Positions 1 to 64,000 of a stretch of DNA of 64,000 nucleotides are shown piece after piece. The stretch lies in assembly GCA_965217775.1 (NCBI GenBank), contig CBDCJH010000002.1, positions 416,001-480,000 of the forward strand. Reading direction: 5' to 3'. This stretch comes from Acidobacteriota bacterium. GTDB taxonomy: Bacteria > Acidobacteriota > UBA6911 > RPQK01 > JAJDTT01. Position numbers and translations under genes: made by a program. The notes below the pieces were generated by a model. It had not been told where the DNA came from, made no database searches, and was given only the letters and a program-made list of their open reading frames with translations. How positions within the stretch are numbered: the first letter of the stretch is position 1; each line of letters opens with the position of its first letter.

Positions 1-1
1 G

Positions 2-49
2 AGATCCAAGGTCCCCGGCGTCGAGATCTTCTCCCTCCTCAAATACTGA
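2..49 (+). CDS. 3' end of a gene entering the window, possibly adenine phosphoribosyltransferase
   Basis: Frame 2 reads RSKVPGVEIFSLLKY*, resembling APRT C-termini; only 15 residues visible. Confidence 0.35.
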   Translation, partial: RSKVPGVEIFSLLKY

Positions 50-86
50 ACACCGGTGGTGCCGCGCAGAACCTCGCAAATCGACG

Positions 87-872
87 TCAGGCTTCGGGAA
101 CGGGGGCCGGTTCCAGGCGATCGATTTCGGATTGAGCCTCCTCGGCCTGGGTGCTGGTGGGAAAGTCGTTCGTGATCTTCTTGTAGTTCTCTAAAGCCTG
201 CTCGATATTGCCCAGGGCCTCTTGGGTTCGGGCAATCCGCATTAACACCGTCTGCTCCGGAACTTGGGGAGTGGGGTCTCCCAGGAGCTGCTGGAGGTAG
301 GTCAGAGCTTCCTGGTGATTCTCCTCTCCCAGCGCAATGTCCGCCAGGACGTTTCGTGACAAGTTTCGGACATCGCTGTCACCGCTGTTGTCCACGACCC
401 ATCTCAAATGTTGGCGGGCCTTCCCGGCGTCTTCGCTCTGCCGTTCGATGAGGCCGAGATAGTACCGGGAGAAAAAACCGATCCGAGTGCCGGAGTAGTC
501 GTCCGATATCCTCTCGAACGCCGCTTCGGCAGCGGCCCGCCGTTCCGTGACGGTCTCGAAACGGTACACTGGCGGCGGCTCCTGAGGCTGGTTCTGGTTC
601 TCACCGGCGGACTCGGAATCAGGTTCCGGATTCAACTCCTTGACCGGGGCGTGGTAGGTGTCCAGGGCCTCGGCGAACAGCTCCTGGGCTTCCTGGTTGG
701 TGCTTTCCCGGTAGCCCTGCCAGAGGTAGAAGCCCAGCAGGCTCACCACGACGATCCCCGATCCCACCACCAACTGAGTCCGATTTCCCACCACCCACTG
801 GGAAATCCCGCTCAATACCGAGTAGATCCGGTCCTCTTGAACGATCTCCCTGCGCGTCAACCTGCGAGCCAC
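87..872 (-). CDS. YfgM-like membrane-anchored tetratricopeptide repeat protein
   Basis: Basic N-terminus, one TM helix (LVVGSGIVVVSLLGFYLW), TPR-like helices ending YKKITNDFPTS. Confidence 0.75.
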   Translation of the reverse strand: MARRLTRREIVQEDRIYSVLSGISQWVVGNRTQLVVGSGIVVVSLLGFYLWQGYRESTNQEAQELFAEALDTYHAPVKELNPEPDSESAGENQNQPQEPPPVYRFETVTERRAAAEAAFERISDDYSGTRIGFFSRYYLGLIERQSEDAGKARQHLRWVVDNSGDSDVRNLSRNVLADIALGEENHQEALTYLQQLLGDPTPQVPEQTVLMRIARTQEALGNIEQALENYKKITNDFPTSTQAEEAQSEIDRLEPAPVPEA

Positions 873-916
873 AGAACAACCCTCCTGCGGAATTCAGTCA
901 CTGATTCGTATATTTA

Positions 917-990
917 TGCGCCTGGCAGGACTCGAACCTGCGGCACAGGGGTTAGGAACCCCTTGCTCTGTCCTTCTGAGCTACAGGCGC
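917..990 (-). tRNA. tRNA-Arg(CCT)
   Basis: Reverse complement GCGCCTGTAGCTCAG...AAGGGG-TTCCTAA-CCCCT...GGTTCGAGTCC...CAGGCGCA folds as a cloverleaf with anticodon CCT; CCA not encoded. Confidence 0.93.
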
Positions 991-2898
991 AATCGCAAAT
1001 AGTCTAGCATCCTCAGGCTGGAAGCCGCCACGGTATTGGCCCGGACGGATTGCCTACTTTCGACACCGAAAATACCTTGACGGCTGGTGTCGGGGACTAT
1101 ACATCGAACGCCGCTCGTGACCGCATCCCAGTCTCTCTTGGTCGCAAATCCTTAGTTCAACCAGCCACGGAGGCCGAATTTCGAGATGCGTAAGAATGTC
1201 AACTTTTCTTCGATTGGGATCATCCTTCTTCTGCTGAGCTTCACCAGCACCTTCGCCCAAAGGACGACGGCGGAGATCGTGGGCACGGTGACCGATGAAA
1301 CGGGAGGCGTGCTTCCCGGCGTGGAAGTCGTGATCACCAATCTGGACACGGCTCTGACCCGAAGCACCTTCACGAACGATTCCGGAAACTACCACGTCCG
1401 CCTCTTGCCGGTCGGCCGCTATTCCGTCAGCGGCGAGCTGGTGGGGTTCAAGAAGCAGGAAATCTCGGGAATCATCCTCCAGGTGGACCAGGTGGCTCGT
1501 ATCGATCTGAGCTTGGAGGTCGGAGAGATCACGGAGCTGGTGGAGATGGAAGGCACGGCGCCCCTGACCAAGACCGACGACGCCGACATCGGGATGGTGA
1601 TCGAGAACCAGCAGATCGAGGAACTCCCTCTTCGAGGCGAGAACTCCTTCGTCGATCTGGTCTCGCTGGATGCCGGAGCCGCCAAGGTTTCCGGCCATTT
1701 GACGTCGATCTTCACCGATCTGTTCGGAGGCATGACGAACGCCTACGGCTCCCCCCCGGACGGGTCGAGGTTCATGATCGACGGCGTGGACGTGAAGGAC
1801 ACCGCCTATCCCGGATCGATATCCGTCTGAGCGGCAACGCCACCCGGGAGATGAAGTCGCAGATGAACTCCCATTCGGCGGAGTTCGGAATGAACAGCGG
1901 CATCCAGGTCAACATGGTGACCAAGTCCGGGACCAATGAAATTCACGGAAACGTCTTCTGGGACCATCGCAACTCGTCGGCGAACGCACGGAATTTCTTC
2001 GATCCGTCCCGGGAAAGCCGGGTCCGGGAGGGTCTGTCCGAAGTTCCCATCCTTCAATTCAACATCTTCGGCGCCTCGGTCGGGGGACCCATCGTCCAAG
2101 ACCAGACCTTTTTCTTCTTCAACTACCAGGGCACGCGGGAAAACAAGTCGCTCACTCGTCCGGCCAGCGTTCCCACCATGAAGATGAGAAACGGCGACTT
2201 CTCCGAGATACTTCCCGGAACGGTGATCAAGGATCCGTTGACCGGCCAGCCCTTCCCGGGCAACATCATCCCCGAGAACCGGATCCATCCGGTGGCCCGC
2301 AACATGATGTTCGGCGTGGGTGAGGTCAATCCGCTGTGGCCCGTGCCCGATCGTCCCGGAATCGCCAACAACATCCTGCCCAGCCGTGTCCAGGAGCAGG
2401 TCTTCGACCAGTACGTCTTCCGCGTGGACCACAGCCTCACGGACTCGGACAACATCTGTGTCCGATACATTTACGACAAACAGGACCGGGTCCTGCGCTA
2501 CAACAAGTTCCTTCACCAACTCCCCGACTACAACGACATTTTCTCCACGCCCGCCCACAATGCTCGAGTCGGTTGGACCAAGGTCATGGGGGCGACGGCG
2601 GTCAATGAACTGAAACTGGGCGTCAACCGCATGACGCAGACGCTGGAAGATGAGATTTACGGCACGCCGGTTCCGAAGCTCCTGGGAATCGAGGGGACGT
2701 CGACCCTGTTTCAATACAATCCCTGGGTGAACGTGGCTGGTTTCAGCCGGACCGGCACCCTCTTGAACGCTCCCAACAACCGTGTGGACAACACCTATCT
2801 CGCCGGAGATACGATCTCGTGGAACGTGGGTTCTCATGCCCTCGGATTCGGAGGCGAGTGGAGGGAGAGAGAGCAGAACGGGGGATCCCAGCCGATAC

Positions 2899-3012
2899 CC
2901 AACGGTTATTTTATGGGGCTTATATACCTAAGTGCCCTTGGCATACAGTTCTGGCACCACGCTTTCCCCAACGAGATACGTTCCGGTACCCAGGGCAAGA
3001 ACCCCAGCCCTG
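2899..3012 (-). ncRNA. Predicted TnpB omegaRNA core overlapping the tnpB 3' end and TIR, with putative guide 2899-2914
   Basis: Manual fold gives three stems and a loop GGGGUU complementary to the terminal AGCCCC; 5' boundary uncertain. Confidence 0.6.
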
Positions 3013-4103
3013 AGAATGTTCAGGGCGGCATTGTGGTCCCTGTCCATTCCAAGTCCGCAGGCCCTGCACCGGAAGGTTTCGCTCCGCCCTGGATCGTGGC
3101 GGGCGCCGCACCGGTGGCAGTCCTGCGATGTAAATGCGGGATTCACTTCTACGAACTTCCGACCGGCCCATTCTGCCTTGTACTGGATTTGATTCCGCAG
3201 AAGCCCCCAGGATTGCGTCAGTATTTCTCGATTCAGCCCCTTCTTCTTCGAGCCCTTCGTTACCATCCCTTGGATGTTCAGCTTCTCCACAGCGATCAGA
3301 CCGTGCTCACGAATGATCCTGCTGGAGAGACGATGGCAGGCATTACGGTTTCGGACCGATTCCCGGTGACGGAGCCGAGATAGCTGTACGATCCGCTTCC
3401 GTCTGGTCTTGGAAATCTTCTTGCACCTGGAGACCTTTCTCTGCTGCTTTCGGATCTCCCCCCAGTCCCGTCGATTCCGTTCGATCCTCTCACCCGTGGA
3501 CAGCACCGCTCGCTTGCGGACGCCCAGGTCGATCCCTACCGAAGACTCGCATTTCGGTAGCGGCGGCTTCTCCACCTCGTACGTCAGGTCCACATACACC
3601 CGGTTCGGCTTGCGGACAATCCGCAACGCTTTCAACGGGCATCCGTCCGGCAACGGCCGGGACGGAAATATCCGGATCGTCGGGAAGCCCTTGGGCCGGA
3701 TGGCGTAGCCCCGAGCGCGCTTCTTCACCAGGGTCGCTTTGGGGTCGACGACGTCGATGGTCTCCATCCTCGCCAGGGGCCGGAATCGAGGATACCCCGG
3801 CTTCTCCCCCGCCTTGCAGCGACGGAAAAACGCCTTGAAGGCCCGGTCCAACCGCATCAACATCCCACGCTCCGCCTTGACCGCCACCGACCCGAGCCCC
3901 TCCGGATCGTCCTTCCTCTGGGAGGTCAACCCCTTCATCTGATCGTACAGGGTCACGCCGCGTTGCTCGGATTCCCAGGCCGTCCTGCGTTCCTCCAGTG
4001 CAGCGTTGTACAGCCGATTCAGGATGGACCTCACCCCGTCCAACCGCCGGATTCCACCCTTGGACAGCTTGGCTCGGCACTGGATAGTTGCGTGGCCTTT
4101 CAT
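2928..4103 (-). CDS. tnpB: TnpB RNA-guided endonuclease, RuvC motifs intact
   Basis: LYNAALEER, AFKAFF..GEKPGYPRF, RuvC-I GIDLG, RuvC-II IAVEKL, zinc finger CHRC/CRAC, RuvC-III DRDHNAALNI. Confidence 0.95.
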   Translation of the reverse strand: MKGHATIQCRAKLSKGGIRRLDGVRSILNRLYNAALEERRTAWESEQRGVTLYDQMKGLTSQRKDDPEGLGSVAVKAERGMLMRLDRAFKAFFRRCKAGEKPGYPRFRPLARMETIDVVDPKATLVKKRARGYAIRPKGFPTIRIFPSRPLPDGCPLKALRIVRKPNRVYVDLTYEVEKPPLPKCESSVGIDLGVRKRAVLSTGERIERNRRDWGEIRKQQRKVSRCKKISKTRRKRIVQLSRLRHRESVRNRNACHRLSSRIIREHGLIAVEKLNIQGMVTKGSKKKGLNREILTQSWGLLRNQIQYKAEWAGRKFVEVNPAFTSQDCHRCGARHDPGRSETFRCRACGLGMDRDHNAALNILRAGVLALGTGTYLVGESVVPELYAKGT

Positions 4104-4116
4104 GGTCGGAATTGTA
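4104..4116 (-). promoter_or_regulatory. Putative -10 box (TACAAT) for a leaderless tnpB transcript
   Basis: Minus strand TACAAT-TCCGACC-ATG, 7 nt spacing, no Shine-Dalgarno. Confidence 0.4.
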
Positions 4117-5821
4117 ACCCATCAGCCTGAATTCTCGGCACTTACGTATATAATCCCCTATTTTATCTTCGCCCCCGTCTACACCGGTTATGCCATGGCG
4201 GATCTGATGCTGGGCTATCACCGGACGGCCATCACGGGCCGGGAAGACGGTTTCGGAAACTACAGCCACAACAACGTCAGTATCCACTTCAAGGACACCT
4301 GGAAGGTCAGCTCCAAGGTGACTCTGGACCTGGGCCTGCGCTGGGACTACTTCTCACCCTATACCGATTCGAGAGATCGGATCTCGCAGTTCGATCCGGG
4401 TTCGGGATTGCTGATTCTGGTGGGTGATCCGCGCCCGACCGACGCTTCCCACTATGCATTGCCGGCGGAATACGGCGTTGCCGAGCGCATGCTCTCTCCG
4501 TTGATCTCGGACGCGAGCTGGCCTCATGGAAGGCTGCTTCAGGCGCGCGACCTGAACGACTGGGCTCCGAGAGTCGGTCTGGCTTTTCGTCCCTTCGGCG
4601 GAAACGAGACGGTTGTTCGGGCGAGCTACACCCCTTTCGACACCTTCTACATGCAGCGGGTCGGTTTCAACAAGCCCTTCGTGAACCAGCAGACCTTCGT
4701 GAATCAGTTGGACGAGCAAGGTGTTCCCGTGTTCACCATCGACAGGCCGTTTCCTGAGGGCTCGGGTATTCCTTCGTCGACGGGGTAGGGATTTCAGCCG
4801 GATTGGGCCCACGGTTACAACCAACAGTACAACGTCACCGTGGAAAGAGCCCTGTCTCAAACCGCCGTCTTCGAGCTCGGTTACATCGGCAACAAAGGCA
4901 CCAAACTGATCCGCGACGGGAACCTGAACCTGGCGGCTCCCGGTCCCGGCAGCCGCGTGAATCGAAGGCCCTATCAGAATTGGGCGACCGTCGGCTGGAG
5001 ACAGCCCACTGCCAACTCCTCCTATCACGGGATGAGAGTCAATCTGAAGCAGGGATTCAGCAACGGTTTCCTGGGCAACATTTCCTACGTCTATTCCAAG
5101 TGGCTCGACTGTGGTGGAAACAACCTGTTCGCCGACCTGGGGGACAGCGTGAAGAGGAATCCCTTCGACTGTGCGGCGGAAAAAGGGCGCAGCGCTTCCG
5201 ATTACCGGCAGCGGTTCGTCTACAATTTCGTCTACCAGATTCCGGTCATGCGAGGATCCGGCCACGGACTTGCGGGAGCCATCCTGGGTGAATGGAACAT
5301 CAGCAGCATCGGGACCTTCTCTTCGTCCGGGGCGGTCGACGTCGGCAGTCCATTCGATCCCGACAACACGGGAGCGGCCAATCGGCCTGATCTCACCGGG
5401 AATCCGAACAGTGGGCCCCGAAACGCCCAGCAGTGGTTCAATACCAAGGCGTTCACGCGGGTTCCGAATCCGGCGGAAACGGGCGTCTACCGTTTTGGAA
5501 ACGCCGGCCGCAACATCATCGACGGTCCCGGCTGGACCACGGTCGACTTTTCGGTCTGGAAGTCCTGGCACGCGGCGCAGGAAGCAGTACGGATCGAGTT
5601 TCGAGTCGATTTCTTCAACATCACCAATCACACGAACTTCGATCTCCCCAATCGTAATTTCGGAACGGGAGCCTTTGGAACGATGGGCAACGCCGGGAAT
5701 TCGCGGCATCTTCAATTCGGCCTGAATGTCCAGTTCTAGAGATGTCGTCTCAGGCCCGGAAAGAAAACCTGTCGGCAAGTCCGTCTCGAATGGTCTCGAA
5801 TAAGAAGGAGAAGTTGAAGAT

Positions 5822-7624
5822 ATGCTCTCTGGAGTTGAAAATCTGCTTTCTGTAAGCGAGCGCTCTTTCCCGTTGATCCTGACCCTCCTTTTCGGTGCTA
5901 CCATGGTTCTCGCCATGGGGCAGAACGAGCGATCGAAACCTGAATATCAGGTGAAGTTCAAGATTCACAATCTGGTCCCCATGCAGGACGGAGTCCATCT
6001 CTCGGCGGATGTCTACCGTCCCGACGCTCCGGGCAAGTTCCCCGCCGTGCTTCTGATGACTCCCTACAACAACATGAGAGGCGGAAACGACATGGAGCAC
6101 GCCCTGTACTTCGCCAAACGCGGGTATGCGGCCGTGCTGGTCGACTTGAGGGGACGGCACGATTCCGAAGGCGTATGGGACCCGTATGTGAACGATCCCA
6201 GGGACGGGTTCGATACCCACGAGTGGATCGGCAAGCAGGAGTGGTGTGACGGGAATCTGGGAACCTACGGGTACTCCTATCCGGGATTCACCCAGATCAT
6301 GCCGTCGGTTTACGGCAGCGAGTACCTCAAGTGCATGGTCCCGTCGGTCTGCCAGCAGACCAACTTCGGGCATCTCTACAACGACGGCGTGATGCAGCTC
6401 AACGTCACCTTCGTGGCCGGGTTCTTCTGGGCCGGTCACACCATGCAGTTTCTGCACGGACCGGGAATTACCGAGAATCCCATACTCGATTGGAACAAGT
6501 TCTTCTGGCGCCTGCCCCTGATCACCGCGTTGGACGATATCGCGGATCTGCCCTGGTTCCGGACCTGGATCAAGCATCCCACCTACGACGACTATTGGAA
6601 GGGCTACGGGGTCAAGGAGAAGTACGGACAGATCAAGGCGCCCGCCTATTTCATCACGGGCTGGTACGACAACCTGGTGCGTGAGAATTTCCGAAACTTC
6701 AACGGCTTCCGGAAAGAGGGCGGTTCCAAGGCGGCCCGCCAGACCAAGCTCCTGGTGGGACCCTGGACCCACAGCGTCAACAAACGCATGGAGACCTCGA
6801 TCCTCGATTTCGGTCCCGACATCTACGTCGACATCCTGGATGAACATGTCCGGTGGTACGACTACTGGCTCAAGGGAATGAAGACCGGCGTCGACACCGA
6901 AGCGCCACTCAGGATTTTCGTGATGCGCGCCAACAAGTGGCGGGACGAGTGGGAATGGCCGCTGGCCCGCACCAAGTGGACCAAGTATTACCTCAATAGT
7001 GGAGGCTCGGCCAATTCACTCTACGGCGACGGCACACTCGGCACTTCCAAGCCTTCGTCGGATTCCGCTCAGGATACGTTCGATTACGATCCAGCGAATC
7101 CGGTGGAGACCGTTGGAGGCCAGACCGAATTTCCGGCCAGCCAGAGAGGCCCGCAGAACCGGCTGGTGGTCCAGAGGCGGCAGGACGTCCTGATCTATAC
7201 GTCGGACGCGCTGTCGGAACCGTTGGAAGTCACCGGGCCCGTTGAGGTCAAGCTGCATGCGGCCTCCAGCGCCGTCGACACCGACTTCACGGCGGTTTTG
7301 ACCGAGGTCCTGCCTGACGGCCGGTCCGTCCATATCAGCGAAGGGGTCGTTCGAGCCAGCTTTCGCGACTCTCTGGAGAATCCGACCCATATCGAGCCGG
7401 GCAAGGTATACGAATACACGATCCACATCTGGGAGACGAGCTGGGAGTTTCAGCCGGGAAGCAAGATTCGGCTGGAGATCAGCAGCAGCAATTTCCCCCG
7501 CTGGGCCCGTAATCTGAACACCGGTGCCGAGTTTGGCATGACCTCGGAGATAAAGGTCGCCACGCAGACGATCTATCACAACGAGATGTATCCCTCGCAT
7601 GTGATTCTCCCGGTGATCCCGTAG
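5822..7624 (+). CDS. CocE/NonD family serine hydrolase, copy 1
   Basis: PMQDGVHLSADVYRP, nucleophile motif GYSYPG, GWYD, GPWTH, C-terminal RLEISSSNFPR. Confidence 0.92.
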   Translation: MLSGVENLLSVSERSFPLILTLLFGATMVLAMGQNERSKPEYQVKFKIHNLVPMQDGVHLSADVYRPDAPGKFPAVLLMTPYNNMRGGNDMEHALYFAKRGYAAVLVDLRGRHDSEGVWDPYVNDPRDGFDTHEWIGKQEWCDGNLGTYGYSYPGFTQIMPSVYGSEYLKCMVPSVCQQTNFGHLYNDGVMQLNVTFVAGFFWAGHTMQFLHGPGITENPILDWNKFFWRLPLITALDDIADLPWFRTWIKHPTYDDYWKGYGVKEKYGQIKAPAYFITGWYDNLVRENFRNFNGFRKEGGSKAARQTKLLVGPWTHSVNKRMETSILDFGPDIYVDILDEHVRWYDYWLKGMKTGVDTEAPLRIFVMRANKWRDEWEWPLARTKWTKYYLNSGGSANSLYGDGTLGTSKPSSDSAQDTFDYDPANPVETVGGQTEFPASQRGPQNRLVVQRRQDVLIYTSDALSEPLEVTGPVEVKLHAASSAVDTDFTAVLTEVLPDGRSVHISEGVVRASFRDSLENPTHIEPGKVYEYTIHIWETSWEFQPGSKIRLEISSSNFPRWARNLNTGAEFGMTSEIKVATQTIYHNEMYPSHVILPVIP

Positions 7625-7747
7625 AGAAGCTGCCCGATCGCGGAAAACGAGCAAGCGTCCTCCGGCCACCGGACCATAGGGCACACACGTCCGTCTGAAT
7701 TTTCGATCCCGTCGACCATCCCGACATGGGGTTCCGCCGGTGCGGGT

Positions 7748-9415
7748 TTGCTGCCGTTCCAATTCTCCGCATTGCGGTCTGCAATGATTGCAATCGCGTT
7801 TTTTCTCCTCTGCCATCCGCTGTACGCACAGCAGCCATCCGGCAGCCGTGTGCTGTTCTCCGACGTCACCCAGGCGTCCGGAATCGACTTTCTTCACGAG
7901 AGCGGTCAATCCCAGGAAAAACTGATCGTCGAGACGGTCGGTTCCGGTGTGGCGTGGCTCGACTACGACAATGACGGGCATCCGGATCTTTATTTTGTGA
8001 ACGGTTCAAGGATGTCTGAGAACAAGCCCTCGCCTGGAAATGCGCTTTTTCGAAACGACGGCGCCGGGACTTTCGAAAACGTCACCAGGAAGGCTGGAGT
8101 CGAAGGCAATGGATCGTACGGCATGGGTGTGGCCGTGGGAGACTACGACAACGACGGCCGGCTGGACCTCTACGTGACCAACTACGGTCCCAATCAACTG
8201 TTCCGCAACCATGGGGACGGAACCTTCGGGGAGGTGGCCTCGAAGGCCGGTGTCGACAGCCGGCAGTGGGGAAGCAGCGCCGGCTTTTTCGACTTCGATC
8301 GCGACGGAGACCTCGACCTCTATGTCGTCAACTATCTGGACTACGATCCGGACGACAATCCCTACTGTGGACTGCCCAAGGAGGGGTACCGTCTCTACTG
8401 CGACATCCGCATGTTCGAGGGAGCGGCGGATCAGTTGTACCGAAACGATGGCGACGGTTCATTTTCCGATGTGTCGAGTTCCGCGGGGATCGCCAATCCG
8501 GCCGGCAAGGGCCTGGGATTGACCTTTTCCGATTTCGATCTAGACGGCTACCCGGACATCTACGTCGCCAACGATACGATTCGGGACTTCCTGTACCGAA
8601 ACAACCGGGACGGCACGTTTTCCGACGTCACGTACGCCGCCGCAGTCGGTTTCGACGCCAACGGCGAACCGCAGGCGGGAATGGGGGTGGACGCGGCCGA
8701 TCTGAACCAGGACGGTCTGCCGGAGATCTTCGTCACGAATTTCGCGTACGAACTCAATGCGCTTTACCGGAACGGTCCCGGCCTTCTCTTTGAGGAGGTC
8801 TCGGAGAGAGTCGGACTAGGCTCCGGACTTCTTCCCCTGGGATTCGGAACCAAGCTCTTCGACTATGACAATGACGGCGACGCGGACGTCTACGTTGCCA
8901 ACGGACACATCGAAAACAACGTCCACCTCTACTTTCCCAACCTCACCTACGCTCAGACGGATCTTCTCTACGAGAACCTGGGAACCAGCTTCTTCGATGT
9001 CTCCGCCGAGAGTGGGACCCCCTTCAGTCGTCCGGCTGTCGGAAGGGGGGCGGCGGTTGCCGACTATGACAATGACGGAGACCTCGACATTGCGTTGTCC
9101 AACTCGGGCGGGTACGCGGTTTTAATGAGAAACGAAGGTGGAAACCGGAATCACTGGATCGCAATCCAGGCTCGCGGCCGGGAGAGCAACTCCTTCGGCC
9201 TGGGTGCCGGCGTGCGGATTGAGACGGTGCAAGGAACTCAGGTGGGGCAGATCAACAACGTGGCGAGTTATCTGAGTGCCAACGATCTCCGGGTATATTT
9301 CGGCTTGGGCCGGCTGCAGCAGATCAAGAGTGTCGAGTTGAACTGGCCCAGCGGCAGGAAACAGGTTCTTTCGAATGTACCGGCCAATCAGATCCTGAGA
9401 GTCACCGAGCCGTAG
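7748..9415 (+). CDS. CRTAC1/ASPIC-UnbV family FG-GAP repeat protein
   Basis: Repeated DYDNDGxxDLY motifs; C-terminal YLSANDLRVYFGLG..WPSG. Confidence 0.9.
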   Translation: MLPFQFSALRSAMIAIAFFLLCHPLYAQQPSGSRVLFSDVTQASGIDFLHESGQSQEKLIVETVGSGVAWLDYDNDGHPDLYFVNGSRMSENKPSPGNALFRNDGAGTFENVTRKAGVEGNGSYGMGVAVGDYDNDGRLDLYVTNYGPNQLFRNHGDGTFGEVASKAGVDSRQWGSSAGFFDFDRDGDLDLYVVNYLDYDPDDNPYCGLPKEGYRLYCDIRMFEGAADQLYRNDGDGSFSDVSSSAGIANPAGKGLGLTFSDFDLDGYPDIYVANDTIRDFLYRNNRDGTFSDVTYAAAVGFDANGEPQAGMGVDAADLNQDGLPEIFVTNFAYELNALYRNGPGLLFEEVSERVGLGSGLLPLGFGTKLFDYDNDGDADVYVANGHIENNVHLYFPNLTYAQTDLLYENLGTSFFDVSAESGTPFSRPAVGRGAAVADYDNDGDLDIALSNSGGYAVLMRNEGGNRNHWIAIQARGRESNSFGLGAGVRIETVQGTQVGQINNVASYLSANDLRVYFGLGRLQQIKSVELNWPSGRKQVLSNVPANQILRVTEP

Positions 9416-9417
9416 TC

Positions 9418-10737
9418 TCAACGCCCGCCCGCCGGTTCCGTGTACCCCAATTCTTCTGCACTGGAAGCATGTCTCTGCGACTTGGCCCGATCACCGGTCA
9501 ATGCGAACAACTGGGCCAGCCGGTGGTGAGCCTCGCCATGGTCGGGGTTGAGTTCCAACACTCGAAGATAGGAGCGGATCGCGTCCGCCGGCGAGTCCTT
9601 GGCGTCATACGCCCGGCCCTTTTCCAGGTAGACCTCCGACTCGAACTCCAGGTACTTCCTGGAAGCCGAGAATCCGACGGCGTACGAGAGAGCCGAGTCC
9701 AACTCCGCGAGGGCCGAGTCGGGTCGACCGGTGAGGCGATGAGCGCGGGCCAGTTCCAGGCGGCCTTCCGGCACCGCCGGACTGATTTCGACGGCCTTCC
9801 GAAGCAGCTCCGTGGCCTTCTGCAGGACGCCCTCTTGCAGGTAGACGGAACCCGCCTTGAGAACCATGTCGGAGGTGGCGCCCTGCAAAGAGATGGCGCG
9901 GTCCAATCGGCTGAGAGCCGCTTCCGTTTCACCTCGATCCAGGTGAGCCAATCCCAGGTAGTAGTGGGCTTGAGCCAGGTCCGGGTCCAGTATGACGGCA
10001 GACTCGTTCTGCCGAATCGACACCCGAGGATCCCCCAACTGCCGATTCGCTTCCCCCAGGAGAGAGAGCAGTTCAGGTGTGTTCTCAGTGGTCTTGAATC
10101 GCTCTTCCAGGGTCTCCTTGGCCTTTCGGGCCCGGCCCAGATCGAGATAGACGCGGGCCAGATGAAATCGGGCACTGGTATTGTCGGGATCGATGGACAG
10201 TGCCTGCCTGAACTCCCCCTTCGCTTCGCCGATCATGCGATAGGAGCCAAGGAGCCGGTAGACGTAACCCAGCATCAGGTGGGCGCCGGCCGACCTCGGA
10301 TCGTGCGTGAGAGCCATTTTGAGCTCCTCGATCGCTTCCTGGGGCTTGCCCTGATTCAGATACCTGGAACCGCGTCTTAACGCCTGTTTGGAGTAAGCCT
10401 GGTTTGCGGCCTTCCGTTCCAGCTTCCGGATCACGACGTAGCCCAGGCCGGGATCGAAGAAATGTGTCATTGACCCCGGCGGAATTCCTTCCACCTGCCG
10501 GCGCAACTCCCTGCTGAGTTCGCCGATGGACATTTGGCCGAGGTAGCCGCCGCCGGCAGCGGTGGGATGGTTGGAATATCGGTGTGCGACTTCGTTGAAT
10601 CGAGTGCCCGATTTCAGTTCCGACAGAACGTCGTTCAATTGGGATTTGGTGGCGACGGTGATGATCTGCAGATCGACGAGCGAGTCGTCCCGGACTGCCC
10701 CGGCCAGGCAAGAGGAGAAGACCCAAACTGAAAACAT
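9418..10737 (-). CDS. Parvulin-type PPIase domain plus TPR repeat protein
   Basis: FNEVAHRYSNHPTAAGGGYLG rotamase motif then many TPRs; start chosen downstream of the region antisense to CocE copy 2 and is approximate. Confidence 0.78.
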   Translation of the reverse strand: MFSVWVFSSCLAGAVRDDSLVDLQIITVATKSQLNDVLSELKSGTRFNEVAHRYSNHPTAAGGGYLGQMSIGELSRELRRQVEGIPPGSMTHFFDPGLGYVVIRKLERKAANQAYSKQALRRGSRYLNQGKPQEAIEELKMALTHDPRSAGAHLMLGYVYRLLGSYRMIGEAKGEFRQALSIDPDNTSARFHLARVYLDLGRARKAKETLEERFKTTENTPELLSLLGEANRQLGDPRVSIRQNESAVILDPDLAQAHYYLGLAHLDRGETEAALSRLDRAISLQGATSDMVLKAGSVYLQEGVLQKATELLRKAVEISPAVPEGRLELARAHRLTGRPDSALAELDSALSYAVGFSASRKYLEFESEVYLEKGRAYDAKDSPADAIRSYLRVLELNPDHGEAHHRLAQLFALTGDRAKSQRHASSAEELGYTEPAGGR

Positions 10738-10808
10738 GACGCGTGCGAGTCTTGGTGACACCGGGCAGATCCTTTCAAAGGCGGCGACGGATCGACGGCG
10801 GAGCGGCG

Positions 10809-10833
10809 GTGGAGCGGCGGTTTCCAGCCGCCG
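10809..10833 (+). repeat. Short palindromic REP-like repeat, family 2
   Basis: GTGGAGCGGCGGTTTCCAGCCGCCG; related copies at 24931-24956 and 43434-43459. Confidence 0.45.
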
Positions 10834-10980
10834 TCCTCCGGAAGCAGAGTGGGGGACAAGAATGTCCCCCCTCCCACCTTGCTTCAGCCAGGATCCCGAT
10901 ACTATACTCCCTGCCAATTTTGTGATTCCAGGGAAGCATTTGGCATCCCTGGAGCCATTCCGAAGACTCCCGGAGAAAAG

Positions 10981-12768
10981 ATGTTTCCAGGAACGTGGAA
11001 CCGGATTTTGATCCTGCCGGCTCTGACCTTCATGGTGCCGGTCATCACCGCCGAGGCCCAACCGGAATGGGAACCCGGCCCCGAGCAGTATGCGGTTAAA
11101 GTCAAGATCAACGTGAAGGTCCCGATGCGGGACGGCGTCAATCTCTCTGCCGACATCTATCGTCCCGACGCGCCGGGTCAGTTTCCCTGCCTCTTGCTGC
11201 GGACCTACTGGGGCAACAATATCGGACCGTTGAAGGTGCCCTGGGGACTCTATTTTGCCCGCCGCGGGTACGGAGTCGCCCTGGTCGATGTGCGGGGGCG
11301 CTATGACGCCGAGGGTGTCTGGGAACCTTACGTCGATGAACCGCAAGACGGCTACGACACCCAGCAGTGGCTGGGACAGCAGGATTGGTGCAACGGTTCG
11401 GTGGGGACGTTCGGCCGCTCCTACGACGGCTTCACGGCGCTCATGTCCGCTCCACTCGGCAGCCCCTATCTGAAATGCATGGTCCCGGCTTCCAATCAAC
11501 AGACCAATTTCGGCCATCTCTTCAACGACGGAGTTCCCCAACTGGGTGTGATCTTCATGGCCGGAGTGTTTCTCGCGGGCCATACGCTGCAGCCCAACAT
11601 CTCCCGCTTCGCCCACGGAGAAGTGACCGTCAACTACGAGGAGGTGTTTCGGCGGCTCCCCCTCATGACTGCCTTGGACGACTTGGCCGAGGGTTCGTAC
11701 TACCAGGAGTGGCTGAGCCACTGGACCTATGACTCTTATTGGAAGTCCTATGGGGTCAAGGAAAAATATGGCCGGATCACGGTTCCGGCCTATCTGATGA
11801 GCGGATGGTACGACAACCTGGTGCACGAAGCGTTTCGCAACTTCGAAGGCATGCGCAAGGAGGGCGGCTCGGAGACTGCAAGGAAGGGAACCAAGATCCT
11901 GGTGGGTCCCTGGGCTCACGGCGGCTATCGGATGGCAGACGGAAAAACCGTCACTTTTGGAGACGGGCTCGATCTGCGGGAGGTCCACCTGAGATGGTAC
12001 GACTATTGGTTGAAGGGGATTGAAAACGGAATCGACCGGGAAGCGCCGATCCGCATCTTCGTGATGGGGGACGACCGGTGGAGAGATGAACAGGAGTGGC
12101 CCCTGGCCCGGACCCGGTGGACGGAGTACTACCTCTCCAGCGGCGGGAGAGCCAACTCCCTTCACGGAAATGGCCGGCTTTCTCCGCAACCGGACCCCTC
12201 CACCACCCCCACCGATTCCTACCACTACAATCCCCATGATCCAGTGCCGACTTTGGGAGGACAGATCTCGACCCATGGTGATCTGAAGGGTCCGAGAGAC
12301 CGCCGTCCGGTCCAGCGAAGAGACGATGTCCTGGTGTACACGAGCCCACCGCTGGACCGGGACACGGAAGTCACCGGACCGGTCGAGCTGAGGTTGTACG
12401 CGGCCTCAAACGCCAAGGACACGGATTTCACTGCAACGCTGACCGACGTCTATCCGGATGGACGGGCCATCCATATCTGCGAAGGGATTCAGCGGGCTGC
12501 CTTCCGGGAGTCTCTCGAGAACCCGAGTCTGATCGAACCGGGGAAGATCTATGAGTATCGCATCAGCCTCTGGGAGACCAGCACCGTCTTCAAAGCGGGT
12601 CACCGGGTCAGGCTCGAGATCTCCAGTAGCAATTTCCCCCGATATGCGAGAAATCTGAATACGGGCAATCGCCTGGGAACCAGCGCCGAAACGAAAATTG
12701 CGGAGCAGACCATCCACCATGATGGCCAGTACCCGTCGGCACTGGTTCTTCCCGTCATTCCTCGTTGA
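10981..12768 (+). CDS. CocE/NonD family serine hydrolase, copy 2
   Basis: PMRDGVNLSADIYRP, GRSYDG, GWYD, GPWAH, RLEISSSNFPR; signal peptide. Confidence 0.92.
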   Translation: MFPGTWNRILILPALTFMVPVITAEAQPEWEPGPEQYAVKVKINVKVPMRDGVNLSADIYRPDAPGQFPCLLLRTYWGNNIGPLKVPWGLYFARRGYGVALVDVRGRYDAEGVWEPYVDEPQDGYDTQQWLGQQDWCNGSVGTFGRSYDGFTALMSAPLGSPYLKCMVPASNQQTNFGHLFNDGVPQLGVIFMAGVFLAGHTLQPNISRFAHGEVTVNYEEVFRRLPLMTALDDLAEGSYYQEWLSHWTYDSYWKSYGVKEKYGRITVPAYLMSGWYDNLVHEAFRNFEGMRKEGGSETARKGTKILVGPWAHGGYRMADGKTVTFGDGLDLREVHLRWYDYWLKGIENGIDREAPIRIFVMGDDRWRDEQEWPLARTRWTEYYLSSGGRANSLHGNGRLSPQPDPSTTPTDSYHYNPHDPVPTLGGQISTHGDLKGPRDRRPVQRRDDVLVYTSPPLDRDTEVTGPVELRLYAASNAKDTDFTATLTDVYPDGRAIHICEGIQRAAFRESLENPSLIEPGKIYEYRISLWETSTVFKAGHRVRLEISSSNFPRYARNLNTGNRLGTSAETKIAEQTIHHDGQYPSALVLPVIPR

Positions 12769-12832
12769 AACAGGGTAAAGAACCGGCCGCAATCGCCGTC
12801 ACCGGTCAAATATTGTCCTGAAAGGACGTTTC

Positions 12833-14005
12833 TTGAAGATCAGCGACATCAAGACGACTTTCTTGAATCTCCCCCACAGAGAGCCGGAGTTCGTGTCCAC
12901 CGGTTATCGCTTGGGGACGACCGAAATTCTTATTGAAGTGGAGACCGACGAAGGCGTCACGGGGCTGGGAGAGTGCATCTGCCGGCCCAATTCACAAGTC
13001 ATCGAAGCGGCCATCCTGTCCGCCAAGCCGTTCTTGCTGGGACGGGATCCCAGAAACATCGAGCGCATTCTCAATGATCTGAAGAGCCTCGGGAACTGGA
13101 GTTTTTTTGAACGTGTCGGCAACGTGATGATGGGAGGAGTCGAAACCGCTCTCTGGGACATCATGGGGAAGGTGTCCGGCCAACCGCTCTACTACCTGCT
13201 CGGGGGGTTGCTTCGGGAGCGCATTCCGATCTTCTACTATCTTCTCCGCTTCCCCCTGGACGAGATGGTCCGGAGGGCCAGGCAAGCGGTTTTCGAGGGC
13301 TACCAGACCATCTTCTTCAAGGTCGGGGGCGATATGAACGGCGACATCGCCGCCATTGAAGCGGTCCGTGACGCCGTCGGGACGAATGCCAACATCCGGG
13401 TTGACGCCAACGAGGCCTGGACCCCGGGCACGGCGATCCGCTTCATCAAACAGGTGGAGAAATTCGATCTGGAGTGGGTCGAAGAGCCGGTGATCATCAA
13501 CGATCTGAACGCCCTGGCCCACGTTCGACGCTCGGTCAACACCCCCATCGCCGCCAATCAGTCGTCTTGGACCCTGTACGACGCCAAGCGAATCCTGCAG
13601 GCCAACGCGGCCGACGTTCTGGTCATCGATCAGTGGCAGATGGGCGGGTTGCTCTTCTACAAGAAGGCAGCGGCGTTGGCCGAAGCCTATGGCGTCGGGG
13701 TCAATCATCATTCCTGGGGAGAAACCAGCGTCGGTCACTTCGCGGGCTTCCATGTTGCCGCCTCCAGCCCCAACTTCCTCTACGCCAATCAGAGCTATCT
13801 CATGATGCGGGAGGACGATATCATCCAGGGAGGCCCGCCCAAGATCGAGCAGGGCTGTGTGGAGATTCCACACGGCCCCGGGATCGGAGTTGAGCTGGAC
13901 CGGGAGGCGGTAGGAAAGGCTGCCGAGCGTTATCGGCGTGACGGGCCCTACGCGGCCCGCGAAGGGCGTGACGACCTTCCGGTCACGCTCATTCCTCAGA
14001 TGTAG
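12833..14005 (+). CDS. Mandelate racemase/muconate lactonizing enzyme family protein
   Basis: ETDEGVTGLGE, ALWDIMGK, RVDANEAW, WVEEP, PHGPGIGVELD. Confidence 0.9.
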   Translation: MKISDIKTTFLNLPHREPEFVSTGYRLGTTEILIEVETDEGVTGLGECICRPNSQVIEAAILSAKPFLLGRDPRNIERILNDLKSLGNWSFFERVGNVMMGGVETALWDIMGKVSGQPLYYLLGGLLRERIPIFYYLLRFPLDEMVRRARQAVFEGYQTIFFKVGGDMNGDIAAIEAVRDAVGTNANIRVDANEAWTPGTAIRFIKQVEKFDLEWVEEPVIINDLNALAHVRRSVNTPIAANQSSWTLYDAKRILQANAADVLVIDQWQMGGLLFYKKAAALAEAYGVGVNHHSWGETSVGHFAGFHVAASSPNFLYANQSYLMMREDDIIQGGPPKIEQGCVEIPHGPGIGVELDREAVGKAAERYRRDGPYAAREGRDDLPVTLIPQM

Positions 14006-14014
14006 GTTCGACTC

Positions 14015-14179
14015 ATGGACAAAGGCGGCCGCCAAGGCGACTCTTCGGTGAACTTGGCTCAACTGGATCGGAACGAGCCCTCCTGGCGGAGTGCCGCCAT
14101 CGGTTTCGTTCTCATATTCCTGGCGGCGGGCCTGTTCTACCTTTTCTGGATTCTCCTGTTTCACCTGATTTCTCCATGA
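14015..14179 (+). CDS. Small single-TM protein (54 aa) coupled to the SSS symporter
   Basis: MDKGG...WRSAAIGFVLIFLAAGLFYLFWILLFHLISP*; ATGA overlap with next gene; not in the ORF track. Confidence 0.6.
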   Translation: MDKGGRQGDSSVNLAQLDRNEPSWRSAAIGFVLIFLAAGLFYLFWILLFHLISP

Positions 14180-15615
14180 ACGAGATCCTCTGGCCCCTGG
14201 TCGCCGTCTATCTGCTGGTCGTAGTGGGGATCGGCGTCTGGAGCGCGAAGCGGCGCGTGACGACCTATGAGGACATGACCGTCGCCGGGCGAAGCGTGGG
14301 TCCCTGGCTGATCGCCTGCTCGGTGGCCGCCACCTGGATCAACGGCGTCACCCTGATCACCATCACCGGCTTCGGCAAGAGCTTCGGTCTCAGTTCCTAC
14401 TGGCACACCAGCGCCGTCGGGATAGGTACCCTGTGGATCGGAATCTTTCTCATTCCTCGAATGTGGAAGCTCCGGGTCATCACCACTCCTCAGATCCTGG
14501 AACGCTTCTTCGGTCCGACGCATCGCCTGGTGGCGCTGTTCGTGGCAATGCTGCGAGATTTCGGCGCCACGGCGGGGACCATCGGCGCCACCGCCATCGT
14601 GACTTCGTCGGCGCTGGATATCAGCATCTTCACCGCCCTCGTGCTGACTTATTTCATCACCGTCCTCTACGTGGCGCTGGGGGGGATGTGGGCGGTGCTG
14701 CTCACCGATACGATCCAGTTCTTCATCATCGTGCTCGGCACGGTGCTGCTTCTGGTCCTGTCCATTGTGAATCTGGGCGGTCTGGGGGCAATGGTGGAGA
14801 AGGTCGACGAGCCGGCGCTGTTCTCCTTCACGGGCAACTTCGATGCGTTGGAGATCCTGGGCTGGTTCTCCATGGGCTTCTTCCTGGCCTGCGGGTACCA
14901 GAGCTTGGCGCAGAGAGCCTTTTCGGCATCCAGCGCCGAGGTGGCACGCCGAGGGTTCATCTACGGCGGGTTCCTGACCATATTGTGGTACATCATTCCG
15001 GCCTTGTTGGGGTTGGTCGGAATCGCTTTCTTTGGCAAGGACGTCGAAGCCGACCAGGTCTTTTTGAGCCTTTCGGGTCAGTTGGCGGGGCCATACCTGG
15101 GGAGCATCATTTTCATCGCCATCTTGAGCGCCAACATGTCGACCTTGAGTTCCACCATCGGGACCATGGGATCGAACGTGACCGTGGACATCTACCAGAG
15201 GTTCATCGATCCCCAGGCCGGCGCGTCGCGGATGCTCCTGGTGTCCCGATTGAGTATCTTGCTGACCGCGGTTCTGGCTTGCGTCACCTACTACTACATT
15301 CCGCTGCTGCTGGAGCTGTTCTTTGCCGGGGGCCGGCTGGTGGCGGGCTCGCTGTCGCCGGTGTTGATCGCCGTCCTTCTCTTCCCGTCCATGCGCAAGA
15401 AAACCCGGACGGTGTTGGCTGCGTTGACGGTCAGTGCGGTAGCGGTCATCGTCTCTCAGGCCGTCATGCCCCGGGAGCTCAAGGCGGGAGCCAGCTTTTT
15501 CATCTGGGTGTTCGACCCGGTGCTGATTGGCGTGTTGATATCAACCGTGGTCCTGGTGGTCGGCAAGCGGCTGGAGAGCGACAGATCAGACTCGCCGGTT
15601 TCGGCTGAGAGTTGA
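14176..15615 (+). CDS. Sodium:solute symporter family protein
   Basis: Many TM helices; AGRSVG, YVALGGMWAVLLTD, SANMSTLSS. Confidence 0.92.
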   Translation: MNEILWPLVAVYLLVVVGIGVWSAKRRVTTYEDMTVAGRSVGPWLIACSVAATWINGVTLITITGFGKSFGLSSYWHTSAVGIGTLWIGIFLIPRMWKLRVITTPQILERFFGPTHRLVALFVAMLRDFGATAGTIGATAIVTSSALDISIFTALVLTYFITVLYVALGGMWAVLLTDTIQFFIIVLGTVLLLVLSIVNLGGLGAMVEKVDEPALFSFTGNFDALEILGWFSMGFFLACGYQSLAQRAFSASSAEVARRGFIYGGFLTILWYIIPALLGLVGIAFFGKDVEADQVFLSLSGQLAGPYLGSIIFIAILSANMSTLSSTIGTMGSNVTVDIYQRFIDPQAGASRMLLVSRLSILLTAVLACVTYYYIPLLLELFFAGGRLVAGSLSPVLIAVLLFPSMRKKTRTVLAALTVSAVAVIVSQAVMPRELKAGASFFIWVFDPVLIGVLISTVVLVVGKRLESDRSDSPVSAES

Positions 15616-15650
15616 AGGTTGGGCCGGTAGGAGGAACGGAGAGAAAAATC

Positions 15651-16556
15651 ATGCCGTATCGACTCGCCCGTCTCAGAGCGTATCTTCCCGGCCTCCTGTT
15701 CGTGATCGGGACCGCAGGCTGCTCGGTTTCGGACCCGGCCGAGGTGAAGGAAGAGCCGTCGTCGCCAAGTGACGGTCTGAGCGCGGCGCTCAGCTTCCAT
15801 GCCTCCTTTGACCAGGGGCCCGTCGCCGATTTCGCCCGAGGCGATTCGCAGATCTACACGGCGCCCAAGTACGACCAGCTCGACCAGGCGTCGCCCGGCA
15901 TCGACGACCCGGACATCACCATCGAAAACAATGCAGGCCAGATTGGAAGCGCACTCAAATTCAGCCGGAGCTATAAACGCGCCTTGTTCTACAGGTCCGA
16001 GAAGAACCTGGCCTACTCGACCGAAAACTGGGCCGGCACCATCTCCTTCTGGCTCAATCTGAATCCGGATGAAGATCTGGAGCCCGGCTATTGCGACCCG
16101 ATCCAGGTGACGGACAGCGCCTACAACGACGCCGCGATCTGGGTGGACTTCAGCAAGGACCCGCCGCGGGAATTCAGGCTTGGAGTCTTCGGGGATCTGG
16201 AGGTCTGGAATCCGCAGAAAGTCTCCCCAAATGACAATCTAGATTTCATGAACCGGCTGGTTGCGGTCACACGCCCTCCGTTCAAGCGCGGCAGTTGGAC
16301 CCACATCGTGATGACCTACACCGGCCTGAACAGTGATGCCGGCGGCACGGCCCGGCTCTATCTCGACGGCCGGTTTCAGGGCGCCGCCGAAGGGATTCAG
16401 GAACCGTTCACCTGGGATCTTCCCGGGAGTACGATTCGGTTGGGGATCAACTACGTCGGCTTGTTCGATGAGTTGGCGATTTTTGACAGAGCCCTCGGTG
16501 ACGAAGAAGTCCGGATCCTCCACCAGCTCGAGGGTGGCGTGGCGGCACTTTACTAA
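15651..16556 (+). CDS. LamG/concanavalin A-like domain lipoprotein
   Basis: Lipobox TAGC; GTISFW, WTHIVMTY, LYLDG, GLFDELAIFDRAL. Confidence 0.78.
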   Translation: MPYRLARLRAYLPGLLFVIGTAGCSVSDPAEVKEEPSSPSDGLSAALSFHASFDQGPVADFARGDSQIYTAPKYDQLDQASPGIDDPDITIENNAGQIGSALKFSRSYKRALFYRSEKNLAYSTENWAGTISFWLNLNPDEDLEPGYCDPIQVTDSAYNDAAIWVDFSKDPPREFRLGVFGDLEVWNPQKVSPNDNLDFMNRLVAVTRPPFKRGSWTHIVMTYTGLNSDAGGTARLYLDGRFQGAAEGIQEPFTWDLPGSTIRLGINYVGLFDELAIFDRALGDEEVRILHQLEGGVAALY

Positions 16557-17698
16557 ATCGAAGAAGGCGTCAACTGCATTCCACCGGTAAACCGGGCGAT
16601 CCCGTCCGGGTTCCACTCCAGGCCGAGTCCCGGACCGTCCGGAATCGGAATCATCCCGTCTTCATCGGGATGAATGGGGACGGCCAGCAGCTCTTCGATG
16701 TAGGGTGCCGGCGTAATGTATTCGACCCAGCGCGCACAGGGGACGGCGGCGACGAGTTGAAGATCGGCTGCCAGGCCGATCGCCGTATTCCAGCCGTGAG
16801 GAACGAAACGGATCGAGTGATCGTCCGCATATCGAGCAATGCGAATTTCCTCGCTGATTCCTCCGACTTTGGTGACGTCGGGCTGGATGTAGTCCACGGC
16901 TCTCCGTTCGATCCACTCGATAAATGACTGTCGCCGCGTGAAGACTTCACAGCCGGAAATGGGCAGCGGCGCATTTTCGGTCAACGCCACATAGCCGTTC
17001 AGATCATCCGGCCGTAGCGGCTCTTCAAACCAGGTAATCCCGTAGTCAGCGAGCATCTGCGCGGTCTGCAGTCCCCATTTGTAGCCATGCGGCCAAAAGG
17101 CATCCGAACCGCCGGCGTCCACCATCAATTCGATATCCGGACCCACCGTTTCGCGCGCGGCCTTGACGATGGCTTCATCGGTCTGCCGGTCACGGCGGCC
17201 GAACGGACCCCACCCGATCTTGAAGGCACGGAATCCCCGGCTGAGCCCGTCTTTCAGCGAGGCTCGCAATATTTCGGGTTCATCCATCAGCAGGGAACCG
17301 TACGGCTTGACCCGGTCGCGGTAGCGGCCTCCCAGCAGCCGGCTGATGGGCTGGCCGGTGACCTTCCCGAGAATGTCCCAGAGCGCGATGTCGATGCCCG
17401 AAATGGCGTGGGTGACGGCCCCGCCGCGGCCCTGCCAGAAGGTCTGCTGGTGGCAAGTCTCGGTCGTCGCCGCCGGATCCAGGGCGGAGGCGCCGATCAG
17501 GAACGGCCGCATCACTTCGATGGCGCCCCGGATCAGCCGTTCCGAGGTGAACGCGCTGCCCACCCCGGTCACGCCTTCATCGGTGATGACCTCGACCAGC
17601 GTGTGCAGGTTGTTCTCGAGATCGGAAAACTTGTCATCCCATCCACCATCGGGAGTTTCGCCGCGGAGCGGCAGCAGACGGATGTCCTGAATCTTCAT
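16553..17698 (-). CDS. Mandelate racemase/enolase superfamily protein
   Basis: GIDIALWDILGK, KIGWG, LMVDAG, WFEEP, QPDVTKVGG. Confidence 0.9.
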   Translation of the reverse strand: MKIQDIRLLPLRGETPDGGWDDKFSDLENNLHTLVEVITDEGVTGVGSAFTSERLIRGAIEVMRPFLIGASALDPAATTETCHQQTFWQGRGGAVTHAISGIDIALWDILGKVTGQPISRLLGGRYRDRVKPYGSLLMDEPEILRASLKDGLSRGFRAFKIGWGPFGRRDRQTDEAIVKAARETVGPDIELMVDAGGSDAFWPHGYKWGLQTAQMLADYGITWFEEPLRPDDLNGYVALTENAPLPISGCEVFTRRQSFIEWIERRAVDYIQPDVTKVGGISEEIRIARYADDHSIRFVPHGWNTAIGLAADLQLVAAVPCARWVEYITPAPYIEELLAVPIHPDEDGMIPIPDGPGLGLEWNPDGIARFTGGMQLTPSSI

Positions 17699-17791
17699 CG
17701 GAATCCCCTTTCCTGGACCGGTGACCAGGATGCGCCTGGCGGCGGACGCCGAGACGGTGTCCCTTGGAGATTGAAAAGGTGGACTACCGCA

Positions 17792-19537
17792 TCACAATTC
17801 GTGAACGGCCACCGAATTCTCATTGCGGAGCCGCCGACGCAGGACTGCCGTGGCCTTTTGGTCCACTGCCAGATCGTCGTCGAAAACCACGCCGTAGTCA
17901 TCGCGAGCCGCTTGGATCGACACTTTCTCGTTCCTGACGTCCCGCTGAACGGCCTCCGGGGGCCGATCGAGCGGTTCGCCCCAGCCACCGCCCCCAGGCT
18001 GCCGATGGTAGAGAACGTCGCCTTCCTTCAACGTGCTCGAAATCATGACGGGAAGGACTTCCTGGTCTTCCTCCCGGCTCAGAACGGTGAGGGAACCCGT
18101 TCCAGGTTTCCCCGAGTAGAGTCCATAAGGGAGGTGGTCGCGCCGGTCGGAACGGATGGCCAAGTGGGTTTCGCCCTCCATCAACTCCCATTCCCGTTCG
18201 ACGGCCAAGCCGCCGCGGTACCTTCCGGCGCCTCCCGAGTCTCCCACCAGGCCGTAGCGCCGGATGCGGAGCGGGTACTCGGTCTCGGCGTGCTCTACGG
18301 GTATGTTGCTGGCGACGTTGATGGGATTGCAGAGGCCGTCGTTGCCGTCGCGGTCCGGACGGCCACCCCAGGTTCCGGTCATCAACTCGTAGTAGACATA
18401 CGGCGACCGGTCCTTTCGCATCCCCCCGATCACCACCAACGTGTTGCCTCCTTCACCTGCTGCCAGAATCCGGTCGGGCAGCAGCCCGGCCAGCGCACCG
18501 AAAATCGCATCGACCATGCGAAAGCCGGTCACGCCGCGCATCGATGAGGCGCCGGGCATGACGACGTTTACCACGGTGCCGGGCTCGGTAATGATGTTCA
18601 GGGGCTTGAACATGCCGGCGGTATTGGGCACCTCCTCCCGCATGGCGCAGCGGACACAGACGGCTACGGCGCCTTCAGTGAAGGAGAGCGTGCTGTTGAG
18701 TGCCCCGCGGACTTGCGGATCGGTGCCGGTGAAGTCGGCGGTCAGGGAATCGCCTTCGATAGTGACCTTCACCTGGAGACGCACCCTCGGCCCTCCGACT
18801 CCATCGCTGTCCATGTAGTCGGTGAAGGTGTTGCTGCCGTCCGGCCAGGCGGCGATCTCGGCCCGCATCAGGCGCTCCGTGTAGGCGATGAGATCGTCGG
18901 CACAATCGGCAAATGTCTCGGGACCATGACGCTCCACGAGCGACTGGACGGCGCGAGCACCGATGTTGCAGGCGGCAACCTGGGCCCGGAGGTCACCGAT
19001 GGTCTGCTCGGGAACCCGGACATTGGTGCGCATCAACTCGAAGATCGCCACGTCGGGTTCTCCCTGGTGGAAGAGTTTGAGCCAGGGAATGCGGAATCCT
19101 TCCTGGAAAATCTCCGTATTGTCACACGCCGAGCTTCCGGGCAGACGTCCTCCCAGATCGAGGTGGTGTGCCGTACTGACGGCAAAGGAAACTCGACGGC
19201 CCTCAATGAAAATGGGTTTGACGACATAGATGTCGGGGATGTGCATTCCTCCGCCGAAAGGATCGTTCATGATGAAAACGTCCTCCGGCTCCATGTCGTC
19301 GCCGTACTTGTCCAGCAGGGTCTCCATGGCGTGGGGGACCGATCCCAGATGCAGGGGGATCGTCACGCCTTGCGCGATCATCTCGCCCTGGGCGTTGCAC
19401 AGTGACGTGGAGTAGTCGAGACAGTCCCGGACGATCGTGGAGTAAGCCGTCCGATAGAGCGCCAGTGACATTTCGTCGGCGGCCGACGAGAGGGCGTTCT
19501 GAATGATTTCACGGGTGATGGGATCGATCTCGGTCAT
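17792..19537 (-). CDS. Hydantoinase B / oxoprolinase subunit
   Basis: RTAYSTIVRD, NDPFGGGMHIPD, HHLDLGG, DSGGAGRYRGG, GGGGWGEP. Confidence 0.92.
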   Translation of the reverse strand: MTEIDPITREIIQNALSSAADEMSLALYRTAYSTIVRDCLDYSTSLCNAQGEMIAQGVTIPLHLGSVPHAMETLLDKYGDDMEPEDVFIMNDPFGGGMHIPDIYVVKPIFIEGRRVSFAVSTAHHLDLGGRLPGSSACDNTEIFQEGFRIPWLKLFHQGEPDVAIFELMRTNVRVPEQTIGDLRAQVAACNIGARAVQSLVERHGPETFADCADDLIAYTERLMRAEIAAWPDGSNTFTDYMDSDGVGGPRVRLQVKVTIEGDSLTADFTGTDPQVRGALNSTLSFTEGAVAVCVRCAMREEVPNTAGMFKPLNIITEPGTVVNVVMPGASSMRGVTGFRMVDAIFGALAGLLPDRILAAGEGGNTLVVIGGMRKDRSPYVYYELMTGTWGGRPDRDGNDGLCNPINVASNIPVEHAETEYPLRIRRYGLVGDSGGAGRYRGGLAVEREWELMEGETHLAIRSDRRDHLPYGLYSGKPGTGSLTVLSREEDQEVLPVMISSTLKEGDVLYHRQPGGGGWGEPLDRPPEAVQRDVRNEKVSIQAARDDYGVVFDDDLAVDQKATAVLRRRLRNENSVAVHEL

Positions 19538-21623
19538 CGACGAACTCCAGGTTTAGATTCCCCTGTTGGTCCAGCCAGGCACGGGCGCCGGGCGGTACGA
19601 CGATGGTCGAATCGTATTCGTCGATCAACAAAGGACCATTTTGAGGGTCTCTCAGGTCGCTACGGCCCAGCACGGGCGCATCCATCACCGTTCCGGAAAA
19701 ACAGGCCCTGCGGCTGGGCGCCCTGGTGCCCAGATATTCGGCCGGCTTCAAGGCCCCCTCCTGGCGCGGTTCCCCGGCCCGGCCGATCAATCGGACGGCC
19801 ACCACTTCGATGGGATTGTCGGGATCGGAACGGTGTCCGTAGAGTTTCTCGTGCTCCGCTACAAAATCAGTGCACAGGTTTTGGACGGTATGGCCGCTGA
19901 TCTCGTCTGCGGTGATCTCCAAGCGAATCTCGGAGGTCTGCCCCTTGAAGCGTACGTCGCAGGCGGCCGACAACCGGACCTGTTCGGCGGGGAAGCCCTC
20001 GGCCTGGAACTGGGCCAGCATCTTCGCGCGCATCTCGTCGCTGACGTTCCGAAGCGCCGTCGCCGTCAAATCTGTTCCGGAAAGCAGACAACTGCGAACG
20101 TCGTGGTGCTCGATTCCCGAAAAGAGCAGTCCCAAGGCGCTGAACAGGCCCGGCAGCGCAGGAACGATCATTCGGCTGATGCCCAGTTCACGCGCCAGGC
20201 CCGCAGCATGGATCGGCCCGGAGCCCCCGAACGCCATCAACACGAAATGGCGCGGGTCGCGTCCGCGTTCGGTGGAGACGGCCCGCAAAGCCCTCATGGT
20301 GCGGGCATTTCCGATGCGATGGATGCCTTCGGCCGCCTGAATGAGATCCAGGCCCAGAGGCGCTGCGATCTGGTCGGTAATGGCTCTCTCCGCGGATTCG
20401 CGATCGATACTGACCTGGCCGTCCGCCAGATCGCCGGGCCGGATGTAGCCCAGGACCACGTTGGCGTCCGTCAGTGTGGTTGCCCGGCCACCCCGTTGAT
20501 AGCAGACGGGGCCGGGCACGGCGCCGGCACTGCGCGGACCGACCCGCAGGCCCCCGGCCCGGTCCAGGTAGGCGATGCTTCCGCCACCGGCTCCCACCTC
20601 CGCAATGTCGATGCTGGGCGCCCGAATCAGTTCACCGCCGCCTCCCACCAGCCGGCTGACGACGGAGAGTGAGGAGCCCACCTCGTATTCCGGACTGTAG
20701 TCGATCTTTCCGCCTTCGATCATGGAGGCCTTGGCCGTGGTTCCCCCCATGTCCAGTGTGATGACGTTTTCGATCCCCAGACGGCCAGCCGTAAAACCTG
20801 CGGCCAGGACTCCCGCCGCCGGGCCCGATTCCAGCACGAACACGGGACGGCGCGCCGCATTGTCGTCCGGCGTCAATCCGCCTGCGGACTGCATGATGTG
20901 GAGCGGGGCATCGATTTCCAGGTCGTGAAGTCCGTGCCGCAGGGCGTTCAGGTACACGTGCATGATGGGCCGCACGTAAGCGTTGACGACCGTGGTTGCC
21001 GTCCGTTCGTACTCCTTCCGCTCCGGCAGCACCTCGTGCGAAAGCGAGACGGGTGTGTTAGGGAAATGCTTGCGCAGAAACCGGCCCACGACCATCTCAT
21101 GCTGGGGATACGCGTACGAATGGATGAAACAGACCGCGATGGACTCGACTGCCTCGGCCTCGAGCCGCTCCTTGATACGCCATAGATCGGCTTCATTCAG
21201 CGGTGTCAGGACGGCGCCGTCGGCCGCAATCCGCTCGTCGACCTCGAAACGGAGATAGCGTTCCACCAGAATCTCCGGTTTGTCGAAAAACACGTCGTAG
21301 ATCTGGGGAGCCCGGATGCGGCGCAGCTCCAGCACGTCCCGGAAGCCCTTGGTGGTGATCAGGGCCGTCTTGGCGCCCCGATGTTCCAAGACGGCGTTGG
21401 TGGCCACCGTGGTACCGTGAGCGACTTGCCTCACCGCGGGACCGCCGGTCCTGCTCTCGCGCATAAGACTCGCGCTGGCGAGCAGGACCGCCTGCTCGAA
21501 GTCGGGGGGAGTCGAAGGCACCTTCTGGCTCCAGATTCTACCCTCGGCGTCCAGGAGGATCACGTCTGTAAACGTACCGCCAACGTCGGCGCCAATCCGG
21601 ATGTGTCCTTGTTGTTCACTCAT
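19509..21623 (-). CDS. Hydantoinase A / oxoprolinase ATP-binding subunit
   Basis: DVGGTFTD, HGTTVATNA, ESGPAAG, DMGGTT, GAGGGSIA, AFGGSGP. Confidence 0.93.
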   Translation of the reverse strand: MSEQQGHIRIGADVGGTFTDVILLDAEGRIWSQKVPSTPPDFEQAVLLASASLMRESRTGGPAVRQVAHGTTVATNAVLEHRGAKTALITTKGFRDVLELRRIRAPQIYDVFFDKPEILVERYLRFEVDERIAADGAVLTPLNEADLWRIKERLEAEAVESIAVCFIHSYAYPQHEMVVGRFLRKHFPNTPVSLSHEVLPERKEYERTATTVVNAYVRPIMHVYLNALRHGLHDLEIDAPLHIMQSAGGLTPDDNAARRPVFVLESGPAAGVLAAGFTAGRLGIENVITLDMGGTTAKASMIEGGKIDYSPEYEVGSSLSVVSRLVGGGGELIRAPSIDIAEVGAGGGSIAYLDRAGGLRVGPRSAGAVPGPVCYQRGGRATTLTDANVVLGYIRPGDLADGQVSIDRESAERAITDQIAAPLGLDLIQAAEGIHRIGNARTMRALRAVSTERGRDPRHFVLMAFGGSGPIHAAGLARELGISRMIVPALPGLFSALGLLFSGIEHHDVRSCLLSGTDLTATALRNVSDEMRAKMLAQFQAEGFPAEQVRLSAACDVRFKGQTSEIRLEITADEISGHTVQNLCTDFVAEHEKLYGHRSDPDNPIEVVAVRLIGRAGEPRQEGALKPAEYLGTRAPSRRACFSGTVMDAPVLGRSDLRDPQNGPLLIDEYDSTIVVPPGARAWLDQQGNLNLEFVDDRDRSHHP

Positions 21624-22020
21624 AATCAGATAACAAACAGGATTGGTGAGTATCTTCGGTGTTGTGTCGGATCGTGCGCAGGGTCTTCATCTCCAACAGG
21701 CGTTCACCGTGGCTGAGTAGCCTAACTTGCACCGGGAGACGGTTCAAGACGTGATCTCTTTGAGGTCGTCGAAGATCCGGCTCCACGGGAGGCGGCTTTC
21801 TTGCCGCCCATTGGGACAGGCGACTTTCTTGTCGCCTGCAGGAGGGGTGACTCCCAGTCGCCTGTTCCTTCTCTGCTCCGTTGATACTGTGGAGTTCGAC
21901 GGCTGGAATGCACCCCGCTCCCATTTGGCGGCGGTGCCGCGGCTGAAGTCGCGGATCGCCACATCAGGAAAGTGTACGCTGCAACCGTGTAAACTTGCCG
22001 ATGAAAATATGGATCTGATC

Positions 22021-22167
22021 ATGAAAAATATCCCCTTGAGCGCCGACGAGAACCTGATTGAGGCGGGGCACCAGGCTGCCGCGGCCATGAGAGTGATCCG
22101 CGAGTTGCAAGCCAGCATTTTCACCGGAGGACACACGTTCACTCGGGATCCGATAAATGAGCGTTGA
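22021..22167 (+). pseudogene. Internally deleted type II antitoxin
   Basis: MKNIPLSADENLIEA joined directly to [20 protein letters not shown]; overlaps a PIN toxin start. Confidence 0.5.
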
Positions 22168-22308
22168 ATATATTCTCGACACCCACGTCTCGGGTTCTTG
22201 TTCTTTGCGGCCGCGATCGAAGCGGGCTGCAGAATCCTATACAGCGAAGACCGTCAGCATGGACAGCAGATTTCAGGCGTCACCATCACGAATCCTTTCG
22301 GGAAGTGA
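22157..22308 (+). pseudogene. Internally deleted VapC/PIN toxin
   Basis: N-terminus MSVEYILDT, then out-of-frame C-terminus [31 protein letters not shown]. Confidence 0.65.
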
Positions 22309-22382
22309 GTAGATCCGGGGCAGAGAAAGTGAACCGGAAGAGGGTCGAAGTGCTCCAGCGTACCGACGACAATCCTGGCGAC

Positions 22383-23111
22383 ATGACGATGAACTTGACC
22401 AACCTGTTCTTCGAACGCCCCATCCTCAACTCGCCGTACGAGTATCCGAACCGGCATTGGGAACTGGACGGGGCCGGGCAGCCGACTCAGAAGATCATCG
22501 AAAGCCGTCGGCCGGCCGAATTCATCACGCCGATCCCGAAACCTAGAAAGCGTGGACGCCGGCAACGCGAGATGGTCTTCGACGAGCAGGCGCCGCCGCT
22601 CTTCATCCAGGAGGTGGAAGGAAAATCGAATCGCTATGTCCGTTTTTTAGATGACTTCTCAGTTTATCCTCGGACAAATGTATGGCTTGACGTGGGCGGC
22701 GTCCAAAGCCGTACAGATCCAAAGGTGTATGTAGTGCAAACTGCTACCGAAGCCGTCAAGCGTTGCATTTTGATGACTACGGATCCCGGCGACCTAGTGC
22801 TGGATCCCACCTGTGGATCCGGTACGGCTGCCTACGTAGCCGAACAATGGGGCCGGCGCTGGATCACCATCGACACGTCTCGCGTCGCCCTCGCCCTGGC
22901 CCGCTCTCGTGTCATGGGCGCACGCTATCCCTACTTCCTTCTCTCCGACAGTCGCGATGGACAATTGAAAGAAGCCGAGATCAACCGAGATGCCTGGGCT
23001 ACCCTTCGTAGCGACACCTCTCGCCCCTTCGCCAAACCCCAGTCCGGCCGGATCGTCGTCAAGGTCATCAACCACCTCGGCGACGAAGTGATGAAGGTGT
23101 TCCGTGTCTGA
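22383..23111 (+). pseudogene. Collapsed type III restriction-modification remnant: Res N-terminus fused to Mod C-terminus
   Basis: [18 protein letters not shown] (Res-like) joined to [22 protein letters not shown] and [14 protein letters not shown] (Mod-like); no DPPY motif or helicase motifs. Confidence 0.7.
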
Positions 23112-23616
23112 GCGGGGGATTTCGGACATCAAACCACGCGTATATGTTGAGACCACCGTAGTCAGCTATCTGACTGCCCGTCCGGCGCGTGACATCGTTG
23201 TTGCGGGACATCAGCAGAGCACGCGCGACTGGTGGACGAGGGCCGAAACAAGGTTCGAACTGGTGATTTCCGATCTGGTCTACGAGGAAGCGGGTGCGGG
23301 TGATCCTGACGCGGCCAGGAAACGGTTGAACGCGATCGCCTCACTGGTGCAGCTTGAAGCGACTCCCGAAGCGCAAATGCTGACTGAACGGCTAGTCGCC
23401 GCCGGTGCCATCCCTGAGCGAGCCGTCCGTGACGCTGCCCATATCGCCATCGCTGCAGCCAACGGAGTCGAATACCTTGTCACTTGGAACTTTCGTCATA
23501 TCGCCAACGCGATGACAAGGATGCAGATTGAGTCCGTCTGTCGGCGGTCGGGTGTTGAATCCCCCGTGATTTGCAGTCCAGATGAATTGATGGAGGACAT
23601 CAACGATGAGGAGTGA
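23104..23616 (+). CDS. PIN-domain (VapC-like) protein
   Basis: [40 protein letters not shown]. Confidence 0.85.
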
Positions 23617-23803
23617 CCCGATTGTGGATGAAGTTCGCGCTATAAGAAACAGACTTGCCGCTCAGTGCGAGTACGACGTCGATCAGATCTTCCGACGTAT
23701 CCGGCGCCGCCAAGTCGACTCCGGCCGGAATTACGTGCGGTACCCCGCCCGCAGAGTGACGAAAGACAAAGACACGCGAGGGTTTGGCGCGGATAGTTGG
23801 TAA
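23606..23803 (+). CDS. Small protein paired with the PIN protein (putative antitoxin)
   Basis: [14 protein letters not shown]; overlaps the PIN gene stop. Confidence 0.65.
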   Translation: MRSDPIVDEVRAIRNRLAAQCEYDVDQIFRRIRRRQVDSGRNYVRYPARRVTKDKDTRGFGADSW

Positions 23804-24118
23804 ATGTCCCAGTGATCTGTTGGTTGTACTGAGAATGATTTCGTGACGGTTCCTATCGTTTCACCCCAACACCCGCGGGATCCGTAACGCCTCCGCCGGT
23901 AACAACTGATGGTTCAGCACGGCTGGCCGCATCGAGTGACGCTTCTTCAAGCTGCACAAGTCGGATTTTTGGGGAATCGGGATCCTTTGTTTGACAGAAC
24001 TCTTCACCCCAGCAAGACCGGGAATCCGTCCGTATGCACCGTCAACCGCGACGGTCGATTCGTGCCGGACACATGCCGTTGTGACTTCTTCGTCGGAGAT
24101 CTGTGAGTCAAGGCAAGC

Positions 24119-24940
24119 ATGGACTTCCTTATCGCCGACACCTTCACCGGAGGCTTGGCCAAGCTGACTGGTAACGAGCAGAAGGCAGCCAAGACCACCG
24201 TCCTCGACCTCCGATTGAACCCGGCGCAGCCCGGACACCGGTTCCACAAGCTGGACCGAGCCCGCGATCCACGGTTCTGGTCCGTGCGCGTCAATCGTGA
24301 TGTTCGGATGATCGTCCATCGGACCGGCAAGAACCTGCTGCTGTGCTACGTGGATCACCATGACAGAGCCTACCATTGGGCCGAACGGCGCAAACTGGTC
24401 ACCCACCCCAAGACCGGTGCGGCCCAACTGGTGGAAGTTCGGGAGACGGGTGAAGAGATCACGGTCCCCAGATTCGTGGATGTCGAGAAGGACTTGTCGC
24501 CCAAGCCGCTTCTGTTCAAACACCTCGCCGAGCGCGAGCTGCTGAGTTACGGAGTGCCGCCGGAATCGCTGAACGACGTACGCAAAGCCGACGAGGACAG
24601 TATTCTGGAAATCGCCGATCATCTTCCGGAAGAGGCGGCGGAGGCATTGCTCAAGTTCGCCGTCGGGGAAACTCCGAAACCCGTCCAGCCGGAGGTCGTT
24701 CCCGATCCCTTCGAGCATCCTGATGCTCAACGAAGATTCCGCGTCATAGACGACGTAGCGGAGTTGGAGCACGCTCTTGAATATCCAGCGGAGAAATGGG
24801 CGGTCTTCCTCCATCCGGCGCAGCGTCAAATCGTAGAAGCGATCTACGGAGCGCCTTTGACAAGGCAACTTTCCAGTCGCCCGTTTCCGTTTTCGCCCGT
24901 TACGCTGCGTCTCACCCTATCTCCGGAGTTCGGCGACTGA
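24119..24940 (+). pseudogene. Truncated N-terminus of a RelE-like domain plus UvrD-type helicase protein
   Basis: MDFLIADTF..FWSVRVNRDVRMIVH..YVDHHDRAY; ends just after W.VFLHPAQR, before any Walker A motif. Confidence 0.65.
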
Positions 24941-24956
24941 GAGCCGCCGCTCCCGC
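24931..24956 (-). repeat. Short palindromic REP-like repeat, family 2
   Basis: Reverse complement GGGAGCGGCGGCTCTCAGTCGCCG. Confidence 0.45.
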
Positions 24957-25095
24957 GAGGTGCCGGCCGGTAGGGGATCTTCTCGCAGACCTTCAGGCGT
25001 ACTGGAACCGGACCCGGCGTAGTCGATCCGCGACCAGTGAGCTATCCTTCTGCTATGGAACCGTAAAGGCCCTGCTGGTTGGAAGCTGACCTGAA

Positions 25096-27072
25096 ATGGA
25101 AAAGACAGACAGATCGCTGGCAATAAAGGCCTACGAAGACATGTTGACCATTCGGGCGTTTGAGGAAGAGGTGACTCGCCAGTTCCGGGGCGGCAATTTC
25201 CCGCGCCATGCCCACACCTACCAGGGACAGGAGGCAGTCGCGGTCGGCGTCTGCCAGGCACTGGAGCGGGATGACTTCATCACCAGCACTCACCGGGGCC
25301 ATGGCCACCTCATCGCCAAGGGGGCCGATCTACGACGCTCGATGGCCGAATTTGCCGGTAAAGCCACTGGGTATTGCAAGGGCAAGGGCGGCGAGATGCA
25401 CGTCATCGATCTCAAGATCGGGATGCTGGGAGCGGTCAGTGTCGTGGGTGGCGGAATCCCGCTTGCGGTCGGAAGCGGCCTGGCCAGCCAAGTGGGCCGG
25501 GACAGCCGAGTGACCGTCTGCTTTTTCGGCGACGGAGCCGCCAACCAGGGAACCTTTCACGAGGGGCTCAACCTGGCCGCGGCTTGGAAGCTTCCCGTCG
25601 TTTTCGTCTGCGAGAACAACGGCTACGCCATGACGGTGAAGTCGTCGAACGTGACTTCCGTTGAGGATTTGGCCGTCCGGGCCGGATCCTATGGGATACC
25701 CGGGTTCAGTGTCGACGGCAACGATTTCGCCGCGGTACACGAGGCGGCCAAGAGAGCGGTGGGGAAGGCCCGGGACGGCAAGGGTCCGTCCCTGATCGTC
25801 TGCAATACCTTCCGTTACGAACCGCACGCCACCGTCTTTCCGCCCGCCCTGCACCCGGCGCCGGCGGAGGAAGTCAAGGAATGGAAGCATCGCGATCCCA
25901 TCGACCGCCTCCGTCGTGAGCAGACGAACGTCCTCACGGAGGAAGAGGACGAGGCCATTCGCGCTCGTGTGCGCGTTCGGGTGGAAGACGCCCTTCGCTT
26001 TGCTTTGGATTCGGAATGGCCGGATCCGTCCGAAGCCACCACGGAGGTCTATTCGCCGGCTTACGTTCCCCCCCGCCCTGAGCCGCCCGCAGGCAGCCGC
26101 AAGATCACGTACACCCAAGCTCTCAACGAAGCGCTCCGGGAGGAGATGACAGGTGACGATCGTTTGATCGTCATCGGAGAAGACGTCGAAATCCTGGGAG
26201 GGTTGTTCGGAGTCACTCGCGGTCTGGCCCGCCAGTTCAAGGATCGCGTCCGGGATACGCCGATCTCGGAGAATTCCTTCACCGGAGTGGGGATCGGGGC
26301 GGCCGTGCGCGGCTATCGGGTCGTGGTTGAATTGATGTACGTGGATTTCACGACCCTGGCCATGGACCAGATCGTCAATCTCGGGGCCAAGCTCCACTAC
26401 ATGACCGGCGGCCAGGTCAAGGTGCCGGTGGTGATTCGAACCGCGACCGGCGCCGGCGGCAGCGGCAGCGCCACCCATTCACAGAGTCTAGAAGCGTGGC
26501 TCTATCACGTTCCCGGATTGAAGTTGGTCATGCCGACCACGCCCTACGATGCCAAGGGTCTGCTGAAGACCGCGATCCGGGATGACAATCCGGTCCTGTT
26601 CCTGGAGCACAAGCTGCTCTACCAGACCAAGGGTCCGGTCCCCGAAATCGACTATGCGATTCCCTTCGGGGAAGCGGTCATCCGTCGCCCGGGGGATGAC
26701 GTCACCGTCGTGGCCACCGGAGCGATGGTCCAGGAGGCTCTCAAGGCCGCCGACGATCTGTCGCGGCGGGAGAACGTCGAACTGGAGGTGATCGATCCCC
26801 GGACTATCGTGCCCCTCGATATGGAAACCATCGTTTCCTCAGTCAGAAAAACACGCACGGCGGTGGTCTTGAACGAGGCTCCCCGCCAAGGCTCTTTTGC
26901 CGCCTGCTTGGCCAGCGAGATCGGAGAAGCGGCATTCGATTGGCTGGACGCTCCGGTCGTCGCACTGGGAATGCAACATACGCCTATTCCGTTCTCTCCG
27001 GCCTTGGAGAAAGAGTTGATTCCCAACGCTGAGCTGCTGAAAGCGGCGGTTCGGGAGCAGCTTGACCTTTGA
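25096..27072 (+). CDS. Fused E1 alpha/beta subunit of a TPP-dependent 2-oxoacid or acetoin dehydrogenase
   Basis: HRGHGH, GDGAANQG, CENN (alpha) then GEDV, DTPISE, HSQSLE, EVIDPRT (beta) in one ORF. Confidence 0.9.
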   Translation: MEKTDRSLAIKAYEDMLTIRAFEEEVTRQFRGGNFPRHAHTYQGQEAVAVGVCQALERDDFITSTHRGHGHLIAKGADLRRSMAEFAGKATGYCKGKGGEMHVIDLKIGMLGAVSVVGGGIPLAVGSGLASQVGRDSRVTVCFFGDGAANQGTFHEGLNLAAAWKLPVVFVCENNGYAMTVKSSNVTSVEDLAVRAGSYGIPGFSVDGNDFAAVHEAAKRAVGKARDGKGPSLIVCNTFRYEPHATVFPPALHPAPAEEVKEWKHRDPIDRLRREQTNVLTEEEDEAIRARVRVRVEDALRFALDSEWPDPSEATTEVYSPAYVPPRPEPPAGSRKITYTQALNEALREEMTGDDRLIVIGEDVEILGGLFGVTRGLARQFKDRVRDTPISENSFTGVGIGAAVRGYRVVVELMYVDFTTLAMDQIVNLGAKLHYMTGGQVKVPVVIRTATGAGGSGSATHSQSLEAWLYHVPGLKLVMPTTPYDAKGLLKTAIRDDNPVLFLEHKLLYQTKGPVPEIDYAIPFGEAVIRRPGDDVTVVATGAMVQEALKAADDLSRRENVELEVIDPRTIVPLDMETIVSSVRKTRTAVVLNEAPRQGSFAACLASEIGEAAFDWLDAPVVALGMQHTPIPFSPALEKELIPNAELLKAAVREQLDL

Positions 27073-27131
27073 GTTCGCCACGGAGCAATCGGTTTGACTT
27101 CACGGACGCCGCTGGGCAAAGGTGATTCGCC

Positions 27132-28328
27132 ATGACCGATCTCAGAATGCCCGCATACGGGATCTCCGATGCCGGAGGCACGGTCATTCGGTGGCTGAAG
27201 AAGATAGGGGACGCCGTTCAAGCGGGCGAATCCCTGGTCCTGGTCGAAACCGAAAAGGCGGCGGTGGAGTTGGATTCCCCGGCCACCGGGATCTTGCGAG
27301 AGATTTGTGTCGACCAAGGTCACGTCTCCGTCGCACAGCTTCTGGCCGTCATCGAGGACGAGACTGCCGCCGGCGAATCTCCAATTCCGCGTCCAACTTC
27401 CGCCGAATCGACGAGGACGGGTCCCGCCACGGAAGGCGTTCCGGAAGGTTCGGTCGTACCGCGGCGCCCGGCCCGCTCGACCAGGCTCTCAGCCGAGCCC
27501 AATGTGCGCGCGGCGCCCGCAGCCCGGCGTCTGGCCCGGAAGCATGGCATCGATCTGGGCCGGATCCGGGGAACCGGGCCCCGAGGCCGGATCGTCAGGG
27601 CCGATGTGGAACAACTGATCGGCGCCTCCCAACCCGGCTCGGCAGCCATAGCCTCCGGCAGTGGACCCGAAACGGAGCGGGAGGAACTCTCGCAGATAAG
27701 GCGTGTGGTGGCCCAGCGAATGATCGAGAGCGCCACGACCATCCCTCAGTTCCATCTGACCGTGGACGCCGACGCCAGCGCACTGCTGAAGGCGTACCGG
27801 CAACGGCGGCAGACCGCCCAGGGGATCTCGATGACCGCGTTTTTGGTCAAGGTGCTGGCGGAATTGCTGAAGCGCAATCCCCGTTTCAACGCCTCCTGGA
27901 AAGAGGATCACATCGAGATCCACCGCGATGTGAATATCAATGTTGCGGTGGCCACCGATCGAGGACTGCTCGTCCCCGTCCTGCGTGATTGCGCTTCCGG
28001 AACGATCGACGAAATCGACGAGCAACTGGTTGATCTGGTGAGTCGCGCCAGAGCGGGGAAAGTCCTTCCCGAAGACTTCGCCGGGGGCACCTTCACTCTG
28101 AGCAACCTCGGCATGTACGGGATCCGCGAGTTCAACGGCCTGATCAATCCCCCCCAGAGTGCGCTGCTGGCCGTCGGAGAGATCCGGGAGCGACCCTTCG
28201 TGAACCAGGGGATGATCGGGATTCGGCCCGAGATGTCGCTCACGCTGGCGGCGGATCATCGCGTCGTCGACGGCGCCGAGGCCGCCCAGTTTCTGGATGC
28301 GTTGCGAAGAAGCCTGACTCGCCTGTGA
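27132..28328 (+). CDS. Dihydrolipoamide acyltransferase (E2)
   Basis: Lipoyl motif ETEKA, subunit-binding GTGPRGRI, catalytic DHRVVDG. Confidence 0.92.
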
Positions 28329-29418
28329 CGCCGGTCGGATCGGAACCGGTATCCATTCGTATTCGAATCAGTCGGGAATGACCGGCAGGACCACATGAGA
28401 CGGGTAGCGGTCATCGTGATAGATGGTCTGGGTCGCGACCTTCATCTCCGCACTCTTGCCCAATGGATTGCCGGTGTTCAAATTCCTGGCGAAACGTGGG
28501 AAGTTGCTGCTGGAAACCTCCAGCCGGATGCGGCTTCCCGGCTGAAACTCCCAACTCGTCTCCCAGATCTCGATTGGAATCTCGTAGACCCTTCCGGGTT
28601 CGATCAAGGTCGGATTTTCCAACGATTCCCGGAAGCTGGCCCGGCGGATCCCCTCACTGATGTGAATTGCCGTTCCATCCGCCAACACCTCGGTCAAGAC
28701 GGCAGTGAAATCGGTGTCGACCGCGCTGGAAGCGGCATAGAGCTTCAACTCGATGGGGCCCGTGACCTCCAGCTTTTGGGTCAAGGGCTCACTGGTATAG
28801 ATCAGGACGTCGTCCCGCTTCTGGACGGGCCGGCGGTCCTGAGGCCCTCTCTGGTCGGGAGGAAACTCGGTCTGTCCTCCCACGGTGGGGACGGGGTTGG
28901 CGGGATCGTATTGGAAGCTGTCTTGAGGAGCACCGTCAGGCGGGGGTGACGTTCCCAGGGTGCCGTCGCCAGGGACGGAGTTGGCGGCTCCGCCGCTATT
29001 CAGGTAGTACTTGGTCCACCGGGTGCGGGCCAGGGGCCATTCGTGCTCGTCACGCCACTTGTTGGCGCGCATCACGAACAGCCGGATGGGGGCCTCCTGG
29101 TCGATGCCGTTGGGGATGCCCTTGAGCCAATAGTCATACCATCGGACGTGCAACTCCTCGACGTCGAGAAGGGAGGATTCCCCAAAGTCGATCACCCAGT
29201 TGTCGTAGGTCTGATTGTAGGAATGGGACCAGGGTCCGACCAGGATCTTGGTCTGCTTCCGGGCCAACTCGGATCCCCCTTCCTCTCGAAAGCCGATGAA
29301 CTGCCGCCAGATCTCATGTTCCAGGTTGTCGTACCAACCGGTCAGGAAGTAGGCGGGGACCTGGATCTGGTCGTACTTTCCCTTGGGGATTATATACGAA
29401 AGTGCCGAAACCTGAGCA

Positions 29419-29601
29419 TTAACGCCGGTTCCGTGGCCGGTCTATCCATCTGATATTCACGGGCTGGACCAATGCACGGGCCAGCTCCTCGAAGTCTGCT
29501 TCCACGCGCATATCCGGTTCCAGTTCGGCCTTGGTCGGTTGGTAGGAATCCTTGACCAGTTCGATGGTGGGATGTTGGGGATTGTGTCTGGGTTTCTTCA
29601 T
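29419..29601 (-). CDS. 60-aa hypothetical IS passenger protein
   Basis: ATGA overlap with the preceding passenger ORF; ends 8 bp before the TIR. Confidence 0.55.
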   Translation of the reverse strand: MKKPRHNPQHPTIELVKDSYQPTKAELEPDMRVEADFEELARALVQPVNIRWIDRPRNRR

Positions 29602-30103
29602 GCGGCCCTCGGCATCCTAGGTTGTTTCCCCTCAAAGTAGTCTTCCGCCGTGTAGATTTGAATCTTGGGCAGGTCCATGAAGCGTCCGGCGTTGACGGCG
29701 GCATTTCTCATGCCGTTGGTCACTCGGTCTCGAAAGCAGGTGAAGATGCCGAGATCAGCTCCGGCCTGTCGACGTGCGCCGTTGAAGGCTTGGACGTGTC
29801 CGGGATTGGTAGAGCCGCCTTTGACCTGAGAAACGATGTCAATGAACCGGCCCTTGCGGATCGGGAGCCGTCCCACGCCGTCAATTCCGCCATCCCGTCT
29901 CTGGATTCGGTTCGGCTCCGTACCCTCCACCAGAGCAGCAGCCCACCTCTCAAACCGGAATTTATCGATGCTGGCAAGCTCCTGAGCGTGTGTGATGGTA
30001 TGGGGAAGGCCAATGTCTTGGGTGTGTTCCCAACGGATTCATCCGGGACATCCTCCCGCATGACTTCAAGGTGGTCTCCAAAGCTCAGTCGATTTTCGTT
30101 CAA
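29598..30103 (-). pseudogene. Internally deleted DNA methyltransferase-restriction endonuclease passenger gene
   Basis: NRLSFGDHLEVMREDVPDESV (MTase start, cut before DPPF) then, in another frame, DKFRFERWA..DGGIDG..IVSQVKGG (Mrr-like nuclease). Confidence 0.72.
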
Positions 30104-31050
30104 CCCACCAAATCCTTGTAACGCAGCCGCTTTCCCACCATCCGGTCAGCGACCAGGGCCATTTGATCCAACGTGTCCATGCGCCTTAGGTTGTGACGTG
30201 CGGCAAACTCTCCAACGTATCGGTCGGTGTGCTGTTCCGAGAAGTGGTGAAAGGTTCCGTGGTAACTCCGCTTCAACATCGACCAGAACGATTCGGCTCC
30301 GTTGGTGTGGCAGTTGCCTTTGACGTACTCCTGAAGAGAATGCTTGACCGTCTCGTGATTGACAAGCCGGCCGTAAGAGGTTGAATCGTCGGTGTAGATC
30401 TTGGCATCTTCTCCCACGTGCTCCAAGACGAAACGGGAGAGGGTTTCAGACTTGGTGTCAGGGACGACTCGGGCCGACACTTGGTTGGAGGGGCGATCTT
30501 TGACGGCAGCCACGGCCGTCTTTCCAACGGCTCCACGTCCCTCCAGTTTGGCGCGTTTGGCCTTCGGCATATTCTTCCGCTTTCCGCCGAGATACGCCTC
30601 GTCAGCCTCGACCGGGCCGGAGAACAGGGCCATTCCAGTCAGGTTCAGACCTTTCCGTATCCGGTGAGCAAGGTGCCAAGCCGTCTTCTGTGTTACGTCC
30701 AGGTCACGATGCAGCTTCATGGAGGAAACGCTCTTGAGGCTGGTAGTAAGGAGGTAGGTCGCAAGCAACCAAGTCTGATAGCCGAGTTTGGAGGACTGCA
30801 TAACCGTCCCGACCCGGACGCTGAACCGCTTGCCGCAATCGCGGCAACGATACGGCATGGAAGGATGCTTGGCTCCGGTCTGGACGTTGGTGGAGCCGCA
30901 ATGGACGCAACAGACTTCCTCCGGCCACCGCCGCTTTATGAACCATTCCTCAGCGGCTTTATCGTCGGGAAATCTCTTGAAGAATCCGCGCAGTGAAAGT
31001 CCCTCTCGGAACGCCTTTCCGGGTGCCTTGTTCCGTGTCTCGTAACTCAT
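30100..31050 (-). CDS. IS1595-family DDE transposase
   Basis: Zinc ribbon CVHC/CRDC, QKTAWHLAHRIR, VEADE, YTDD, HTNGAESFWS; GGAGG RBS. Confidence 0.96.
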   Translation of the reverse strand: MSYETRNKAPGKAFREGLSLRGFFKRFPDDKAAEEWFIKRRWPEEVCCVHCGSTNVQTGAKHPSMPYRCRDCGKRFSVRVGTVMQSSKLGYQTWLLATYLLTTSLKSVSSMKLHRDLDVTQKTAWHLAHRIRKGLNLTGMALFSGPVEADEAYLGGKRKNMPKAKRAKLEGRGAVGKTAVAAVKDRPSNQVSARVVPDTKSETLSRFVLEHVGEDAKIYTDDSTSYGRLVNHETVKHSLQEYVKGNCHTNGAESFWSMLKRSYHGTFHHFSEQHTDRYVGEFAARHNLRRMDTLDQMALVADRMVGKRLRYKDLVG

Positions 31051-31075
31051 TGCAGCCTCCTGACTTACAAGACAT

Positions 31076-31104
31076 ATTCTATAGGAAAGTACCGGGATTG
31101 TCAA
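31076..31104 (-). promoter_or_regulatory. Sigma70 promoter of the IS1595 transposase
   Basis: TTGACA-17 nt-TAGAAT on the minus strand just inside the TIR. Confidence 0.7.
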
Positions 31105-32093
31105 CCCCTACGGGAAACCTTTTCGGCACTTTCGTATATAATCCCCTTTCCCTTGGTTCCGTAGGACTTCCAGTAGTCGTCGTAGGTGGGGTGATCCAAC
31201 AGCGTCTTGACCCAGGGACGGTCCACCATCTCATCCAGGGCGGTGTAAAGGGGGAGCCGCGAGAAGATCTCGTTCCAGTCCATCAGGGGATGGTCGAAAA
31301 TGCCGGGCCAGAAGGCCATGCCCCGGTTGACCCAGAGGAACTCGGCCACGAAGATCACGTTCAATTGGGGGATGCCGTCGTTGTAGAGGTGACCGAAGTT
31401 GGTCTCCTGATTGGCGCTCGGCATCAGGGCTTTCAGGTTGGGATGCTGGTAACGGGCCGGCATCACCTGTGTGAAGCCGTCGTAGGAATGCCCGAAGGTC
31501 CCGATCTTCCCGTTGCACCAGTCCTGCTCGGCCAGCCACTTCTGAGTGTCGAATCCGTCCTGCGGGTCATTGACGTAGGGGTGCCAGACCCCCTCGGAGT
31601 CGTGACGGCCGCGGAGATCCACCGTGACCGCGGCATAGCCCCTTTCGGCGAAATAGACCGCCCGGCTCACCACGTCGGGACGCATGTTGTTGTAGGCGGT
31701 CATCAACATCAAAGTGGGGAACGGGCCGGGTGCATCCGGCCGGTAGATGTCAGCCGAAAGATGGACTCCATCCCGCATCGGCACCTTGGCGTCGAGCGAA
31801 AAAACGACCTTGTGCCCGGGTTGGGAGAGTTCGGCCTGTCCACAGCCGAAGACCGTAAACAGTAGAGAGGAAAACACCATCGTCACTATACTGGATCGCA
31901 GGTTGGTCTTCGCCTCGAACATCAGGCCGTCCTCCTGGAAGTGGACCGGTTTTGCGTTGACTTCGTTCCGGGCGGCATGGAGCCGCCAAAGATGTTGCTC
32001 GAAAAGCTGTTTTCTGGTCTCAGAGTCATCAGAATATATCATCCGTGCTGCCCCCCTGCCGATGGTAGTTGTCCAGCAGTCAGGAGACTTTCC

Positions 32094-33416
32094 ATGCATC
32101 GATTTTCAACGCTTATTCTGGGACTGATCTTCTTTGGCGCCGGCAGCATCGAGCCATCTCTGGCCGGGAAGCTGCGTGCCTCTTGCGTCAAGGTCGACAT
32201 CACTCCCGGCAAGCCTGTGCTGATGCAGGCCTATCCGAGGCCGGGTCCCTCGGAGGGGGTGTTGGATCGGATCTACCATCGGGTCGTTGCCCTGGACGAC
32301 GGCGAGACCCAGGTCTTTCTGATCTCCAGCGATCTGGCACTGATCCGTTACGACGTCTACCGCGAGTTCTCCCAAGAGCTGGCAAGGGAGACGGGGATCC
32401 GGCCGGAACAGGTCTGGTGGAATACGACCCAAACTCATTCCGGCCCACAGGTCGGCCTTGGACCTGAGGATTCGGGCACTTTCAAGGCCAACCCGGACTA
32501 CTCTGCCTGGCTCAAGAGAGCACTGATCGACGCTATTGTGGAGGCCCGAGAGAAACTGGAGCCGGCTCGCCTCGGCGTGGCGACCGGGATGTCCATGGCC
32601 AACATCAACCGGCGGCCCCGGGAGATCGACGGCAGCGTGCCCTATGTCGGATTGAATCCCGAGGGTCCGGTGGATCGGCAAATCGGACTGATCCGTCTGG
32701 AGCGAGCGGACGGATCCCCACTGGCTCTGATTGCGAGTTATGCCATGCACGGCACCGTCCTGCCCGTGAACGGTCCGGAGTTCCTCTTGATCAGCGGAGA
32801 TGCCCAGGGGGTCGTTGCCGAGTACGTGGAAGAGAAGACCGGAGCCCCCCTCCTGTTGATGAGCGGCGCCGAGGGGGATGTCGCTCCCATCTACAGCACC
32901 ATCACCATGCCCCATGCGAAGAACCAGGGGCTGAATCACCTCAGCCAGTTCAAGGTTTTGTTGGGCAATCGAATTCTGGCGGCCAATCGATCGGTTGCGG
33001 CAACGGCGACAGAGGTCAGGCTGTGGACAGGACGAATCATGATCGAGACTCCGCTTAAGGAGAAGCAGACCGTTTGGTACCAGGAGGCGATGCGCGGCTT
33101 GAAGCGGGAAACCGATGGCGGGGTGACGCTGGTCAGGATCCCGGTCGACTTCCTCAAGATCAATCGGGAGATCCTGCTCTGGGCGGCGCCGCTGGAACTC
33201 TTCGGCGAGATCGCCATGAAGGTCCGGGACCGGTCTCCGTTCCCCTACACCTTCTTCTATGGTTTGAACAACGGGTATCTCGGTTATCTGACCACCAGGA
33301 AGGCGTTCGCCGAGGGAGGCTTCGAGCCCCGCATTTCCCCGTATACCGAGCAGGCCGAAGAAGACTTTACCAGCGGGGTCTTGAACGCCGTCTGGGCGTT
33401 ACCCGGACGGGAGTGA
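32094..33416 (+). CDS. Neutral/alkaline ceramidase-like protein
   Basis: KVDITP, TQTHSGP, NINRR, YAMHGT, GAEGDV, NGYLGY; signal peptide. Confidence 0.72.
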   Translation: MHRFSTLILGLIFFGAGSIEPSLAGKLRASCVKVDITPGKPVLMQAYPRPGPSEGVLDRIYHRVVALDDGETQVFLISSDLALIRYDVYREFSQELARETGIRPEQVWWNTTQTHSGPQVGLGPEDSGTFKANPDYSAWLKRALIDAIVEAREKLEPARLGVATGMSMANINRRPREIDGSVPYVGLNPEGPVDRQIGLIRLERADGSPLALIASYAMHGTVLPVNGPEFLLISGDAQGVVAEYVEEKTGAPLLLMSGAEGDVAPIYSTITMPHAKNQGLNHLSQFKVLLGNRILAANRSVAATATEVRLWTGRIMIETPLKEKQTVWYQEAMRGLKRETDGGVTLVRIPVDFLKINREILLWAAPLELFGEIAMKVRDRSPFPYTFFYGLNNGYLGYLTTRKAFAEGGFEPRISPYTEQAEEDFTSGVLNAVWALPGRE

Positions 33417-33480
33417 TCCGGTAGACAGGAGTTCCCCCAAAAAAATCAGGTCAAATCTTCCAGGAATGGGAAAAGACCTC

Positions 33481-33610
33481 GTAGGGGCGACCCTTGTGGT
33501 CGCCCTCTGCGGGCCGATCGGTGAGGGGCGACAGCGGGCACCCACAAGGGGTGCCCCTACTTCCCCTGTGCTCCCGAACTCCCGGAAAAATGGGGAAAGT
33601 CCTGATCCGG
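33481..33610 (+). repeat. GTAG-type REP doublet cassette, copy A
   Basis: GTAGGGGCGACCCTTGTGGTCGCCC...GGGCACCCACAAGGGGTGCCCCTAC plus a 50-bp tail; homologous to 51676-51811. Confidence 0.8.
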
Positions 33611-33674
33611 TAGCGAGTTGAACCGGGTTTGCATAACCAATAGGATTGAACCAATCGACTTCAGAGTTCCAGTC

Positions 33675-35324
33675 ATGAAAAGTGGTGTCCAGCTTGGAGT
33701 CCTGTTGGCACTCGCCTGTCTGGTGCCGCCGGCGTCTACAACCGCTGCCTTCTCCGCGCAGAAACAGCCGGACACGGAAAAGGTGAGGCGCGAAGAACAG
33801 GAGGATCACTACAAACGTTGGCTGGAAAGAGACGTGTCTTACATCATCACCGACAGCGAAAAGGACGTTTTCAAAAGGTTGACGACCGGAGCTGAAAAGG
33901 AGCAGTTTATCGAGCAGTTCTGGCGCCGCCGCGATCCCGATTTGACGACGGTTTCCAATGAGTTCAAGGATGAACATTATCGACGCATTGCCTATGCCAA
34001 CGAGAACTTTCCCAGCGGCATCCTGGGCTGGCTGACCGACCGCGGCCGCGTTTATATCATCCACGGTCCACCGGCCGAGATTGAAACCCATGCCTCCGGG
34101 GGTATCTACGATCGCCCCATTTACGAAGGAGGCGGATCCTCAACAGCCTTCCCTTTTGAGATCTGGCGCTACCGTTATATCGAAGGAATCGGATCCGACG
34201 TCGAACTCGAATTCGTGGATCGATCCATGACGGGCGAATACCGTCTGGCATTGATGGCCGAGGAGAAAGATGCCTTGCTCCACGTGGCCGGGGCCGGTCC
34301 GACGATCGCCGAGCAGATGGGGTTGGCTACCAGAGCCGATCGACCCTACTTCTCTCCCGGAAATTCGCAAAGATATCCTTTCATCAATCCGCGAGCCAAA
34401 GACAGTCCCTTCCAGCGGTATGAAACCTACGACAGAATCCAACGCCCCCCGCAGCTCAGATACCCCGATTTGAAGGAGTTGGTGAAGGTCCAACTTGCTT
34501 ACCATTCACTCCCCATTCAGGTTCAAAAAGACTACTTTCGTCTCAGCGACCGACGGCTTCTGGTGCCGGTAACGGTTCAGGTCGCCAACAAGAATCTCAC
34601 TTTTCGGAAGCAGAGAGATATTTTCGAGGCTGACGTTGCGGTCTACGGCCGGGTCACGACAATGACGAATCGAGTGGTTCACGAATTCGAGCAGGATCTC
34701 AGCCTGTCCTATCGGCCGGCACTGCTCAAAGAGGCGCTGACCAGGCGCTCGCAGTATCAGAAGATTCTACTTCTGGAGCCCAAGATGCGCTACAAGATCG
34801 ACGTGGTCGTCAAAGATCTTAACAGCGGCAATGTCGGCACGGTTCGCCAGGGCATCATTCCTCCGTCCTATCCGGAAGAGAAACTGGCAAGTAGTTCTCT
34901 GATTCTTTCCGATCACATCCGGCCGCTGAAGGAAACGCCGAAAGACAATGTAATGTTCGTGTTGGGCGACGTAAGCGTCCGTCCCAGCATCGACAAGGTA
35001 TTTCCGCTTCCACCGTCATTTGGAGTTTATATTCAGGTCTACAATGCGGCTCTGGATCAGACCGACTCGGCGCCCTCGTTGAGCATCAGCTACGAGATTG
35101 TCCGGAACGGTGAGACGCTCGAGGAAGTCATCGATGAAAGGGGTGAAACGATCCAGTTTTATTCGAAACGGCGCGTCGTCATAATCAGCCAACTGCCGGT
35201 GTCGGGTCTAGGGCTTGGCAAGTACAAGGTGCGAGTCAAGATTCATGACCGCATCCGGGGGCAGACCGTAAAAGCCGAGGAGTCGTTTGAAATCAGACAG
35301 AACGCGAGACTGGATTCAGGTTAA
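33675..35324 (+). CDS. GWxTD domain-containing protein
   Basis: WLERDVSYII, FWRRRDP, EHYRRIAYAN, GWLTDRGRVYI. Confidence 0.9.
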   Translation: MKSGVQLGVLLALACLVPPASTTAAFSAQKQPDTEKVRREEQEDHYKRWLERDVSYIITDSEKDVFKRLTTGAEKEQFIEQFWRRRDPDLTTVSNEFKDEHYRRIAYANENFPSGILGWLTDRGRVYIIHGPPAEIETHASGGIYDRPIYEGGGSSTAFPFEIWRYRYIEGIGSDVELEFVDRSMTGEYRLALMAEEKDALLHVAGAGPTIAEQMGLATRADRPYFSPGNSQRYPFINPRAKDSPFQRYETYDRIQRPPQLRYPDLKELVKVQLAYHSLPIQVQKDYFRLSDRRLLVPVTVQVANKNLTFRKQRDIFEADVAVYGRVTTMTNRVVHEFEQDLSLSYRPALLKEALTRRSQYQKILLLEPKMRYKIDVVVKDLNSGNVGTVRQGIIPPSYPEEKLASSSLILSDHIRPLKETPKDNVMFVLGDVSVRPSIDKVFPLPPSFGVYIQVYNAALDQTDSAPSLSISYEIVRNGETLEEVIDERGETIQFYSKRRVVIISQLPVSGLGLGKYKVRVKIHDRIRGQTVKAEESFEIRQNARLDSG

Positions 35325-35340
35325 GCGGCAACGAAATTTC

Positions 35341-35377
35341 GTCGGTCGAATGCCGTGACGACTTTTTGCCACCGGCT
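35341..35377 (-). repeat. Truncated left end of the 160-bp MITE
   Basis: Reverse complement GCCGGTGGCAAAAAGTCGTCACGGCATTCGACCG matches the MITE left end. Confidence 0.65.
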
Positions 35378-35417
35378 AGGAGTTTGCGCAGTAGATCAAT
35401 TTCTGCGGCGCAGGCTC

Positions 35418-37820
35418 CTAGTACTCGCAGACGACCTTCAAATGCCCCCTCGGGTCCGGCACCATCACATTCTCTCCTGAAACGCGAACGCCGGTCTGAT
35501 TGACCGAGCACCGGGACGGCGCGAGGCGTTCCGGGTGACGCATAACCACAATCATTTCCTTCGGACTCTTTCGTTCGGGCGCATCGATTTCAACGCTGAT
35601 CTTCCGGTTGTCGGCCTGAGTACGGAGTGCCATTTTCCCAAAGATCGTGGGTGCGTCGGTCACAACGATCGATTTACCCGGTTCGAACCAGCGGCGGGGA
35701 CAGCCACGCAATAGCCAGAGCTTGCCCGCTTCCTGCTCGTCGATCACCATCCTGCGCAGCATTTCGAGCATCCGCCCATTGCCCGATGCGTTGGGCTGCC
35801 ACGGTGAAAAGTTGCCGTCGAGAGGCCTGATGCGCTCCACCGTCTGGTAGCAATCACTAGACAGGCCATATGTAAAATTTGAATAAAACGTCAGCAGGGC
35901 CTTCTCGAATTCGCCGCGAGCCAGATAGCATTTGTAATAGGTTTTCTCCACCTGATTGATGTACCAGTGATCCGGACCCATCCTTTGGGCCAAGCCCATC
36001 AGCAAGCCAAACTCGGGCGTGATTCGCAGATATTCCAGCATAGGCTCGAAACGTTTGTCAGCCGGATCGAGAAGACCTGTGGCAAACAATTGTATCGGCC
36101 CGGCGCCATGCCACTGGGAACTGCGATACCTGCCCGCTCTCGGGTAAACGATGTCCGGGACGAACAACAGTCCCGTGTCAGGATCGATGTGCTCGACGCG
36201 GTGCATGACATCCAGGATGCACTGGCGATATTCTTCCGCTTCCCGTGTCAGACGCTCCGCTTCGGGTCGGCCGGCTTCGGTGAAAGCCTTGGCCATTTCG
36301 GACATGCCCAGCCAAGTGAAACTGTCCGAGAAGGTATAGTTATAAACCTCGCCGACCGCATCACTGCCTTTCCCTACCGGCAGGAGCCCATAGTGGCGCA
36401 CCTTGGCGCCATTCTCCTTGGTGACCCGTGTCCGCTCGCGCTCCCGCTGAATCCAATCCCAGGCCGCCAGAATACCGGGGGAGTTCTGGTGCAACCATTC
36501 CGTATTGCGTGAGTAGAGATAGTGGGAGGCCATCGCCCACAGGACCGCTCCGGTTTCACTCATCCACTCGAAGCCTGAAGATCCCACATAAGAACCATGA
36601 ATCGATTTCAGATCGCCGCGGGGGCCAAAATTTGCCGAGTGTGCGCCGACGCCGTTTTGCCTCTCGGTGAAAAAAAGCAAACATGGCCTGATGGCCTCGT
36701 GAAAACCGACGGAGCTCATCCCAACCGCCAGGTGTGCGAATTCCCAGGCCCAGACGCCCGTGCAAAAGGGGCTGTGATGAGGTGCATGCCAGGGGCTCTC
36801 GGGATTCCTGCTGATATTCTGCAAGCTCGAAAGGATGAGCGCCTTGTAGATCTCGTTGAGTCGTTTTTCAGGCACCGTGAGCTTCATTCCGGGTTCAAGA
36901 AGGCGCTCCCAATAGTCCTCCGTTCGCTTGAGAGCCGTTTCGAAACTTTGAGCTTCCATCCGTTTGCGCTCTGACGTCGGGAACAGTTTCGAGGTGCCAG
37001 CCACCACCAGGTCGATCGTTCTCGCCTCCCGGGGTTCAAGGGCGACATCGAACTCGAGGCAGTTCGTGATCAGTTGTCCTTGGTGGACCTTTTCGAACCG
37101 AAGAGTCGCGGGAGTGGGTACCATGGTGCGGTAGCTGAGCAGCACTTTTCCCTGCATGAGAAGAGATCTTCCCGTATGGCGAATACCGAAGGGACCCTGC
37201 TTCCAGCGCAGATCGGGGGCCTCATAGATGCGTCCGGCAAGATCGTCGACCTGGCTGCCCCGTGCCCGTCCGACGGACAGCATTAAAACAGTGTCTTGGG
37301 GAAGATCGGTGGTATTGATCAAGGTCATACGAACCATGACGAATAACTTTTCTCGACCGGTAATCATGGTCTGGTCCGAGGGCAGGTAGCTGAAAGCCGT
37401 CTGCTGAACGCTGATCGAGCCGGGTGTCCATTTGGATTCGACGATGGGTTGATAACCACGACGCAGTCTACGGGTGACCTTGTTCCAATCCGGAAACCGT
37501 GCTGGTTCGCCCATGCCAAAGCCGAGCGCCAACGCCTGTCGTCGCTGTCCTAATGGAACGGGCAGGGCCGGAAGGGCGATGGAGAGATCGGGATGGACAA
37601 ACGCTACTTCAGGGTAGAGTCGGGACTGAATCGGTACTCGCACCGATAGTGGGGTCTCAAGGCCCGCCAAATCCTCCCCCTGGACCTCATGACGTGAACG
37701 CGCCACTTGTTCCAGGCTGAACTCACTCGACTTTCCGCTGTCGTCAACCGGAGTAACGGTGCAGGTGGAAAAGAATGGCAGGGCGAAACATATCAGCAGA
37801 CACTGGATCCTGGGGATCAT
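35418..37820 (-). CDS. Putative six-hairpin glycoside hydrolase-like secreted protein
   Basis: Signal/lipobox-like N-terminus, W/H-rich helical core, C-terminal LWLLRGCPRRW..APTIFG; family not resolved. Confidence 0.55.
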   Translation of the reverse strand: MIPRIQCLLICFALPFFSTCTVTPVDDSGKSSEFSLEQVARSRHEVQGEDLAGLETPLSVRVPIQSRLYPEVAFVHPDLSIALPALPVPLGQRRQALALGFGMGEPARFPDWNKVTRRLRRGYQPIVESKWTPGSISVQQTAFSYLPSDQTMITGREKLFVMVRMTLINTTDLPQDTVLMLSVGRARGSQVDDLAGRIYEAPDLRWKQGPFGIRHTGRSLLMQGKVLLSYRTMVPTPATLRFEKVHQGQLITNCLEFDVALEPREARTIDLVVAGTSKLFPTSERKRMEAQSFETALKRTEDYWERLLEPGMKLTVPEKRLNEIYKALILSSLQNISRNPESPWHAPHHSPFCTGVWAWEFAHLAVGMSSVGFHEAIRPCLLFFTERQNGVGAHSANFGPRGDLKSIHGSYVGSSGFEWMSETGAVLWAMASHYLYSRNTEWLHQNSPGILAAWDWIQRERERTRVTKENGAKVRHYGLLPVGKGSDAVGEVYNYTFSDSFTWLGMSEMAKAFTEAGRPEAERLTREAEEYRQCILDVMHRVEHIDPDTGLLFVPDIVYPRAGRYRSSQWHGAGPIQLFATGLLDPADKRFEPMLEYLRITPEFGLLMGLAQRMGPDHWYINQVEKTYYKCYLARGEFEKALLTFYSNFTYGLSSDCYQTVERIRPLDGNFSPWQPNASGNGRMLEMLRRMVIDEQEAGKLWLLRGCPRRWFEPGKSIVVTDAPTIFGKMALRTQADNRKISVEIDAPERKSPKEMIVVMRHPERLAPSRCSVNQTGVRVSGENVMVPDPRGHLKVVCEY

Positions 37821-38063
37821 GAGCCTGAACCTAACACGATCTCCAATCCCGGGGTGTACCTGCTGCGAGCCCTGAAACACCGGAAGAACTATTGCATACC
37901 CGAGATTCACAGAAGCAGAACCGAGCCTTGACGCAATAGCATCCACTGTGATTCTCTGCGTGGCAAGAGAGCCACACGCCAGCCTGTTCGTGAGCTTGCC
38001 GATGTCCGATTGCGGGTGAGAGAGCACGTCTCAGACCCGGATGAGGCAATTGTACTGAGCCCG

Positions 38064-38380
38064 CGATTCCACTTGTGGCTCGCCCGCGCCACCACGTCAT
38101 GATGGCCCAGCTTTGGGAATCGATCCGAGAGACTGTCAGGGACCCGGCTCGCGATGGCCTGCAGGCCGGAGTTCGAAAGGGGAACCTGAGGCAATCCGTC
38201 TATCTCCATAAGCGCATCAGTGAGCGATTGATCCGAGGAGATTCGCCAGCGGCCGCGTCGGCCAGGGACCGGCATTTTGACGCGTCCCGGTGGGCGTGGG
38301 TTGAGATCGAGCGCCATTGGAAGCAAACGGCGAGGGGTTCTCTCTCGCCACGGAATAAAGGACTCTGTCTTCGAGCGTAG
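38064..38380 (+). pseudogene. Possible remnant of a GntR/FadR FCD domain
   Basis: FHLWLARAT then shifted HVMMAQLWESIRE..HKRISERLIRGDSPAAASARDRH; no HTH visible. Confidence 0.4.
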
Positions 38381-38418
38381 GACCGGCCAAGCGACCTTAA
38401 AATTATTGGGGGGACAGG

Positions 38419-41400
38419 ATGAAAGTCAATCATTGGCAGAGTGCAATGCTGGCGATTCTAATGACGGGATTGCTGGCGGTCGGCGTGGTGCAGGCCCAGC
38501 TCGTCAGAAGCGCCATCTTGGGCACCATCTCGGACGAGAGCCGACTGGTGGTTCCGGGCGTAACCGTCACCGTGACGAACTTGGCGACCAATGTGAGTCA
38601 AACCATCATCACGGACGATACGGGAAATTACATGGTGCCGTTTCTGGATCCCGGAGAATATCGTGTGAGCGCGGTGCTTACAGGCTTCAAGCAGGCCGTA
38701 GAGCCCCGAGCCCAACTGGACGTGGCCACCCGGCTGCGCGTTGATCTGACGTTGCCGGTGGGCGACACCAGTGAAGTGGTAGAAGTGCGGTCTGCCGTAC
38801 CCTTGGTTCAGACGGATGACACCGCCGTCGGTCTGCATTTCAAGGAGGACCAACTCAAGAGCCTGCCGCTTCAGGGCCGCAACTATCAGGCATTGGCCCT
38901 GTTGTCGCCGACCGCCGTCAACCCGATCACGAACATCCTGAGAAACTTCAATGGGGCAAACCTTACCGGAGGCAACTGGTTTCAGGTTGCCGGACAGCGT
39001 GGGTCCGATGCGGCGTACGACATTGATGGAATCGATGCCAATCACATCATGTTCCAGACCCAATCACTGATTCCATCTCTGGATTCGATTCAGGAATTCA
39101 AGCTGCAGACGCACAATTATTCCTCGGAATACGGGCGGGGTTCAGTGCAGTTCACCACCATCACCAAGTCGGGCTCGAACCAGTTTCATGGTGCGATTTA
39201 CAACTACAACCGAAATGCCATCTTCAACGCCAACAACTTCTTTTCCAATCGGACCGGACGGCCCAGACAACCCTTCAACCACAACCAGTTCGGAGCCAAC
39301 CTGGGAGGGCCGATCTGGCGAGACAAGACCTTTTTCTTCTTTGCCTACGAGGGCCAGCGTCTTCGTCAAACCCGTAACGCGGCGGCCAGGACACCACCCT
39401 CAGAATACCTCCAGGGGGATTTTTCCAACTTCCGCCATCAACTTTACGATCCTCTGACCGTCCGTCGCGATGAAAACGGACGCTTCATCCGGGACCCCTT
39501 TCCAGGCAATCAAATTCCGAGGAGCCGGTTCAGCGTATTCGGTGCGGCGGCGGCAGCGTTGTTGCCGGCGCCCAACGCCGAAGTCGGCACCCTGGTCGGC
39601 AACCAGAACTTGACGGGGACGATCCGACGCGACTCGGATGTGAACTACTGGACAGTGCGCATCGATCACAGCTTCTCCGAGCGAGACAGCCTTTATGGGC
39701 GTTACATGCAGTCAAGAGAGTCCCTGACCTCGACCGGTGCTCCGGTCCAACTACTTGCGCCCCTCTCGGGAGATTTCAAGAACAACGAGGGGTACAACTT
39801 GATGATCGCGGAAACGCACACCTTCACCCCCCGGATCATCAACGAGTTGCGTTACGGGTACAACCAAGGTTATTGGGGAATCCATCAGGAAGGAGGGGAT
39901 GCGGGATGTCACGGCCCCTGTGACGAAAGCATAGATTATATTACGGACGTCTTTGGGATAAAGAATCTCGCCGGACCCCCGAGTACTTACGGACTGCCGG
40001 TGGTGGTCGTGGCCCGGGAGGGAAGATTTGGCGGAAACATCAACGCTCCCCATATTGGGGAAGTCAAGACCCACCAGATCTCAAACACCCTGAGCGTGAA
40101 TTCCGGCACCCACTCCGTGAAAACCGGCGTTGACCTTCGTTTCCAGAACTATAATCACACCGCCGCGGGAGGCTTCAACCGAGGCCTGTTCATTTTTAAC
40201 GGCCGATTCACCACCTTTCCTGGAACCCCGTTCTCCAGGGGAAATTCGGCTGCCGATCTGCTCCTGGGAAACACCCATCTGGTGCTCGGAACGGTGGGGC
40301 AACTCGAAGCCCTGGCGGAGGGCAATCAGTACAGTTTCTTCATTCAGGACGACATGCGGCTGTTTCCCAATCTGACTTTGAACCTGGGATTGCGCTACGA
40401 ATACTACCCGCCCTGGGTTGAGAACTCGGTTGGGGCATCAAGATTCGATTTTGTTGCCGCGCCTGGAACCTGCTTCGAGAATACAAATCCCTGCCCGCCA
40501 ACGCCGCTTATACAAACCGGCCCAGGCGAGACCTTCTACGACCCTGACTATAACAACTTTGGTCCCCGGATTGGACTGGCCTATTCGCCGTTCGGTGACA
40601 GAAGGATGGTCATCCGGGCTGCCTACGGAATCTTCTACTCACCGGCACCCGGCAACGACATCATCAACAGCCTGGGCGGCGTGCTTGGCAGTCAGACCTA
40701 CACCAAACTTCCGAATCATCCCTTTACCGATGTCACCACGACCGACACCGCCAACCCTGACTTGTTCCCCCAAGCACCCTTTACGCGGGCCGACTTCCCG
40801 ATTGTTACGGGACCGGATTACATTTTGCCTCCGGGCGTGGGATTCAGGAATGTGAGCAGGCATTTACCGACCGCGCTCATTCAGCACTGGCAATTGACCT
40901 TGCAACGGGAAATCCTGCCCAATTTGATGCTTGAGATCGGCTACATCGGCTCCCACGGATACAATGGAAACAGGCGAACGTCATACAATCAGGCCCAACC
41001 GGACCGGCCCGGTGAACTGACCGGGGTCAGGTCTCGAAGACCCTACCCCCAGATCGGCGGAATAACCCAAATCGAGCACACTTCCCACAACACCTATAAC
41101 GCAGGGGTCGTGCGACTGGAGAGGAGGTTCGAAAAGGGCCTCTCCTTTACCAGCTCCTACACCTTTTCCAGGACCATCGACGATTTTGGCGACATCAATG
41201 GACCCACCCTTACGGTACCGATGAACTCATATAACTTGAGGTTGGACAAAGGCTTGGCTGCGCACCATGCCAAGCATCGCTTCACCGCGGGATACAACTG
41301 GGAACTTCCTTTCGGCCGCGGCAGGAGATTCGGCTCCAACCTGCACCCGGTGCTGGATGGGGTCCTCGGAGGCTGGCAGTTCGGCGGGATCACCATCTTC

Positions 41401-41817
41401 CAATCGGGTAACCCGTTGCACGTGCGGGCCTCAGCGGATTTCAGCAACACCGGGCAGTCCGCCAGAGACATAAGACCGAACAAGGTGGGGGAGGTCCGAT
41501 ACTTCAACCCTCGCAAGAGTAACTTCCAATGGGCCAATATTGACGATGCCTTCGAACATGGTCCGCGGGGAACCTTCGGGAACACGGGCCGCGGTGAGGC
41601 CATCGGCCCCGGAATCAACAATTGGAACCTGATGTTGGCCAAGAACTTTGCCATCGGGGAATATGCCAAGCTGCAGGTTCGTGTCGAGATGTTCAATGCC
41701 TGGAATCACACGCAATGGGGTACTCCCAATTCAGTTCTCAATGGCCCACTCACCGGTTTTGTCACCTCGACCCGGGCCCCGCGGGTCGGGCAGGTGGCGC
41801 TGCGGTTGGATTTTTAG
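38419..41817 (+). CDS. Oar-like TonB-dependent receptor, intact
   Basis: Signal peptide, LPLQGRNY, TKSGSNQFHG, LNLGLRYEY, C-terminal QVALRLDF. Confidence 0.93.
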   Translation: MKVNHWQSAMLAILMTGLLAVGVVQAQLVRSAILGTISDESRLVVPGVTVTVTNLATNVSQTIITDDTGNYMVPFLDPGEYRVSAVLTGFKQAVEPRAQLDVATRLRVDLTLPVGDTSEVVEVRSAVPLVQTDDTAVGLHFKEDQLKSLPLQGRNYQALALLSPTAVNPITNILRNFNGANLTGGNWFQVAGQRGSDAAYDIDGIDANHIMFQTQSLIPSLDSIQEFKLQTHNYSSEYGRGSVQFTTITKSGSNQFHGAIYNYNRNAIFNANNFFSNRTGRPRQPFNHNQFGANLGGPIWRDKTFFFFAYEGQRLRQTRNAAARTPPSEYLQGDFSNFRHQLYDPLTVRRDENGRFIRDPFPGNQIPRSRFSVFGAAAAALLPAPNAEVGTLVGNQNLTGTIRRDSDVNYWTVRIDHSFSERDSLYGRYMQSRESLTSTGAPVQLLAPLSGDFKNNEGYNLMIAETHTFTPRIINELRYGYNQGYWGIHQEGGDAGCHGPCDESIDYITDVFGIKNLAGPPSTYGLPVVVVAREGRFGGNINAPHIGEVKTHQISNTLSVNSGTHSVKTGVDLRFQNYNHTAAGGFNRGLFIFNGRFTTFPGTPFSRGNSAADLLLGNTHLVLGTVGQLEALAEGNQYSFFIQDDMRLFPNLTLNLGLRYEYYPPWVENSVGASRFDFVAAPGTCFENTNPCPPTPLIQTGPGETFYDPDYNNFGPRIGLAYSPFGDRRMVIRAAYGIFYSPAPGNDIINSLGGVLGSQTYTKLPNHPFTDVTTTDTANPDLFPQAPFTRADFPIVTGPDYILPPGVGFRNVSRHLPTALIQHWQLTLQREILPNLMLEIGYIGSHGYNGNRRTSYNQAQPDRPGELTGVRSRRPYPQIGGITQIEHTSHNTYNAGVVRLERRFEKGLSFTSSYTFSRTIDDFGDINGPTLTVPMNSYNLRLDKGLAAHHAKHRFTAGYNWELPFGRGRRFGSNLHPVLDGVLGGWQFGGITIFQSGNPLHVRASADFSNTGQSARDIRPNKVGEVRYFNPRKSNFQWANIDDAFEHGPRGTFGNTGRGEAIGPGINNWNLMLAKNFAIGEYAKLQVRVEMFNAWNHTQWGTPNSVLNGPLTGFVTSTRAPRVGQVALRLDF

Positions 41818-41863
41818 TCGAATCGTATAGAAGAATCCCGTCCCGTTTACTGGGACCGCGACG

Positions 41864-43377
41864 GTGCGTAATTTTCCGCGGCTAAGTTCATCCACGAGAA
41901 GAGAGTGGCTGCTGCAACTCACGGCGGCGGCAGGCCCGATCCGATACTTGCCGGCGGCCCAGGATCGCATCGACCGGGAAAAGTACGGGCCGTTCTGGAA
42001 CCACTACACCCACATCGTCAATGCTTCAACCAACCAGCGCATCGGGCAACCTTTCCGTCTCAGCACGGCGGTATTGCGTCCTGGACTGAGGGATCGCTAT
42101 CGAGGACGGGTTTCCTTCCGCTCTTCCGACCCCCGAGCGTGCTTCCGAAACCATATGAGTTTTCTCACCGGGACGATCGGTACGAGAGTCACTTGTTTGA
42201 AGTCGTCCTGAACAGACTCGGCAAGCACACGGTCACGGTGCGAGACGAGGATAAAGGGAGGGAATTCCCAAGCAATGTGATCCTCGTCTCGGGTAGCGAA
42301 CCGGAGCATAAACTCTATTTCGGCGACATTCACATCCACTCGGGTTGGAGCCCCGATGCGCGGGGCGCGCCGGACGATAGTTATATCTATGCGCGGGACG
42401 CCATGAATCTCGATTTTGCCTGTCTCACCGAACACGATCCGACGGATGCAATGTGGGAAAGGATCAAGGACAAGGCCCAAGAACTGTACGAGCCGGGCCG
42501 GTTTGCGACGATGTCGGCCTACGAGTGGACCGGACACAACCTCAATGCCGGCCATAAAAACGTCTACTACAGGGACGGGGAGGGACCGGTTTGGCGAGCC
42601 CTTGCCTGGGAGGGACGCGACTCCCAGACCACCAGTGCCTTCGACCTGTGGACGAAGTTGAAAGCATATGGGAAGCCCGCCATGACCCTTCCTCACCATC
42701 CTGCCTCGAAGGCGTTCCCGGTACCCTGGGATGAGTACGACAAAGAGTTTCAACGGTGCGTTGAAGTCTACTCCACCTGGGGCAATTCCGAGTATCCGGA
42801 AGGTCCCAGACAGATCGCCGTGGCCGGCGGCAGTGCTCCGGGCCACTTCGTGCAGGATGCCTTGGCGGCCGGACAGCGTCTTGGGATCGTGGGTGGAAGT
42901 GATTCGCACTCGGGCCGGCCCGGCTTTCCCGCGCACGGACGCATCTACTTCGATTATGACTACTCATACTGGAATCCGAATGCCAGAACCGGAGGGTTCA
43001 CCGGTCTCTACGCCCGTGAGCTCACGCGTGAGGCGGTCTTCGATGCGATTTATCGGCGTCGCTGCTACGCCACCACCGGTGTGCGCATCATTCTGGACTT
43101 CAGGGCTGATGACCACTGGATGGGCGAGGAGTATCAGAGCGACGAGGCACCCCACCTCTCGGTGAAAGTGATCGGGACCGCCCCCCTCGAGTCGATCACG
43201 CTGGTAAAGAACAATCAGGATTATGTGCGTATGGGCGGAGACGGGATCGAACTTGAATTCGAATATGGGAAAACCGAGAGGCCAAAAAAAGGTGGGTCCG
43301 ATTACTATTACGTCCGTGTGATCCAGCAGGATGGAGAGATGGCCTGGTCAAGTCCGATCTGGATCTCGCGCCCCTGA
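41864..43377 (+). pseudogene. PHP-like/DUF3604 metallohydrolase with one frameshift near 42139
   Basis: Twin-arginine-like start TRREWL in one frame; FGDIHIHSGWS, TEHD, GGSDSH, RCYATTG, AWSSPIW in another. Confidence 0.7.
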
Positions 43378-43433
43378 GGCGTGTTCCGGACATCGAAAGT
43401 CGCACACATTGATGGGTCCCGCCTCCCAGGATT

Positions 43434-43459
43434 CGGTGACTGAAAGCCGCCGCTCCCAC
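43434..43459 (-). repeat. Short palindromic REP-like repeat, family 2
   Basis: Reverse complement GTGGGAGCGGCGGCTTTCAGTCACCG between convergent genes. Confidence 0.45.
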
Positions 43460-43488
43460 GGCTGCGCTCAACATTCGATATTTGGTCT

Positions 43489-46107
43489 TCAGCGAGGAGT
43501 CGGTGGGTAGTTGACGAAAAACGGCGACGACCAGGCAATCATGCCGTCTTCCTGCAGAAGCCGAACGTAATAGAAATGGGGCTTCAAATCGAAGTCGGTG
43601 TCCGGGAACTCCCATTCTCCGGTGGCTTTCCCGGGCTGCACCGAATGGATGACCTGACCGTCCTTGAGCAGATCGACCCGTTCGATCGGGGCGGTTCCCT
43701 GGGCCTTGACGACTACCGGCAGCGCCGCGTCGGTACTGAACTCGTCTCCCATGAAATGTGCGCCCATTCGAACTTCCAGAATGATGTTGTCGGTGGCCCC
43801 ATAGGTGTGGCGTTTGCGGATCGCTTCGAGCAGGCCTTTCCTGCTGGCATCCGGGCTGTAGACCATGGCGTAGGAAATATGGGTGGAGACATGATCCGAG
43901 CTGGCGATCACGCCGAGTTTGTGGCCTCTCTTCCAAGCTTCTGAAACCATGCCGTCGGGCCGGATCCGGAATAGGTTCTGGATCCAGTCGGAGATCCGGC
44001 CCGTGTCTGGTCGGACCCGGGATGCATCCGCCTCGATCTGAGCCTGGGTCGAACTGTACGGTGCGCCCACATGCTCGAAGCTACGCCGGGCGCCTTGGAA
44101 AATCTCGACCACCGGTTCCACCTCCGGCTCCGGCCGATGGTGCCAGTTGGTCCCCATTCCGGAGCCGGAGGTGTGGGCGATGGTGATCCCGCCCCGGGCG
44201 CGGACTTCCTGAAATAGAAGCTCAGTGTCGTTGGCGGCCAAGTACCCGGCTTCGTCGGCCGGCTCATCTCCCTCGGGCGTGAGTGGAAACGCATAGAGAG
44301 AGACACCGTCCTTCAGGAAGAAAGGGATCACTTTCGCTTTCGCCCGGTCGGTATAGAAGATATTGCGATGACCAAAGGGATAGCTGGCGCTCCGTTCGTG
44401 GGCAAATAGACTGATGTAGACGCCCGGAAGGTGATACATGTCGCTCATCTTCTGCGAGTACCACCACCAATAGGGCCAGGCGCCTCCCTGGTGTTCGGTG
44501 TTGGCGCCGAAGTCCAGTGAAGCCGCGTCCAACATGTAGCGGTAGTAGTCGTCCAGAGAACCGTCGTTGGCGCCGCCTTCATCCCAGCTCAATTCCGTGT
44601 GCCGATGAAGATCCCCCCGCAGCAGCCGATGGTCCTTGCCGTCGATGCGAGTCCGATAACCCGCGATGCGCTCCAGATGTCCGAGCTCGGCTTCCCGGCG
44701 CGGATCGGGTTCGGTTCCCTCGATCCTTCGCTCCTGCAGAGCCGGTGGTGTCCCTGCCGTGGACGGTGCCACACCGACATAGACCTGCTGGCGAAGGGGA
44801 CGGTGATAGTAGCTTTCCCTTCGATTGTCGGTGGGCCAGATCATCCAGAGGTCATTTCCCCTCGACAGCGCGGCGCCCATTCGCGTCGAGGACCTCCCCT
44901 TGCTATTGGGCAGGAGCCTGGGCGCCGTCCACTGTTCTCCCTGCAGATGAGTCACCCAATAACTCCAGTAGCCGTCCTGACGCCCTCTCCAATACTCCGG
45001 ATAGGACCGCTTGCGAAAGAGGACGGAGTCCTTGGTCGGCCCACCCGTTCGACGCTCCATTGCGACCACCCGGATCGACCCCGAGCCATCGGAGAACACG
45101 TGGGGTTGGTATGTGTTGTAGGGACGAAAGACCGCTCCCAGGGGAGACACGGGCTCCAGCCATCTACCCTGATCCAGGCAGGCGATCCGCGGCTCCCGAA
45201 ACCCACCCAGGGGCGCGCCCGTTCCACGATTGCCGATGGCCCTGCCGTTGTCCTTTCCCCAATGGCGAGGCCCGAACTCCCAGGCCACCCAGACCCGGTC
45301 GTCGGAATCTACGGAAGTGGTGGCCCTGGCCTCGAAGGCAGGGGTCACGGCCACCGGTATGCGGGACTTGACGACCTTCCGTCCAGCGATTTGTGCCAGA
45401 AAGACGTCGAAACTGCCGTTCCGGTAAGTGTCATAGGCGACCCAAACCACACCTTGACTGTCGATCGCCGGGCTGGGCGCCCAGTCATTTTGAGTGCCCT
45501 CCGTGACCTGGATCGTCTCCGTCCATCGATCACCATCGAGCTGACGCAAAAAGATATGGCTCTTGGCTGCGGGGTGTGCGTCCGGCTTCCGGCGAAAACC
45601 CTGCCAGGCGACGGCCAGCCGGCCCCGGCCGTCCGACGACATTCTCGGGTTGACGTCGGGACGAGGATCCGAGCTCAGTCTGATTAAGGGTCCCCAGATC
45701 GACTCGGAGGGATCGAAGCGGCGGGCCAAGATATCCCAGTTGGAGTCGAGTTGCTGTGACCAGACGACCCAGACTCGATTGGCGCCGTCCACACCGATCT
45801 GGGGGAGCCAGTTGTCGCCGCTGGTGCCCGGAACCCAATGCAGGTTCTGCCAGATTCCGTCCTTGAAGTGGCGGATGGCGACGTCGTCTCTCTGTCCGTC
45901 GAAACTGAGCCAAGCCACCCAGAGGGAGCCGTCCGGCGCTGCCGCGATCGAAGGCATGTCGTCTTGGCGGGACTCATGGCCTACCGGGATCGTCGTGCCG
46001 GCACCGGGTCCGGCGGAGGGTCCAAGGAGGGAGCCGCTTCCCGGAGTTACCAGAAGGAGGAGGGGCAGTCCCAGAAGAAGTATGGTTCGGCGGAGATGTT
46101 TGAACAC
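43489..46107 (-). CDS. Secreted beta-propeller plus PHP-like/DUF3604 metallohydrolase
   Basis: Repeated WVAW blades, RGDLHRHTE, ASSDH, TYGATD, AWSSP. Confidence 0.72.
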   Translation of the reverse strand: MFKHLRRTILLLGLPLLLLVTPGSGSLLGPSAGPGAGTTIPVGHESRQDDMPSIAAAPDGSLWVAWLSFDGQRDDVAIRHFKDGIWQNLHWVPGTSGDNWLPQIGVDGANRVWVVWSQQLDSNWDILARRFDPSESIWGPLIRLSSDPRPDVNPRMSSDGRGRLAVAWQGFRRKPDAHPAAKSHIFLRQLDGDRWTETIQVTEGTQNDWAPSPAIDSQGVVWVAYDTYRNGSFDVFLAQIAGRKVVKSRIPVAVTPAFEARATTSVDSDDRVWVAWEFGPRHWGKDNGRAIGNRGTGAPLGGFREPRIACLDQGRWLEPVSPLGAVFRPYNTYQPHVFSDGSGSIRVVAMERRTGGPTKDSVLFRKRSYPEYWRGRQDGYWSYWVTHLQGEQWTAPRLLPNSKGRSSTRMGAALSRGNDLWMIWPTDNRRESYYHRPLRQQVYVGVAPSTAGTPPALQERRIEGTEPDPRREAELGHLERIAGYRTRIDGKDHRLLRGDLHRHTELSWDEGGANDGSLDDYYRYMLDAASLDFGANTEHQGGAWPYWWWYSQKMSDMYHLPGVYISLFAHERSASYPFGHRNIFYTDRAKAKVIPFFLKDGVSLYAFPLTPEGDEPADEAGYLAANDTELLFQEVRARGGITIAHTSGSGMGTNWHHRPEPEVEPVVEIFQGARRSFEHVGAPYSSTQAQIEADASRVRPDTGRISDWIQNLFRIRPDGMVSEAWKRGHKLGVIASSDHVSTHISYAMVYSPDASRKGLLEAIRKRHTYGATDNIILEVRMGAHFMGDEFSTDAALPVVVKAQGTAPIERVDLLKDGQVIHSVQPGKATGEWEFPDTDFDLKPHFYYVRLLQEDGMIAWSSPFFVNYPPTPR

Positions 46108-46397
46108 GATTCCGTTCCAGCCCTTGGACGTGGGGGAAGGGTAACAAACCAGGTTTTAGGCTCCAAGCAGGCACGCCCAACAAGCGCGGAGGCAAAACGA
46201 GTGGTATCAAATCCTCGCATGAGATTCGCGAGGCAGTGTCATTCAGGGGTGTTTCACCGGTTTGGAATTCGTCGCGCGCCCACCCCGGGATCGCTGTACT
46301 GCGATCTCGATCTGCCGGCTTGCACGACGAGGAAATCGGCGGGTAGACTGCGGCACCGGCTCGACTGGAATTCCCTTTGCCAGATGGGCGCCTGTCA

Positions 46398-47888
46398 ATG
46401 AATCAAGAAGACTCCGCAAGCCCGGAGCGACCCAGTAATCTCCTGTTCATTCTCTCGGACCAACACAATCGGAATACCCTGGGTTGTTACGGTCACTCGC
46501 TGGTCGAGACGCCCCATCTCGACGCTCTCGCCGCAAGGGGGGTTCGGTTCAACTCCGCCTATTGCAATAGTCCGCTCTGTGTCCCCTCGCGCGCCAGCTT
46601 GGCGACCGGCCGTTACGTGCACCAGACTGGCTATTGGGACAACGCAAGTCCCTACGATGGACGAATTCCCGCCTGGGGGCATCGCTTGATGGAGGCTGGC
46701 CATCGAGTGGACGCCATCGGAAAGCTGCACTATCGCAGCGTGGAGGACCCGGTCGGTTTCAGTCGAACCCTGTTGCCGATGAACGTGGTGGATGGAATCG
46801 GCGACGTGATGGGATCGGTTCGCGACGCCACCCCCGTCTACAAAATGGAACGAGCGGATGTCGAGAACGCCGGCCCAGGCGTTTCCGCTTCCTTGGACTA
46901 CGATGCCGACGTCGCCGGTCTCGCTTGTGATTGGCTCAAGCGGCGGGCGCGAAGTTCCGGCCGGCATCCCTGGGTGCTGTTCGTCTCCTTCGTTTCCCCC
47001 CATCCCCCGTTTGTAGCCCCGTCCGAGTTGTACGAGAGGTACCCCCTGGATGCGATTTCGCTACCGGTTCGATATCGTCCCGGCGAGCCACCGCCGCATC
47101 CGTCGCTGGCGGTCTTGCGGCGAACTCTGCACTTGGAGGAACCCTTCACGGACGAACAGATCCGCAGGGCTATGGCAACCTATTATGCGATGTGCACCTA
47201 TGTGGATCGCCAAGCGGGGCGAGTTCTCAGCACGTTGGAGAGGTTGGGCCTGGCGGACAATACGCGGGTCATCTACACGAGTGACCACGGCGAGAGCATG
47301 GGCCGTCGAGGTCTCTGGGGCAAGTTCACTCTCTACGAGGAGTCGGTGGCGGTGCCCATGATCCTGGCGGGACCGGGGGTGCCCAGAGGCGAAGTCTCGC
47401 CGGAAATCGTTTCTTTGGTGGACTGTTACCCCACCATAGTAGAAGCCCTCGGTCACGAGCTGACCGATGCGGAGCGGGAATTGCCCGGCCGGTCCTTGTG
47501 GCCGATGGTCCGGGGCGGTTCGGGTCCGGGTCTGGCGTTCAGCGAGTATCACGCGGTGGGATCGGCGAGTGCGAGCTACATGCTGCGGGAAAGGCGTTAC
47601 AAGTACATTCACCATGTTGGCGAGCCACCCCAGCTCTTCGATCTGAAGTCCGACCCCCGGGAACTGAATGATTTGTCCGCGGATCCCGGCTCTCGGGAAG
47701 TGGTCACGGAGTGTGAGCGGAGGCTACGCGCGCTGGTCGACCCGGAAGGCGTCGACGCCGCAGCCAAGGTCGATCAACGAGTCCTGATCGAACGCCATGG
47801 AGGCCGGGAAAAAGTATTACAAAGAGGAACGTTTGGTAATACCCCCGTACCCGGACAGGATCCTGATTTCCATCGCAGTGCGGGATGA
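46398..47888 (+). CDS. Formylglycine-dependent sulfatase (choline-sulfatase-like)
   Basis: SDQH, CVPSRASLATG, GKLH, YTSDHG, LYEESVAVP. Confidence 0.92.
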   Translation: MNQEDSASPERPSNLLFILSDQHNRNTLGCYGHSLVETPHLDALAARGVRFNSAYCNSPLCVPSRASLATGRYVHQTGYWDNASPYDGRIPAWGHRLMEAGHRVDAIGKLHYRSVEDPVGFSRTLLPMNVVDGIGDVMGSVRDATPVYKMERADVENAGPGVSASLDYDADVAGLACDWLKRRARSSGRHPWVLFVSFVSPHPPFVAPSELYERYPLDAISLPVRYRPGEPPPHPSLAVLRRTLHLEEPFTDEQIRRAMATYYAMCTYVDRQAGRVLSTLERLGLADNTRVIYTSDHGESMGRRGLWGKFTLYEESVAVPMILAGPGVPRGEVSPEIVSLVDCYPTIVEALGHELTDAERELPGRSLWPMVRGGSGPGLAFSEYHAVGSASASYMLRERRYKYIHHVGEPPQLFDLKSDPRELNDLSADPGSREVVTECERRLRALVDPEGVDAAAKVDQRVLIERHGGREKVLQRGTFGNTPVPGQDPDFHRSAG

Positions 47889-47946
47889 GTCGGTTGCGGG
47901 ATTCTTGGAAGAACGAAAAGGTAAAACACTGGAATTCACATAATTC

Positions 47947-48282
47947 ATGAAAGACCTCGAAAAGGAATCCTTTGCCGCGGTACAAGCGAAACACTACCGC
48001 CGGTGTCTGAAGGAGGCGAAGTTGGCGGCGGCCATCTTCCTGCTCGCTTTTCTCTGCTGTACCTCCGTCATTGCGTTCTTGGGATATCCCGCCCCCGGCG
48101 AGCGCCCTCCGGAACCCGCCTTGATCTGGGGAATTCCGCAGTGGGTTTTCTGGGGTCTGTTTCTTCCCTGGTTGGTGCTGATGGGAGTCACCTGGTGGTT
48201 TGCACTCTTTTTTCTCAGGGACGATGAACCTCTGCTGCCGTTTCCCGGCCAGCCGGCGGACGCTTCCGAAATCGACCGATGA
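47947..48282 (+). CDS. Small two-TM protein (YhdT/DUF997-like)
   Basis: Two TM helices, WGIPQWVFWG; overlaps the SSS gene start. Confidence 0.7.
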   Translation: MKDLEKESFAAVQAKHYRRCLKEAKLAAAIFLLAFLCCTSVIAFLGYPAPGERPPEPALIWGIPQWVFWGLFLPWLVLMGVTWWFALFFLRDDEPLLPFPGQPADASEIDR

Positions 48283-49919
48283 ACTCCGCTTCCGAATCGG
48301 TGCTTGAACAGGTCGGCCAAGCCGCCCACGGGTACGACTTCAAGCAGACGGACCCCCATATTCTGGTGCCGTTCATCGGATACCTGGTGGGGGTATTCGT
48401 GATTGCCGTTCTCGCCCACCGCCACCGCAGGTCGACGAGCTTCGAATCCGAGTATTACGTCGCCGGCCGGGGCTTGGGTGCCTGGGTCCTGGCCCTGTCC
48501 TGGGTGGCCACCATGTTCAGTGGGGGAGCATTTCTGGGCTATCCCTCCCTGATCTATTCCTATGGCTGGACGGTGGCGTTCTGGGTGAGCGGATCGATCG
48601 TCACTGCCCTGGTGGGACTTGGAATCGCCGGCAAGAGGATCAATCGTCTGGCCCGTCAGACGGGCGCGCTGACGTTGGTCGACCTGCTGCGCGACCGCTT
48701 CCGGAGCAATGCCATCGGCATCCTTTGCATTCTGGCGATCATACCGCCCACCCTGGTCTACCTCATTGCCCAGTTCGCTGCCGGAACCCGGGTCATCCAG
48801 GCCATGCTGGGCACGACTTACCCAACCGGTCTGGTCCTCTTCACGCTCTCCGTTGTGGCCTATACCACCTATGGCGGTTTCCGGGCCGTTGCCTGGACCG
48901 ATACCTTGCAGGGAATCGTCATGATCGCAGGGATTCTGGTATTGGTTCCGCTGGCGGTCTCGGCCGCGGGGGGGCTCGAAGCGGCTACCCGCCAACTGGC
49001 CGCGCGTGACGATCCCATCGCCCTGGGCCGAGGGGTGGAAACAGCCCCTCACGCCTATCTCTACGGCCCCGGGCCTGAAAAAGTCGTCGCCAATGAATCC
49101 GGCGCCCCGCCGGGAGAGTCTCCGCAATCCGATCCCTGGCTGCCCTTCAGCATGGGGATCTCCCTCTTTCTGTTACGGCCCCTCAGCTCGGTCCTGGCAC
49201 CGACCACCGTACCCCGGATGCTCGCCTTCAGGGATACGGCAGCCCTGCGAAAAGCCCTGATTCTGATCGCGCCCTATTTCCTGCTCATGTACGGGAGCAG
49301 TCTGATCACGATGAACTGTGCCTACAGTCTGGACCTCGGGCTGTCCCCCCTGGAATCCGACCAGGTGGTTCCGGAGTTGGCGAAACGGGTGGCGCCGCCT
49401 CTGCTGGCCGGCCTGCTGATCGCCGCCCCCTTTGCCGCCGTCATGTCCACGGTCGACTCGGCTCTGTTGGTCATCAGCGCATCGGTCGTGAGAGACATCG
49501 TCCAGAAAACCTGGTATCCACGGCTGAACGAAAAAAGTGTCAAGGCCTTGATTTATGCCGTCACCGGAGGCACCGGGGTCCTGGTTTTCGGTCTCACCCT
49601 ACTGATAGAACCGGTCTTTCTCCAGCCTCTGGTCATCCACTACGGCGGCGCCGTGACTTCCGCCCTGTTCTGGCCCGGCATCGCCACTCTCTTCTGGAAG
49701 CGCGCCACTCGGGAAGGGGTGATCGGCGGGCTCGCCGGTGGCCCGCTGGTGTATCTGGCCTGTGTGGTCAGCCCGCCGTTGGGGGAGGTGCTCCCCCTGC
49801 ATCCATTCGTCTATGGGTTCTTCGGCTCGGCTCTAATGGTCTATCTGGGCAGTGTCCTGACGATGCCCCAGGACAGGGATCAGTTGGCGCGCTATTTTGG
49901 CATCGATCCAACGAGATGA
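48279..49919 (+). CDS. Sodium:solute symporter (PanF-like)
   Basis: YYVAGRGLG, YGGFRAVAWTD, AAVMSTVDS. Confidence 0.88.
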   Translation: MNSASESVLEQVGQAAHGYDFKQTDPHILVPFIGYLVGVFVIAVLAHRHRRSTSFESEYYVAGRGLGAWVLALSWVATMFSGGAFLGYPSLIYSYGWTVAFWVSGSIVTALVGLGIAGKRINRLARQTGALTLVDLLRDRFRSNAIGILCILAIIPPTLVYLIAQFAAGTRVIQAMLGTTYPTGLVLFTLSVVAYTTYGGFRAVAWTDTLQGIVMIAGILVLVPLAVSAAGGLEAATRQLAARDDPIALGRGVETAPHAYLYGPGPEKVVANESGAPPGESPQSDPWLPFSMGISLFLLRPLSSVLAPTTVPRMLAFRDTAALRKALILIAPYFLLMYGSSLITMNCAYSLDLGLSPLESDQVVPELAKRVAPPLLAGLLIAAPFAAVMSTVDSALLVISASVVRDIVQKTWYPRLNEKSVKALIYAVTGGTGVLVFGLTLLIEPVFLQPLVIHYGGAVTSALFWPGIATLFWKRATREGVIGGLAGGPLVYLACVVSPPLGEVLPLHPFVYGFFGSALMVYLGSVLTMPQDRDQLARYFGIDPTR

Positions 49920-49972
49920 GTCAGTTACAGGCCCCAACGAGTCGTTGGTGAACTTCCAATACAACTTGGCAC

Positions 49973-51589
49973 TCAGCGTTTGGCGGCGGCCACGGTCAAC
50001 GCGGTTTCCTGTTTTAACGTCTTGTTCCCAATTCGATCGTTGACACTCAGCCGGAAGGTGTAGTGCCCCGTCGGCAGGTCCGGCTGTGGCCAGAAACGTG
50101 CCACTGAGACGCGGTCACCGTAAAAAACCGTGCCGATGGCAGTGAGGTTCTCCTCTTGAACCACCTCGCCTTTGGGGCCAATCACCTGAGCCAGGACGTC
50201 GATCGACGGGCGCCGCGTCGATTGGTCGATGCCGAGGTTGTAGATCTCCGCGTAGAGGCCCAATGGGGATTTCGGGGGGAAGACATTTCCCATATTGGGA
50301 TAGATCTTCAATCCACCCGCAGTCACAAAGGGAGCCGGAAACTCCTCAGTCATCGCCGGCCCGATATGGTCGGCCAGAAGAATGGAGCTAACGTTGACTT
50401 CTTCTTCCTTGGCTCTGGGAACCAGTACCATGGCTTCCGAGCTACCGATCTTCCCGCTTTTCTCCTCCTTGAGAATGAGCGTGAGCTTGTACCTGCCGAT
50501 CTTGAGCGGAATGGTGTACTGGTACAGAAAATCCTTGAGCTCGTTCACCTCGTCCGGGGTGACGTCAACCGAGAGGACGTCTTCGAACTCATAGACCACG
50601 CGGTTCAAGGTCCGGGCTCTCATGAAGAGGTTGACCTCCGCCCGCTTGGCCTCCGTTCCGGAAATCGGGAAGAAGGTGAGTTCCCTGGGGTCGAGGTGAA
50701 GGGTCACGTTGACGATGGCTCTTTCGGCAGTGGCCCGAAACCAGTCGCCTCGGAAGGTGAAAGGGAGGCTGTCGTAACGTATCCGGGTATCAACCAGGGT
50801 GCGAAGGTCTTCGAACTTGTTGGCGATGGGACGCTCGAGCCGGTAGAGCCGGTCCAGCTTGGTGAAGGGGCTGGCGCCGGGATCCGTGAGGTCATCTCCC
50901 AGGCCCATCGGCCGCATCGCGTCGGAGCGACGAAGCCGAAGGGCCCGGGTCTCCAGGCCCAAGCTTTCGAACAGCGTGTTACCGGCGTTCGTAGTGTAGA
51001 AAAGAGCGTCTTTTTCATCCGGTCTCATGGCCATTTCATAACGGCCCGTATTGGTTGAATCGACGAATTCTATTTCGATGCCATTGCCCACTCCCTCAAG
51101 GTACTGGTAGTACCAGACCTCGAACGGATAGGTCATGGTGGTCCCGCCGCCTTCGCTGATGAGACGATCATAAACGGTCCCCGTCGGATTCCTTTCTATG
51201 CTGGTCGGGGGTCCGAACTTGATATAGATCTTGCCGCGATCCGTGTACCAGCCTTCGACACCGGAATGGAAATGGTCGTTGGCATAGGCGACTCGCCGAT
51301 AGTGTTCTTCCTTGTATTCGTTGTGGGCGGTTCGAGAGTCGGGGTCCCGGCGGCGCCAGAACTGTTCTATGAATTGTTCCTTTTCCTCGGGTGTCGTAAG
51401 ACTCGAGAAGACGCTCTTTTCCTCAGGCGTAATGATGTAGATGACGTCTCTCTCCAGCCAACGTTCGTAGTAGTCCTCCCGTTCCTCCTGACGGAGGCTG
51501 TCCTGTTGAGCGTGGAGTACGAGAGCGCTGACTGGAGCCAGACCGATAAGTAACGGCACCGCTGTGAAGAACACTCGCCAGTCGGTCAT
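49973..51589 (-). CDS. GWxTD domain-containing protein
   Basis: WLERDVIYII, FWRRRDP, GWYTDRGKIYI. Confidence 0.9.
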   Translation of the reverse strand: MTDWRVFFTAVPLLIGLAPVSALVLHAQQDSLRQEEREDYYERWLERDVIYIITPEEKSVFSSLTTPEEKEQFIEQFWRRRDPDSRTAHNEYKEEHYRRVAYANDHFHSGVEGWYTDRGKIYIKFGPPTSIERNPTGTVYDRLISEGGGTTMTYPFEVWYYQYLEGVGNGIEIEFVDSTNTGRYEMAMRPDEKDALFYTTNAGNTLFESLGLETRALRLRRSDAMRPMGLGDDLTDPGASPFTKLDRLYRLERPIANKFEDLRTLVDTRIRYDSLPFTFRGDWFRATAERAIVNVTLHLDPRELTFFPISGTEAKRAEVNLFMRARTLNRVVYEFEDVLSVDVTPDEVNELKDFLYQYTIPLKIGRYKLTLILKEEKSGKIGSSEAMVLVPRAKEEEVNVSSILLADHIGPAMTEEFPAPFVTAGGLKIYPNMGNVFPPKSPLGLYAEIYNLGIDQSTRRPSIDVLAQVIGPKGEVVQEENLTAIGTVFYGDRVSVARFWPQPDLPTGHYTFRLSVNDRIGNKTLKQETALTVAAAKR

Positions 51590-51675
51590 CGTTCACTCTT
51601 TTGGGGAGCGTCTTGCTTCATGCGGACCTGCGGCACAATTGTCCATGGACGCCCTTTCGCCTGTCAAGAATGTGT

Positions 51676-51811
51676 CCGGCATGACTTTCCCCATTGTTCC
51701 GGGGGTTCGGGAGATCCGGGGAGGTAGGGGCACTCCCCCTTGTGGGTGCCCGCTGTCGCACCTGACTGCTCGGCCCCGGGGAGGGCGACCACACACAAGG
51801 GTCGTCCCTAC
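51676..51811 (-). repeat. GTAG-type REP doublet cassette, copy B
   Basis: Reverse complement aligns along its length with 33481-33610. Confidence 0.8.
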
Positions 51812-51971
51812 CAGCCCGTGGCAAAAGTCGTCGCGGCATTCGACCGTCCCTGCATCCCGGCGGACTGCGTTGCGATTCGGCTCACATACTCCCGGTATGC
51901 TCCCTCCGAAGCGCCTTGTCCGGCGGGCGCAGGAACGGTCTCGGTGCTCGCGAGACTTTCACCACGGACTG
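51812..51971 (+). mobile_element. 160-bp MITE, copy 1
   Basis: Imperfect 18-bp TIR CAGCCCGTGGCAAAAGTC / GACTTTCACCACGGACTG; 4-bp TSD CTAC. Confidence 0.85.
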
Positions 51972-52007
51972 CTACGAGGGCTCCTCCCAGAGACTATAAT
52001 CCCCGTT

Positions 52008-53144
52008 ATGCCGTCCCTCGCTCCCTTCGCCATGAGAGTCGAAGACAGCGAGGGTCGGCGCTACCCGGAGCCGCCGCACCCCTATCGCAACCCTTTCCAG
52101 CGGGATCGGGACCGCATCATTCACGCCAAGGCGTTTCGCCGTCTGGAGAAGAAGACGCAGGTCTTCAACCCCAACTATTCGGATCACTTCCGAAACCGAC
52201 TGACCCATACCCTCGAGGTCAGTCAGATCGCGCGCACCATCGGCTCCGCTCTCTGCCTGAACACCGATCTGTGCGAAGTTCTGGCCCTGAGTCACGACAT
52301 CGGTCATCCTCCGTTCAGCCACGCCGGTGAGGCAGTCCTGGACCGCATCATGAGGTCGTACCGATCGGGATTCGAACACAACCTCCATGCCTTGCGGATC
52401 ATCGAGGATTTCGAAGAGCGCTACGCCCGCTTCCGGGGGCTGAACCTGATGTTCGAGGTTCGCGAGGGGATCGTGAAACACAGCCGTGACTATGCTCCCG
52501 AGGACCGTCCGTACGTGGACATCGATGGTTATCGAAAAGGGGAGCGCCCGCCGCTGGAAGCCCAATTGATCGATCTGGCCGACGAAGTGGCCTACAATAC
52601 GGCGGACCTGGACGACGGCTACGGTTCCGGGCTGATTACTCTGGACCAGATCCTGGAGGGCTCGGATCTTTTTCGGCGTCTCTACCTCCGCATCCAAGGC
52701 GATTATCCCGCAGCTCCCGAGGGAATCCTGGTCAGCGAGACCATTCGTCACCTGATCGACGTGCTGGTGACGGATCTGGTTCGAGCCACCCGTGATCGGA
52801 TCCGGAGCGAATCCCTGGTTTCGGTGCAGGCCGTCCGGAGATTTCCGACCCGTGTCGTGGGGTTCGGCCGCGAGACCGCCGCTCTCAGCCGTCAATTGAA
52901 GGGTTTCCTGCGTAGCAATCTCTACCACCATCCGGACTTGGAGCGTCCCCGGCGGAAAGCCAAGGTGCTGATTGCGAATCTCTTTCAATACTATGAGGAA
53001 GATCCGGCAAGATTGCCTCCGGCGCATTACGGCCGGATCGGGGACCATGGAGTTCACCGGGTCGTCTGCGACTACATCGCGGGCATGACGGATTCCTTCG
53101 CCCGCAAGATCCAGGTCCGGATATCGAATAGCGGAACATACTGA
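52008..53144 (+). CDS. dgt: Deoxyguanosinetriphosphate triphosphohydrolase
   Basis: FQRDRDRIIH, TQVF, RLTHTLEV, HDIGHPPFSH, DYIAGMTD. Confidence 0.92.
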   Translation: MPSLAPFAMRVEDSEGRRYPEPPHPYRNPFQRDRDRIIHAKAFRRLEKKTQVFNPNYSDHFRNRLTHTLEVSQIARTIGSALCLNTDLCEVLALSHDIGHPPFSHAGEAVLDRIMRSYRSGFEHNLHALRIIEDFEERYARFRGLNLMFEVREGIVKHSRDYAPEDRPYVDIDGYRKGERPPLEAQLIDLADEVAYNTADLDDGYGSGLITLDQILEGSDLFRRLYLRIQGDYPAAPEGILVSETIRHLIDVLVTDLVRATRDRIRSESLVSVQAVRRFPTRVVGFGRETAALSRQLKGFLRSNLYHHPDLERPRRKAKVLIANLFQYYEEDPARLPPAHYGRIGDHGVHRVVCDYIAGMTDSFARKIQVRISNSGTY

Positions 53145-53184
53145 AAAGAAAAGGGTTGAACCCTATATTCGAGGTCGGTTCCCC

Positions 53185-53214
53185 TTGACAAGGAGCCGGT
53201 TTTTGGAGTAGATT
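53185..53214 (+). promoter_or_regulatory. Putative sigma70 promoter of yceD-rpmF
   Basis: TTGACA-18 nt-TAGATT. Confidence 0.5.
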
Positions 53215-53252
53215 TCGAAACTTCATTCCGTTCTTCGTTCCGGGGACAATGG

Positions 53253-53795
53253 ATGGTCGTGGACATTGGGCAGCTGAGAAGGACGAGAGAGCCCCTCTCT
53301 CTGGAATTGGCGATCACCGATCGGGACTTGGCTCTGGGTTCATCGGTTTGTAACTTGAACCGGCCGGCCCGGGCTCAAGTCAGATTGGCGGTCGTCGGCG
53401 ATGCCGTTCGGGTCGCGGGCGCGGTGAAGGCCGATTTGGAGGTCTCCTGCAGCCGTTGCCTAAGACCCGTTGACTGGTCCTTGAACAAGGAGTTCGACCT
53501 GGAGTATCACCCCGACCCGGAGGTCAACCGGGAAGGGGAGGAAATCGAGCTCGAGTTTGGAGATCTGACGGTTGGTTTCTACCGGAACGAGCAATTGGAC
53601 GTGGGCGCTTCGGTGGGCGAGCAGATCGTCCTGGAAATACCCATGAAGCCCGTATGCAAGGAGAGCTGTGAAGGTCTGTGTGATCAGTGCGGGCAGGATC
53701 TGAACGAAGGGTCCTGTTCCTGTTCCAGGCGCCCGCTGGATCCCAGGCTGGCCATGCTGGCCGACCTGAAGCTCAAGATGAACCGTAAACAGTGA
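53253..53795 (+). CDS. yceD: YceD/DUF177 family protein
   Basis: CSRCL, PMKPVCKESCEGLC, DPRLA; upstream of rpmF. Confidence 0.9.
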   Translation: MVVDIGQLRRTREPLSLELAITDRDLALGSSVCNLNRPARAQVRLAVVGDAVRVAGAVKADLEVSCSRCLRPVDWSLNKEFDLEYHPDPEVNREGEEIELEFGDLTVGFYRNEQLDVGASVGEQIVLEIPMKPVCKESCEGLCDQCGQDLNEGSCSCSRRPLDPRLAMLADLKLKMNRKQ

Positions 53796-53864
53796 ACGGC
53801 CGGTTCGCGGCCTCCGCCGTGTCACTCGCGGATGGAGCGTCCGGGCCCGCCGGAGGACGAGACT

Positions 53865-54047
53865 TTGGCCAATCCCAAAAGACGACATTCCAGGGCCCGC
53901 AGGGGACGAAGGCGATCTCACGATTTCCTGACGGCTCCGAGTCTGGCCACCTGCAGCCATTGCGGCAGCACCGTGCTCCCCCACCGCGTCTGTTCCGAGT
54001 GTGGATATTACAAGGGACGGCAGGTCATCAAGGCGGGGGAGGCATAG
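53865..54047 (+). CDS. rpmF: 50S ribosomal protein L32
   Basis: ANPKRRHSRARRGRRRSH..CSHC..PHRVCSECGYYKGR; TTG start after GGAGG. Confidence 0.95.
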   Translation: MANPKRRHSRARRGRRRSHDFLTAPSLATCSHCGSTVLPHRVCSECGYYKGRQVIKAGEA

Positions 54048-54225
54048 TGGTCCGTGGCAGAAGTGCGGTGCAGCGCCCGCAGCGGTGAAGGCACGCGTCC
54101 GATCGCCGGGAGCCCGTTGCCACCGCTTGTTGGCTCGGCGCGGGCGAACAGGACAGGTTTCCGTGCATATTCTTGGAGGACGTTGGAAAGGTGCCCACGG
54201 CGTCGCCAATAGGGTACGTGTCCAG

Positions 54226-54384
54226 CAGCCCAGGGCAAAAGTCCTCACGGCATTCGACCGTCCCTGCATCCCGGCGGACTGCGTTGCTATCGGCTCACAT
54301 ACTCCCGGTATGCGCCCTCCGAAGCGCCTTGTCCGGCGGGCGCAGGAACGGTCTCGGTGCTCGCGGGACTTTCACCACGGACTG
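54226..54384 (+). mobile_element. 160-bp MITE, copy 2
   Basis: Near-identical to copy 1; 4-bp TSD CCAG. Confidence 0.85.
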
Positions 54385-54426
54385 CCAGGAACCACCTTGC
54401 CATCCACACTCCTGCCGTGAGGTTTC

Positions 54427-55341
54427 ATGATCGCATTTGTCTTTCCGGGTCAGGGGTCCCAGACCCCTGGGATGGGTGTGGACGTGGCCGAGGCCCATCC
54501 GGCGGCGCAAGAGGTCTTCGACCAGGCCGACGCAGCGTTGGGTTTCGGCTTGAGCGAGATCTGCCGCCGCGGAAGTCGTGAAGACCTGGCGCTGACCGTC
54601 AACACCCAACCGGCAATTCTGACGGCGTCAATCGCTCTCTTGCGGGCGATGGGCGAACGGGGACGCGGGCCCGATTTTGTTGCGGGCCACAGCCTGGGAG
54701 AGTATTCCGCACTGGTGGCGGCTGGGGCCTTGGAGTTCACCGCTGCAGTTCGCCTGGTGCGCCAGCGCGGCCGCTTCATGCAAGACGCCGTCCCGGTGGG
54801 GGAGGGGAGCATGGCTGCGGTGCTGGGTCTCGACCTCGGACCGCTGGAGGAAGTCTGCGAAGAAGCTGCGGAGGGCGAGGTCGTAGCTGCGGCGAATATC
54901 AACTCTCCTCAGCAGATCGTCATTGCGGGGCATCGAGGGGCCGTGGCGCGAGCCTGCCGGCTGGCCCGGTCGCGGGGAGCTCGCCGGGCGCTCCGGTTGC
55001 CCGTGAGCGCCCCCTTTCATTGTTCCCTCATGGAGCCGGCCAGGCAGCGTCTGAAACCGTTGCTCCGGGACACTCGTTTTGGCGAATTGACTTGTCCTCT
55101 GATCAATAACGTGGATGCCAGGAGCGTCACCAGCGGATCCGCGGCTCGGGAAGGCCTGATTCGTCAGGTGACCGCCCCTGTCCGATGGCGCCGTTCGGTG
55201 GAGATTCTTTGGGAACTGGGAGCGCGAACGTTCGTCGAGGTGGGGCCGGGTCGGGTGCTGAGTCGCCTGATACGGCAGATCGTGCCCGAAGCTCAGGTAA
55301 AATGGATCGGGAATCGTGCCGAGGTGGAGGCCCATGTTTGA
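54427..55341 (+). CDS. fabD: Malonyl CoA-ACP transacylase
   Basis: FPGQGSQ, GHSLGEYSA, VSAPFH. Confidence 0.95.
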   Translation: MIAFVFPGQGSQTPGMGVDVAEAHPAAQEVFDQADAALGFGLSEICRRGSREDLALTVNTQPAILTASIALLRAMGERGRGPDFVAGHSLGEYSALVAAGALEFTAAVRLVRQRGRFMQDAVPVGEGSMAAVLGLDLGPLEEVCEEAAEGEVVAAANINSPQQIVIAGHRGAVARACRLARSRGARRALRLPVSAPFHCSLMEPARQRLKPLLRDTRFGELTCPLINNVDARSVTSGSAAREGLIRQVTAPVRWRRSVEILWELGARTFVEVGPGRVLSRLIRQIVPEAQVKWIGNRAEVEAHV

Positions 55342-56077
55342 TTTTTCGGGGCAGGTCGCATTGGTTACCGGAGCGTCACGGGGTATCGGCCGCCGTGTCG
55401 CGGAGGATCTTTCGAGCCATGGGGCAAGTGTTGCCCTCGTTTCGCGGGGCCAGTCGGAAATCGAGAGTGTAGCGGCTGTCGTGGCGGAGTCGGGTCATCC
55501 CACGCTGGGCGTCGCCATGGATATTTCATCGTCCCGCTCCGTTCAGGAGGGGGTGAGACGCGTATTTCAGGAATTCGGCAGGATCGACATTCTGGTGAAC
55601 AACGCCGGGATTGTCCGGGACAAGCTTCTGCTCCGGATGAAAGATGAGGATTGGCGCCAGGTTCTCAACACCAACCTGGACGGCGTCTTCCGCGTCACCC
55701 GGGCGGTCGTGCGGAGCATGGTCAGGCATCGTTACGGCAGGATCGTGAACCTGACCTCCGTGGTCGGACAGACCGGGAACCCGGGTCAGGTCAACTACGT
55801 TTCCAGCAAGGCGGGAATCATCGGGTTCACCAAGGCGTTGGCCAGGGAGGTTGCCGGTCGCAACATCACGGTGAATGCCATTGCCCCCGGGTTCATCGAG
55901 ACCGATATGACTCGGAGCCTTCCCGACCGGGCCCGTTCCGAGCTGGTAGCCACCATCCCCCTGAAGCGTGTTGGAACCGTCGACGAAGTGGCCTACGGAG
56001 TGCGATTTCTGGCTTCCAGGGAGGCTGGATATGTCACGGGCCATGTGCTAAACGTTAACGGCGGCATGTATATGTAG
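55334..56077 (+). CDS. fabG: 3-oxoacyl-ACP reductase
   Basis: TGASRGIG, NNAGI, YVSSKAG, VNGGMYM. Confidence 0.95.
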   Translation: MFDFSGQVALVTGASRGIGRRVAEDLSSHGASVALVSRGQSEIESVAAVVAESGHPTLGVAMDISSSRSVQEGVRRVFQEFGRIDILVNNAGIVRDKLLLRMKDEDWRQVLNTNLDGVFRVTRAVVRSMVRHRYGRIVNLTSVVGQTGNPGQVNYVSSKAGIIGFTKALAREVAGRNITVNAIAPGFIETDMTRSLPDRARSELVATIPLKRVGTVDEVAYGVRFLASREAGYVTGHVLNVNGGMYM

Positions 56078-56144
56078 TTCACTCGGCGCTCGCGCGTCGC
56101 TTGAGGCGCGAGCCCGGTGCCACGGGTCCCCATTGGCTTCATGG

Positions 56145-56249
56145 ATGGAGGAGCCACGTCATCGGTCGAGGATAACGCGTAATCGATCATCATCAAAAAC
56201 TGAATGGAGGAGCTATGTCATCGGTCGAGGAGCAAGTGAAATCGATCAT
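56145..56249 (+). repeat. Imperfect 46-bp direct repeat of the acpP RBS and start
   Basis: 56145-56190 vs 56204-56249, 39/46 identical. Confidence 0.8.
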
Positions 56250-56451
56250 TGTGGACCAGCTTGGCGTCAGCGATTCGGATGTGGGTGCCGACGCTCGCTT
56301 CGTTGAGGACCTGGGCGCCGACTCGCTGGACACGGTCGAGTTGGTGATGAAGTTCGAAGAAGACTTCGAACTGGAAATACCCGACGAAGACGCGGAAAAG
56401 ATCCGAACCGTCCGCGACGCCGTAGACTACATCGACGCTCAGCAGAAGTGA
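56215..56451 (+). CDS. acpP: Acyl carrier protein
   Basis: [14 protein letters not shown]. Confidence 0.97.
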
Positions 56452-56500
56452 TTCCCCTATAATTCGAAACTCCAACGGGCACTTTGGGAGCGACGGCAGC

Positions 56501-57742
56501 TTGAAGAGAAGGGTCGCGGTAACAGGCGTCGGGATTGTATCGCCTGTCGGTCTGGACACGGTCGAGACCTGGGAGGCACTGCTTCAGGGACGGAGTGGTG
56601 TCGGATACGTGACCCGATTCGACACTTCCAAGTTCCCCACCAAGATTGCCGCCGAGGTCAAGGGTTTCGATCCCCTCCTCTATCTGAGCGTCAAAGAGGT
56701 CCGGAAAATGGACCTCTTCATCCAATACGCCATTTCGGCCAGCGACTATGCCGTGGATGCCTCGGGTCTCGAGATCACACCCGAGAACGGCGAACGGGTC
56801 GGGGTTTTCATCGGTTCGGGTATCGGCGGCTTCGGCATCATCGAGCGGGAGCACAATAAGTTCCTGGCCAAGGGGCCGCGGTGGATCTCCCCCTTCTTCA
56901 TTCCCTCGACCATCGTGAATCTGGCGGCGGGCCAAGTTTCGATTCGTCTCGGAGCCATGGGACCCAATTCAGCCACCTGCACCGCCTGTTCGGCCGGGTC
57001 CCATGCACTTGGTGACTCCTTCCGCATGATTCAACGGGGCGAGACCGACGTCATGATTGCCGGAGGAACGGAGGCTGCGATCACCCCCATGGGCATGGGC
57101 GGCTTCTCCGCCATGAGGGCCCTCTCGAAGCGCAATGACGCTCCTGAGAAGGCCAGCCGCCCATTTGATCTCCAGCGGGACGGATTCGTCATGGGCGAAG
57201 GGGCCGGAATCCTGGTTCTGGAGGAGATGGAACAGGCTCGCAGACGCGGCGCCGAAATCCTGGCCGAGGTCGTGGGTTACGGCATGAGCGGCGACGCTCA
57301 TCACATCACGTCTCCCCCGGAAGATGGGTCGGGTGCCGCCCGAGCCATGAGGAAGACCCTGGAAGACGCCCAGGTCTCTCCCCAAGAGGTGGACTACATC
57401 AATGCCCACGGAACCAGCACGCCTCCAAACGATCGGATCGAGACTCTGGCGATCAAGACGGTCTTCGGAGATCATGCCCGTAAGCTGGCGGTCAGCGCCA
57501 CCAAGTCCATGACCGGCCATCTGCTGGGAGCGGCCGGCGGATTGGAAGGCGGAGTCGTGGTGCAGACCCTGAAGGATCAGGTCATTCCTCCCACCATAAA
57601 CCTGGAAACCTCCGATCCGGACTGTGATCTGGATTATGTTCCTCACCAGGCACGGAAGGCGGATATTCGGTATGCTATGTCCAATTCTTTCGGCTTCGGG
57701 GGAACCAATGCCTGCCTGCTGTTCAAACGACACGATCCATGA
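56501..57742 (+). CDS. fabF: 3-oxoacyl-ACP synthase II
   Basis: TACSAG, NAHGTST, KSMTGHLLG, SNSFGFGG. Confidence 0.96.
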   Translation: MKRRVAVTGVGIVSPVGLDTVETWEALLQGRSGVGYVTRFDTSKFPTKIAAEVKGFDPLLYLSVKEVRKMDLFIQYAISASDYAVDASGLEITPENGERVGVFIGSGIGGFGIIEREHNKFLAKGPRWISPFFIPSTIVNLAAGQVSIRLGAMGPNSATCTACSAGSHALGDSFRMIQRGETDVMIAGGTEAAITPMGMGGFSAMRALSKRNDAPEKASRPFDLQRDGFVMGEGAGILVLEEMEQARRRGAEILAEVVGYGMSGDAHHITSPPEDGSGAARAMRKTLEDAQVSPQEVDYINAHGTSTPPNDRIETLAIKTVFGDHARKLAVSATKSMTGHLLGAAGGLEGGVVVQTLKDQVIPPTINLETSDPDCDLDYVPHQARKADIRYAMSNSFGFGGTNACLLFKRHDP

Positions 57743-57900
57743 CAGCCCGTGGCAAAAGTCGTCACGGCATTCGACCGTCCCTGCATCCCGGCGGACTGCG
57801 TTGCTATCGGCTCACATACTCCCGGTATGCTCCCTCCGAAGCGCCTGGTCCGGCGGCGCAGGAACGGTCTCGGTGCTCGCGAGACTTTCACCACGGACTG
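57743..57900 (+). mobile_element. 160-bp MITE, copy 3
   Basis: Near-identical to copy 1; begins directly after the fabF TGA; flanks ATGA/TTGA. Confidence 0.85.
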
Positions 57901-58018
57901 TTGAATCAGCCTGCTCTTGAGGAGAATCGGCGGATGAAAAGGCCGGGGTGTGGACATGTGACCGTGAGTCGAGTCCATTTCATTCCGCTTGGAGACCGTT
58001 CCGGTTCCGGACTCTTCC

Positions 58019-60388
58019 ATGGGATTTAGAAAGAGAGCGAAGAGGGTCAGCGGCTCCAGCCGGAGAAACCTGCTGATGAGGCGGTTTCTCGGCCTCAAGC
58101 ACTGGCGCCAGAGCATATTGGGCCAACTGACGATTCTGCAGCTTTCGGTCGGCCTGATTCTCTCGGTAGTGGTCGCCGCGGTCCTGGTCGGTTATCAGTT
58201 CCAATCCATTCCCGACTACAAAGCGGGCGAGATTGCCGATCGGACCATCGAAGCGCCCCGCGACTTCCGGGTGGTGGACCTGGAGGCGACCGATGAGAAG
58301 AAACGGGAGATCATCCAGGGTGTCCCCGGTGTCTTCGATTTGGATCTCTCGGTCAACCATCGCCTGGAATCGGAGTTGAAGAGCGCTTTTGCCGATGCCC
58401 GGCGAATTATCTCGGCAGTCCGGACGCGGTACCAACTGGGGGACAGACGGTCTTTCCCCAAGCGGGCGAAAGCCGAGCTGCTTTCCGAGTTGAGCCGCGC
58501 CCTCCCCCGGTTTGCCCAGGGGAAGGTGCTGGAGATCTGCCTCGCACGGGGTTTCTCCTCCGAACTGGAAAGTCAGATGCTGGCCGTGCTCCGGGAATCG
58601 ATGAAATCTCCGGGGGTCATTCTCAATCGCCAGATCCTCCTTCTCTATCGCGACCGGGGAATCATTCTCCAGAATGCCATCACCGGCCGCCAGGAACCCT
58701 TGGACGATTGGATCGCGATTCGGGATCTGGGGCAGGCTCGGGATGTCCTGCGGCAGAACGAATACGAGCTGACGGCGGTGGGTCGGGTGTCCAAGAAGCG
58801 GGTCATCAGCTTCCTGGATACATGGGTGGTTCCCAATGTCAGCTTCAACGAGAGGGCCACCCAAGACTTGGAGGACCTGGCGTCCGAAGAAGTGGATCAG
58901 GTTCTGGTCCAGGTCCGCAAAGGCCGTACCCTCGTGCGGAGCGGCGACGAGGTCGGGGCCCGGGAAATCCTGTTGCTCAACGGTCTCAAGAGCATGAAGC
59001 AGCCGCGCCGGGTTGCGGGGAAGTTCTTCGGGATCCTGATCATGGTCGGGTTCTTCCTGTTCGCTCTGGGCCACTATGCCGTCGTGGCGAGAGAGGGGAA
59101 GGCGGAGGCGCCCAGATACCATGTCCTGTTGTCGCTGGTGCTCCTTTCCACCTTGGTGGTCTGCAAGGTCTTCGTGGTTTTCGCGGACTTTTTGGTGGAG
59201 GGGATCGGGTTCGAGAGATTCCGGAACCCCGTGGATTTCTATCTGGTGGTGCCCACGGCGACCGGCGCCATCATCGCCGTGCTCTTGACCAACGTTCCAC
59301 TGACCGTTTTCTACGCTCTGACCTTCGCGGTCTTCGCCGGACTCATGACGGGCGAAGGTCTCATTGTCATCTACACACTGGCCGGTTCGCTGGCGGCCAT
59401 CTATGCCCTGGACCAGTATCGGGAGCGTTCGGTCGTCACCCGGGCCGGTCTGATCATCGGTCTGGTCAACGTAGCGATCGCCTTGGGTTATCAGCTTTTT
59501 TCCATGGCGGCGGGATTCGATTGGTTGCTCTTTGCCCTGCGTTCAACCAGCGGACTCCTGAGTGGGGTCTTGGCCGCCATGTTGGCTTCCCTGCTGCTCC
59601 CGATACTGGAGTCCTTGTTCCGGATCACCACCGACGTTCGCCTGCTTGAGCTCTCGAATCTGAACAACCCCGTCCTGCGGCGTCTGGCCCTGGAAGCTCC
59701 GGGAACGTATCACCACAGCATCACCGTCGGAACCCTGGCCGAGGCGGGAGCCGAAGCCATCGGAGCCAATAATCTCCTGGTCCGGGTGGGTGCGTACTAC
59801 CACGACATCGGCAAGCTCAAGGCACCCGAGTACTACGTCGAGAACCAGATCTACACTGCCAACAAGCACGATAACCTGACCCCGAGCATGTCCAGTCTCA
59901 TCCTGGGCAGTCACGTGAAGGACGGACTCGCCATCGCCGACGAGATCAAGCTGCTTCCCAAGGTCCGGGACCTCATTCCCCAGCACCATGGGACCCGGAT
60001 GATGAAGTACTTCTACGAGAAGGCCAAGGAGGCTGCCCGGGCTAAGGGCATGGAGGTCAGCGAGAGTGAGTTTCGCTATCCTGGCCCCAAACCACAGAGT
60101 CGAGAGGCGGCGATCCTGATGTTGGCCGACCAGGTGGAGGCGGCATCGCGCACCCTGGAAGATCCGGGGCCGGGGCAGATCCGGAGCCTGATCCAGCGTT
60201 TGACCCAGGCCACCATCGAGGACGGACAGTTCGACGAGTGCGACGTCACCATCAAGGAGCTGGGCCGGATCGGCAGCGCCTTCGAACGGGTCCTCAGCGG
60301 CATGTATCACCATCGGGTGGAGTACCCCGGATTCGAGTTCAACCAGCGTATTGAGGAACAGCAACTCCCACATCCACGTATTCAATAG
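58019..60388 (+). CDS. 7TM-HDIG phosphohydrolase (PgpH-like)
   Basis: Extracellular domain, multiple TMs, APGTYHHS, YYHDIGK, HHGT, YPGPKPQ. Confidence 0.88.
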   Translation: MGFRKRAKRVSGSSRRNLLMRRFLGLKHWRQSILGQLTILQLSVGLILSVVVAAVLVGYQFQSIPDYKAGEIADRTIEAPRDFRVVDLEATDEKKREIIQGVPGVFDLDLSVNHRLESELKSAFADARRIISAVRTRYQLGDRRSFPKRAKAELLSELSRALPRFAQGKVLEICLARGFSSELESQMLAVLRESMKSPGVILNRQILLLYRDRGIILQNAITGRQEPLDDWIAIRDLGQARDVLRQNEYELTAVGRVSKKRVISFLDTWVVPNVSFNERATQDLEDLASEEVDQVLVQVRKGRTLVRSGDEVGAREILLLNGLKSMKQPRRVAGKFFGILIMVGFFLFALGHYAVVAREGKAEAPRYHVLLSLVLLSTLVVCKVFVVFADFLVEGIGFERFRNPVDFYLVVPTATGAIIAVLLTNVPLTVFYALTFAVFAGLMTGEGLIVIYTLAGSLAAIYALDQYRERSVVTRAGLIIGLVNVAIALGYQLFSMAAGFDWLLFALRSTSGLLSGVLAAMLASLLLPILESLFRITTDVRLLELSNLNNPVLRRLALEAPGTYHHSITVGTLAEAGAEAIGANNLLVRVGAYYHDIGKLKAPEYYVENQIYTANKHDNLTPSMSSLILGSHVKDGLAIADEIKLLPKVRDLIPQHHGTRMMKYFYEKAKEAARAKGMEVSESEFRYPGPKPQSREAAILMLADQVEAASRTLEDPGPGQIRSLIQRLTQATIEDGQFDECDVTIKELGRIGSAFERVLSGMYHHRVEYPGFEFNQRIEEQQLPHPRIQ

Positions 60389-60764
60389 GCAGAAAAAGGT
60401 CCTGATCGAGACCCGGCGCCTTGAGGAATTTTTGGGCCGTCTGGCTCACAGACTGGGAATCGAAGCGGAGTTTTCGACCGTCCTCGTCAGTGATCGCGGA
60501 ATCCGTCATTACAACCTTCGCTACCGGGGAGTGCCCGAACCGACGGACGTGCTCGCATTCCCCATGGGCGAGGAGTCCTACCTGGGTGATATCCTGATTT
60601 CAGTGGAAACAGCCGACCGGCAGTGTTGCACAAGTCTGCAGACGGAACTGAAGGTGTTGGCTCTGCATGGTCTTCTCCATCTCATGGGGTATGACCATGA
60701 GGTCGACTCAGGTGAAATGGAATCAATGGAAGTGCAGCTGAGAAGGGAGTTTCAACTTCTTTGA
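60351..60764 (+). CDS. ybeY: rRNA maturation endoribonuclease YbeY
   Basis: PTDVLAF, LGDILIS, HGLLHLMGYDH. Confidence 0.93.
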   Translation: MRNSNSHIHVFNRQKKVLIETRRLEEFLGRLAHRLGIEAEFSTVLVSDRGIRHYNLRYRGVPEPTDVLAFPMGEESYLGDILISVETADRQCCTSLQTELKVLALHGLLHLMGYDHEVDSGEMESMEVQLRREFQLL

Positions 60765-62035
60765 GTTGGGCGGTCGCCCTTTTGTTGGCGCTCTCTCTCC
60801 TGATTCTCCTCTTTCTCTCGGTGGTCGAGACTGCCGTCATTCGACTCTCCCGCCTGACTCTCAGGATACTTTCGAAGCGGGAGTCGACTCGGGAACCGGG
60901 TCTCGTGGGGACCATTACCTCGGACCGGAGCCGTTTCCTGCTTCCGGTTCGCTTGGTGCTTCTCTCTTTACAGATCACGCTGGTCGTCTTCACCACGGGA
61001 TTCTTCCTTAAGCTCCGGCCCGAGCAGGGAGCATCGTGGGCGCTGCTGGTGCTGCTGTCGGCCTTTGGGTTGGTGCTGTTGGTGATTCCCATCATCGCGA
61101 CCCGGTATCCGGAACAGGCCCTGTTGCGGCTGGTGCCGGTGCTTTCCCGGTGTTACCCCTTCATGGCATGGATCAGTCGTCCCCTGGCCTCGTTGCTCAA
61201 GCCCTTCGAGCGCGCATCCGCCAACGGTGACGAAACGGGAGGCCAGGAGGAAGAATCGACGGAAGACGAGTTTGAAGCCTACGTGGATGTCGGTGAGGAG
61301 GAGGGGATCATCGAGGGCCGGGAAGGTGACCTGATCCTTTCGGCGCTGGAGTTCGGGAACACTCGGGTCAGGGAGATCATGACTCCCCGAACCCAGGTCG
61401 TGGCGACTTCCCAGACCACGACCGTCTCCGAGATGCGGGATCTCATCGTCTCCCGGAAGCATTCCCGAATTCCGGTCTATCGAAAGGGTCTGGATGACGT
61501 CGTTGGCGTCGTCTACGTGCGAAATCTGCTCTCCTATCTCAACGCGGAGAGTGGTGACGAACCGGTGACGCTGCTGATGACGCCGCCGTTGTTCGTTCCT
61601 GAGACCAAGAAGGTGGCGGACCTGTTTCGGGAAATGCAGAGAAGCGCCGAGCACATTGCCATCGTCATCAACGAGTACGGGGCGGTCAGTGGACTGGTGA
61701 GCATCGAGGATCTGATCGAGGAGATCGTGGGCGAGATCCGGGATGAAGACGAGTTGCAGTTGGTGGATCTGGTTGCCGAGGGGGAAGGGAGCTACATCGT
61801 CCGTGGCGCAGCCGAAATCGAGAATCTGGAGAAGGCTTTGGGGCTGAGCCTGGGGGACACCCACTTTACGACGGTTTCGGGCGTCGTCGTCTCCCAGATG
61901 GGCCGGGTTCCGCATCCGGGCGAGACCACCGATATCAACGGCATCCGAGTCGAGGTTCTCACCGCCGATCAGAGAAGGATCAACACCCTGCGGATCCGCT
62001 TGGCGCTGGCGGGGCATGCCCCCCCTGGGGCCTGA
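60761..62035 (+). CDS. CNNM/CBS/CorC (hemolysin-family) protein
   Basis: N-terminal TMs, VREIMTPR, HSRIPVY, EDLIEEIVGEIRDE. Confidence 0.88.
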   Translation: MSWAVALLLALSLLILLFLSVVETAVIRLSRLTLRILSKRESTREPGLVGTITSDRSRFLLPVRLVLLSLQITLVVFTTGFFLKLRPEQGASWALLVLLSAFGLVLLVIPIIATRYPEQALLRLVPVLSRCYPFMAWISRPLASLLKPFERASANGDETGGQEEESTEDEFEAYVDVGEEEGIIEGREGDLILSALEFGNTRVREIMTPRTQVVATSQTTTVSEMRDLIVSRKHSRIPVYRKGLDDVVGVVYVRNLLSYLNAESGDEPVTLLMTPPLFVPETKKVADLFREMQRSAEHIAIVINEYGAVSGLVSIEDLIEEIVGEIRDEDELQLVDLVAEGEGSYIVRGAAEIENLEKALGLSLGDTHFTTVSGVVVSQMGRVPHPGETTDINGIRVEVLTADQRRINTLRIRLALAGHAPPGA

Positions 62036-62196
62036 CCGGGAGATACTGATTTCTGACGTGGTCGTGCCTGCGGACTGGATCCAATTCGTCATACACTCAA
62101 CGACCCGTTGAAAAGTTCGGGCCATTATTCCTTGAATGCCGAGGCAGCTCTTGCCGGCGGCCGGCGTGAACAATGAAGGACCGGTGACAACATCCC

Positions 62197-63279
62197 ATGT
62201 CCGCCTCCGCCTCTGACGTCCGTTTCATGCGCCGCGCTCTCCAGCTTGCCCGGCGAGGCGCCGGCCGGGTGAGTCCCAACCCCATGGTGGGAGCCGTGGT
62301 CGTGGGGGACGGCCAGATCGTGGGCGAGGGCTATCATCTCTACCGGAAACTCCATCACGCCGAGGTGGTCGCTCTGGACCGGGCCGGAAGCCGCGCCCGA
62401 GGAGCCACCCTGTATGTCACCCTGGAGCCCTGTGCCCATTGGGGCCGGACGCCTCCCTGCATGCAGAGAGTCGCCGAAGCCGGGATCCGGGAAGTCTTCG
62501 TAGCCGTGACCGACCCCTCGCCCCAAGTGGCGGGCAAGGGAATGCGGTACCTTCGTTCGCGCGGAATTCGAGTCCATGAGGGACTGTGTGATGAAGAGGC
62601 GCGCCGGCTCAACGAAGCCTTCTTCTTCTTCGTCAGACACGGGAGACCCTACTGCCTGCTCAAGCTGGCTCTCACGTTGGACGGCCGGATCGCCGCCCCG
62701 GGCGGCGATTCCAAGTGGATCACAGGCGAGAAGGCGAGGCGTCATGTGCACCGCCACCGTTTTCTCTACGACGCCATTCTGGTGGGAATAGAGACCGTCC
62801 TGACGGACGATCCCTCCCTGGATGTCCGCTGGAGGTCGAGGAAGCGGATCCGGAAGGTGATTCTGGATTCTCGACTACGGACCCCGGTGAACTCCAGGCT
62901 CTTCCAGTCGGGTGATCCCGTATGGATCTTTCACAGTTGTCCATGTCCGCCCGACAGTCCCCTCGCGGCCAGGGCACGTCTGGTACGCGTCCCGCGAGAG
63001 GGACCGTTTCTTTCCTGGCCGGCGGTGCTGGAGTCTCTGGGCCGGGATTCCATCACCAGTCTCATCGTCGAGGGAGGCGGCCAGGTCGCCGGATCGTCCC
63101 TGCAGGCCGGTGTCATCCAGCGGCTCCACTTCTACTATGGGCCCAAGATCCTCGGCAGCAGGGGTGTCCCGGGAGTAGGAAAGCTCGCGGTCGGCCGCCT
63201 CGCCGATGCGCTCACCGTCTCCGGTCTCAAGGTCAAGAGACTGGGTCAGGATTTCCTGCTGGACGGAAATTTGGAGTAG
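62197..63279 (+). CDS. ribD: Riboflavin biosynthesis deaminase/reductase
   Basis: PNPMVG, HAE, TLEPC..TPPC, TLDGRIA, SKWITG. Confidence 0.95.
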   Translation: MSASASDVRFMRRALQLARRGAGRVSPNPMVGAVVVGDGQIVGEGYHLYRKLHHAEVVALDRAGSRARGATLYVTLEPCAHWGRTPPCMQRVAEAGIREVFVAVTDPSPQVAGKGMRYLRSRGIRVHEGLCDEEARRLNEAFFFFVRHGRPYCLLKLALTLDGRIAAPGGDSKWITGEKARRHVHRHRFLYDAILVGIETVLTDDPSLDVRWRSRKRIRKVILDSRLRTPVNSRLFQSGDPVWIFHSCPCPPDSPLAARARLVRVPREGPFLSWPAVLESLGRDSITSLIVEGGGQVAGSSLQAGVIQRLHFYYGPKILGSRGVPGVGKLAVGRLADALTVSGLKVKRLGQDFLLDGNLE

Positions 63280-63314
63280 GTGACTGCGGCGCGTGCCGGA
63301 CCCGCCGCCCGAAG

Positions 63315-63911
63315 TCAGCGCCGGGCGCCTCTGGAAAAGAGGCGCCGTTCCAGGTCGGTCAGGTTGTACTGTTGCTCCAACTCCACCAATAGCGGGCGGA
63401 GGGTCTCGATTTGGTCCAGGTTCAAATGAACCTGGTCGATCAAGGGTTCCGGCGCAAATGACGTCCGAACCCGCCTTCCTGCGTTCCGGGCTCCCCGGAG
63501 AGCCGTGTAGTGGCCGAATGCTCGAATGGCCGGATAGAAGAAGAAGACGTTGGGTCCTGGAATGGGGGTGAGGAGGCTGCCCAGACCGGCGAGGACCACG
63601 TCCACCTTGAGCCAGGCGGAATGTTTCCGGCGTTGCCGGACCAAGAAGCGGTGCAGCAGTTTTCTTGCTGCCTCGCTGTCCATGCGGGTCGAGTGGCGCA
63701 CCTTCAGTTCGGGAACCTGGCGGAGAGCCGAACAGAGCCTCTCATCGTAGTCGAAGCGCTCTTCCAATCGCCGGTAAGTCGTGCGGATCCGATCTTGCAG
63801 CCGCGTCCACCGCGTGGTTGGATTCCGGCGCTGCGCTATGGCCGTTTTCGGCAATGGCTGCAACACGGGCAGCGCATCGCCCCGCCGCGACTCGAACAGC
63901 AGGAGATTCAT
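63315..63911 (-). CDS. Hypothetical protein
   Basis: Coherent ORF with LLTPIPGPNVFFFY hydrophobic motif; ATGA overlap with upstream gene. Confidence 0.6.
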   Translation of the reverse strand: MNLLLFESRRGDALPVLQPLPKTAIAQRRNPTTRWTRLQDRIRTTYRRLEERFDYDERLCSALRQVPELKVRHSTRMDSEAARKLLHRFLVRQRRKHSAWLKVDVVLAGLGSLLTPIPGPNVFFFYPAIRAFGHYTALRGARNAGRRVRTSFAPEPLIDQVHLNLDQIETLRPLLVELEQQYNLTDLERRLFSRGARR

Positions 63912-64000
63912 GTGGCCTTCACCCGCATCCCGGACCGTTCCAGGTAGGTTCGAATCCGGCGCTCCGGGCTCTCGGCTCCCGCAACGTCGGAGATCACCGC
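63908..64000 (-). CDS. 3' end of a gene, possibly thiamine-phosphate synthase
   Basis: AVISDVAGAESPERRIRTYL resembles ThiE C-termini; only 30 residues visible. Confidence 0.4.
   Translation of the reverse strand, partial: AVISDVAGAESPERRIRTYLERSGMRVKAT

Follow-up and report, generated by a model that had tools for sequence, protein, structure and literature searches.

Insertions of a TnpB-carrying, IS1595-type transposable element of Acidobacteriota are marked by two nearly invariant bases at one edge of their target-site duplication. When the sites are read in the orientation of tnpB, the base 5' of the upstream duplication (position -1) is G in 24 of 25 independent insertions and the first duplicated base (position +1) is A in all 25. 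This pair, here written G|A, is a short TAM-like motif and, as judged from the aligned insertion sites, probably the recognition motif of TnpB. The element was found in a window of 64,000 nucleotides (GCA_965217775.1, CBDCJH010000002.1:416001-480000), by which the whole stretch of DNA that was analysed is meant, and all coordinates are counted from its first letter. With moderate confidence we favour an account in which the TnpB module is moved by IS1595 transposition, G|A is read by TnpB and the pattern reflects the survivorship of insertions.

Architecture of the TnpB element

The features of the window on which the analysis relies are listed here by coordinates and strand.

2899-2914, minus strand: predicted 16-nt guide template, consisting of the left duplication copy and 8 nt of TonB-receptor flank, reading ATAAAATAACCGTTGG
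2915-3012, minus strand: omegaRNA-like scaffold of ~98 nt with a hairpin, a long two-part stem, a hairpin over the inverted repeat and a pseudoknot
2915-4158, minus strand: TnpB element, a non-autonomous IS1595-type element with tnpB and guide-RNA scaffold only, delimited by its ends, duplication, empty orthologues and contig joints
2915-2936: inverted repeat at the tnpB-3' end, which doubles as the final codons of tnpB, with the stop codon (2928-2930) inside it, and as the scaffold's 3' end
2928-4103, minus strand: tnpB, 391 aa, with conserved RuvC residues D192/E273/D356 and C4 zinc-finger positions
4137-4158: inverted repeat at the tnpB-5' end, whose 24-nt extension is identical at 23 of 24 positions to the ends of the IS1595 copies
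4159-4167, minus strand: right duplication copy (4159-4166) and the base beyond, reading G|ATAAAATA in tnpB orientation
4166 and 4167, minus strand: TAM-like pair conserved across insertions, with G as the complement of 4167 and A as the complement of 4166
29385-31146, minus strand: autonomous IS1595-family element of 1762 bp with the same ends as the TnpB element and the duplication TTTCCCTT at 29377-29384 and 31147-31154

The 1244-bp element at 2915-4158 (minus strand) has 22-bp inverted ends and lies between two copies of an 8-bp duplication, TATTTTAT on the plus strand, at 2907-2914 and 4159-4166. Its 22-nt end sequence has four matches in the window at up to three mismatches, compared with none in 100 shuffles. 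The sole long open reading frame of the element is tnpB on the minus strand, and no TnpA is located inside. The element splits a TonB-dependent receptor gene, the orthologue of which is free of the element in all five same-genus genomes that have the gene; the flanks overlap there by exactly 8 nt, so that a true insertion with an 8-bp target-site duplication is present at 2915-4158. The features listed for IS200/IS605 elements in section 5.1 of a review (PMC13565253), namely no inverted ends, no duplication, a Y1 TnpA and a fixed motif of 4-5 nt 5' of the insertion, do not describe this element. In the host genome (6.43 Mb, two contigs) 12 full-length TnpB elements with 95-99% mutual identity were found together with diverged and truncated copies.

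The second element of the window (29385-31146) carries a transposase gene at 30100-31104 and a restriction-endonuclease-like fragment and is without tnpB. Its transposase was assigned to IS1595 by the Pfam domains DDE_Tnp_IS1595 (PF12762, E = 2e-38) and Zn_ribbon_IS1595. Five copies of this 1762-bp IS, 98-99.9% identical to each other, are present in the genome, and full-length IS1595 transposase reading frames number four, all in separate copies and none in the TnpB element. The clean IS1595 copies, 17 of 17, also make 8-bp duplications, which are AT-rich and the same in kind. The TnpB element thus has IS1595-family ends and the 8-bp duplication and lacks an internal DDE_Tnp_IS1595 transposase; because its tnpB-5' end matches the IS1595 ends at 23 of 24 positions, it was classified as a non-autonomous IS1595-type transposon with a TnpB module. 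IS1595 copies such as 29385-31146 are the likely source of a transposase acting in trans. In comparison with IS1595 insertion sequences, inverted ends and AT-rich 8-bp duplications are shared, but a whole RNA-guided nuclease module replaces the transposase, and one inverted repeat doubles as coding sequence and RNA scaffold.

The TnpB protein was matched by Pfam to PF01385 (OrfB_IS605, 6e-18) and PF07282 (Cas12f1-like TNB, 3e-25), both over the cut-offs. Among natural proteins of solved structure, ISDra2 TnpB of the IS200/IS605 family is the nearest (E = 3.5e-32, alignment over residues 31-375). In seven of seven sub-family representatives with 73-86% amino-acid identity, residues D192, E273 and D354/D356 and the cysteines C329/C332/C346/C349 are invariant, and they align with the ISDra2 motifs. 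The 391-aa reading frame is intact in 10 of the 12 full-length copies of the host genome, and frames of 385-403 aa are present in 15 of 15 further elements (14 of related genomes and the diverged host copy L013). Relative to the window copy, the dN/dS of tnpB is 0.14-0.23, and in five of six comparisons the last ~90 codons, where the gene overlaps the scaffold, have diverged less at synonymous sites. Judged by conserved residues, long reading frames and dN/dS, the nuclease of the element looks functional.

For the scaffold, the last 180 nt of 13 elements were aligned, and the pseudoknot was drawn from those same sequences. In this alignment 99% of cells are paired, and 12 of the 31 pairs have changes on both sides; none of 500 shuffles reached the observed values, and slid controls were paired at 31-47%. 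The pseudoknot joins the loop of the first hairpin, GGGGUU (3000-3005), to the last six bases of the element, AGCCCC (2915-2920), over a distance of ~90 nt. Taken alone it is 96% paired, with both strands changed together in L024 and L027 (GGGAAU with AUUCCC), although this double change may be a single event, as the copies are related. A search of 2700-4400 against Rfam returned no family above threshold, and a sub-threshold match to COG3860 (16.8 bits compared with a gathering score of 42.5) was rejected as chance. At the level of sequence, every feature considered assigns the protein and its RNA to the TnpB/omegaRNA family.

The covarying pseudoknot on the last six bases and the ISDra2-like layout place the end of the scaffold at the terminal CCCC and the source of the guide in the flank, which bears out both the scaffold end assumed in the first-pass annotation and its guide composed of duplication and TonB-receptor flank, since the reverse complement of 2899-2914 is ATAAAATAACCGTTGG. 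This flank is different at every TnpB copy, and the only genome-wide match to the guide is the element's own junction. The register of the guide may be shifted by one base. In the ISDra2 omegaRNA, as described in section 9 of PMC10097598, the loop of stem 1 is joined to the pseudoknot strand at -6 to -2, and a single unpaired base lies between this strand and the guide. Residue Q80 of ISDra2 TnpB reads TAM base -2* and was aligned to the invariant Arg79 of the TnpB studied here. From this geometry and the Q80/Arg79 correspondence, the invariant A could tentatively be placed at scaffold position -1 and at the same time be the last base of the TAM; if it does serve as scaffold position -1, the guide would be 2898-2913 and start at +2 in place of +1.

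Two bases on one side of the insertions

Insertion sites were taken from every TnpB element with both ends in the host genome and in the same-genus genomes G004-G006 and G008, with element boundaries called by a script that maximised duplication and end matches. The copies of G007 were left out, having no clean duplication or being 5'-truncated. Rows were dropped for a decayed 5' end (L021), for want of a matching duplication (L023, L028, L032 and L014) or for 5' truncation (L022, L042, L016, L017 and L079), and one counted row, G000 C2:1186780, the two 8-mers of which differ, was scored on the upstream 8-mer. Among the first 23 insertions, all from one genus like the whole set, -1 is G in 23 of 23 and +1 is A in 23 of 23, -2 is G in 14 of 23, +2 is A or T in all 23, and positions from +9 on are unconstrained. 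Weaker biases within the duplication, A at +6 (15 of 23) and T at +7 (18 of 23; p = 0.003-0.008 before correction), stand outside the model.

Two insertions were added to these 23, L080 with G|A and L077 with A|A. The exception, L077, has ~150 extra bp, and its TnpB match begins at residue 39; at the orthologous empty sites of eight genomes, -1 is G in five, A in one and T in two. Run X1 has a loose end that adds one more flank with G|A, which was kept outside the count, its duplication being unconfirmed.

The motif is confined to the tnpB-5' side, as the guide-side end of the same 23 elements, when flipped, carries G|A in 5 of 23 cases. The controls, a modest set of 17 clean IS1595 insertions (four of five genomes searched), have G at -1 in 6 of 17 in transposase orientation and in 5 of 17 when flipped, and A at +1 in 9 of 17 and 6 of 17, respectively. 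The pair G|A was counted at 9 of the 34 ends of this set (Fisher one-sided p = 5e-9 against the first 23 TnpB insertions), and G at -1 alone separates the two groups as well (Fisher one-sided p = 5e-8); the pair is present on at least one side in 8 of the 17 control sites. The 1762-bp IS itself has G at -1 in 4 of 12 copies only. Within the TnpB elements G|A holds in sub-families that are 71-97% identical in DNA, and its retention in those whose two ends match at 11-12 of the first 12 bases argues against an asymmetry of the ends as the cause. Being one-sided, tied to the orientation of tnpB and absent from the cognate IS, G|A is unlike the product of a symmetric DDE transpososome.

The expectation of the first-pass annotation that insertion sites share no fixed motif was overturned by this alignment of flanks, in which -1 is G in 24 and +1 is A in all of the 25 insertions on the tnpB-5' side. 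Its related point, that the transposase imposes no classical target motif of the IS605 type, was upheld. The two duplications it had compared indeed have no motif in common, but the comparison joined unlike elements, as the one flanked by TTTCCCTT carries no TnpB.

Empty and occupied alleles and the proposed origin of the motif

The two alleles differ just 5' of the protospacer. The upstream contexts given earlier were confirmed, with GCGAAG (the reverse complement of 4167-4172) for the empty allele and ..AAGCCCC for the occupied one. Directly 5' of the guide match, the empty site has G-A and the occupied junction has C-A, the C at -1 being there because the inverted repeat ends in C. This exchange of G for C at -1 is a self/non-self distinction of the kind that a TAM gives.

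The precise empty-allele joint, 2906 to 4159 with 1252 nt skipped and 8 nt in common (the same TATTTTAT), was found in contigs of four of four public runs, among them a 1217-nt contig of an RNA library. In run X1 an empty-allele contig is present alongside a contig that bridges the occupied junction. The contigs carry no allele frequencies, and the empty alleles in them may never have been occupied. A footprint joint with two duplications was absent among the contig joints of the four runs, although contigs can miss rare forms. Two observations on contigs from run X5, an RNA library, were set aside. Its higher depth over 2939-3169 was not taken for expression, as the same rise was seen in DNA runs and contig depth cannot rank gene parts. 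A 152-nt contig running from the scaffold into the flank of another copy shows no transcript end.

Three ways in which the nuclease might find its target had been proposed in the first-pass annotation. A relaxed TAM from which the TIR end is excluded came closest, since no more than two positions are constrained and the TIR places C at the position held by G in the empty site. An AT-rich TAM supplied by an excision footprint is disfavoured, as the duplication has no invariant base at its far end, where +6 to +8 are only partly biased; a footprint TAM inside the duplication would moreover adjoin the target in the occupied allele too, and the contigs hold no joint with two duplications. Action at the element's own junction is likewise disfavoured, because the base at -1 is C at this only genomic match of the guide. 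The TAM puzzle as it was posed largely dissolves and is replaced by the question why only insertions flanked by G|A persist.

In the account favoured here, an IS1595 DDE transposase encoded elsewhere in the genome would move the TnpB element in trans, and each copy would take its guide from the 8-bp duplication and the flank, with a scaffold that ends at the last base of the element. TnpB would recognise the G outside and the A inside the upstream edge of the duplication, and the C-A of the occupied site would spare the element from self-cutting. The transposase would not choose G|A; rather, insertions beside G|A in the right orientation would persist. At these, a precisely empty allele would be cut by TnpB and the element regained through recombination with an occupied copy, and insertions without G|A would be transient. 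This model of restorative homing was borrowed from sections 5.1, 5.2 and 6.2 of the review PMC13565253. Consistent with survivorship are the C-flanked own junction as the guide's sole match, the empty alleles and the greater divergence of the TnpB copies (mean identity 97.6% compared with 99.05% for the IS copies). A point in section 6.2 of the same review counts against it, namely that the break left by DDE cut-and-paste transposition is repaired anyway, so that a homing nuclease would be expected to bring little benefit.

A rival explanation, which we regard as unlikely, is that G|A is not read by TnpB and reflects a target-site preference of the TnpB elements' own transpososome, of a different or modified IS1595 type. 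All TnpB elements belong to one genus and have common end sequences, and the IS1595 control ends are themselves mildly enriched in G|A (9 of 34 compared with ~12% expected from base frequencies), both of which would fit such a preference. DDE transpososomes usually show two-fold symmetric target preferences, however, and the bias here is strictly one-sided (23 of 23 compared with 5 of 23 at the other end), persists where the first 12 bases of the two ends agree at 11-12 positions and is not seen in the cognate 1762-bp IS, which has G at -1 in just 4 of 12 copies in spite of ends identical at 23 of 24 positions. That the pair arose by chance or from the calling of boundaries is extremely improbable. 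The boundaries were script-maximised and one of the 23 rows is without a matching duplication, but the G sits 8 nt from the called boundary, and the C that precedes the downstream copy shows that it does not belong to a longer duplication. The 34 control ends, from which the TnpB sites differ at p = 5e-9, were called by a similar script using duplication and end matches, and the 8-bp duplication was confirmed by empty sites in relatives and by metagenome contigs.

The dependence of the motif's side on the orientation of tnpB would also be expected if TnpB and its RNA chose or oriented the insertion site, for example by binding a GA-flanked AT-rich site and recruiting the transpososome, and guide-RNA-directed transposition with TnpB-family proteins has been engineered (10.1101/2025.08.27.672191). 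This is nevertheless improbable, as a guide that is copied from the flank only after insertion cannot lead the element to a new site. The protein, aligned with ISDra2 TnpB over residues 31-375, moreover has no evident domain for interaction with a transposase, and its catalytic residues are intact, unlike in known recruiting forms. Distinctly improbable, too, is that TnpB acts as a DNA-binding regulator or in another host role, with G|A serving binding or expression and not cleavage of the empty site. TnpB-derived repressors exist (PMC13622181), and the own junction as the guide's sole genomic match would suit a regulator, but this junction carries C and not G at -1, and all seven sub-family representatives keep the RuvC D/E/D residues and the zinc finger unchanged. 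Relative to the element, the G is 9 bp and the A 8 bp upstream, which would place them in a promoter spacer, and the sites show nothing like a conserved -35 box at -8 to -3; a promoter element as the source of G|A was rejected on the ground of this position.

A more specific form of the favoured account, in which a compact (391 aa) ISDra2-like TnpB with a two-base G-A TAM serves a DDE transposon that inserts nearly anywhere AT-rich and the nuclease acts as a ratchet for G|A insertions, is put forward tentatively, at somewhat short of even chances. In this form the A would come from the duplication and double as the final base of the scaffold, and correctly oriented insertions beside G|A would be the only ones to be restored once lost and so to accumulate. 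If the nuclease does act as such a ratchet, the insertions would be evidence at the level of populations that the fate of a cut-and-paste transposon is shaped by TnpB homing, and the protein would be a near-TAM-less natural editor scaffold.

Relation to known systems and distribution

The usual explanation of how TnpB works is that insertions made by the IS605/IS607 transposase always lie beside the TAM. In the element described here the motif is not supplied by the transposase, yet 24 of 25 surviving insertions carry G on the correct side, which would amount to a natural read-out of the TAM without an experiment and suggests that the nuclease decides which insertions persist. A 2026 review (PMC13565253) is doubtful that DDE transposons with variable duplications gain much from a homing nuclease, and it proposes inflexible TAM recognition as a limit on pairings of this kind. 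Retention of insertions and insertion preference could be told apart with two genes and an RNA of ~100 nt.

The protein shares with ISDra2 TnpB (PDB 8bf8, 8exa and 8h1j) the domain order, catalytic residues and zinc finger, and the scaffold shares its topology, with a hairpin loop pseudoknotted to the bases before the guide and a guide from the 3' flank of the element. ISDra2 has no inverted ends, no duplication, a Y1 TnpA and the target TTGAT, which doubles as a 5-nt TAM, whereas the TnpB element has IS1595-type ends, an 8-bp duplication and a motif of two fixed positions (G and A) that is not imposed by the transposase. The scaffold is also shorter, ~98 nt compared with 116 in ISDra2.

According to the main text of Altae-Tran et al. 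2023 (PMC10691335), the TnpBs of all six DDE-associated branches are enclosed by inverted terminal repeats, and there are solo TnpBs with ends near-identical to those of transposase-bearing elements, implying mobilisation in trans. The element has the same architecture as these DDE-associated and solo TnpBs, the comparison with the branches DDE-1 to DDE-6 covering architecture. In this main text IS1595 has no occurrence, and in its passages on the DDE branches no TAM or insertion-site analysis was found, on which the supplements may bear. The families named in the review PMC13565253 are ISL2, IS630 and IS1031. TnpB within DDE-type ends and trans mobilisation were therefore already known; the G|A motif and its asymmetry were not found in print, nor was any one-sided two-base insertion motif not imposed by the transposase found in the literature searched, although supplementary end alignments may bear on this point.

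Fanzor1 and Fanzor2 in eukaryotic DDE transposons likewise are TnpB homologues in transposons that make duplications. Section 6.2 of PMC13565253 reads the 5' duplication of Fanzor as part of the TAM and places the 3' duplication in the scaffold. By analogy, the invariant first duplicated base of the TnpB element may serve both roles. The duplications of Fanzor are short and fixed (TA, TTAA), whereas those of the TnpB element are 8 bp long and variable, with only the first base fixed and most of the sequence within the guide. The pseudoknot, said to be absent in Fanzor1, is present in the scaffold of the TnpB element.

A two-base motif on a 391-aa nuclease would interest genome editors; by this motif 8 of the 17 IS1595 control sites, about half, would be compatible. 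In a scan of metagenome contigs with TnpB protein alignment two relatives were found, which at 27% identity were of no use for insertion sites. Close relatives in a scan of genome contigs were confined to same-genus Acidobacteriota MAGs, and in a protein search the TnpB clade (E <= 1e-70) was found in 3 of 401 genomes of the phylum, all of one genus.

Insertion motif and guide-RNA-side inverted repeat

The model of a TAM-like motif consisting of G at −1 and A at +1 (the first duplicated base) on the tnpB-5′ side leaves an enrichment at two further positions of the duplication unexplained. Among the 23 TnpB-element insertions A was found at +6 in 15 cases and T at +7 in 18 cases, both being enriched relative to 17 clean IS1595 insertions used as controls (p = 0.008 and p = 0.003, respectively, both uncorrected). 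At −1, G was replaced by A in a single case, the insertion of copy L077 (= L052; G006:C1 ~2600570-2601950, in a genome of the same genus). This copy exceeds the other members of its sub-family by ~150 bp, and its TnpB match starts at residue 39.

The guide-RNA-side inverted repeat of the TnpB element (2915-2936, versus 4137-4158) contains three positions unlike the IS1595 consensus. Since one of these changes converts a U-U mismatch of the pseudoknot into a G-U pair, the sequence suggests that this repeat has been adapted to a second role as RNA scaffold.

Transposases and related elements

In the same-genus genome G005 five matches to the TnpB element were present, of which four were full-length and closely related. 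Only one partial match to the IS1595 transposase, with an internal stop, was found in this genome at E ≤ 1e-30, and therefore the G005 copies may currently be without a cognate transposase. In the source genome (G000), three further elements with related GGGGATTA.. inverted ends were located outside the window:

C2:321834-326282, 4449-bp element, transposase match with an internal stop, 46% identical to the transposase of the window
C2:1021965-1023591, 1627-bp element with an IS1595-type transposase
C2:3648353-3649883, 1531-bp element with an IS1595-type transposase

The transposases of the 1627-bp and 1531-bp elements share 59-66% identity with that of the window.

Interrupted genes and flanking sequence

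The IS1595 copy of the window and the gene split by it comprise the following features:

29385-31146 (−), IS1595 copy
29419-29930, passenger ORFs of 110 aa and 60 aa
28368-29267 and 31101-32099, halves of the split gene

The 110-aa ORF is a restriction-endonuclease-like fragment (Mrr_cat / NA-iREase1-like, E = 1e-7 and 2e-4), and the 60-aa ORF had no Pfam match. Both halves of the split gene are similar by eye to a 600-aa ORF at 5822-7624, of which, as judged from sequence, this gene appears to be a disrupted paralogue.

The frame of the TonB-dependent receptor gene was found in two parts (1186-1830 and 1851-2914). The gene is thus already split near 1830-1851, upstream of the TnpB-element insertion; a stop codon or frameshift could account for this split, as could an error in the assembly. 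The contigs of all four public runs compared with the window carry 12 extra letters after position 4625; either the strains differ here or the assembly has a small deletion.

What the first reader, a model, noticed from the sequence alone, without database searches (positions are those of the whole stretch)
2915..3012. The omegaRNA scaffold appears to be built from the IS1595 TIR itself
Minus-strand manual fold: stem CAGGGC/GCCCUG with loop UGGGGUUCUU (2991-3012); stem GGUACC..ACGU.UCUC-guug-GGGA..GCGU-GGUGCC (2953-2990); then AGAAC and a terminal hairpin UGUAUGCC-AAG-ggca-CUU-A-GGUAUAUA whose 3' arm is the TIR. The last bases AGCCCC can pair with loop GGGGUU as a pseudoknot. Both differences between this TIR and the other one look useful: one creates the tnpB TAG stop and a C-G pair in the hairpin, the other turns a U-U into a U-G in the pseudoknot. 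Known: TnpB omegaRNAs overlap the gene 3' end and close with a pseudoknot just before the guide. Inference: co-adaptation rather than passive cargo.
Basis: partly seen in the sequence, partly recalled or inferred. Interest (0 to 1): 0.86.

Follow-up and report, generated by a model that had tools for sequence, protein, structure and literature searches.

The report
TnpB guide RNA uses IS1595 end
A small mobile element that carries only the RNA-guided nuclease gene tnpB sits between the inverted-repeat ends of an IS1595-type transposon, and the 22 bases of one end also appear to form the last hairpin and the pseudoknot of the nuclease's guide RNA, so one short sequence seems to serve both the transposase and the nuclease.

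Summary
Window 2915-4158 is a 1244-bp element with 22-nt inverted repeats and an 8-bp target duplication. It carries one intact tnpB gene and occurs 12 times in this genome. Its repeats match, at 21 of 22 bases, those of autonomous IS1595 elements in the same genome, one of them in this window.

A covariance model found the same three-hairpin layout in 61 places across several phyla, each ending exactly at the repeat tip. Hairpin 3, whose 3' arm is the repeat, and the pseudoknot between loop GGGGUU and tip AGCCCC both show compensatory changes. The layout matches the solved ISDra2 TnpB RNA.

Two further results came out. In 40 of 41 independent insertions a G lies just 5' of the duplication on the tnpB-start side, and nothing is fixed at the mirror position. 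Autonomous IS1595 copies lack this bias, so it looks like a target-adjacent motif. The claim that both repeat differences are adaptive is not general.

RNA ends and cleavage are untested. Inverted repeats inside guide-RNA scaffolds are already described for eukaryotic Fanzors, and DDE-linked TnpBs are known. I rate this a new variant of a known kind.

The parts
2895..2914 (-). Putative guide, read on the minus strand just after the scaffold. Its first 8 nt are the target-site duplication (2907-2914). The length of about 20 nt is assumed, not measured.
   Evidence: Inference from the position of the pseudoknot 3' strand at the repeat tip, and from ISDra2, where the guide follows the pseudoknot after one base (PMC10097598, passages). 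RNA-library contig X1 record 1 runs 2863-4088 across the boundary, but contigs do not prove a transcript.
2907..2914 (.). 8-bp target-site duplication, guide-RNA side (tattttat).
   Evidence: A contig in run X2 joins 2906 to 4159 and skips 1252 bases, which is the element plus one duplication copy.
2915..2936 (.). Inverted repeat on the guide-RNA side, 22 nt. It matches the repeat of the genome's autonomous IS1595 copies at 19 of 22 positions.
2915..2920 (-). Pseudoknot 3' strand AGCCCC, the outermost 6 bases of the repeat.
   Evidence: 94.8% of cells paired with the loop strand against 85.8% in shuffles (0 of 500 reach it), with compensatory changes at pairs 4 and 5.
2921..2947 (-). Hairpin 3 (equivalent of ISDra2 stem 4). 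Its 3' arm 2921-2932 lies inside the repeat. Its 5' arm 2937-2947 lies just inside the element.
   Evidence: 92.1% paired against 77.5% shuffled, and 6 of 8 pairs changed on both sides.
2928..4103 (-). tnpB, 391 aa. RuvC D192, E273 and D356 and the CxxC..CxxC motif are present. The stop codon lies inside the repeat.
   Evidence: Pfam PF01385 and PF07282. NF040570 scores 215 bits against a cut-off of 100. Alignment A1. ISDra2 TnpB 8exa/8h1j, E 3.5e-32 over residues 31-375.
2948..2952 (-). Conserved single-stranded linker AGAAC between hairpins 2 and 3.
   Evidence: Alignments A3, A4 and A6.
2953..2990 (-). Hairpin 2: an outer 6-bp stem, then inner 4-bp and 4-bp stems.
   Evidence: helices 3-5, 97.6-99.1% paired. 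The inner ACGU/GCGU motif is shared with IS605-type relatives L076 and L079.
2991..3012 (-). Hairpin 1: a 6-bp stem and a 10-nt loop. Loop bases 3000-3005 (GGGGUU) are the pseudoknot 5' strand. The stretch also encodes residues A-G-V-L of TnpB.
4137..4158 (.). Inverted repeat on the tnpB-start side. It matches the autonomous IS1595 repeat at 21 of 22 positions.
4159..4166 (.). 8-bp target-site duplication on the tnpB-start side.
4167..4167 (-). G on the tnpB strand, just 5' of the duplication on the tnpB-start side. It is a candidate target-adjacent motif.
   Evidence: G in 40 of 41 distinct insertions, 1.83 bits, with the mirror position unconstrained. Not seen for autonomous IS1595 copies.
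29385..31146 (-). Autonomous IS1595 copy in the same window, the likely source of the transposase acting in trans. The transposase ORF is 30100-31104.
   Evidence: PF12762 134.7 bits. NF033547 177 bits against a cut-off of 75. Repeats and the 8-bp duplication tttccctt.

Best explanation
Window 2915-4158 is a non-autonomous IS1595-type element that carries tnpB in place of a transposase. IS1595 transposases encoded elsewhere in the genome probably move it.

The omegaRNA is read from the tnpB strand across the gene's 3' end and out through the inverted repeat. Its core has the ISDra2 layout: hairpin 1 holds the pseudoknot strand in its loop, then come hairpin 2, a short linker and hairpin 3, then the pseudoknot 3' strand, then the guide. 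The inner part of the repeat is the 3' arm of hairpin 3. The outermost 4-7 bases are the pseudoknot 3' strand. The bases the transposase must recognise are therefore recoded as RNA scaffold.

The guide then starts at or within two bases of the element boundary, so its first bases are the 8-bp target duplication. In an allele without the element, that target is preceded by the base 5' of the duplication on the tnpB-start side. That base is almost always G, so TnpB would cut empty alleles that carry this minimal motif.

Shown here: the repeats, the duplications, the copies, the shared layout and the covariation. Inferred: the RNA ends, the position of the guide, the meaning of the G, and movement in trans.
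For: **The element**
- It has 12 copies at 94-100% identity. Ten have perfect 8-bp duplications, 1 has a single mismatch and 1 has none.
- An allele without the element exists in run X2.
- The repeats match autonomous IS1595 elements at 21 of 22 and 19 of 22 bases.
- Both kinds of element prefer A/T at duplication positions 2 and 7: 41 of 41 for both in tnpB elements, and 9 and 10 of 10 in autonomous copies.

**The RNA**
- RNAalifold on 16 sequences aligned by MAFFT gives hairpins 1-3, with 15 of 28 pairs compensatory.
- Model R1 carries no pseudoknot. It hit 47 places in 91 sources, none of them in the 5 autonomous IS1595 loci given to it. It hit 61 places in the final set. Every repeat-type hit ends at the repeat tip.
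- Whole structure: 95.3% of cells paired against 74.1% shuffled, 0 of 500 shuffles as high.
- Pseudoknot alone: 94.8% against 85.8%, 46 cells changed on both sides against 18.3, 0 of 500.
- Hairpin 3 alone: 92.1% against 77.5%.
- G-U pairs are frequent (GU 40 of 56 at the outer pair of hairpin 3; UG 19 at pseudoknot pair 5). They fit RNA of the tnpB strand only.
- Sister lineages differ on both sides: L063 against L035, L049 against L054, and L190 against L029.
- The ISDra2 RNA has the same order of parts (PMC10097598, passages), and ISDra2 TnpB is the best natural solved relative.

**The flank**
- G at -1 in 40 of 41 insertions, and 13A/11C/9G/8T at the mirror position.
- Six further G405 copies were read by eye. 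Five have the G. The sixth (L251, with unmatched duplications) has C.
- Of the autonomous IS1595 copies, 6 of 10 have G before or C after the duplication in either orientation.
Against: - No RNA 5' or 3' end, strand or level could be read. Only contigs were available, and RNA libraries can hold DNA.
- The GGG/CCC core of the pseudoknot never varies. It lies in a Gly codon in the window's clade, so it is uninformative.
- Sliding the pseudoknot partner by -1 still pairs 83.4% of cells, because of the G and C runs.
- The tree test has only 4 independent pairs (p = 0.125).
- Nine of 53 cells at pseudoknot pair 5 are mismatches.
- The guide-side repeat tip is not generally better suited than the other tip (4 better, 11 equal, 2 worse).
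- R1 did not find L044 and L074. Their loops were read by eye.
- The 98-nt minimum-energy fold pairs the tip with the 5' arm of hairpin 1 instead.
- Genome G405 has at least 23 model hits and 74 repeat matches. Its best hit to the IS1595 transposase family scores only 24.7 bits, below the 27-bit cut-off. Movement in trans is unsupported there.
- A one-base motif is unusual for TnpB.
Confidence: 0.75

Rival explanations
1. The complementarity acts on DNA, not RNA. The loop of hairpin 1 would be an internal copy of the repeat tip (a subterminal transposase-binding site), and hairpin 3 would be a palindrome used in transposition.
For: The loop strand is complementary to the guide-side tip, so it resembles the repeat consensus read from the other strand. 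Many DDE transposons have subterminal repeats (general knowledge, not tested here). One end of the autonomous IS1595 in the window also pairs its repeat with a subterminal stretch (window 31049-31146, z = -1.53).
Against: - Where the tip has G at pair 5, the loop has U in 19 rows and C in only 6. That fits wobble pairing, not sequence identity.
- Hairpin 3 has GU at its outer pair in 40 of 56 rows, and GU 25 with AU 24 at its fifth pair. These would be A-C mismatches on the other strand or in duplex DNA.
- The structure is found only at the tnpB 3' end. The other end has z = +1.21, and R1 found nothing in 5 autonomous IS1595 loci.
- Hairpins 1 and 2 are shared with IS605-type relatives that have no inverted repeats.
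Confidence: 0.08
2. The scaffold is real, but the G next to the duplication is not a target-adjacent motif. It would reflect an asymmetric target preference of whichever transposase moves these elements, or some other requirement of the tnpB-start end.
For: Only one position is strongly fixed, whereas the known TnpB motif read here has five bases (TTGAT for ISDra2). The transposase that moves the tnpB elements was not identified. G405 has no IS1595 transposase above the cut-off.
Against: - Autonomous IS1595 copies with the same repeat type show G before or C after the duplication in 6 of 10 in either orientation, which is near chance, against 40 of 41 for tnpB elements.
- The signal sits exactly where a motif for a guide starting at the boundary must lie, and the mirror position is free.
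- It holds in at least 5 genomes of different phyla with different repeat variants.
Confidence: 0.2
3. Hairpin 3 and the tip are only a 3' end structure of the tnpB mRNA (a terminator or stabiliser). The functional guide RNA, if there is one, would end upstream or use a fixed internal guide.
For: The stop codon is inside the structure, and no RNA ends are known.
Against: No run of U follows hairpin 3. Pairing of the tip with a loop 80 nt upstream covaries, which a terminator does not need. The order of parts matches the solved ISDra2 scaffold, where the pseudoknot is followed by one base and then the guide.
Confidence: 0.05

Closest known systems
ISDra2 TnpB with its omegaRNA (IS200/IS605 family; PDB 8exa, 8h1j; PMC10097598, passages read)
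   Same: The protein is homologous over nearly its full length (E 3.5e-32). The RNA has the same order of parts: a 6-bp stem 1 whose loop holds the pseudoknot strand, stems 2-3, a stem 4 hairpin, the pseudoknot 3' strand and then the guide. The RNA overlaps the gene's 3' end and the transposon end.
   Different: ISDra2 has no inverted repeats and no target duplication, is moved by a Y1 TnpA, and inserts next to TTGAT, which is its motif. Here the end is a 22-nt DDE-type inverted repeat with an 8-bp duplication, the duplication falls in the guide, and only a G (plus a weaker A) is fixed next to it.
Fanzor1 and Fanzor2* guide RNAs in eukaryotic cut-and-paste transposons (Yoon et al. 2023, PMC10711439, passages read)
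   Same: That paper predicts that the inverted repeats and the duplications form part of the guide-RNA scaffold. It concludes that transposase-imposed sequence is recoded into the scaffold. This is the same principle.
   Different: Those are eukaryotic or viral elements of other transposon families. Their short duplication is taken into the scaffold, and Fanzor1 RNAs are reported to lack the pseudoknot. Here the host is bacterial, the family is IS1595, the pseudoknot is kept and made from the repeat tip, and the 8-bp duplication varies and so cannot be scaffold.
DDE-transposase-associated TnpB branches (Altae-Tran et al. 2023, PMC10691335, passages read)
   Same: Six DDE-linked branches have inverted terminal repeats. 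The TnpB 3' end is mostly within 250 bp of the transposon end. Solo TnpBs sit between ends nearly identical to those of transposase-bearing elements, which suggests movement in trans.
   Different: The main text names IS630 and contains no mention of IS1595 (0 occurrences). A 2026 review lists ISL2, IS630 and IS1031 (PMC13565253). Whether one branch is IS1595 may be in supplements I could not open. The passages I read give no RNA structure or covariation for such ends.
IS1595 family insertion sequences and their non-autonomous derivatives
   Same: The repeats are nearly identical to those of elements encoding an IS1595 transposase. The 8-bp duplication and the A/T preference at duplication positions 2 and 7 are shared.
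   Different: There is no transposase inside. The cargo is an RNA-guided nuclease whose RNA uses the repeat. The match of the repeat start to the ISNwi1 subgroup consensus is recalled from ISfinder and was not tested.
IS607 TnpB guide RNAs that take in the right-flanking nucleotide (ISXfa1; PMC10711439)
   Same: A base outside the element can belong to the scaffold. Here the first flank base is A in 30 of 41 insertions and could play the part of the unpaired -1A of ISDra2.
   Different: This is untested here. IS607 uses a serine recombinase and GG crossover sites.

Membership tests
TnpB RNA-guided endonuclease (OMEGA system) | RuvC-like catalytic D, E, D and a zinc-ribbon CxxC..CxxC | tested here: met
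   D192 and E273 are invariant and D356 nearly invariant in 27 sequences. C329, C332, C346 and C349 are present. PF01385 and PF07282 match. NF040570 scores 215 bits against a cut-off of 100.
TnpB RNA-guided endonuclease (OMEGA system) | A structured RNA encoded across the gene's 3' end and the transposon end, closing with a pseudoknot before the guide | tested here: met
   Met by comparative prediction only. No Rfam family matched.
TnpB RNA-guided endonuclease (OMEGA system) | The RNA is expressed and bound by TnpB, with its 3' end in the flank | tested here: inconclusive
   Contigs from RNA libraries of two studies cover the element and cross the repeat into flanks of this copy and other copies. 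Contigs show no ends or strand, and DNA carry-over is possible.
TnpB RNA-guided endonuclease (OMEGA system) | Motif-dependent, RNA-guided DNA cleavage | not testable with these tools
   Indirect only: G at -1 in 40 of 41 insertions.
IS200/IS605 family element (IS1341 group, tnpB alone) | No inverted repeats, no target duplication, subterminal hairpins, insertion next to a fixed 4-5 nt site | tested here: not met
   There are 22-nt inverted repeats and 8-bp duplications at 11 of the 12 near-identical copies. NF038281 IS200_TnpB scores 164 bits against a cut-off of 425. The nearest relatives without inverted repeats (L076, L084) do carry a Y1 transposase gene upstream.
IS1595 family (as a non-autonomous derivative) | Ends like those of elements that encode an IS1595 DDE transposase | tested here: met
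   21 of 22 and 19 of 22 bases identical to the 1762-bp elements that carry PF12762/NF033547 ORFs.
IS1595 family (as a non-autonomous derivative) | 8-bp target-site duplication | tested here: met
   The autonomous copies also have 8 bp.
IS1595 family (as a non-autonomous derivative) | Encodes its own DDE transposase | tested here: not met
   The only long ORF is tnpB. The element is therefore filed as non-autonomous.
IS1595 family (as a non-autonomous derivative) | Moved in trans by an IS1595 transposase | not testable with these tools
   Consistent with 12 copies, an empty allele and a shared target preference. Transposase hits above the cut-off were found in 4 of 5 other host genomes, but not in G405.
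DDE-associated TnpB branches of Altae-Tran et al. 2023 | Inverted terminal repeats, with the TnpB 3' end within 250 bp of the end | tested here: met
   The stop codon is 13 nt from the element end. Which of the six branches applies, if any, could not be checked because supplements are closed.

The most novel reading that the evidence does not exclude
In this cross-phylum clade, TnpB has been refitted to a DDE cut-and-paste transposon. The transposase-recognised repeat tip is the pseudoknot strand. The variable 8-bp duplication is the seed of the guide. The motif has shrunk to a single G (perhaps GA), so that about a quarter of random insertion sites can be targeted. The near-universal G would then mean that only insertions whose empty allele TnpB can cut become fixed or persist. 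That would be natural evidence that RNA-guided cleavage decides the fate of a DDE transposon's insertions.
Probability: 0.4. Interest if true: 0.78.

Novelty: new variant of a known kind. Interest (0 to 1): 0.6.

Why it matters
TnpB is mostly described as a partner of IS200/IS605 and IS607 elements. Yoon et al. 2023 ask why prokaryotic TnpBs are tied to those families while Fanzors spread over many transposons (PMC10711439).

This locus, and its relatives in Acidobacteriota, Binatia, Chloroflexota and Proteobacteria, give a bacterial case of the Fanzor-like solution with the pseudoknot kept. The case is multi-copy, polymorphic and has a matching autonomous partner, so it is open to experiment.

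The locus offers a natural test of dual constraint on a few bases, set by transposase recognition and by RNA pairing. If the flank signal is a target-adjacent motif, this nuclease would have a very relaxed one. That would interest genome-editing work and would bear on how TnpB helps DDE elements persist.

Tried and rejected
- **Rfam.** The scan of 2500-4600 at E up to 10 gave one chance match (COG3860, 16.8 bits against a gathering score of 42.5) and no omegaRNA family.
- **Metagenome scan.** With alignment A1 it returned 80 loci, all at 40% identity or less. They added almost nothing to the inverted-repeat clade.
- **Own phylum.** A protein search of 400 genomes found only 3 other genomes at E 1e-40 or better, 2 of them in the same genus. 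It did not add lineages.
- **RNA-library contigs.** Contig depth is higher over about 2912-3200 than over the rest of tnpB in X2, X5 and X6. Depth is one figure per contig, so I do not count this as evidence of an abundant small RNA.
- **Adaptation of the guide-side repeat.** I tested whether it is specially adapted relative to the other repeat. The result was 4 better, 11 equal and 2 worse of 17, so there is no general support.
- **Derivatives without the RNA module.** I looked in G405 for miniature derivatives lacking it, as a control for the G. All six elements fetched still carry the module, so there was no contrast.
- **Origin of the tip.** I considered that the AAGCCCC tail of IS605-type relatives L076 and L079 shows an ancestral pseudoknot strand that pre-adapted the RNA to the IS1595 tip. 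The model hit is weak (E 0.004), and conservation continues past that point. I left this as a lead.
- **Literature.** Searches for TnpB with IS1595 gave 9 papers, and IS1595 with RNA-guided gave 6. None concerns this association, judged from titles and abstract starts. The search ISNwi1 with IS1595 gave 2 irrelevant papers.
Full report
**What is in the window**

Window 2915-4158 is a 1244-bp element. It is bounded by 22-nt inverted repeats (2915-2936 and 4137-4158, 20 of 22 complementary) and by an 8-bp direct repeat, tattttat (2907-2914 and 4159-4166). Its one long ORF, 2928-4103 on the minus strand, is a TnpB of 391 aa:
- Pfam PF01385 and PF07282 match.
- NCBIfam NF040570 scores 215 bits against a cut-off of 100. 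It stays below the IS200/IS605-specific and IS607-specific cut-offs.
- In an alignment of 27 relatives, RuvC residues D192 and E273 are invariant and D356 is nearly invariant. The four zinc-ribbon cysteines are present.
- The best natural solved relative is ISDra2 TnpB (8exa, 8h1j), E 3.5e-32 over residues 31-375.

The element interrupts a gene for a TonB-dependent-receptor-like outer-membrane protein (PF13620 and PF25183).

**It is a mobile, non-autonomous IS1595-type element**

- The window's genome (6.43 Mb, 2 contigs) holds 12 copies at 94-100% identity, one of them interrupted. It also holds an 85% relative and several fragments.
- Of the 12 copies, 10 have a perfect 8-bp duplication of their own, 1 has one mismatch and 1 has none.
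- The genome has 9 hits to the IS1595 transposase family PF12762.
- The 1762-bp elements that carry these genes have repeats identical to the tnpB element's repeats at 21 of 22 bases on the tnpB-start side and 19 of 22 on the guide side. They also make 8-bp duplications.
- One such element lies in this window at 29385-31146. Its ORF 30100-31104 scores 177 bits on NF033547 against a cut-off of 75.
- A contig of RNA-library run X2 joins 2906 directly to 4159 and skips 1252 bases, which is the element plus one duplication copy. An allele without the insertion therefore exists in nature.

The 98-nt fold reproduces hairpins 2 and 3, but there the 3' tip pairs with the 5' arm of hairpin 1.
- The 98-nt fold has -41.3 kcal/mol and z = -2.40.
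- Control: the outward-reading 98 nt at the other end of the element has z = +1.21.
- Control: the two ends of the autonomous IS1595 have z = +0.49 and -1.53.

The details about the two repeat differences are correct for this copy. Position 14 (C) makes both the TAG stop and a C-G pair in the hairpin. Position 5 (C) makes U-G instead of U-U with the loop.

**Relatives**

A scan of one genome per species returned 80 loci.
- In 36 of the 80 the tnpB 3' region ends in the same type of repeat. These are nearly all the relatives at about 38% identity or more. They come from Acidobacteriota/Bryobacterales, Binatia, Dehalococcoidia, Caldilineaceae, a Paracoccaceae genome and a gammaproteobacterium.
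- More distant relatives do not end this way. Those from Deinococcus and Alicyclobacillus carry a Y1 (IS200-like) transposase gene just upstream, so they are classical IS605 elements.

All repeat-type ends share one layout:
- hairpin 1, with a loop that begins U/C/G-GGG;
- a variable hairpin 2;
- a linker of the type AGAA plus one or two bases;
- hairpin 3, whose 3' arm is the inner part of the repeat;
- a tail AA-NN-CCC(C), which is the repeat tip.

**Covariation**

- RNAalifold on 16 Acidobacteria sequences aligned by MAFFT alone predicts hairpins 1-3, with 15 of 28 pairs compensatory.
- With the pseudoknot added, 96.7% of cells pair against 86.3% in shuffles.
- I built a covariance model from that alignment without the pseudoknot (R1). 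It found 47 matches in 91 sources, none of them in the 5 autonomous IS1595 loci given to it.
- On a wider set it found 61 matches, 56 of them distinct. Every repeat-type match ends at the repeat tip.
- On the 47-row alignment the whole structure pairs 95.3% of cells against 74.1% in shuffles, 0 of 500 shuffles as high.

On the 61-row alignment, the pseudoknot alone gives:
- 94.8% of cells paired against 85.8% in shuffles, and 46 cells changed on both sides against 18.3.
- Pair 4: GC 27, AU 21, GU 2, other 4.
- Pair 5: AU 19, UG 19, CG 6, other 9.
- The three outer G-C pairs never vary and say nothing. A slide of -1 still pairs 83.4% of cells, because of the G and C runs.

Hairpin 3 alone pairs 92.1% against 77.5%, and 6 of 8 pairs change on both sides.

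The many G-U pairs fit only RNA of the tnpB strand. This argues against a DNA-level repeat.

On a TnpB tree of 44 rows, the fourth pseudoknot position changes 5 times on each side. All 4 independent contrasts go together. The sign test cannot reach significance with 4 pairs (p = 0.125).

**Comparison with the solved RNA**

In ISDra2 (PMC10097598, passages):
- Stem 1 is a 6-bp stem whose loop holds the pseudoknot strand.
- Stems 2-3 follow.
- Stem 4 is a hairpin just before the pseudoknot 3' strand (-6 to -2).
- One unpaired A precedes the guide.

Hairpins 1, 2 and 3 and the tip map onto this in the same order. Model R1 also matches hairpins 1 and 2 of the IS605-type Alicyclobacillus relatives, weakly (E 0.004) and without hairpin 3.

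I read this as follows. The 5' two-thirds of the scaffold is inherited from an IS605-type ancestor. The last third is now supplied by the IS1595 repeat.

**The flank signal**

If the scaffold ends at the repeat tip, the guide begins with the duplication. A target-adjacent motif in an empty allele must then be the sequence 5' of the duplication on the tnpB-start side.

I oriented 41 distinct insertions by a TnpB protein motif, independently of the flank:
- That position is G in 40 of 41 (1.83 bits).
- The first duplication base is A in 30 and never G.
- The mirror position after the other duplication copy is 13A/11C/9G/8T.
- A/T at duplication positions 2 and 7 occurs in 41 of 41 for both. This is symmetric.

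Ten autonomous IS1595 copies with clean ends share the A/T preference (9 and 10 of 10). G before or C after the duplication occurs in only 6 of 10, taking either orientation, which is about chance.

The asymmetric G is therefore tied to tnpB, not to the transposase. It is the strongest indirect support that the guide starts at the boundary. Whether the motif is G alone, or GA with the first flank base acting like the -1A of ISDra2, cannot be told from sequence.

**What does not fit, or is missing**

- No RNA ends are known. Only contigs were on hand.
- The guide-side repeat tip is not generally better suited to the loop than the other tip would be (4 better, 11 equal, 2 worse of 17).
- The in-repeat stop codon is seen only in the window and its closest relatives. 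Bryobacterales relatives stop in the loop of hairpin 3.
- Genome G405 has at least 23 model hits and 74 repeat matches. Its best hit to the IS1595 transposase family scores only 24.7 bits, below the 27-bit cut-off.

**Prior work**

- Altae-Tran et al. 2023 (PMC10691335, passages) report six DDE-associated TnpB branches with inverted terminal repeats, and solo TnpBs between the same ends. The main text names IS630 and has no mention of IS1595.
- A 2026 review lists ISL2, IS630 and IS1031 (PMC13565253, passages).
- Yoon et al. 2023 (PMC10711439, passages) predict that inverted repeats and duplications form part of Fanzor guide-RNA scaffolds. They state the recoding principle.
- Full-text searches for TnpB with IS1595 (9 papers) and for IS1595 with RNA-guided (6 papers) found nothing on this association.
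- Supplements were closed, so an IS1595 branch may already be listed there.

**Verdict**

The principle is known from eukaryotic Fanzors, and DDE-linked TnpBs are known in outline. Three things appear to be new:
- the IS1595 association across phyla;
- the covariation-backed use of the repeat tip as the pseudoknot strand;
- the one-base asymmetric flank signal.

I rate it a new variant of a known kind, with interest 0.6.

Noticed in passing
window 2906/4159 junction (run X2): A 1217-nt contig from a sponge metatranscriptome library joins 2906 to 4159. This is the uninterrupted outer-membrane-protein gene with one copy of the 8-bp site. The insertion is therefore polymorphic in nature.
   Followed up: partly
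genome G405 (holds L050): This Caldilineaceae chromosome has at least 23 matches to the RNA model and 74 matches to its repeat tip (control 0). They include 372-bp and 706-bp derivatives that keep the RNA module. No IS1595 transposase hit is above the cut-off (best 24.7 bits). The elements may be stranded, or moved by something unseen.
   Followed up: partly
own genome C2:4150407-4150872 (L017:1502-1602, minus strand): A roughly 466-bp repeat-bounded remnant has no tnpB but still matches the RNA model at 82.9 bits. Its flanking 8-mers do not match each other.
   Followed up: partly
window 31049-31146 (+), end of the autonomous IS1595 next to the transposase start: The repeat pairs with a subterminal stretch about 45 nt inside, in a long hairpin (-22.3 kcal/mol, z = -1.53). 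It may be the kind of end structure that limits translation from read-through transcripts. Model R1 does not match it.
   Followed up: no
window 1186-1830, 1851-2910, 4170-4788, 4840-5739: The interrupted outer-membrane-protein gene is split into further ORFs at about 1830-1851 and 4788-4840. It may be a pseudogene beyond the insertion, or the assembly may have errors there.
   Followed up: no
own genome C2:4647530-4647689 and C2:112034, C2:1287251: One tnpB copy is interrupted by about 160 bp. The end of that insert and its adjoining 12 bases recur at two other places in the genome. This suggests a second small repeat family inserted into the element.
   Followed up: no
window about 905-990, minus strand: This stretch looks like a tRNA gene by eye. 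I did not run the tRNA finder.
   Followed up: no
L076, L079 (Alicyclobacillus), L084 (Deinococcus): The nearest relatives without inverted repeats are IS605-type, with a Y1 transposase gene upstream. L076 and L079 share hairpins 1-2 of the RNA, including the inner ACGU...GCGU motif. Their conserved 3' tail reads AAGCCCC and then continues into a small GCC/GGC hairpin.
   Followed up: partly

Follow-up and report, generated by a model that had tools for sequence, protein, structure and literature searches.

A TnpB gene carried between IS1595-type inverted repeats in an Acidobacteriota genome, with a one-sided flanking G at its insertion sites

We identified an insertion sequence in an Acidobacteriota genome that carries a gene for a TnpB-family RNA-guided endonuclease between the ends of an IS1595-type DDE transposon. 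It lies in a 64,000-nucleotide stretch of contig CBDCJH010000002.1 (positions 416,001 to 480,000; hereafter, the window). TnpB, from which Cas12 descends, is a compact nuclease for genome editing. It usually resides in IS200/IS605 or IS607 elements, and its ability to restore a transposon after scarless excision is known from work on HUH (IS605) and serine (IS607) transposons. The explanation that we regard as probable (roughly 0.7) is that this element is an insertion sequence with TnpB as cargo, mobilized in trans by IS1595, and that it would use a flank-guided omegaRNA, with G as its TAM, for retention or homing. The locus is a well-documented bacterial case: insertions at 50 independent sites can be compared, the same genome supplies a candidate helper, an empty site has been observed, and covariation supports an RNA structure.

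The TnpB element occupies positions 2915-4158 of the window (1244 bp) and is bounded by 22-bp TIRs and an exact 8-bp TSD, in agreement with the preliminary description, which had also reported TnpB as its only gene. Its features and those of its surroundings are as follows.

1851..5739, plus strand: outer-membrane beta-barrel (TonB-dependent-receptor-like) gene, split by the TnpB element (Pfam OMP_b-brl_4)
2907..2914: TSD copy adjoining the tnpB 3' end, TATTTTAT on the plus strand and ATAAAATA in the tnpB sense (read directly)
2915..2936: TIR at the tnpB 3' end, GGGGCTTATATACCTAAGTGCC, 19/22 to the IS1595 TIR, with the tnpB stop codon inside
2928..4103, minus strand: tnpB, 391 aa, RNA-guided endonuclease family (ORF, Pfam, NCBIfam, and ISDra2 alignment)
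4137..4158: TIR at the tnpB 5' end, reverse complement GGGGATTATATACGTAAGTGCC, 21/22 to the IS1595 TIR
4159..4166: TSD copy adjoining the tnpB 5' end, 8/8 match to 2907-2914
4167, minus strand: TAM-like flanking base, G in the tnpB sense (C on the plus strand), immediately 5' of the TSD

The two TIR arms (22 nt each) are complementary at 20 of 22 positions (91%) and form the longest inverted repeat in 2800-4300. With up to three mismatches, the IS1595 TIR pattern has four matches in the window (at 2915, 4137, 29385, and 31125), versus none in 100 shuffles. Relative to the IS1595 TIR, the 4137-4158 arm has one mismatch in 22 positions, as had been claimed for its comparison with the autonomous IS1595 at 29385, and the 2915-2936 arm has three; at the tnpB 5' end, identity to IS1595 extends to 24 of 26 nt and breaks off there. 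tnpB is the sole long ORF within the element. Because its ATG comes just 33 nt after the 5' TIR and its stop codon (2928-2930) falls within the 3' TIR, nested IS605-type ends have no room, and none were found inside the TIRs. The element is non-autonomous, since tnpB is the sole encoded gene and there is no DDE_Tnp_IS1595 transposase. In the interrupted beta-barrel gene, OMP_b-brl_4 profile positions 1-314 lie ahead of the element and positions 324-503 and 540-838 lie beyond it; the uninterrupted form of the gene was seen in four public runs.

The 391-aa TnpB matches the Pfam families OrfB_IS605 and Cas12f1-like_TNB (PF01385 and PF07282) and the NCBIfam model guided_TnpB (215 bits versus a cut-off of 100), and it scores under the cut-offs of the models IS200_TnpB (164 bits; cut-off, 425) and IS607_TnpB (127 bits; cut-off, 350). 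Residues 31-375 align with the solved ISDra2 TnpB (8bf8/8exa; E = 3.5e-32), and in this alignment D192, E273, and D356 pair with D191, E278, and D361 of the ISDra2 chain, which we take to be its catalytic residues. A CxxC...CxxC zinc finger is located at residues 329-332 and 346-349, and the RuvC D/E/D and zinc-finger residues are invariant in seven lineages (75-81% identity). The protein has the canonical catalytic arrangement, and the earlier view that both the RuvC triad and the zinc finger are intact is borne out by the ISDra2 alignment.

The element in the window is a member of a real mobile family. This genome contains 35 TIR matches, versus none for a reversed-pattern control. The preliminary description had proposed a search for copies at other loci with different 8-bp TSDs, and we found 13 TIR-bounded copies, each with a different TSD (8/8 matches in 11 copies, 7/8 in one, and 3/8 in one). 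These copies are 95.1-98.8% identical, the 391-aa ORF is kept in 9 of 11, and homology between copies stops exactly at the TIRs, with the 8-bp TSDs lying beyond. An exact empty-site joint (2906 to 4159, skipping 1252 letters, with 8 ambiguous letters) was present in all four public runs, and the filled junction at this locus was bridged only in part (X1 record 3, whose 51 + 26 letters fall short of the 31-letter rule). The many copies with distinct TSDs, together with the empty-site joint in four runs, exclude an assembly chimera. The unit is also present in five of eight other genomes of the genus.

According to the preliminary description, an IS1595 end pair had captured TnpB, which the DDE transposase of an autonomous IS1595 then mobilizes in trans. 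The presumed helper is located elsewhere in the window.

29377..31154, minus strand: autonomous IS1595-family element including TSDs (1762 bp without TSDs, 29385-31146)
29377-29384 and 31147-31154: its TSD, TTTCCCTT
29385-29406 and 31125-31146: its perfect 22-bp TIRs
29419-29601 and 29598-29930, minus strand: small passenger ORFs
30100-31104, minus strand: IS1595 transposase ORF (Pfam and NCBIfam matches)

The helper protein combines a DDE_Tnp_IS1595 domain (PF12762; 1.8e-38) with an N-terminal zinc ribbon and scores 177 bits against the NCBIfam model transpos_IS1595 (NF033547; cut-off, 75). Five copies of the 1762-bp IS1595 are present in this genome (98.3-99.9% identical; TSD 8/8 in all), four of them with an open 335-aa transposase frame. 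The copy at 29385-31146 splits an S15 peptidase gene. The 8-bp TSDs attributed to both elements were read at each of them, and an AT-rich 8-bp target profile is common to TnpB elements and autonomous IS1595: W occupies TSD positions 2, 3, and 7 in 49/50, 48/50, and 50/50 TnpB-element sites, and all 21 autonomous IS1595 elements examined have AT-rich 8-bp TSDs, with W preferred at the same three positions. The terminal GGG(G/A)NTTATA is likewise common to the TnpB clade and the IS1595 elements in five genomes. Because the TnpB element shares its terminal 22-26 nt and its target profile with IS1595, we infer with high confidence, from sequence comparison, that the DDE transposase of the co-resident autonomous IS1595 (29385-31146) acts on it in trans, by cut-and-paste. 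Trans-mobilization as initially proposed also fits the copies and their TSDs, the empty site, the five IS1595 copies, and the lack of nested ends. Searches of this genome for Y1_Tnp (PF01797) gave three weak matches (39, 31, and 22 bits), none beside a tnpB, and all 16 TNB-domain matches fall in this TnpB clade. As a counter-observation, the Caldilineaceae genome G061 has 67 TIR ends, and no intact IS1595 transposase was found in it (best match, 24.7 bits); in several lineages, TIR identity with any resolved co-resident IS1595 is limited to the first 12-13 nt.

TnpBs with IS1595-type ends form an old clade across several phyla, in which the architecture recurs. Among 45 loci with at least 42% amino acid identity, 39 have TIRs matching at 17/22 or more, and 27 of these have a TSD match of at least 7/8; the TIR-bearing loci are from Acidobacteriota, Binatia, Bryobacterales, Caldilineaceae, Dehalococcoidia, and SAR202. 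TIRs of the GGG(G/A)NTTATA type occur on TnpBs down to 42% identity in Acidobacteriota, Bryobacterales, and Chloroflexota, mostly with 8-bp TSDs (7/8 in Binatia). The architecture was found in 0/8 and 0/31 distant homologs (25-33% identity), the metagenome outgroup test covering 33 of 45 rows. TIR-flanked TnpBs group as a clade, as had been suggested for examination (39/45 versus 0/8 and 0/31), and close homologs are not confined to IS605 or IS607 ends. The idea of capture by an IS1595 end pair stands with respect to the ends; it understates the rest, since this is an old association over several phyla and not a recent one-off. A metagenome scan of 80 loci yielded three close relatives (42-47% identity) and no composite element combining IS1595 and TnpB. 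Six loci were dropped from the flank statistics, three without motif-based ends (L056, L057, and L062) and three with inverted repeats below 17/22 (L074, L079, and L098); on visual inspection, the ends of L056 and L057 resemble degenerate TIRs, and their TSDs are decayed.

The 50 unique TnpB-TIR insertion sites share a one-sided flanking base. The base that directly precedes the TSD at the tnpB 5' side, G(-1), is G in 47/50 of these sites versus 7/21 for autonomous IS1595 (Fisher p = 2.3e-7), and when TIR family and genomes are matched, it is G in 13/13 TnpB elements versus 4/12 autonomous IS1595 elements (p = 4.6e-4). The proportion is 36/37 among sites with a TSD match of at least 7/8, and by lineage it is 21/23 in Acidobacteriota, 21/21 in Caldilineaceae, and 5/6 in others; no excess over background is seen for C at the mirror position, +1 (14/50). 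TIR asymmetry is not the cause, because the signal persists where both TIRs are identical (L077, 22/22). At the locus in the window, position 4167 is unchanged in empty-site contigs, and the G there therefore belongs to the original target; the occupied junction carries the TIR end CCCC where the empty site carries G. Position -5 is mildly biased (A, 26/50; G, 3/50), and TSD position 1 is A in 38/50 sites; flank constraint in TnpB-element sites is strong at one position only. Characterized TnpB TAMs are 3-5 nt long. G(-1) looks like the TAM signature for a guide made of the TSD plus flank, and the near-constant base hints that the TnpB nuclease may still read its surroundings.

Covariation supports a putative structured RNA that stretches from the 3' end of tnpB to within the 3' TIR, and its predicted parts are as follows.

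2915..3040, minus strand: predicted omegaRNA scaffold (RNAalifold covariation)
3012-2991 and 2990-2953 (with an inner hairpin), minus strand: predicted scaffold helices
2947-2940/2928-2921, minus strand: predicted terminal hairpin of the scaffold, whose 3' arm is the inner TIR
3040-3038/2918-2916, minus strand: possible closing pairs of the scaffold
2895..2914, minus strand: predicted guide segment, consisting of the TSD copy and adjoining flank (by analogy with IS200/IS605 TnpB)

Folding the last 200 nt as a single sequence gave no significant result (z = -1.54), and comparative folding was used instead. RNAalifold on seven lineages predicted 31 pairs, of which 13 show compensatory change (shuffles, 0/500; slid registers, 2-7), and eight Chloroflexota sequences gave 23 pairs, 9 of them compensatory (shuffles, 0/500; slid registers, 1-4), the structures having been predicted from the same alignments that were used for pair counting. 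An Rfam scan of 2700-4400 yielded no family match (best, COG3860 RNA; E = 0.73, far under the gathering score), and a simple scan of the tnpB strand upstream of the ATG yielded no sigma-70-like promoter. RNA-library contigs, which carry no strand or ends and possibly include DNA, span position 2914 into the flanks. In the X9 library, the depth is 26.7-102 over 2914-3120 versus 13.6 elsewhere in the element; these are contig depths summed over variants, with DNA possibly in the libraries, and are not a reading of expression. The scaffold of IS200/IS605 TnpB is described in PMC10711439 as ending at the transposon boundary.

We propose, with moderate confidence and by analogy, that the tnpB 3' region gives rise to an omegaRNA with a scaffold ending in a TIR hairpin and a guide made of the TSD plus flank. 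The cargo would be the TnpB gene alone together with the RNA encoded over its 3' end. Transcription from the tnpB 3' region would produce an omegaRNA whose scaffold closes with the hairpin of the inner 3' TIR, and the transcript would then leave the element, so that the guide would consist of the TSD copy and adjoining flank. At an empty or precisely excised site, the base ahead of the target would be the one found 5' of the TSD on the opposite side of the element; this base is G in approximately 94% of insertions and would act as a minimal TAM. The occupied site would be spared from self-cutting, because the target there is preceded by CCCC. By cleaving empty alleles, TnpB would force repair from the occupied copy (i.e., retention or homing); copies beside G would become stable sources, and the others would keep moving or be lost.

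A bolder version, to which we give somewhat less than even odds, is that the clade is an obligate hyperparasite of IS1595 with a near-minimal TAM (G by the target and a weak A at -5) and a nuclease ratchet. If this is true, the minimal TAM would let a flank-derived guide work at the near-arbitrary AT-rich sites chosen by a DDE transposase, G-flanked copies would be restored after each excision, conservative cut-and-paste transposition would become net replicative spread, and the ratchet would explain the G at 47/50 surviving insertions. The element would then offer a naturally occurring canonical TnpB of compact size (391 aa) whose TAM is very relaxed, and what TnpB does in a bacterial DDE transposon would be readable from genomes for the first time.

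An unlikely alternative is that TnpB is a passive or decaying cargo and that G(-1) is due not to TnpB function but to the transposition machinery or the host favouring certain targets or orientations (e.g., through transcription or replication context). It would account for a strong constraint at one flank position only and for the many copies kept in G061 without a transposase. Internally deleted, tnpB-less derivatives in G061 still have G(-1) in 4/5 cases, but this does not discriminate, because they retain the 3' RNA region and the deletion possibly occurred in place. The bias is lacking in autonomous IS1595 elements that carry the same TIRs and come from the same genomes, and it follows tnpB orientation even with perfectly symmetric TIRs. 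Passive carriage also fits poorly with an ORF intact in 9 of 11 copies diverged by 1-5%, with catalytic residues invariant across the seven lineages, and with covarying RNA helices maintained within the coding 3' end.

We also consider it rather improbable that the element works in the manner of Fanzors, with part or all of the 3' TSD in the scaffold and the matching 5' TSD in the TAM (e.g., G-A-W-W), the guide beginning inside or after the TSD and not at its first base. Precedents are described in PMC13565253, which for Fanzors includes the 5' TSD in the TAM and places the 3' TSD in the scaffold, and for IS607 TnpB, in which right-flank nucleotides can be scaffold (Yoon 2023; PMC10711439). 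The constraint here is indeed contiguous, from G(-1) through A at TSD position 1 to W at positions 2 and 3. However, the W at TSD positions 2, 3, and 7 need not be part of a TAM, because autonomous IS1595 prefers the same bases, and if the whole 8-bp TSD were TAM or scaffold, the strongest constraint would be expected by the target at TSD positions 5-8, not 8-9 nt off. That a classical IS605- or IS607-type TnpB element is nested in an IS1595 MITE, or that the locus is an assembly chimera, is very improbable: these are the usual homes of TnpB and ISDra2 TnpB is the best solved natural relative, but the cramped spacing inside the TIRs, the homology that stops at the TIRs with TSDs outside, the weak and non-adjacent Y1 matches, the NCBIfam scores under the IS200 and IS607 cut-offs, the recurrence of the unit in the genus, and the empty site in four runs all argue against it.

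With trans-mobilization by IS1595 and a flank-guided TnpB as the preferred reading, several parts of the system have counterparts in the literature. Altae-Tran 2023 (PNAS; PMC10691335) describes DDE-associated prokaryotic TnpBs with inverted terminal repeats (branches DDE-1 to DDE-6) and solo TnpBs whose ends are near-identical to those of transposase-encoding elements and which were read as trans-mobilized; both observations are thus already in print. As in those branches, TnpB lies within inverted repeats and the tnpB 3' end is near the transposon end; unlike in those branches, the partner is IS1595 (ISXO2-like) and none of the bounded elements examined here co-encodes a transposase with TnpB. 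A 2026 OMEGA review gives ISL2, IS630, and IS1031 as the DDE partners of TnpB (PMC13565253); IS1595 is absent from that partner list and has 0 occurrences in the main text of PMC10691335. Our clade may overlap one of the DDE-1 to DDE-6 branches, which were compared by main text only. What is new here is the covariation-supported RNA into the 3' TIR and the one-sided G before the TSD.

IS1341-type (TnpB-only) members of IS200/IS605 are similarly compact, with tnpB as the sole ORF, a TnpB of the ISDra2 type, and the transposase encoded elsewhere. The family is marked by subterminal hairpin ends and by a Y1 HUH transposase (TnpA) as partner. IS200/IS605 elements have no TIRs or TSDs and insert as single strands, by HUH chemistry, 3' of a fixed 4-5 nt motif (as described in PMC13565253); the present element differs in its 22-bp TIRs, its 8-bp TSDs (perfect in 11/13 copies), its variable AT-rich targets, and the absence of an adjacent Y1 partner. 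Its TIRs and TSDs also set it apart from IS607 elements, which lack both and have a serine recombinase TnpA as partner. DDE transposons with Fanzor/Fanzor2* likewise hold a TnpB-family nuclease in a TIR/TSD element (described in PMC10711439 and PMC13565253), and a Fanzor guide RNA crosses the TIR and continues into the flank, as is predicted here, with the RNA and TAM accommodating the TSD/TIR. In these accounts, however, Fanzors belong to eukaryotes or viruses, their catalytic glutamate is rearranged, and their TSDs are mostly short and fixed (TA or TTAA), whereas this is a bacterial canonical TnpB with a variable 8-mer TSD. The element resembles the IS1595 family in its GGGG(A/C)TTATATAC-type TIRs and 8-bp AT-rich TSDs; unlike IS1595 MITEs, it carries an intact RNA-guided nuclease module and has an extra, orientation-specific flank constraint that is absent in autonomous IS1595.

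The rarity of prokaryotic TnpB-DDE links is attributed in PMC13565253 to inflexible TAM recognition. The one-sided G provides a testable prediction of TnpB adaptation to a transposase without a fixed TAM, and a TnpB that needs one flanking base would, if true, be of practical interest for editing. Approximately 52 bounded TnpB elements (1228-1445 bp) carry tnpB alone, with the transposase co-encoded in none, so that a census of gene neighbourhoods would leave this clade unconnected to any DDE enzyme; such censuses miss TnpB-DDE partnerships that exist only in trans.

Outgroup TnpBs (approximately 30% identity) are mostly solo, with no Y1 transposase among 37 neighbouring ORFs from 14 loci. Their neighbours include a MerR-type HTH ORF upstream in L106 and DDE_Tnp_1 ORFs near L118 and L126.

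The TnpB element of the window is a TIR-bounded, multicopy element that duplicates 8 bp at its target and for which an empty site was observed. The preliminary description of a 1244-bp, tnpB-only element with 22-bp TIRs and an exact 8-bp TSD was borne out in all parts by direct reading and an ORF call, which gave the following features.

TnpB element in the window
2907-2914 and 4159-4166, + strand: 8-bp TSD TATTTTAT, read directly
2915-2936, + strand reading: TIR arm GGGGCTTATATACCTAAGTGCC, adjoining the TSD copy at 2907-2914
2928..4103, minus strand: tnpB, 391 aa, the sole long ORF inside the element
4137-4158, + strand reading: TIR arm GGCACTTACGTATATAATCCCC, followed by the TSD copy at 4159-4166

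The two TIR arms (22 nt, 91% complementarity) constitute the longest inverted repeat within positions 2800-4300, and the arm at 2915-2936 contains the tnpB stop codon. The insertion interrupts a gene for an outer-membrane beta-barrel protein, with Pfam profile positions 1-314 before it and 324-503 after it. Downstream of the insertion, the frame of this receptor gene is interrupted again, ending at 4786-4788 and resuming in the same frame at 4840, with a jump in the Pfam profile from 503 to 540 (window 4786-4840); the gene, already interrupted, may be decaying further.

The TIR pattern occurs 35 times in the 6.43-Mb genome to which the window belongs (G000), compared with 0 occurrences of the reversed control, and 13 TnpB elements were resolved there (11, then two more). 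Their 8-bp TSDs agree at 8/8 positions in 11 copies, 7/8 in one, and 3/8 in one, and no two are alike, as anticipated for copies at other loci with different TSDs. Pairwise identity among the copies is 95.1 to 98.8%, the 391-aa ORF is kept in 9/11, and all TNB-domain matches in G000 (16/16) belong to this family. Contigs of all four public runs considered (two libraries on record as RNA and two of unrecorded type from other studies) join position 2906 to position 4159, skipping 1252 bases, with 8 ambiguous letters. Since the skipped bases equal the element plus one TSD, the contig joint represents an exact empty site.

The presumed helper, an autonomous IS1595, lies in the same window, and two IS1595-family elements with variant TIRs were found elsewhere in G000.

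IS1595-family elements of G000
Window 29385-31146: autonomous IS1595, perfect 22-bp TIRs, TSD TTTCCCTT
G000:C2:1021965-1023591: IS1595-family element, 1627 bp, TIR variant GGGGATTATATCCCAAAGTCAC
G000:C2:3648353-3649883: IS1595-family element, 1531 bp, TIR variant GGGGATTATATACAAAAGTCCC

When up to 3 mismatches are allowed, four matches to the IS1595 TIR appear in the window, one at each end of either element, and 0 in 100 shuffles; beyond the terminal 24-26 nt, the TnpB element and the autonomous IS1595 have nothing in common. The transposase of the latter belongs to the IS1595 family (PF12762 at 1.8e-38, plus a zinc ribbon; NF033547, 177 bits). Five copies of this element are present in G000 (98.3 to 99.9% identical, each with its own 8/8 TSD). 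The genome yields nine DDE_Tnp_IS1595 matches but just three weak Y1_Tnp matches, none near a tnpB. Common ends and a co-resident matching helper support, as an interpretation, the earlier proposal of mobilization in trans by the IS1595 DDE transposase, and the resident transposase very probably recognizes these ends and moves the TnpB element. The IS1595 copy (29377-31154) interrupts an X-Pro dipeptidyl-peptidase (S15) gene (flanks 28499-29384 and 31155-32099), breaking the Peptidase_S15 profile between its positions 1-211 and 218-262; PepX_C is on the same side as the latter. Beyond its transposase, the element has a segment of about 0.65 kb with two small ORFs (window 29419-29930, minus strand), which is a passenger: a 110-aa ORF (29598-29930, minus strand) matches the restriction-endonuclease-like domains NA-iREase1 and Mrr_cat (1.4e-7 and 2.3e-4), and a 60-aa ORF has no family match. 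The 1627- and 1531-bp TIR-variant types also occur in another genome (G006).

Flanking bases were compared across 50 unique insertion sites (11 in G000, 39 in other genomes), each read in tnpB orientation. The base directly 5' of the TSD on the tnpB 5' side (position -1; window 4167, C on the + strand) is G in 47/50 sites (binomial p = 8e-21 against a G frequency of 0.31), in 36 of the 37 sites with a TSD of at least 7/8, and in both additional G000 copies. By lineage, it is found in 21/23 Acidobacteriota, 21/21 Caldilineaceae, and 5/6 other sites. The mirror position, beyond the other TSD copy, is C in 14/50 sites, which equals background. Because the G holds where both TIRs are identical, TIR asymmetry is not the explanation. 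As a control, we took 21 autonomous IS1595 elements whose TIRs and TSDs are intact and read them in the orientation of their transposase gene; position -1 is G in 7/21 and C in 10/21 (Fisher p 2.3e-7 versus TnpB elements). When both kinds of element are drawn from one TIR family and the same two genomes, G occurs in 13/13 TnpB elements versus 4/12 autonomous ones (p 4.6e-4). TnpB and autonomous elements alike have W at positions 2, 3, and 7 of the TSD, consistent with site choice by one transposase family. A symmetric DDE transpososome should be indifferent to the orientation of its cargo, and thus the additional, orientation-tied G is best explained by something inside the cargo. In our literature searches, we found no DDE-borne bacterial TnpB described as having an orientation-specific flank base. 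A milder bias lies at position -5 (window 4171, tnpB sense): 26/50 sites have A and just 3/50 have G, and the Acidobacteriota set shows this as well as the Caldilineaceae set. A TAM window of 5 nt may have its outer limit there.

The encoded protein matches the Pfam families OrfB_IS605 and Cas12f1-like_TNB and the NCBIfam model guided_TnpB (215 bits, cut-off 100), and it falls under the cut-offs of the specific NCBIfam models for IS200 (164 versus 425) and IS607 (127 versus 350). Its alignment with the solved ISDra2 TnpB spans residues 31-375 (E 3.5e-32) and places D192, E273, and D356 opposite D191, E278, and D361, which we take to be the catalytic residues of ISDra2 TnpB; both CxxC pairs are present.

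Comparative folding of the last 130-160 nt of the elements in two alignment sets, with structures predicted from the same alignments as the pair counts, gave 31 pairs, 13 with compensatory changes, for seven Acidobacteriota, Bryobacterales, and Binatia lineages and 23 pairs, 9 with compensatory changes, for eight Chloroflexota sequences. None of 500 shuffles reached the observed values in either set, and sliding the 3' partners by 1-3 columns reduced the compensatory pairs to 2-7 (seven-lineage set) and 1-4 (Chloroflexota). In the window, the comparative fold predicts three helices.

Predicted helices (window coordinates)
3012-2991
2990-2953
2947-2940 with 2928-2921

In both sets, the 3' arm of the last predicted helix is the inner half of the 3' TIR, pairing with a segment upstream, and the terminal AAGCCCC or AATTCCC follows it, directly before the flank. 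The predicted structured RNA is placed where an omegaRNA scaffold would be expected; for IS200/IS605 TnpBs, a passage in PMC10711439 puts the scaffold end at the transposon boundary. Direct evidence of transcription is weak: contigs of two RNA-recorded libraries cover the element and continue past position 2914 into other flanks, but contigs carry neither strand nor ends, and these libraries may contain residual DNA. In one public run with a library on record as RNA (X9), the summed contig depth is 26.7-102 at 2914-3120 (the tnpB 3' end) versus 13.6 over the rest of the gene, which is a hint of a small RNA only, as contig depths cannot rank parts of a gene.

We propose, with moderate confidence, a read-through omegaRNA whose guide consists of the TSD copy and the adjoining flank. 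At an empty or precisely excised site, the far-side base, the conserved G, would precede the guide target and so act as a minimal TAM; at an occupied site, CCCC would precede the same target, and the element would spare itself. Cleavage of the empty allele would then force repair from the occupied copy. Under such cleavage and repair, G-adjacent copies would be retained, the rest would go on moving or disappear, and G would consequently be enriched among the surviving copies, as observed. In a Fanzor-like variant of this reading, part of the TSD would belong to the TAM and the scaffold, as stated for Fanzors in a passage of PMC13565253; the contiguous G-A-W-W bias fits this variant. That tnpB is a passive cargo is disfavored by the tie between G and tnpB orientation, by conservation of the ORF and of its catalytic residues, and by the covariation seen in helices that overlap the coding sequence.

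Regarding the proposed partnership of TnpB with an IS1595 transposase, full-text searches pairing TnpB with IS1595 or the IS1595 family, or IS1595 with RNA-guided systems, returned papers of which none, judged by title and abstract, treats the association; in one of them, the passage concerned is a table of IS names only. A full-text search for TnpB with ISXO2 returned no paper. The assumption that TnpB inside DDE-type ends was unreported did not hold, as the general phenomenon is in print. The main text of Altae-Tran et al. 2023 (PMC10691335) describes six branches of TnpB associated with DDE transposases, each bearing inverted terminal repeats, with the tnpB 3' end usually no more than 250 bp from the transposon end, as well as solo TnpBs with ends nearly identical to those of transposase-bearing elements and "mobilized by transposases in trans." The present elements resemble those TnpBs in their inverted repeats and in being solo TnpBs probably moved in trans. 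IS1595 and ISXO2 are absent from that main text; the present clade may overlap with one of its branches. The relevant passages of a 2026 review (PMC13565253) give ISL2, IS630, and IS1031 as DDE partners and call such associations rare in prokaryotes; the probable partner here, in contrast, is IS1595. What the evidence adds is a TnpB clade that is purely non-autonomous, probably depends on IS1595, and bears a TAM-like footprint; it is not a new category.

By DNA, the TnpB element is found in 5 of the 8 other genomes of the genus, as near-identical copies plus lineages just 71-83% identical, and in none of 52 genomes searched from outside the genus. Among 1.84 billion representative proteins, 795 representatives matched at E up to 1e-30; they make up a modest subfamily, given that 22,917 TnpB-like representatives were detectable. 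A protein-profile scan of one genome per species yielded 108 relatives. We examined the ends of 45 loci whose amino-acid identity is 42% or more and which record titles assign to Acidobacteriota, Binatia, Bryobacterales, Caldilineaceae, Dehalococcoidia, and SAR202. GGG(G/A)NTTATA-type TIRs, matching at 17/22 positions or more, flank 39 of them, with a TSD of at least 7/8 in 27 of the 39. Two sets of homologs at 25-33% identity had this architecture in 0/8 and 0/31 loci; in the 31-locus set, the best inverted repeat was 13-16/18, and the TSD never exceeded 5/8. TIR-flanked TnpBs thus form a group, as had been suggested (39/45 close loci, 0/8 and 0/31 distant ones), and the close homologs examined did not prove to carry the IS605 or IS607 ends that the preliminary description had set against its reading.

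The Acidobacteriota, Bryobacterales, Binatia, and Dehalococcoidia elements share their genomes with intact IS1595 transposases. None was found in the Caldilineaceae genome G061 (best match, 24.7 bits), which alone contains about 25 copies. In this genome, the source of loci L077-L105, 67 TIR ends are of a single type; the TnpB elements measure 1.3-1.45 kb, and derivatives with internal deletions measure 222-1135 bp. This family either is orphaned or has its helper elsewhere. On a SAR202 contig (L079), a 45%-identical TnpB is flanked by inverted repeats of another kind (GAGACGATTTCACAAAT...) and possibly by a 7-bp duplication, and an ORF fragment of the phage-integrase family follows downstream; this TnpB may be moved by a different mobilizing enzyme.
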